From the NCBI GenBank assembly GCA_030614005.1, contig JAUWKS010000060.1, forward strand, positions 1 through 19,171: DNA of 19,171 nt, read 5' to 3'. The stretch is from Candidatus Heimdallarchaeota archaeon. GTDB taxonomy: Archaea; Asgardarchaeota; Heimdallarchaeia; JABLTI01. The notes beneath the pieces are model-generated. The model was not told the origin of the DNA, made no database searches, and worked only from the letters and a program-made list of their open reading frames with translations. Each line of letters begins with the position of its first letter. Positions within the stretch are counted from its first letter, which is position 1. This document shows positions 1-19,171 of the stretch, piece by piece. The position numbers and the translations under genes are program-made.

Positions 1-151
1 CGGATTGAACAAATGGACGAATGATAATGAAATTATCTTTGTCCAGAATAATGCCCATAGGTGCTCCATTGGGTTTATTCTTTTTATCTGTGGTTGTTAT
101 AATAGTTTCATAAACAACTCCAGGTATTATGGAAAGATTTTCTGAGGGCAT
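1..151 (-). CDS. DUF447-family protein (FMN-binding split-barrel-like), 5' part only; runs off the left edge
   Basis: Not in the ORF track. Manual translation from ATG at 151: MPSENLSIIPGVVYETIITTTDKKNKPNGAPMGIILDKDNFIIIRPFVQS. The ETIxTT...PNxAPMG pattern is characteristic of DUF447. Divergent from mptE. Confidence 0.8.
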   Translation of the reverse strand, partial: MPSENLSIIPGVVYETIITTTDKKNKPNGAPMGIILDKDNFIIIRPFVQS

Positions 152-262
152 CTAATTTTTCTCTCGAGTGCGTTTTTCTAATCAAAATATAATTATCATT
201 GAATAGTATTATTATACTCGATTTAATACTAAACGAATATATCAATTACGGTTCGATTATCG

Positions 263-1075
263 ATGGATGAGTATGAAAAGCTAACAATCGATGAATATAA
301 TGAGATTTGCTCTCTTCTAAATATTGACCCACAAACTGACATATCATCGGTAAAACTCTTTGACGGAAAATTAAATGAACAAAAAATGCTTGCTGCGTAT
401 AAAAACTTGTATGAGAAAATTTCCAATCGTATAGTATTTATTTTTGGTGCAGGGCCATCATTAAACTCATCTTTGGATAGAATACAATCAATAATAGAAA
501 AGCACAGAAAAAATGTAACGACTATTGCTGTTGATGGTGCAACGAAAGCATTACAAGAATATGATTTGCCAATTGATGTTATAGTTACTGATCTTGATGG
601 TAGTATCACCTCGATACTTGAAGAATATAACAAAGGTGCAATTGTTGTCGTTCATGCACATGGCGATAATACAGATAAGATAAACCAAATATCTTCAATT
701 TTAAATGGCAGTAATGTTATAGGTACAAGTCAATCGTTTGAAACAGCTAAAGTAAAGAATCTTGGTGGGTTCTCAGATGGAGATAGAGCAGCCTATTTAT
801 CAGCGAATTTCAACGGAAAAATAATTGTGCTATTTGCTTTTGATTTTGGAAAAATAGTTGGAAGATATTCTAAGCCTGAGATATTCACTGAAGATACTAA
901 TGCTTCTAAAGAGAAATTGATCAAATTAAAATTCGCTAAAAAAATGCTCGCAAAAATACCCTTGAAATTTCCGGAAATTAATATACTGAATTGTACTCCT
1001 CAAGGGGAAGAAATTGCTAATATACGTCAAATAAGTATTCAACAATTAGAAGAACTATTGGATGAGAATCAATAG
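263..1075 (+). CDS. mptE: 6-hydroxymethyl-7,8-dihydropterin pyrophosphokinase, MptE-like (DUF115/COG1634)
   Basis: Motifs IFGAGPSL, IAVDGAT, VIVTDLDG, VVHAHGDN and GGFSDGDRA match the archaeal MptE family. Confidence 0.88.
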   Translation: MDEYEKLTIDEYNEICSLLNIDPQTDISSVKLFDGKLNEQKMLAAYKNLYEKISNRIVFIFGAGPSLNSSLDRIQSIIEKHRKNVTTIAVDGATKALQEYDLPIDVIVTDLDGSITSILEEYNKGAIVVVHAHGDNTDKINQISSILNGSNVIGTSQSFETAKVKNLGGFSDGDRAAYLSANFNGKIIVLFAFDFGKIVGRYSKPEIFTEDTNASKEKLIKLKFAKKMLAKIPLKFPEINILNCTPQGEEIANIRQISIQQLEELLDENQ

Positions 1076-1082
1076 TAAATTT

Positions 1083-1586
1083 TTAGCTTAAATCGTCTCG
1101 AGATATTTTCTTCCAACAGCCTTGGCCCTTGTATTCGAAAACTCCAACATCAATTGATTCAATATTCGGATATTTACTAAAGAGAGGTTTCATTTTGGTT
1201 GTTAATAATCTCGCGAATTCTTCAACGGTGGTATTTTTTATGGGCAGAAGGCAGACATCCACTACTGGAAAAATATACCTTTTCTTTTTAGGAAGAAATT
1301 CTACAAGATATTCTTCCCCTTTTTTTGTTATGAGAAGATGAGGATTTTCACTTGGGAGGAGAATTCTATGATCTAATTCCTCCACAAAATTACGTACAAA
1401 AGGTTTCAATTCTAGAAAATCAATTACTAGATTTTTATCTTCATCTTGCTCTCCAAATACTTGAACTTCAACTAAGTAGTTATGTCCATGTAACCGCTCA
1501 CACCCTGTATCACCTAATACAAAATGTGCTGCAGCAAATTTGAAGGTTAATCCGCCTTGTATTAAACGATAGCTCAAATTATTCAC
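1083..1586 (-). CDS. queD: 6-pyruvoyl-tetrahydropterin synthase / QueD family (COG0720), CExxHGH variant
   Basis: FAAAH, CERLHGHNY, ELDHR and NTTVE motifs; GTG start. Family is secure; the exact reaction (QueD vs PTPS-III) is not. Confidence 0.85.
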   Translation of the reverse strand: MNNLSYRLIQGGLTFKFAAAHFVLGDTGCERLHGHNYLVEVQVFGEQDEDKNLVIDFLELKPFVRNFVEELDHRILLPSENPHLLITKKGEEYLVEFLPKKKRYIFPVVDVCLLPIKNTTVEEFARLLTTKMKPLFSKYPNIESIDVGVFEYKGQGCWKKISRDDLS

Positions 1587-1654
1587 CAGTTATACTTTTC
1601 AACTTGCTAATGAGGTAAAAGTAGTTTGCTTTTTTATATGTTTCTTCTCTGTTC

Positions 1655-1903
1655 TTACGAAATACGTTTAATAAAGAAAATATATTTCCCGTTTTGAATA
1701 TCTGAGAGAAACAATTCTTGGTTATTTATTTTGCACCATTTTGGCATTGATTTTGGTGATTGTGGATTATCTGTTACTACGTTGATGATTTCACCAATTG
1801 CTATTTTATTAATTTGTACTCGTAACTCCAATCGTATCTGGAAGCATTCTTTACCAGTCATATCTAGCTGCAAAACAATCTTTTCATTCTGAAATGATGT
1901 CAT
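1655..1903 (-). CDS. TusA/SirA-like sulfur-carrier protein
   Basis: 82 aa with LDMTGKEC, GEIINVVTDNPQS and PKWC pattern. Cys is kept but the usual CPxP is replaced by CFQI. Confidence 0.75.
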   Translation of the reverse strand: MTSFQNEKIVLQLDMTGKECFQIRLELRVQINKIAIGEIINVVTDNPQSPKSMPKWCKINNQELFLSDIQNGKYIFFIKRIS

Positions 1904-1974
1904 AATAGTTTATAGTAAAGATTATAATTTATAATTTACGCTTTAAAAACGAAAGTCATTATTGGTGATTAATT

Positions 1975-3210
1975 CTGAGAGTCTTTGTTCAAGAATATGC
2001 TACTGGTGGTGGTTTAGTTAATGATATGCTTCATCCATCATTATTAATAGAAGGATTTGCTATTCTTCGAGCATTGATATTAAATTTTAAAAAATGTGGT
2101 TATGAAGTTATAACAACAATTGATTTTCGATTGGAAAAATTGAAACCATTTTTATCAGCAGATATTATTGAACCAATAACAACTGGGAAATCAATATTTG
2201 ATGTCAGCATTAATTTACTCAACAATTGCGATTATTTTCTAATTATTGCTCCAGGAGCAAATAATATTCTTTCTAGCTTTGTTAGCAATTACTCTAACAC
2301 AAAAGCTAAAAGTTTGAATTGTAATAGTGAGCTGATTAATTTAGCTACTCAGAAACATCTTACTTACACATTTTGTTCTACATTACAAATTAACTTTCCA
2401 AAAACCTACAAAATGAAGAAAAATGGTATGTGTGTAAATCTCGAAAACGTTTCAATAAAAGAGAAGCATTGGTCTACATTGATTGACGAAAGAAAACTCT
2501 TTTTTCCTATAATTCTTAAACCAACCGATGGAGTAGCATGTGAAGGATTAGTTTTATGTGCAAATCAAAAGGAGATAAATGATTACATACAAAATAATCC
2601 TACAGAACAACTCTTACTTCAAGAGTTCATTGAAGGTGAACATTTGAGTGTGACTGCAAATATCACACCAAAGGAAATCCAAATTATCTCTCTAAATATA
2701 CAACTAATTTCTTTCACCAATTATACGTCAGATTATTTGGGTGGAGCAACAAACATACAACATAATCTTTCTAAAGAAATTGAAAAGTTAACGCATCAAT
2801 TGTTATCTAATATGAAGGGGCTAAATGGTTTAGTTGGTGTGGATTATGTAATTCGAAATAAAGAAATTTATTTCATCGAAATAAACCCAAGAGCAACTAC
2901 TCCGATTAGTTGTCTAATTTCTATAGATTCCCCCCCATTACATTTATTGCCTTTAGCAAATGACAAAAGGAAAGAAAATAAAATCAGAGAAAAAAGGGTT
3001 ACATATTTTGCCAAAGTATCAATGGACAAAGTAAAAAATAAAACACTGGTTAGTCAAAGATTCTTAGATTCTGACTTCATTTTAACTCCACCACTTGAAA
3101 TGTCTGCAAACAAAATTCTAACTTTAATTAAGGGGTCAGGAAAATCATTTCAAAGTGCACAAATGGATTTTCAAAATAATCTTTCAATATTGTCAAATAA
3201 ATTAAAGTAA
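1975..3210 (+). CDS. mfnD: ATP-grasp ligase, MfnD-like (tyramine--L-glutamate ligase)
   Basis: ATP-grasp motifs ILKPTDGVACEG, LLQEFIEG, GLVGVD and FIEINPRATT. The conserved N-terminus LRVFVQEYATGGG lies in frame upstream of the tracked ATG (2026), so the start is moved to CTG 1975 (SD GGTGA at 1964-1968). First gene of a unit with mfnF and mfnE. Confidence 0.75.
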   Translation: MRVFVQEYATGGGLVNDMLHPSLLIEGFAILRALILNFKKCGYEVITTIDFRLEKLKPFLSADIIEPITTGKSIFDVSINLLNNCDYFLIIAPGANNILSSFVSNYSNTKAKSLNCNSELINLATQKHLTYTFCSTLQINFPKTYKMKKNGMCVNLENVSIKEKHWSTLIDERKLFFPIILKPTDGVACEGLVLCANQKEINDYIQNNPTEQLLLQEFIEGEHLSVTANITPKEIQIISLNIQLISFTNYTSDYLGGATNIQHNLSKEIEKLTHQLLSNMKGLNGLVGVDYVIRNKEIYFIEINPRATTPISCLISIDSPPLHLLPLANDKRKENKIREKRVTYFAKVSMDKVKNKTLVSQRFLDSDFILTPPLEMSANKILTLIKGSGKSFQSAQMDFQNNLSILSNKLK

Positions 3211-3240
3211 TACTAGACTATATTATTATTCGAATCAACG

Positions 3241-4305
3241 ATGACAATAGTACTTGGTTTAGATATTGGTGGAGCAAATACAAAATTTGCTATTTTAGAT
3301 TATAGTGAAGATAAAGTATCCTTTTTAGCTGCGGAATCAGAGTACTTTCCACTTTGGAAACAATTAGAAAAATTCTCAGATTATTTGAAAAGTATCAAAG
3401 AGAAAATTGAAAAAAACTATGGAATTATCGATTATACTACTTTTGTCACTACAGCCGAATTAGCCGATTGTTTTCAAACGAAGAAAGAAGGAATCGAAAC
3501 GATAAGTAAAATTGTTGAAAGTGTTTTTTCCAAAGATAATCATACACCACTTATGTACGATGTAAATGGTGAGTTTCTTTCTACTACTAAAACAGCAGAA
3601 AAATGGTTAGAGGTTTCAGCAACAAATTGGGTGGCATCAGCAAATTTCCTTGGGAAAGAATATCCAAATGCAATCATATTAGACATCGGCTCTACAACTA
3701 CTGATATTATCCCTATTTTCAATGGAAAAGTTGTTGCCAAAGGAAAAAATGATTTTGAGAGATTAGCTAGCCAAGAATTAGTGTATTCTGGAACTCTTCG
3801 AACAACTATTCCAGCTATTATTCATGAAATAAAATTGCGAGGTAAAATCGTTCCTCTTTCAAGTGAGCTTTTCGCTACCTCAGGTGATGTGTACATGGCA
3901 TTAGATATGATATCTGAGAATGAGTTTACAGTTGATACTGCAGATGGAAGACCTCCATCCAAAGGTAATGCACTTGCAAGATTAGCTAGAACAGTTTGTG
4001 CTGATCACAATCAACTATCAACCAGCGAAATTATTCAAATTGCCAAACAAATTAAAGAAAAACAATTCGATATTCTATCTGCTGCTTTAAACACAGTAAT
4101 CAATAGATTTCACGCTGATTATAAGCTAAATCCAAAAATTATCCTAATCGGTTCGGGTTCTGAAGTTATTGGAATATCTCTTCTAAGAGAGAATGGTATT
4201 TATGAACAAATTCTCATAAAAGAAATCATCAACGCACCTGTTTCCGCAGCCTTCAGTGCATATGCCACAGCAAACTTGTATATTGATACATTAAGAAAAA
4301 CTTGA
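3241..4305 (+). CDS. mfnF: Hydantoinase/oxoprolinase-family H4MPT/methanofuran-linked protein, MfnF-like
   Basis: GLDIGGANTK, TAELADCF, ATNWVASA, DIGSTTTDIIP, ELVYSGTLRT, TADGRP and RLARTVCAD motifs. Confidence 0.88.
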   Translation: MTIVLGLDIGGANTKFAILDYSEDKVSFLAAESEYFPLWKQLEKFSDYLKSIKEKIEKNYGIIDYTTFVTTAELADCFQTKKEGIETISKIVESVFSKDNHTPLMYDVNGEFLSTTKTAEKWLEVSATNWVASANFLGKEYPNAIILDIGSTTTDIIPIFNGKVVAKGKNDFERLASQELVYSGTLRTTIPAIIHEIKLRGKIVPLSSELFATSGDVYMALDMISENEFTVDTADGRPPSKGNALARLARTVCADHNQLSTSEIIQIAKQIKEKQFDILSAALNTVINRFHADYKLNPKIILIGSGSEVIGISLLRENGIYEQILIKEIINAPVSAAFSAYATANLYIDTLRKT

Positions 4306-4327
4306 GAAGCACAAGGTGAATTAAGAA

Positions 4328-5017
4328 ATGCCAGAGAAAAAACATTCTTTTGACTATGTTATAAAATTTGGTGGATCAATTACTGAAAGAGGGTCCATTC
4401 AGCAAATTGAATCCATTGGTAGAATTTTAGCTGAAATTTTTGCCCTCAAAAAGAATTTTGTTATTGTTCCAGGTGGTGGTTCCTTTGCTGAAGAAGTTAG
4501 AAGAATGCAAAATAAATTTCATTTCAGTGATGAACAAGCTCATTGGATGGCTGTTTATGCAATGGAACAACATGCACTATTACTACAACATTTTATTCCT
4601 AAATCAAAAGTAATGCAATTCTCAAGTAAGCAGTCCCTCAATACAATACATAAATTCCAAGGAACACAAGTACCTATTTTCAGTGTTTTAGACTTTATGA
4701 AAAATGAAAGTAAATTAGGTCATAATTGGCATTGCTCTAGTGATGCCATCGCTTCTGAAATCGCTTCTAAACTAAATATACAAAAGATTATTTTCGTAAA
4801 GGATGTAGATGGTCTCTTCATTGATAATTCATTTGTTGAAGAAATAAAATTGGAAGATTTAGTACTACTCGATGATTCTCCAATTGACAAAACAGCACCG
4901 ATTATTCTTAAAAACAATCTAATTGAAGCAGTAATAGTTAATGGATTCTACCCAGAAAGAATAAAAGACCTACTAATGTTTATGAAAGAGATAATAGGTA
5001 CCAAAATACTATTGTAA
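4328..5017 (+). CDS. mfnE: Amino-acid-kinase-fold protein, MfnE-like ([5-(aminomethyl)furan-3-yl]methyl phosphate kinase)
   Basis: VIKFGGS, VPGGGSFAEEVR, AHWMAVYAMEQ, WHCSSDAIA and KDVDGLF motifs; SD GGTGA upstream; 22 bp after mfnF. Confidence 0.85.
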   Translation: MPEKKHSFDYVIKFGGSITERGSIQQIESIGRILAEIFALKKNFVIVPGGGSFAEEVRRMQNKFHFSDEQAHWMAVYAMEQHALLLQHFIPKSKVMQFSSKQSLNTIHKFQGTQVPIFSVLDFMKNESKLGHNWHCSSDAIASEIASKLNIQKIIFVKDVDGLFIDNSFVEEIKLEDLVLLDDSPIDKTAPIILKNNLIEAVIVNGFYPERIKDLLMFMKEIIGTKILL

Positions 5018-5082
5018 CAAAAAATAGCATAATCCACAATAATTTTATGCAAGTGAACTGTACAAATCAAGGAGATTAAACA

Positions 5083-5814
5083 ATGAGTCAAATTGCTAGA
5101 GTTAAAACAGGCATTCCTGGTTTAGATAAAATGCTAAATGGTGGTTTACCAAAAGGTAGAACTATACTCTTAAGTGGACCTGCAGGTGCAGGAAAAACAA
5201 CTCTTGCCACACAATTTATTTACAAAGGAGTTTTAGACTATGGAGATCCCGGGATTTACGTTACTTTTGATGAAGATCCCAAAACTGTCAGGCAAAATTT
5301 TTCTGGTTTCGGTTGGAAAATACAAAGCTTAGAAAAAGAAAACTTGTTAGCTTTAGTGGACGGATTTTCAATGAGAGCAGGTGTTGCCTCAAAAGAGAAA
5401 TATAGTATACGACTTGAAATTGATGACCTCCTAACGACACTTATTGCTCTTATAGATGAATTAGGAGCAGAGCGAGTTGTTATTGATTCTTTAACTGCTC
5501 TAGCAATCTCCCTAGAAAGCGAACTTAGAATTAGAAGGGAAATTCTGAAATTAAGTGCAGTTATGTCCAGTCTAAAATGCACTACAATTGTAACAAGTGA
5601 AATGAGCCAAAGTGGTGAAATTTCTCGCTATGGTGTTGAAGAATTCATGGCTTCTGGTGTTATTGTATTAGATATTCAAGAAGTCAATCAAAGATTGATG
5701 AGAAGCATTTACATTAGAAAGATGAGAGGAATTAATCACGAACTTATTCGCAGACCATTTATGTTATCAGGAGATGGTTGTATTGTCCTTTCCTCTGAAA
5801 CATTATATATGTAA
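5083..5814 (+). CDS. Single-domain KaiC/RAD55-like RecA-superfamily ATPase
   Basis: KTGIPGLDKMLNGGLP, Walker A GPAGAGKT, Walker B RVVIDS, GVEE and RKMRG; GGAG SD upstream. Confidence 0.9.
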   Translation: MSQIARVKTGIPGLDKMLNGGLPKGRTILLSGPAGAGKTTLATQFIYKGVLDYGDPGIYVTFDEDPKTVRQNFSGFGWKIQSLEKENLLALVDGFSMRAGVASKEKYSIRLEIDDLLTTLIALIDELGAERVVIDSLTALAISLESELRIRREILKLSAVMSSLKCTTIVTSEMSQSGEISRYGVEEFMASGVIVLDIQEVNQRLMRSIYIRKMRGINHELIRRPFMLSGDGCIVLSSETLYM

Positions 5815-5819
5815 CGAGA

Positions 5820-5842
5820 ATAATTGGATGAACTCCAATTAT
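5820..5842 (+). terminator. Perfect 9-bp inverted repeat just after the KaiC-like stop; candidate terminator or operator
   Basis: ATAATTGGA-TGAAC-TCCAATTAT, 5 nt after the stop codon. Confidence 0.45.
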
Positions 5843-5872
5843 CCTTCAATTTAATTTCTAATAAATCTATTA

Positions 5873-6076
5873 ATGGTTGGAGAAAATATGTTCACAAAAG
5901 ATTCTAAGGTAGATGAAAAAGATCTGGTTTTAATTGAAACTCAAAATATCCAAGAGAAATGTGGAGGATGTGGAGAACAATTAATCATCAAAATTTTTTG
6001 GTCAAAAGATGGAGACCAGCAAAAAATTGAATGTACTAAATGTGGATTAAGTATCTGGAAAAGCATGAAAAAATGA
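5873..6076 (+). CDS. Small zinc-ribbon protein
   Basis: Two Cys pairs, CGGC and CTKC. The real start may be ATG 5888, which follows a GGAG motif. Confidence 0.75.
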   Translation: MVGENMFTKDSKVDEKDLVLIETQNIQEKCGGCGEQLIIKIFWSKDGDQQKIECTKCGLSIWKSMKK

Positions 6077-6097
6077 TTGGTAAAGCTATTGGCCTAA

Positions 6098-6478
6098 TTA
6101 CTTCTCTCTTTTCTCAACAACAATTAGTTTTGATAGTTTCAATTCTTTGAATATCTCTAACCCTTTAGTTATTTTTCCGACAATATTCATCTCTTGATAT
6201 GGACGAACATCGTCATATATTATGTGAACTGATTTGCCCATTGGAGCGTAACAGATCTCTCCTGGCTTTACGTCCTGTGTTGGTCTCTCAGCTTTCACTT
6301 GAAAATTAACTTGAAAATACGCATGAGCATTATCTTGTGAACGAATACGACTTGTTATTGGTAATGCATACCAGATTTCCTCTGCTGAATGCGGAGCTTT
6401 TATTCTAATAAGCTCACCTTCTGCCTCTCCAACACCTTCAATTTTGAACTTAAGAGGATAAACTTCTAACTTACTCAT
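6098..6478 (-). CDS. Cyclophilin-like-fold protein (DUF369/TM1367-like)
   Basis: APHSAEEIWYALP, GEICYAPMGKSVHIIY and VGKIT pattern; SD GGTGA 7 nt before ATG. Confidence 0.75.
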   Translation of the reverse strand: MSKLEVYPLKFKIEGVGEAEGELIRIKAPHSAEEIWYALPITSRIRSQDNAHAYFQVNFQVKAERPTQDVKPGEICYAPMGKSVHIIYDDVRPYQEMNIVGKITKGLEIFKELKLSKLIVVEKREK

Positions 6479-6535
6479 TTATTGTCACCGAAAAAGTATT
6501 CGTTATCTTAATAAAAAAACTTTCTAAGAATGAAT

Positions 6536-6613
6536 TGGTGCCCCAACCGGGATTTGAACCCGAGTCTACAACTCGAAAGGCTGTAATGATTGGCCGAACT
6601 ACACCATTGGGGC
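6536..6613 (-). tRNA. trnE: tRNA-Glu(TTC), intronless, CCA encoded
   Basis: Reverse complement folds: acceptor GCCCCAA/TTGGGGC, anticodon stem ACAGC/GTTGT with loop CT-TTC-GA, T-arm TCGGG-TTCAAAT-CCCGG, then A-CCA. Confidence 0.97.
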
Positions 6614-6652
6614 AAATAGTTAAACAATACTTTTTTTCAAGGGATTATCTGG

Positions 6653-6667
6653 TTTTAAATCTTTCTT
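6653..6667 (-). promoter_or_regulatory. Putative BRE/TATA promoter of tRNA-Glu
   Basis: Minus strand reads AAGAAAG-A-TTTAAAA about 40 nt upstream of G1. Confidence 0.5.
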
Positions 6668-6729
6668 GAAGTTGCAAAAATTAGCATTTCGGCTTATTTC
6701 TGTGGAATTAATTAAAAAAGAATAAACAG

Positions 6730-6751
6730 GCAGCAGGTTAAAACCTGCCGC
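6730..6751 (-). terminator. GC-rich hairpin plus U-rich tract downstream of the solute-binding-protein gene
   Basis: Minus strand GCGGCAGGT-TTTA-ACCTGCTGC (9 bp, one G-U), followed by CTGTTTATTCTTTTTT; 22 nt after the stop. Confidence 0.6.
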
Positions 6752-6773
6752 AAGTTAAGTTGTATCAGGATAT

Positions 6774-8639
6774 TTACTTTCTCTTCTTAACAATAAGGAA
6801 TGAAGCGGATGCTACAGTCATTATTGATACGAATGCAATCAATAAACCGAATCCAGGTGTGCCTCCTGTTGTAGTAATTTCGTAACCTGCATAGGCCATG
6901 AATTCTCGTGCTAAGTCAAGATTGTGGTTGTATCGAATAATGTTTGGATTACACCAGATTCCCATCTTTAAGTAGATTGGATGATCTGTGAGGGTGTATT
7001 CACCTCTGTGAATAACATTATTGATTTCAACTCTATCAAGAGCGTAAGAGATAGCTTTTCTGATAGCTAAACCAACTGTCATTGAAGCATCGCCAGGAGC
7101 GTCATCAGGGTTGCCGATAACTGGTCTGACTGGGCGCATGTTATAACCGAAGAAACCAAAGTAGAATGTAGTATCATTTTGGACATTAAAGTCTGGGTCA
7201 GCGATCATTTCATCACGTTTCTCTGGGAATTGTGTAACTCCTTCGAGATCGGTTTTACCTGCCTCAAATTCTAATAAAGCGGTTTGTTGGTCTGGGATAA
7301 TTCTAATTCTCCAAGTGTCTAATCCACCAGTGAAGTCACCAAATCTGTTTTCAAAGTCTAATCCGGTTTTGGATACAGAGTCGTCTAACCACCAGCAGTC
7401 ATCGAATACGTTTAATTCTGTTTCAACACCTTCGGTGAAGGTACCAAGTTGGAATAATCCAGTTCCGAAACAACTTGTTGCGAATTTATTCCATGAAGCA
7501 TCAGTGATGTCTGGAGTAATTCCATCGGCTAATTGTGTTTGATTCAAGTAATGCTCTGGGAGAATTCTTGTAGATAAGTAGGTAACAGCGGGTGCAAAAG
7601 CATCATTTACTTCTGTTAATGGATCACCATCAATGTAAATTCTCATAGTTGTAGAGTCTACAATTTCCAATTTCTTGATCCAATCGTAATTGGCTACATC
7701 ATTGGAAACAGTTGCCCATGCGGATATAGTAAAGTAAACATCTTCAGCATCAAATTCTTCTCCTGGGAATAATCCATCTGGATCATCTTGCCATTTAATT
7801 CCATCACGAGTGACGATTTCAATGGTTGTATCATTGATGAACTCATAACTTTCAGCTAAGTGTGGGTGAACGCTTAAATCAGCGTCATAGAAAATTAGTG
7901 TGTCCATTGTAGCTGTACTGATTGTACTTGATGATTGATCATCTTGGAACAATGGGTTAAGATCTGACCAGGCTGCGTCAGTTGTGACAACTTCTGAGTC
8001 AACAATTTGACCATCATGAAGGGCTGAAAAACTCATTTTACCCCATGATTGTTTTAGACCGTCGGTCATATCATAGCCATCTAGTGTGGCCCAAATGGAG
8101 ACATAAACTTTTGGTGCGAATGTTGGTTGACATGGTAAAATTTTATCCATTAAATATTGTTCCCATGCCCAGTAATGTTGAACTCTTTCAGTACTGTCGG
8201 GAGGCATAATTAGGTTGCCTTGTTTCATATACCACTCGTTTAAACCAGTACCGAGGGTTTCATTGTAATCCATATCGGTATGGTAACCAAACAAGTTTAG
8301 AGAACCATTTTCGTTAAAGACACCAGTAAAGTCTGGGTCTGCACCGCCACCAGTGAGAGCGACATAACAAATATCGAAATCTCGGTAAGCGATCAATTCA
8401 CCAACAAAAGTTGGCCAATCTTGTACAATAACATCAACGTTTATTCCTATTCTTGCTAGATGTTGTTTGAGGAAGTTACCATAATCTGGTCTAACTCCTC
8501 CACCATTTGTTTTGAAGACCAAAGTAAAGAATGGGTCTACAGCGTTAGTTTTTGCTGGTTGTACAGCAATGGCACTAACTGCAAATAGTGATAGAATAAC
8601 ACCTACAAGAATTGTGGTTTTAACTTTATTCATTTTCAT
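6774..8639 (-). CDS. ABC transporter solute-binding protein, family 5 (OppA/DppA/NikA-like); circularly permuted; N-terminal signal peptide and C-terminal PGF-CTERM-type anchor
   Basis: Family-5 motifs DLNP, PHLAESY, GIKWQD, GTGLF, AGKTD, IRKAISYALDR, LAREFMAYAG and LARIGINV..DW. Start placed at ATG 8639 (SD GGTGA 7 nt upstream) rather than 8669. C-terminus TTTGGTPGFGLLIAFVSIMTVASASFLIVKKRK. Confidence 0.88.
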   Translation of the reverse strand: MKMNKVKTTILVGVILSLFAVSAIAVQPAKTNAVDPFFTLVFKTNGGGVRPDYGNFLKQHLARIGINVDVIVQDWPTFVGELIAYRDFDICYVALTGGGADPDFTGVFNENGSLNLFGYHTDMDYNETLGTGLNEWYMKQGNLIMPPDSTERVQHYWAWEQYLMDKILPCQPTFAPKVYVSIWATLDGYDMTDGLKQSWGKMSFSALHDGQIVDSEVVTTDAAWSDLNPLFQDDQSSSTISTATMDTLIFYDADLSVHPHLAESYEFINDTTIEIVTRDGIKWQDDPDGLFPGEEFDAEDVYFTISAWATVSNDVANYDWIKKLEIVDSTTMRIYIDGDPLTEVNDAFAPAVTYLSTRILPEHYLNQTQLADGITPDITDASWNKFATSCFGTGLFQLGTFTEGVETELNVFDDCWWLDDSVSKTGLDFENRFGDFTGGLDTWRIRIIPDQQTALLEFEAGKTDLEGVTQFPEKRDEMIADPDFNVQNDTTFYFGFFGYNMRPVRPVIGNPDDAPGDASMTVGLAIRKAISYALDRVEINNVIHRGEYTLTDHPIYLKMGIWCNPNIIRYNHNLDLAREFMAYAGYEITTTGGTPGFGLLIAFVSIMTVASASFLIVKKRK

Positions 8640-8681
8640 TAGGTGATCACCAAAAATATTTCGGTTCAACCTTATAATAGT

Positions 8682-8737
8682 CTAGATCCTTGCGAATCTA
8701 GTGCCCAAAGGTTTAGAGCACTAAACTAATTAGTTTA
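8682..8737 (-). promoter_or_regulatory. Structured leader/operator region of the solute-binding-protein gene
   Basis: Perfect 16-bp palindrome TAAACTAATTAGTTTA (8722-8737) plus overlapping stems including CTAGATTC-GCAA-GGATCTAG (8682-8701), between a TATA-like box (8745-8754) and the start codon. Confidence 0.5.
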
Positions 8738-8789
8738 CATTGTCATTTAAAAAAGTTTTTGTCATTGTTAAAAATAGTATTTAATAGTC

Positions 8790-8869
8790 TTTTAGAGACA
8801 ATTAATCTAAAATAGTTAGAACGTTTAAAAATGTTTCTAGGGACAGTTTCCACTCCAGTTCTAGAGACA
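8790..8869 (+). repeat. Three short direct repeats, consensus TTYTAGRGACA
   Basis: TTTTAGAGACA 8790-8800, TTCTAGGGACA 8835-8845 and TTCTAGAGACA 8859-8869, in the divergent intergenic region. Confidence 0.5.
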
Positions 8870-9005
8870 GAACAGCAAAGCTAGTAACTATATTTATGCA
8901 GGTATTTGTGCTTTTAAGTGTAATTTATCATAATTAGTATCTAGGAATAAAATAAATAATCCCAACCCATATTATATTGTATGAAATTGCAAATAGGTTA
9001 GCATC

Positions 9006-9260
9006 TTGAGTGAAAAATTACAGAACAAATTTATCGAGAAATTTGAAGGACAGCTTATTCTTAAAGCAAAAGGTATGTCAAATAGTGAATTACGCGATGC
9101 CTTACTTGAAGTAAGAAAATCAAATAGAATGGAAGAAAATGAATCAGGAAACAGATTGGATATAGATTCTCAAAAGGATCTTTTAATGGAAGGGGTGTAC
9201 TCTCAAGAGCTAAAACATAGAGAGCTTTTAGAGTGGGCATTAAAGTCAGGAAAAAAATAA
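9006..9260 (+). CDS. Hypothetical small helical protein
   Basis: 84-aa ORF with TTG start and charged, protein-like composition; fills the gap and converges on the next gene. No family recognised. Confidence 0.65.
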   Translation: MSEKLQNKFIEKFEGQLILKAKGMSNSELRDALLEVRKSNRMEENESGNRLDIDSQKDLLMEGVYSQELKHRELLEWALKSGKK

Positions 9261-9273
9261 GCAAACATTCTAA

Positions 9274-10092
9274 TTAATTGGAACCTTCTTTTTGATTAAC
9301 CTCAGCTATTTTTTCATCTTGCATTTGTTGATCGTTTATGATGCTAGCACTTGAATTTTGTAAGGGAGAAGTTTGATTGCTTGATATTACTTTACTGAAG
9401 TCTTGTGTAATATCTTTCCAGCCAGGGCATTCATCATAGTTAGCCTTCCATTCACATTCTTCACAAGTTTTCTCCATATCTTTTCCTCGATGAAGGCTTA
9501 GCAAAACCATTGCACCTATAAGAAGAACACCTGCGGCTATTTTGAATGTCCAATGTTGTGAAAAGATAACTGCAATTAAAAATCCAGCAAATGCACCCCT
9601 ACTAAATTTATAGATATCATTGATGAAAAGAGAATATTTTCGTAATAGCAATGCTAAGGCTCCCGTAACACCAAACCCAATAGTAAACCACCAAAGATTA
9701 GGTATCCATAATCCTGTTGCAGTAAGAAAACTTCTTGCATCCAACCAGAATATAAATATCAAAACTGTAGCATACAATGGGGGATAACTTAAGGTACAAC
9801 CTCTGCAGAGACGAATTTTACCTATTTTAAAAACATGGTCGTTAAAAGTTTCACATTCAGGATGATGAGCGAGGGTCATAGAAATTACATTCCACGAAAA
9901 AAATAGTTTGATAAAATCAACTATAGTTTTCATTCTGGCTTTTCGTTTTTCCTTTTTTTCTGTAGGATCCCTTTGCTCAGAAGATGGGTTTATCTTTTGT
10001 ATTTCTTGTTTTTGTACCAAATCTGGAGAAATGGTTGAAGTAGCCACTAAATCAGTTTGGTTAGTATCTTGTTGATTGTTTTCGAGGGGCAT
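9274..10092 (-). CDS. Membrane protein with DUF2085-like His/Cys motif and a second Cys cluster
   Basis: HHPEC...HVFKIGKIRLCRGC, then about 4-5 hydrophobic segments, then CEECEWKANYDECPG; low-complexity Q/N/S-rich termini. Confidence 0.7.
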   Translation of the reverse strand: MPLENNQQDTNQTDLVATSTISPDLVQKQEIQKINPSSEQRDPTEKKEKRKARMKTIVDFIKLFFSWNVISMTLAHHPECETFNDHVFKIGKIRLCRGCTLSYPPLYATVLIFIFWLDARSFLTATGLWIPNLWWFTIGFGVTGALALLLRKYSLFINDIYKFSRGAFAGFLIAVIFSQHWTFKIAAGVLLIGAMVLLSLHRGKDMEKTCEECEWKANYDECPGWKDITQDFSKVISSNQTSPLQNSSASIINDQQMQDEKIAEVNQKEGSN

Positions 10093-10187
10093 ATAATGAA
10101 TCTCCCAATTTGCACTCCATTAAGGAAAGTGAATCAAGTAATAAAAAACTAGATTAATATTTATTAGTATTGTTTTAGATTAACTGA

Positions 10188-11168
10188 TTGGATGTGAGTG
10201 CAATATCAACCAAAGAAGATAGAAAAATAGTACTGTTATCAGGAGGAACCGGAACACCAAAATTGATTCTAGGTTTGAGGGAGTTTATACTTGATGAATC
10301 ATTTACGATTATTGGAAACACAGGGGATGATGATGAGTTTTATGGATTATTAGTTTCACCTGATATTGATACACTACTCTATCTTTTCACCGGAACTTTA
10401 GATTTGAAGAAATTCTGGGGATTAGAAAATGAATCATATGTTGCTATGAGTCAACTAACAACAATGAAAGAAGAAACTTGGTTTCGACTTGGTGACAAGG
10501 ATCTTGGTTTACATTTATTGAGGAATAAACTCCTACTTAGGGGGTGGAAAGTAACTGCTATTGTTTCAGAGATTTGTAATAGACTTGGAATAAAAGCAGA
10601 AATAATGCCAATGTCAAATGAACCAGTCCGGACAGTATTATTTGATTCACTCGGTTCTAAATATAGTTTTCAGGAGTATACTGTAAAAACGAAGGAGACT
10701 CCAATAATAGCAAAAGTTGAATATGAAGGTGCAGAAAAAGCTAACATTACTCCAGAAATGAAAAAAACTATTGCTAATAGTTCTACTATTATTATTGGAC
10801 CAAGTAACCCAATTACAAGCATTGGACCTATGTTGGCTATTAAAGAATTAAAAGACGCATTGATACAAACACGAGCGACAATTATCGCGGTATCACCTTT
10901 TGAAGGGGAAACAGCTTTCAGTGGTCCCGCAGCAAAATTAATGGTAACAGTGCATCATAAACCAAATGCTTATGGAGTAGCAAAATTATACAAAGATTTT
11001 CTTGATATAATTATCATAAGTGAAAAAGATAAGAAGTTAATTCCGAAAATAGCCAAACTTGGAATTAGAGCTATTTGTGCAAATATCTCACTAAAAACAC
11101 AACAAGAAAGAAAAAATTTTGCTGAAAAGATTTTGAGTATTATTACTGACAATGAGAACAAAATTTAG
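10188..11168 (+). CDS. cofD: 2-phospho-L-lactate transferase (F420 biosynthesis)
   Basis: LSGGTGTPKL, GNTGDD, SPDIDTLLY, WFRLGDKDLGLH, FQEY, IIGPSNPITSIGPML and FSGPAAKLM motifs. Confidence 0.92.
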   Translation: MDVSAISTKEDRKIVLLSGGTGTPKLILGLREFILDESFTIIGNTGDDDEFYGLLVSPDIDTLLYLFTGTLDLKKFWGLENESYVAMSQLTTMKEETWFRLGDKDLGLHLLRNKLLLRGWKVTAIVSEICNRLGIKAEIMPMSNEPVRTVLFDSLGSKYSFQEYTVKTKETPIIAKVEYEGAEKANITPEMKKTIANSSTIIIGPSNPITSIGPMLAIKELKDALIQTRATIIAVSPFEGETAFSGPAAKLMVTVHHKPNAYGVAKLYKDFLDIIIISEKDKKLIPKIAKLGIRAICANISLKTQQERKNFAEKILSIITDNENKI

Positions 11169-11220
11169 ATTCAAATCAAATAGGAAATATCTATCCTAGT
11201 CTTTCAGTTAATTGATTAGA

Positions 11221-12315
11221 TCAAGGTATTATTTCGCAACCATTGTTATATCCAGGATAATCAAAATCTTGTTTAGAAATAATTCCTACTTCAATTAGTT
11301 GCAAAACTTCTTTTTTAATTCCGCTCAATTCTTTGAGGAGATGTTTCACTGTGCTGCACACCTTAGTAAAACCTGCTTCACCCCATAATTTTGTTTTATT
11401 AATAAATAGACATCTACCACCGCAGTATTCAAAATCATCACATTGTGGACATGGATCTTCAACTTTCATAGAATTGTAAATCGACTCTGGGGTACTTTGT
11501 TTAATATCACCAACAAGAGAGAATTTGAACTCAGGCGATATTGGGCACACAGAAATCGTTCCATTGGGATTTATTGCAAAAGAATCAATACCTGCACCAC
11601 ATCTAATTGTACTGGGCAAATCGTAAAGAATAGATTTCATTAATGGAATGAATGGAACTAAACCAAAAACTATTCCTTTTTTCATATGCTCTAACCACCA
11701 CGAAACTAGGCGAGTTATTCCTGGATTATACGAAGTATCTACCCAGCTATCGAAATCACTCCATCGAGCGTGGGGGTCATCATCCCATTGACTATCAATT
11801 TGCCAGTGAATATGATCAAAAGTTGGTTTTTTGAGTGATGCCAAATGAGTAACTTCTAGATAAATATCTGAAACCTCAGAAACAGCCATCCGAGCAACTA
11901 AATCACTGGTGAAACCATTATCTCGAGTTGTACGACAATTATCAAGTACTTTAGTGTAATTCCCCGTTCCACGATTACTATCATTGATTTCTTGGCGCCC
12001 ATCTATTGAAATCAGAATAGCACTCATCCGTTTGAGATATTTGGATTTTACATTGTGGAGAAAAGTAGCATTTGTTTGCACGGACCAATGGCGGACATTT
12101 GGTATCGAATCCATAATTTCTTCCATAAGAGAGATCCTCAAAAGTGGCTCTCCACCATAAAACTGAATGGTTATATTCTCATCTCGAGACAAAAATGATT
12201 TTAGAACTTCTATAGGATAAGCAATATCAATTGGGGGTTCTTCAAAAGTAGCATCTTCTCCACAATATTTGCAATGAAGATTACAAGCACGAGTAAGAAT
12301 AACAAAGTAGTTCAT
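11221..12315 (-). CDS. Radical SAM/SPASM-domain protein, resembling the archaeal AF0577 (TIGR04084) family
   Basis: CNLHCKYC radical SAM motif, FYGGEPLL, ISIDG; SPASM cysteines CGAG..VCP..CPQC..CGGRC..C; C-terminal NNGCEIIP. Confidence 0.85.
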   Translation of the reverse strand: MNYFVILTRACNLHCKYCGEDATFEEPPIDIAYPIEVLKSFLSRDENITIQFYGGEPLLRISLMEEIMDSIPNVRHWSVQTNATFLHNVKSKYLKRMSAILISIDGRQEINDSNRGTGNYTKVLDNCRTTRDNGFTSDLVARMAVSEVSDIYLEVTHLASLKKPTFDHIHWQIDSQWDDDPHARWSDFDSWVDTSYNPGITRLVSWWLEHMKKGIVFGLVPFIPLMKSILYDLPSTIRCGAGIDSFAINPNGTISVCPISPEFKFSLVGDIKQSTPESIYNSMKVEDPCPQCDDFEYCGGRCLFINKTKLWGEAGFTKVCSTVKHLLKELSGIKKEVLQLIEVGIISKQDFDYPGYNNGCEIIP

Positions 12316-12393
12316 TTAGCATACCAAGAGGAAATTTGTTACCATTTGTCTTTAATAATTTCAGTTCAATAATTACCATATTAATTAAAGCTT

Positions 12394-12879
12394 CTAAGAT
12401 TCCAAATCTGCTAATATATCCACAGAGGATTTTTGGTTATCATCACTGATTTTATCCTCCAAGTAGGTTTCGTATAACTCTCCTTCACCACGATCTTGCT
12501 TCAAATACCGGTAATAAGCGCCAGTTATTAACCCGCCAATAGGTCCACCCACTATACCTGTGAGCATTATTGCTCCAGAAAAAACCATGAAGAAAAAGGG
12601 CCCGAATGCTATGTTTAAACTTTGGATATCATGATAAAACCAAAATAAAGGGATAAGCACTAAACCCAAAATAAAACTTGCAGGAATGCTAACAACGAAT
12701 CCATCATACATACAATTAATCATCGGTCTTTTCCTTTTGATTCCAACAAAAATACCGCCTACTACACCAGAAAAAAATAATGATGGAATAAGCAATGAAA
12801 GCATTTCAAAAGAAAGTGAAAATATTATACCTAATACTAAAATCACGAAAGCACCAATAAATAATGTTTGAAGACGCAA
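12394..12879 (-). CDS. Hypothetical membrane protein (about 4 TM, Gly-rich helices, acidic tail)
   Basis: Four hydrophobic segments with GxxxG-type motifs (GVVGG, GGPIGG) and an acidic C-terminus; TTG start; same strand as the radical SAM gene. Confidence 0.7.
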   Translation of the reverse strand: MRLQTLFIGAFVILVLGIIFSLSFEMLSLLIPSLFFSGVVGGIFVGIKRKRPMINCMYDGFVVSIPASFILGLVLIPLFWFYHDIQSLNIAFGPFFFMVFSGAIMLTGIVGGPIGGLITGAYYRYLKQDRGEGELYETYLEDKISDDNQKSSVDILADLES

Positions 12880-13184
12880 TTCAATCAGTCCTTAATGTAA
12901 GCATTAATTTACAAGCTGTAATTATAAAATATCTGTTTAGACAAATAATTAATTAAAACAGCAGGTTTTTCTTATAAAATGAAGAATAATCCTTTTTATA
13001 TAGCAAAGATGAAAGTCCAATAACGCTCATTGTATCTATTTCTTGCGTCAAACGTCAGTGTTAATAGACCTCCAAAAAGTTGCCTCGGACATTGAAACAA
13101 AAGAACTAAATAATACATCGGTTAAGCTATATTAACTAAGATAGTTTATATTCAATTATCCCGGGGGATTGCAAAGCAAAAACC

Positions 13185-13193
13185 TTATAAATA
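13185..13193 (+). promoter_or_regulatory. TATA box upstream of the winged-helix gene
   Basis: TTATAAATA preceded by A-rich BRE-like GCAAAAACC, about 77 nt before ATG 13270. Confidence 0.5.
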
Positions 13194-13269
13194 GAATTCA
13201 AATGTGCAAAACATAGAAACTAATTAAACATTAGGTACTAATAAAAAAAAAGGATGGCAGTGAAGAACA

Positions 13270-13716
13270 ATGATCACTGAATTATTAAACAGCTCAATAA
13301 AAGAACGAGAAGCAAGAATCAGACTTTCTGTTGAAAAGAAGAAAGGGACTAGAGGAAGAAAGAGAAGTAAGAAGACCATTAGAGTTCAAGAACTTATATT
13401 AGATACTTTATTCGTTAGTTGTAGACTAATGAGATCCTCCGAAATAAGAATAGCCGTAGGAAAGCGAGTAAAGGGTTTAAGCAACTATCTATTCTTCTCT
13501 GCACTAAGAGACCTTCAAACAAGAGGAGATATCGTAAAGCGAAAAAATCTTCTAAATATGAAATATACTTTTTACGCTCTCTCAAATATTGAAAGGCATA
13601 AAAGACAAGCATTCAGCTATCCAACGACCCAGATAAGCAATGTGCAAATAGAATATCGAACAACACTTCCCTATACTATGGAAGGGTTATTGTTGATGCC
13701 TCGATTCTTCTGGTAA
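13270..13716 (+). CDS. Putative winged-helix DNA-binding protein with very basic N-terminal segment
   Basis: VQELILDTL...MRSSEIRIAV...LFFSALRDLQTRGDIVKR..YTFYAL follows a wHTH helix/wing pattern; KKKGTRGRKRSKK basic patch. Confidence 0.6.
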   Translation: MITELLNSSIKEREARIRLSVEKKKGTRGRKRSKKTIRVQELILDTLFVSCRLMRSSEIRIAVGKRVKGLSNYLFFSALRDLQTRGDIVKRKNLLNMKYTFYALSNIERHKRQAFSYPTTQISNVQIEYRTTLPYTMEGLLLMPRFFW

Positions 13717-13741
13717 AAAGAAATTCACACAATAATAATCA

Positions 13742-13762
13742 GGCTGCGCAAAGAGTGCAGCC
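13742..13762. terminator. GC-rich hairpin between convergent wHTH and GTPase genes
   Basis: GGCTGCGC-AAAGA-GTGCAGCC (8 bp, one G-U on +) in an otherwise AT-rich spacer. Confidence 0.55.
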
Positions 13763-13826
13763 AATTCATTCATTTTAATGGAAGGAAGGAGAAACATTTT
13801 TTCTCAGTTTAGAAACATAAAGAGAA

Positions 13827-14513
13827 TTATTGATCGTTTATTTGATTAATCAAAACCCTCAATGGTAGTTGGAAACATTCGGGATCTTTAATAGTTGTTT
13901 CAAAAACTTCATATTCATTTCTTGTTGCTGTGCGAGCAAAATCTCCACCTAGATAAAGTCCTTTTGCAGAAAGGTCTTGTTTATTCATAAAAATAATTAC
14001 TGGAATTTGTATTCCAGATCGGATTTCTTCATGTTTTATTTTTTCAATATAGTAATTTAGGTATTCAATGGAAGAAACATTGGAACCATCTGCAAGCAAA
14101 ATAACAGCATCAGAACCTTTGAGACAAATTTCAGCCATAAAATCAAAACGTTCTTGACCTGCAGTATCAAATATTGAAAAAGTCATGAAACTATCAATAT
14201 CATCTCGAGATAGAAGATTATCAACGCCATCATTAATATCCATAATTTCGAATTGATTGCTTTTGGTGAAGATAACCATTGCACCTAATTGATTCATACT
14301 GACAGTTGTGGTTGATTCTTCAACATCTATTGGAGTATAAGTAAGATTAGCTTTGCCTTCAAGATAATCTTGTCTTTTTACATCTGAAACCACAAAGTCA
14401 TCACCAAAGAGTGATCGTAAGAACGAAGTTTTTCCGGATCCTGATGTTCCAAGAACGGTTATTTTCATTAAGCGGGAAACTTTTCCTTCCCGTAAAAGCT
14501 CGGCAACTGTCAA
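13827..14513 (-). CDS. Small GTPase, Ras superfamily (Rab/Arf/MglA-like)
   Basis: G1 GTSGSGKT, G2 STTTVSM, G3 DTAGQERF, G4 NKQD, G5 ETT. Start is uncertain: TTG 14513 has a GGAG SD 8 nt upstream; ATG 14579 and ATG 14468 are alternatives. Confidence 0.9.
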   Translation of the reverse strand: MTVAELLREGKVSRLMKITVLGTSGSGKTSFLRSLFGDDFVVSDVKRQDYLEGKANLTYTPIDVEESTTTVSMNQLGAMVIFTKSNQFEIMDINDGVDNLLSRDDIDSFMTFSIFDTAGQERFDFMAEICLKGSDAVILLADGSNVSSIEYLNYYIEKIKHEEIRSGIQIPVIIFMNKQDLSAKGLYLGGDFARTATRNEYEVFETTIKDPECFQLPLRVLINQINDQ

Positions 14514-14639
14514 TTTTATAACTCCAATATAATCTAATAACTCGGCAATAATATACAAGTTAACAATATCTAATATCATTTAAAGAGAATGTGAAGAAAA
14601 TATTCGGGGGGTCTAGTAAAACTATCAGCAGGTTTTTGT

Positions 14640-14657
14640 CGGAAAGGAGTTTTTCCG
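14640..14657. promoter_or_regulatory. Inverted repeat CGGAAA-N6-TTTCCG in the GTPase/tRNA-Gly divergent region
   Basis: Read directly from the sequence; regulator unknown. Confidence 0.3.
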
Positions 14658-14748
14658 TAAAAAAGAGAAAAAATAACAATTCTGCTAATTCAAATGTGCT
14701 TTCGAATAATATCAATTAATAAGAACACTATGAAAAATCCACATTTGG

Positions 14749-14762
14749 CGAAAGCTTTAAAG
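14749..14762 (+). promoter_or_regulatory. BRE/TATA promoter of tRNA-Gly
   Basis: CGAAAG-C-TTTAAAG, about 32 nt upstream of G1. Confidence 0.55.
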
Positions 14763-14792
14763 GTAAAAAAAAGTGAAAAAAAAACAACAAAT

Positions 14793-14901
14793 GCACTGAT
14801 GGTCTAGTAGTTATCTCTCGCGTTGAGTAACTGGACAGACTGGTCTAGGACTCCAGCCTTCCAAGCTGGGTACCCGGGTTCAAATCCCGGTCGGTGCACC
14901 A
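14793..14901 (+). tRNA. trnG: tRNA-Gly(TCC) with a 31-nt BHB intron (14808-14838) at position 15/16; CCA encoded
   Basis: Acceptor GCACTGA/TCGGTGC; D-stem GTCT/GGAC; anticodon arm CCAGC-CT-TCC-AA-GCTGG; T-arm CCGGG-TTCAAAT-CCCGG; A-CCA. The extra 31 nt in the D-loop fold as a bulge-helix-bulge. Confidence 0.93.
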
Positions 14902-14941
14902 TTCAATTCATTTCTCAAAGCATACACTCATTCATTCATAC

Positions 14942-14974
14942 TAATCTAAAAATAGTTAGAGAAGAATTTTAAAA
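14942..14974 (+). promoter_or_regulatory. Candidate operator TAATCTAAAAATAGTTAGA plus BRE/TATA of the nitroreductase gene
   Basis: TCTAA..TTAGA dyad, then GAAGAA-TTTTAAAA about 30 nt before the TTG start, consistent with a leaderless mRNA. A near-identical motif occurs at 8803-8820. Confidence 0.45.
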
Positions 14975-15002
14975 GTGACGAAACATCAATTACTAGATTA
15001 CT

Positions 15003-15899
15003 TTGAAAATTGTTGCTATTGATTATGAAAAGTGCATTGATTGCCTAAAATGCATCCAAGTCTGCCCGAGCAGATTGTATTTAGAAACGAAAAACAAAAA
15101 CAATAAGATAACAGCACAGTTTGCTGATCCATATGGTATTTGTATTCGATGTGGGCACTGTATAGCAATTTGTCCTACTGAAGCGATAAAGTACAGTAAT
15201 GCAGATCAACCTTTTGATATTGGGAAAGAAAAGAAACTGGATAAAATCGTTCCTTATGAAAATTTACTGAAAGTTATTCGTATGAGACGCTCAATGAGAG
15301 TGTACAAAAAAGAAGCAATCCCTAGAGATAAAATAGAAGCAATTTTGGAAGCGATGAGATATGCCCCGTCGGCAAGTAACAGACAAAATTGGCGATATAC
15401 GGTAGTGACTAATAAAAAAGAGATTGACAATTTATCAAAAGCAAGTTCGAGTTTTTTCCGAATAGCAAGAAAATTATTACCACTCAGATTTTTGGCTGTG
15501 CCTTTCCTCTCTGCAAGTGCAAGAAAGATGGTTTTAAATCCAAGCTCAAAGCTTCAATTAGATAATAATTTGAAAAGATTGGAAGAGGGAGAGGATGTTA
15601 TTTTCTTTGATGCACCATGTGTCATTATTATTTATGCACGCAAATATACTAAAAACCTCGCTGCAAATGATGCTGGTGTAGCATTAACACATGGTATGCT
15701 TGCAGCTCAAGCATTAGGATTGGGAACGTGTTGGATAGGTTTTGCCCAAAGAAAATTGAATGGTAGTCGTGGATTGAAAAAGCATTACAAAATTCCAAAA
15801 GGTTTCGACGTTTTAGGAGTAATTACTGTAGGAAAACCTGCAATGGAATATCAAAGGGGACCACCTAGAAGAAAATTACGAGTACAGTGGATAGAATGA
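15003..15899 (+). CDS. Nitroreductase-family protein with N-terminal 2x[4Fe-4S] ferredoxin domain
   Basis: CIDCLKCIQVCP and CIRCGHCIAICP; RRSMRVY, APSASNRQNW and ALGLGTCWIG nitroreductase motifs. Confidence 0.92.
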   Translation: MKIVAIDYEKCIDCLKCIQVCPSRLYLETKNKNNKITAQFADPYGICIRCGHCIAICPTEAIKYSNADQPFDIGKEKKLDKIVPYENLLKVIRMRRSMRVYKKEAIPRDKIEAILEAMRYAPSASNRQNWRYTVVTNKKEIDNLSKASSSFFRIARKLLPLRFLAVPFLSASARKMVLNPSSKLQLDNNLKRLEEGEDVIFFDAPCVIIIYARKYTKNLAANDAGVALTHGMLAAQALGLGTCWIGFAQRKLNGSRGLKKHYKIPKGFDVLGVITVGKPAMEYQRGPPRRKLRVQWIE

Positions 15900-15945
15900 T
15901 TTGGTGTAGGAAAAATTTTAGCTAAAATAACTTGTTTAAACGAAA

Positions 15946-15965
15946 AAATCTTCACTCGAAGATTT
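15946..15965 (+). terminator. Perfect 8-bp hairpin downstream of the nitroreductase gene
   Basis: AAATCTTC-ACTC-GAAGATTT, 46 nt after the stop. Confidence 0.35.
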
Positions 15966-16125
15966 AAAATAGAAGAAAATTAATAGTATAAAGCTAAAAG
16001 GAAAGAATATCATCATTAGCTGATAAAGAATAAAAACTACTCAAACTTTTACGAGAAGTATAATTCTCAACAAATAAAAAAATGTTTTAAATTAGATAAT
16101 TTGAAACTGGATGGATGGATAAACT

Positions 16126-16611
16126 ATGATACCGATAAGCTTGATTCTAATTCAAATGGGAAAAAGTGGGTTGGAATTAGTTAGTGCATATCCAGAGAGC
16201 CTTCCAGAAAAAGAGCTCAATAAAATAGTTTTCAAGTGCATGCCTCTTGGCGCGGAAGATAAAGACTTTGTAACATTAACAGTGGAAAAAAGAATTATTT
16301 CCACTTTTATTTTTGCTATAAAAGGAAAATCACGAAATAACATAGGAGCACTAACAGCTGTCTTTGTAACAGCAGAATACAAACCACAAATCCTTGAGCG
16401 TTTGTTTTCCTATACAATTAATGAATTGAAAAAGAAAAAACTGCTAACTATTGATTTGTTGTCAGAAATTTTACCAAAGTTATACAATGGAATAATTGAT
16501 GGAAAATATAAGATTGAAATTAATTCTGAGGTAACTTTGGAATATCAAGAGGATCAAAAAAACGAAGAGAAAAACTCTTTTGATTCTTTTGGAGATGATG
16601 TTTGGAATTAA
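16126..16611 (+). CDS. Hypothetical protein, longin/uDENN-like
   Basis: GLELVSAYP...IVFKCMPLG...DF followed by beta-beta-alpha pattern resembles uDENN/longin N-terminal modules; acidic tail ending FGDDVWN. The coding call is secure; the fold call is a pattern match. Confidence 0.6.
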   Translation: MIPISLILIQMGKSGLELVSAYPESLPEKELNKIVFKCMPLGAEDKDFVTLTVEKRIISTFIFAIKGKSRNNIGALTAVFVTAEYKPQILERLFSYTINELKKKKLLTIDLLSEILPKLYNGIIDGKYKIEINSEVTLEYQEDQKNEEKNSFDSFGDDVWN

Positions 16612-16614
16612 AAT

Positions 16615-16646
16615 ACTAACTAGTTTTTCAATAAAAATGAGTTAGT
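16615..16646 (+). terminator. Imperfect AT-rich hairpin directly after the longin-like stop
   Basis: ACTAACT-AG-TTTTT-CAAT-AAAAA-TG-AGTTAGT. Confidence 0.3.
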
Positions 16647-16751
16647 TTATGTATTTTTCAAAAATTTTAAAGATACGAATACTAATTTAGAATTACTTAC
16701 TTGTGATGGAACACTTGTAGCAACATAAAGATATAAACTAGTAGAATCAGG

Positions 16752-17603
16752 ATGAATAATTATATGGCTCTTGGAACATTAGTTTGGTTTGTAGTAATCC
16801 TTTATGGTTTAACTGCAATTGGTGCATCAGTTTTTTGTATTATAATGATCACAAATTTCATCAAGAGAAGAACAGGTGGGACCGCCCTTCTGGCATGGGT
16901 TTATGGAAGTGTAGCAGTATTCCAAATCAATTCTATTGTGTATAATGTTTTAGGAAAAACAAACCCTTTATCAGTTGGGCATGCAATAACTCTTCTAATC
17001 TATATTATCAGCTCAGTACTAATCTTCTATTTCTTTTACATTTTTGCAAGCAGACATATCTTAAATGATAGTGATGTTGTTCGTTCACTTTTCAGCATTG
17101 TGATATTGGGAGTACCAGGAGCAATTATTGGTGTTTTAGGATTTGAGATGCTAACAGTTGAGGATCCCTCAAAGCTAATCTTTGTCCAGATATCAATTGA
17201 ATCTGGAACGGAATTACTGCAATATCAACCAACAATTATGATTTCATTGGTATTGTATACAATCATGCTTGTTCTGGTCCAAATGAGAATTATTATTAGT
17301 ATGATAATAAATTTAGTCAAACATAAAACAAAAGATCCCATACGAAGAAAGGGAATGCAATTTATTCTCATAGCAGTTCTTTTTCTCTTTTTCACGGTAT
17401 CCTTGACAGTGGTATTCACGATAGAAGGAATTGGTCCGGTTGTAATTATCTTAATATACATAATGAAATCAGCTGCTTTCATGATTAGTATTGTATTAAG
17501 CTATATCGGCTGGATTTTACCTGAAAGATTTAAGGTGAGAGTTAGGAACAAATGGATAAAAACTCAAGTAGAAAGTGAGAGTGAAGCTGAAAAAAGTATT
17601 TGA
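16752..17603 (+). CDS. 7-TM membrane protein, predicted N-out/C-in, function unknown
   Basis: Seven hydrophobic segments (about aa 8-36, 45-66, 77-99, 112-131, 162-188, 202-224, 229-256); basic loops KRR after TM1 and KHKTKDPIRRK after TM5; amphipathic PERFKVRVRNK after TM7. Confidence 0.8.
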   Translation: MNNYMALGTLVWFVVILYGLTAIGASVFCIIMITNFIKRRTGGTALLAWVYGSVAVFQINSIVYNVLGKTNPLSVGHAITLLIYIISSVLIFYFFYIFASRHILNDSDVVRSLFSIVILGVPGAIIGVLGFEMLTVEDPSKLIFVQISIESGTELLQYQPTIMISLVLYTIMLVLVQMRIIISMIINLVKHKTKDPIRRKGMQFILIAVLFLFFTVSLTVVFTIEGIGPVVIILIYIMKSAAFMISIVLSYIGWILPERFKVRVRNKWIKTQVESESEAEKSI

Positions 17604-18122
17604 TTTTGTTAAGCAATTGGATAACAAGCAAGTTCTGAAAGCGAAAGTTTTTAGATTTAGTGAAAGTTCATTTTTTAATCTCTTCCACGAAAGGAAGAAT
17701 GCCTTCAAGAGGTAATTCTTGTAAGCATTGTGGACATTTTCAAGGAGCAAACCTAAATCAGCCAAGTGACGATAATCAATTAAACTTTCGATATAGTTTT
17801 GTAGGCCAGCGGAAATTTTCGCTATTGTTTTCAAATAGCTCTGAATGAATTTCGGTTCCGAATACCAAGTAGTAGATGTAATATGAGTTAAACTGGGTAA
17901 GAATGGTATAAAATCAGGACCCACCTTGAGAATAATAGTTAATAAAGATAGCCGCTTCTTTTCAGATGGTGTTTCAAGAAAAAGCTTATTGAAAAGTATT
18001 GGTAATTCTTCGCTCTTTATTGGAAGGGCATCAATGACCCAACCATCTTTTATTTGTGAAACAGTACAAGCATCAGTATTTTCTATATTCAAAATAGGTG
18101 TAATTTTCTTATCGAGGCTCAC
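17517..18122 (-). CDS. Hypothetical alpha-helical protein (possibly HEAT/solenoid-like)
   Basis: 201-aa ORF, GTG start after purine-rich GGTAGGTTGAG, amphipathic Leu/Ile-rich helices. The last 87 bp overlap the 7-TM gene tail-to-tail. Confidence 0.6.
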   Translation of the reverse strand: MSLDKKITPILNIENTDACTVSQIKDGWVIDALPIKSEELPILFNKLFLETPSEKKRLSLLTIILKVGPDFIPFLPSLTHITSTTWYSEPKFIQSYLKTIAKISAGLQNYIESLIDYRHLADLGLLLENVHNAYKNYLLKAFFLSWKRLKNELSLNLKTFAFRTCLLSNCLTKSNTFFSFTLTFYLSFYPFVPNSHLKSFR

Positions 18123-18331
18123 AACTCAACCCTACCCGATAACATCAACCCAAATTAAAGAAAGGATAGAGAGCTATAAAAATTTTTCAGTAAAATAAAC
18201 ACAAAACTAATTGTTGGTGCTTAACAAACTATTTTTTCAATAAAAAAAACATTGTAGAAGTAAAAATAACAATCCTTTTAACTAGCTGATGGACATTAGA
18301 AGGTTGTAATATTATTACGAGAGGATTTAAG

Positions 18332-19171
18332 TTGAAACATAATAAAAAACTCTTATTGTTAATTGTGCTTTTATTTTTACCTATTTTTATAAAAAGTGGA
18401 GTAGATGCAACAACTGATAATTCAGATGAAAATCTTGAGATTCTAGCAATGGGCATAGCTCTTGACTGGTCGTATGATACTGGAGCGGTGATAATGAGAA
18501 GTTCCCCTAAAGTAGTAGATATCGATGCAGATGGAACTCTAGAAGTACTAATTTGTGCTACAAATGCTACATTACACTGTCTAAACGAAACGGGTGATTT
18601 GGAATGGTCGTTTAACACAGGAACAAGCGGATGGTTGTACAATACACCTGCAGTAGCCGATTTGGATGGAGATGGAACAATGGAAATTCTGGTAAGTGCC
18701 TATGATAGTAAATTATATTGCATCAGTCATACTGGCAGTTTGGAATGGTCTTATACTGCTGCAGCTGGTGGAAGTCAAGCTTCTCCTGCAATTGCAGATT
18801 TAGATGCAGATGGAACACTTGAGATTATCTTTGGAACAGATACATCAAGTAGAGTTTATTGTATCAATCATACAGGCGGACTAGAATGGTACTACACAGC
18901 AGGAAATTCAATTGCAGCTTCACCAGCAATAGCCGATTTAGACAATGACGGAATGCTAGAGGTACTTGTTGGGTCGCTTAGTGCTGATTTCCTTTGTATC
19001 AATTATACAGGTGGATTGGAATGGTCCTATTCAACTGGAGGAGCAATTTATTCTTCAGCTTCAGTGGCAGATCTAGACAACGATGGAAAACTAGAAATTG
19101 TTTTTGGTTCTCTAGATAAGTACGTCTATTGTCTGAATGGAACAGGAGCAAAAAACTGGTCATTTAATGCA
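18332..19171 (+). CDS. Secreted FG-GAP/VCBS-like (PQQ-type) beta-propeller repeat protein; runs off the right edge
   Basis: Missing from the ORF track because it has no stop in the window. TTG start after AGAGGA; signal peptide MKHNKKLLLLIVLLFLPIFIKSGVDA; five repeats of 45-47 aa of the form SPxxADLDxDGxLExx...LxCxNxTGxLEWSY. Confidence 0.9.
   Translation, partial: MKHNKKLLLLIVLLFLPIFIKSGVDATTDNSDENLEILAMGIALDWSYDTGAVIMRSSPKVVDIDADGTLEVLICATNATLHCLNETGDLEWSFNTGTSGWLYNTPAVADLDGDGTMEILVSAYDSKLYCISHTGSLEWSYTAAAGGSQASPAIADLDADGTLEIIFGTDTSSRVYCINHTGGLEWYYTAGNSIAASPAIADLDNDGMLEVLVGSLSADFLCINYTGGLEWSYSTGGAIYSSASVADLDNDGKLEIVFGSLDKYVYCLNGTGAKNWSFNA

Follow-up and report, generated by a model that had tools for sequence, protein, structure and literature searches.

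How does a tRNA gene keep working when 31 extra nucleotides lie inside its D-loop, and how did those nucleotides come to be there? Both questions are raised by a tRNA-Gly(UCC) gene at positions 14793-14901 of the stretch of DNA analysed here (the window, 19,171 nt). The window belongs to a MAG from marine or cold-seep sediment (G000; 3.62 Mb, 33.5% G+C, 90% completeness). An earlier description made from the letters of the window alone, which we call the sequence-only reading, had taken the host for a probable Asgard archaeon, and the relatives of the genome are indeed labelled Candidatus Heimdallarchaeota. We consider it highly probable that the extra nucleotides are a real intron, removed from the transcript of a working tRNA-Gly(UCC) gene of this Heimdallarchaeota MAG. 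Introns in the D-arm of Asgard tRNAs are already published, and the Gly(UCC) intron fits that known picture. What is new here is a pair of alleles at the level of strains, together with a readable footprint of the event by which the intron arrived, accompanied by a promoter and by a copy of bases 1-15 of the gene.

An interrupted tRNA-Gly(UCC) gene

The cloverleaf encoded at 14793-14901 reads as had been claimed for it, intact save for 31 nt (14808-14838) behind G15. Its 5' part holds U8, G9, the 5' strand of the D-stem (GTCT, 14802-14805), A14 and G15, at which point the insert begins; on the 3' side of the insert follow the remainder of the D-loop with its GG and the 3' strand of the D-stem, GGAC. 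The acceptor stem (14793-14799 with 14891-14897) includes one U-G pair, and the anticodon TCC (UCC in the RNA) lies at 14860-14862. A variable loop of 4 nt leads into a standard T-arm, and the gene ends with the discriminator A14898 and an encoded CCA at 14899-14901. Three segments make up the gene:

14793..14807, + strand: 5' exon, tRNA positions 1-15 (5' strand of the acceptor stem, U8, G9, GUCU, A14 and G15), from sequence reading and pairing
14808..14838, + strand: 31-nt intron; in order, it holds the last of the three nucleotides of the 5' bulge, a hairpin of 24 nt, the tetranucleotide GGAC that repeats the 3' strand of the D-stem, and two nucleotides belonging to the 3' bulge; absent in all orthologues examined and delimited by BHB geometry
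14839..14901, + strand: 3' exon (positions 16-73) and encoded CCA, with the anticodon at 14860-14862; supported by identity to G001, G005 and G010 and by a match to the Rfam tRNA model

Splicing the gene in silico gives a full cloverleaf with the anticodon UCC, U8, A14, G18G19 and the pair G15-C48, behind a promoter. The predicted mature tRNA is identical to that of the sister species G010 and one nucleotide away from that of G001. We saw no decay in the exons: the 3' exon is 100% identical to those of G001, G005 and G010, and the CCA is retained.

Annotation programs recovered the gene in part. The ARAGORN call covers 14833-14901 only, and the match to the Rfam tRNA model is limited to 14841-14890, with 30.3 bits against a cut-off of 29. 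Because both matches are partial, we conclude that standard callers mis-handle this gene, and the expectation that default annotation would easily miss it holds among the callers run. If annotation tools miss tRNA-Gly(UCC), the MAG would appear to be without a decoder for GGA.

Intronless orthologues fix the boundaries

We searched 60 related genomes with the 109-nt gene and found it in most of them. Seven congeneric species (G001, G003, G005, G006, G007, G009 and G010) and one genome of the same family (G011) have intronless orthologues. The matches begin at query base 45, which is window position 14837, and reading upstream from there reveals an uninterrupted gene. At the junction the orthologues read GGTCTAG followed directly by ACTGGTCTAGG, equal to the spliced junction predicted for the window, so that the boundaries proposed from the sequence find their counterpart in genes without an intron. 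Excision at the predicted sites yields a standard tRNA, as encoded by the intronless genes of 8 relatives and of 3 near-identical contigs (see below). More distant relatives also are without the D-loop insert; one family has a canonical 37/38 intron instead.

The genes on either side of the tRNA are kept around the orthologues, with 82-89% nucleotide identity in the closest species, and since both are conserved we regard the tRNA-Gly(UCC) loci as orthologous. The flanking genes in the window are:

13827-14579, - strand: small Arf/Ras-type GTPase gene, flanking tRNA-Gly(UCC)
15003-15899: ferredoxin/nitroreductase-type gene, flanking tRNA-Gly(UCC)

At the level of DNA the insertion point could be 13/14, 14/15 or 15/16, since AG is the ending of the 5' exon and of the intron alike. 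Position 15/16 was chosen on BHB geometry alone and not by comparison of DNA. We found no earlier listing of an intron at 15/16 in the searchable literature.

A relaxed BHB motif at the exon-intron boundaries

The predicted splicing motif joins the 5' exon to the intron through three elements:

14802..14805, + strand: exon strand of the central BHB helix, GUCU, which pairs with GGAC at 14833-14836
14806..14808, + strand: 5' bulge AGU, with the cut predicted after 14807 from BHB geometry and the orthologue junction
14837..14839, + strand: 3' bulge AGA, with the cut predicted after 14838; its 3' side is closed by the single pair G14801-C14840

The pairs of the central helix (14802-05 with 14833-36) are G-C, U-A, C-G and U-G. 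An inner helix continues into the intron with 5 bp (14809-13/14828-32) and 3 bp (14815-17/14825-27) separated by a one-base bulge. The gene thus has a 4-bp central helix and two 3-nt bulges on opposite strands, with the predicted cuts placed symmetrically. It departs from the strict hBHBh' form, as the outer helix amounts to one pair, G14801-C14840. We assign the motif to the relaxed class (HBh'/BHL), since nothing but this pair closes the 3' cut site, which with an outer helix of a single bp lies effectively in a loop. With the boundaries held fixed, four central pairs arise in 3.1% of 200,000 shuffled inserts, and four central pairs together with an inner helix of 5 bp or longer in 0.03% of the same number.

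The sequence-only reading had proposed a relaxed BHB in which the intron copies the 3' strand of the D-stem. The GGAC copy is present at 14833-14836 and all of the listed pairs, bulges and the 1-bp outer helix exist, but the BHB is not the MFE structure given by RNAfold. The MFE fold of the precursor adopts another register, in which 14801-05 pair with 14837-41, at -40.5 kcal/mol compared to -35.4 for the BHB conformer. We took this fold, with its advantage of about 5 kcal/mol, as a caveat, not as a disproof, and retained the BHB on two grounds: the BHB register is the only one that reproduces the orthologue junction, and the same local helix-bulge-helix is itself the MFE fold in two of the three other D-loop introns of this lineage, those of Gly(GCC) and Trp described below.

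We propose the following course of maturation. Transcription would start from the promoter about 35 nt upstream, and in the precursor GUCU would pair with the intronic GGAC in place of its normal partner. The resulting helix of 4 bp would be bounded on one side by a bulge of 3 nt and on the other by a bulge or loop of the same size, with the intron hairpin behind. An (alpha-beta)2 endonuclease with a CSL/L1 loop would cut after G15 (14807) and after 14838, and RtcB would join the exons into a 75-nt tRNA plus CCA, as in the sister species. Judged from the sequence, splicing is very likely.

Splicing enzymes and the need for the gene

The host genome encodes two full-length EndA paralogues, P0001 and P0002. 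P0001 (EndA alpha) keeps the Tyr/His/Lys catalytic motifs and is closest to the structures 2cv8 of S. tokodaii and 3p1z_B of A. pernix (E about 1e-36), with likeness also to 2zyz_B of P. aerophilum; these structures are the catalytic subunits of crenarchaeal heterotetramers, (alpha-beta)2. An ungapped alignment places K75 of P0001 opposite K44 of A. pernix, in the Crenarchaea-specific (CSL/L1) loop. P0002 has Pro at the position of the catalytic His, and because of this replacement it looks like a structural (beta) subunit. RtcB is present in the genome as well, at 579 bits.

This inventory fits the earlier prediction that the host needs a broad-specificity endonuclease: typing of the EndA subunits, which had been suggested as a check, gives a crenarchaeal-like alpha subunit with the CSL/L1 loop and K75 and a His-less beta paralogue. 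A. pernix EndA cuts a D-loop intron in vitro without other factors in a reaction that requires K44, and cleavage in the D-loop is slower even with a full BHB (PMC3241643). Asgard archaea have (alpha-beta)2 EndA with the L1 loop (PMC5829648). By analogy to these enzymes (PMC3241643, PMC5829648), we infer that the host endonuclease would be of a type able to cut relaxed and non-canonical motifs. The accompanying statement that non-canonical introns and such endonucleases belong mainly to TACK lineages does not hold, because both are already documented for Asgard archaea (PMC5829648; 10.64898/2026.10.13.758758).

Is this the only gene for tRNA-Gly(UCC) in the genome, as the sequence-only reading had asked? 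We found no second copy in the 90%-complete assembly with ARAGORN, the Rfam model, BLAST or a 5'-end pattern. An ARAGORN call of tRNA-Gly(tcc) on contig C37, considered as a second gene, is a mis-read of another intron-bearing tRNA. In 1,314 long ORFs, 38% of the codons for glycine are GGA. The lack of a second Gly(UCC) gene in this incomplete assembly, the usage of GGA and the undamaged exons together indicate that the gene is likely to work.

An improbable alternative is that the gene is a pseudogene from which the 31 nt are not removed, and that a working Gly(UCC) gene sits in the 10% of the genome missing from the assembly. MAGs often lose tRNA genes, this assembly is 90% complete and itself has no assembled Gly(GCC) gene, and the outer helix of the motif is weak. 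However, the exons are undamaged, excision restores the orthologue junction exactly, and the BHB geometry stands at the 0.03% chance level. A promoter and CCA are present, and archaeal tRNA genes are mostly single-copy (PMC3293823), all of which argues for a working gene whose intron is removed.

Strain-level alleles with and without the intron

The stretch occurs in public runs of six studies of marine and cold-seep sediment, and an RNA run was not among them. In the cold-seep run X2, a separately assembled Logan contig covers 14601-14893 with zero differences, and this independent contig establishes the intron allele as contiguous DNA. In the marine-sediment runs X1 and X5, contigs are identical to the window on both sides and have 14682-14836 replaced by 94 other nucleotides. 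Among the DNA runs compared, the intron allele appears in one of four (X2, possibly the MAG's own sample), and the three others have no cover of the intron.

Near-identical strains could be recovered from three assemblies (L054, L055 and L056) via the neighbouring GTPase, with the 99%-identical protein P0003; exact-protein comparison of the flanking genes of the window and of a 536-aa gene on contig C85 gave no match. Upstream of the tRNA, the identity to the window is 99.86% in L054, 99.85% in L055 and 99.35% in L056 over 1.5-2.9 kb, and downstream it is 99.56% over 1.8 kb in L054. What lies between these flanks is, in all three, the Gly(UCC) promoter usual for the genus and an intronless gene whose 5' exon has C5. 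The parts of the window that set the two alleles apart are:

14682..14836, + strand: segment in which the window departs from the intronless allele B; 155 nt here and 94 nt there (L054, L055, L056; the same joint in X1 and X5)
14678..14772, + strand: promoter block of the cassette, foreign to the locus, with the BRE/TATA-like CGAAAGCTTTAAA at about 14749-14761; 94/95 identity to the DNA upstream of the Gly(GCC) intron allele
14773..14792, + strand: A-rich 5' leader, by alignment unlike the leaders of both comparison alleles

The difference between the alleles is therefore not a 31-nt insertion but a 155-nt block of promoter, leader, 5' exon and intron in place of the native 94 nt. Of the original claim of an intron in the gene, the insert and its boundaries stand, whereas the notion of a plain insertion does not, since promoter, leader and 5' exon were replaced as well. 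The BRE/TATA-like element of the new promoter lies about 35 nt upstream of the tRNA. The intron is young, as it is missing both in seven congeneric species and in strains whose flanks are 99.4-99.9% identical. Most intron gains are inferred between species. Flanks that are more than 99% identical with and without the intron bear directly on the question of arrival that the 2026 Asgard census left open.

We considered whether the cassette could be an assembly chimera, in which the MAG joins Gly(GCC)-type to Gly(UCC)-type sequence via shared tRNA words. The two Gly genes do share long identical stretches, the promoter block occurs at both, and in several runs the contigs of these loci are broken at the tRNA. 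Against this, the X2 contig runs without a difference across the left junction, the whole cassette and most of the 3' exon (14601-14893). The leader and the intron are unique, found nowhere else in the host genome or its relatives, which rules out mis-joining of known pieces as their source. A chimera is thus very improbable, and we treat the cassette as a genuine allele.

The promoter block matches that of a Gly(GCC) locus

Within the host genome GCGAAAGCTTTAAAGG occurs only twice, in the window block and at a Gly(GCC) fragment on contig C85. The same sequence marks the tRNA-Gly(GCC) promoter in all congeners, and the window block is homologous to those promoters. On C85 the Gly(GCC) promoter is followed by the first 13 nt of tRNA-Gly(GCC) and then by unrelated DNA; the 3' part of the gene was not found assembled in G000. 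The truncated 13-nt fragment is present in five independent assemblies, and since four of these corroborate C85 we take the truncation to be real.

Two further arrangements of this locus were found. In one assembly (L065/L070) the Gly(GCC) gene at this site is intact and without an intron, and a gene for a 152-aa protein follows it. The 19.9-kb ENA contig NODE_743 (L064, L069, L072) has the native promoter and the 13-nt fragment, and after these 7,108 nt with five genes. Beyond them a second promoter and a leader precede tRNA positions 1-15; a 31-nt intron separates these positions from the remainder of Gly(GCC), and the 152-aa gene comes last. The intron on this contig lies at 15/16 and has the GUCU/GGAC central helix, a 10-bp hairpin with a UGCG loop, and no outer helix. 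Searches of the five inserted genes with Pfam, PHROGs and PADLOC gave no integrase, transposase, phage or defence family.

The link between the two loci is the promoter. The 95 nt upstream of the leader in the NODE_743 module are 94/95 identical to window 14678-14772, and the identity starts at an AATT common to both. Beyond the 95-nt block the cassettes diverge: the leaders are unlike, 2 of the 15 exon bases differ, and 14 of the 31 intron bases match. The displaced fragment on NODE_743 carries the module leader in place of the native leader. Alleles with and without an intron thus occur within one species at both Gly(UCC) and Gly(GCC), as the model of Sugahara and colleagues has it. A direct repeat formed by the tRNA 5' part around inserted DNA, which also belongs to that model, is found at Gly(GCC) on NODE_743 but not at Gly(UCC): the host genome holds no displaced Gly(UCC) 5' fragment, and there are no inserted genes at the Gly(UCC) locus.

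Two routes by which the cassette may have arrived

We tentatively propose that the module common to both loci (95-nt promoter block, leader, positions 1-15 and 31-nt BHB-forming linker) is the working end of insertions that target the D-loops of tRNA-Gly genes. The gene would first be broken and then rebuilt with an intron under a new promoter, and a later deletion would leave only the module. Applied to Gly(UCC), the 161-nt unit 14678-14838 may be the right-end remnant of a larger D-loop insertion that rebuilt the gene with its own promoter, a copy of the 5' exon and an intron-forming linker; the body of the element, the native promoter and the displaced 5' fragment would later have been deleted at the AATT microhomology.

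What makes this route possible is that the undeleted form exists on a single contig, NODE_743, at Gly(GCC) of the same species, where L065/L070 have the intact intronless gene and five independent assemblies the displaced fragment. The identity between the Gly(UCC) allele and NODE_743 begins at AATT, as the proposed deletion would have it, and the pattern fits the model drawn up for Caldiarchaeum tRNA-Thr (PMC3293823). Yet the five genes of the 7.1-kb insert bear no hallmark of a mobile element, and the host genome keeps no 5' fragment displaced from Gly(UCC). In spite of a promoter block with 99% identity, the two loci have different leaders, 5' exons that disagree at 2 of 15 bases, and introns alike at 14 of 31 positions, and in Asgard archaea at large no general link of intron gains to mobile elements was found (preprint 10.64898/2026.10.13.758758).

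The mosaic of a 99% identical promoter block beside a far more diverged leader and intron suggests another origin, which we hold to be slightly less likely: an intron-bearing 5' part could have been imported by recombination from an unsampled relative with an older intron, after which gene conversion with the Gly(GCC) copy homogenised the promoter block. NODE_743 shows such conversion between copies of the promoter, as its displaced fragment has the module leader, and a 3' exon identical across the genus offers a site for the crossover. Import is at odds with a left junction that shares only 4 nt, and also with the lack of a donor at up to 3 mismatches in the 60 relatives, in JGI metagenome contigs and in viral contigs. 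In the JGI contigs, exon-anchored and intron-core patterns gave none. Elsewhere in the host genome the best exact match of the 31-nt intron in blastn-short is 13 nt; an exact match of 16 nt at G000:C87:8507, in sequence that is not tRNA, was dismissed as chance.

Between insertion followed by deletion and import, we slightly prefer the insertion route. If insertion is the true route, D-arm introns of Asgard tRNAs would be repair patches left by integrating DNA, and the Gly alleles would show three stages within one population: the intact gene, the insert with the fragment, and the cassette only.

Comparison with known systems

The closest published parallel is the Asgard census preprint (10.64898/2026.10.13.758758, October 2026). 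It reports that, of all classes, tRNAscan-SE overlooks D-arm inserts most often in Asgard genomes, that many intron gains fall on terminal branches, with placement at BHB boundaries far above chance, and that two EndA paralogues are the rule; no general arrival route was found. The gene described here shares with that census the Asgard host, a D-arm insert missed by standard callers, its detection against a compact relative, a BHB in which four central pairs are flanked by a single helix, a gain on a terminal branch, two EndA paralogues, and no paralogue of the intron in other tRNA genes. It differs in the host, a Heimdall-group MAG where the census focuses on Jordiarchaeia and Atabeyarchaeia, and in what it offers on arrival, a question left open in the census: polymorphism between strains with flanks more than 99% identical, and a new promoter and 5' exon beside the intron.

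In Caldiarchaeum subterraneum, alleles of tRNA-Thr(GGU) with and without an extra non-canonical intron occur in one population (Sugahara et al. 2012, PMC3293823), as they do here. There, too, a 5' fragment lies upstream of an insertion at whose far end the gene is rebuilt, an arrangement shared with our Gly(GCC) locus. The explanation proposed is gain of the intron via integrating DNA, followed by recombination (PMC3293823). In contrast to our alleles, the Caldiarchaeum insert is 1.8 kb long with a putative recombinase beside the tRNA, and the intron sits at 24/25 (PMC3293823). Here it is Gly(GCC) that shows the full pattern, its insert being 7.1 kb long and free of any recognisable recombinase, whereas Gly(UCC) has the 155-nt cassette only, without fragment or insert.

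D-loop introns with a BHB formed by exon and intron, or with a relaxed HBh'/BHL motif, are known from A. pernix pre-tRNA-Thr(UGU) (PMC3241643) and, at 20b/21, from M. kandleri pre-tRNA-Glu (PMC5829648). These systems likewise have an (alpha-beta)2 EndA with the CSL/L1 loop and a conserved loop lysine (K44 in A. pernix, K75 here). Both introns have been cleaved in vitro, and that of A. pernix is also matured in vivo, while the Gly(UCC) intron lies at 15/16 and is known from DNA alone.

A parallel of another kind comes from intron transposition in Thermoproteales (Fujishima et al. 2010, as related in PMC4090602). According to that account, young non-canonical introns arose there after species divergence. 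As in that system, two different tRNA genes, in our alleles Gly-UCC and Gly-GCC, carry introns of equal length and build at one and the same position. The Thermoproteales introns form families alike in sequence, whereas here 14 of 31 nt are shared and the conserved part is a promoter block outside the tRNA.

Other D-loop introns in the same lineage

Three further D-loop introns share the build of the Gly(UCC) intron: those of a tRNA-Trp, of a tRNA-His-like gene and of the Gly(GCC) allele of the same species. Their outer helices are equally short, with 0-1 bp. The tRNA-His(GUG)-like gene lies on contig C64 of the host genome and has a 32-nt insert in its D-loop, with a degenerate copy on C94; Thg1 was not found in G000. 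The tRNA-Trp(CCA) gene on contig C26 contains a 31-nt D-loop insert that is common to G001 only and absent in the six other congeners.

Three states of tRNA-Gly(GCC) within one species

Within the species that carries the tRNA-Gly(UCC) window, the tRNA-Gly(GCC) locus exists in three states. One assembly has a whole gene without an intron (L065/L070). In the assembly of the window, G000, and in four others, the native promoter is followed only by a 13-nt 5' fragment of the gene. In the third state a rebuilt gene, which has a promoter of its own and is interrupted at 15/16 in the D-loop by a 31-nt intron, lies 7,108 nt beyond the 5' fragment, and a single contig carries both (ENA ERZ25746585 NODE_743). 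The rebuilt gene and the DNA beyond it are missing from the G000 assembly.

Loci for the tRNA-Gly(GCC) states and a gene of the insert
G000:C85:24112-24124; L064:2349-2361; L069:1165-1379; L072 (the L pieces from ENA ERZ25746585 NODE_743): tRNA-Gly(GCC) states
L072:351-1409, minus strand: gene within the 7.1-kb insert, encoding a 353-aa protein

In its C-terminal part the 353-aa protein reads as containing an R-N-x-x-x-H motif (…RKKRNEIFH…), which we take to be of the type characteristic of HEPN RNase domains; searches of family models returned no match for this protein. Next to its gene lie those for a TPR protein of 875 aa and for a protein of 536 aa whose match to prenyltransferase-toroid is weak.

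D-loop introns in other tRNA genes

G000:C64:3335-3436 (L040), G000:C94:20301-20402 (L043) and L041 in the same-genus species G001: tRNA-His(GUG)-like gene
G000:C26:47294-47464 (L044) and L045 in G001, with comparison loci L046-L051: tRNA-Trp(CCA)

The tRNA-His(GUG)-like gene has a D-loop intron of 32 nt at 15/16, the inner helix of which shows a compensatory change, U-A in G000 versus C-G in G001. The gene has A73 and does not encode G-1, and a search of G000 for the Thg1 family found no member. The copy on contig C94 has two acceptor mismatches and a D-loop with GA replacing GG.

tRNA-Trp(CCA) carries a 31-nt D-loop insert that folds as a 10-bp hairpin with a GAAA loop, placed at 14/15 by orthologues and forming only three of four central pairs. 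Only G000 and G001 have this insert, and six congeners lack it. A second, long intron of the same gene lies at 37/38 and has CTGA and ATGATG motifs, which may be box C/D-like.

In three genomes of another family of the same class (G013, G045 and G047; L028-L030), the Gly(UCC) gene has an intron of ~19 nt at the canonical 37/38 and a D-loop without one, and therefore this tRNA is interrupted at different sites by lineage.

A second EndA subunit and the gene beside tRNA-Gly(UCC)

G000:C9:74694-75182 region: P0002, presumed structural EndA subunit
Window 13827-14579, minus strand: small GTPase gene adjoining tRNA-Gly(UCC), 250 aa, Arf/Ras/Roc families

P0002 is full length (193 aa) with both N and C domains, and is nearest to the M. 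jannaschii homotetramer enzyme. Among its catalytic residues Tyr and Lys are kept and His is replaced by Pro.

Relatives of the small GTPase at 75-91% identity carry Heimdallarchaeota or Asgard labels, and most relatives lack its first ~20 residues.
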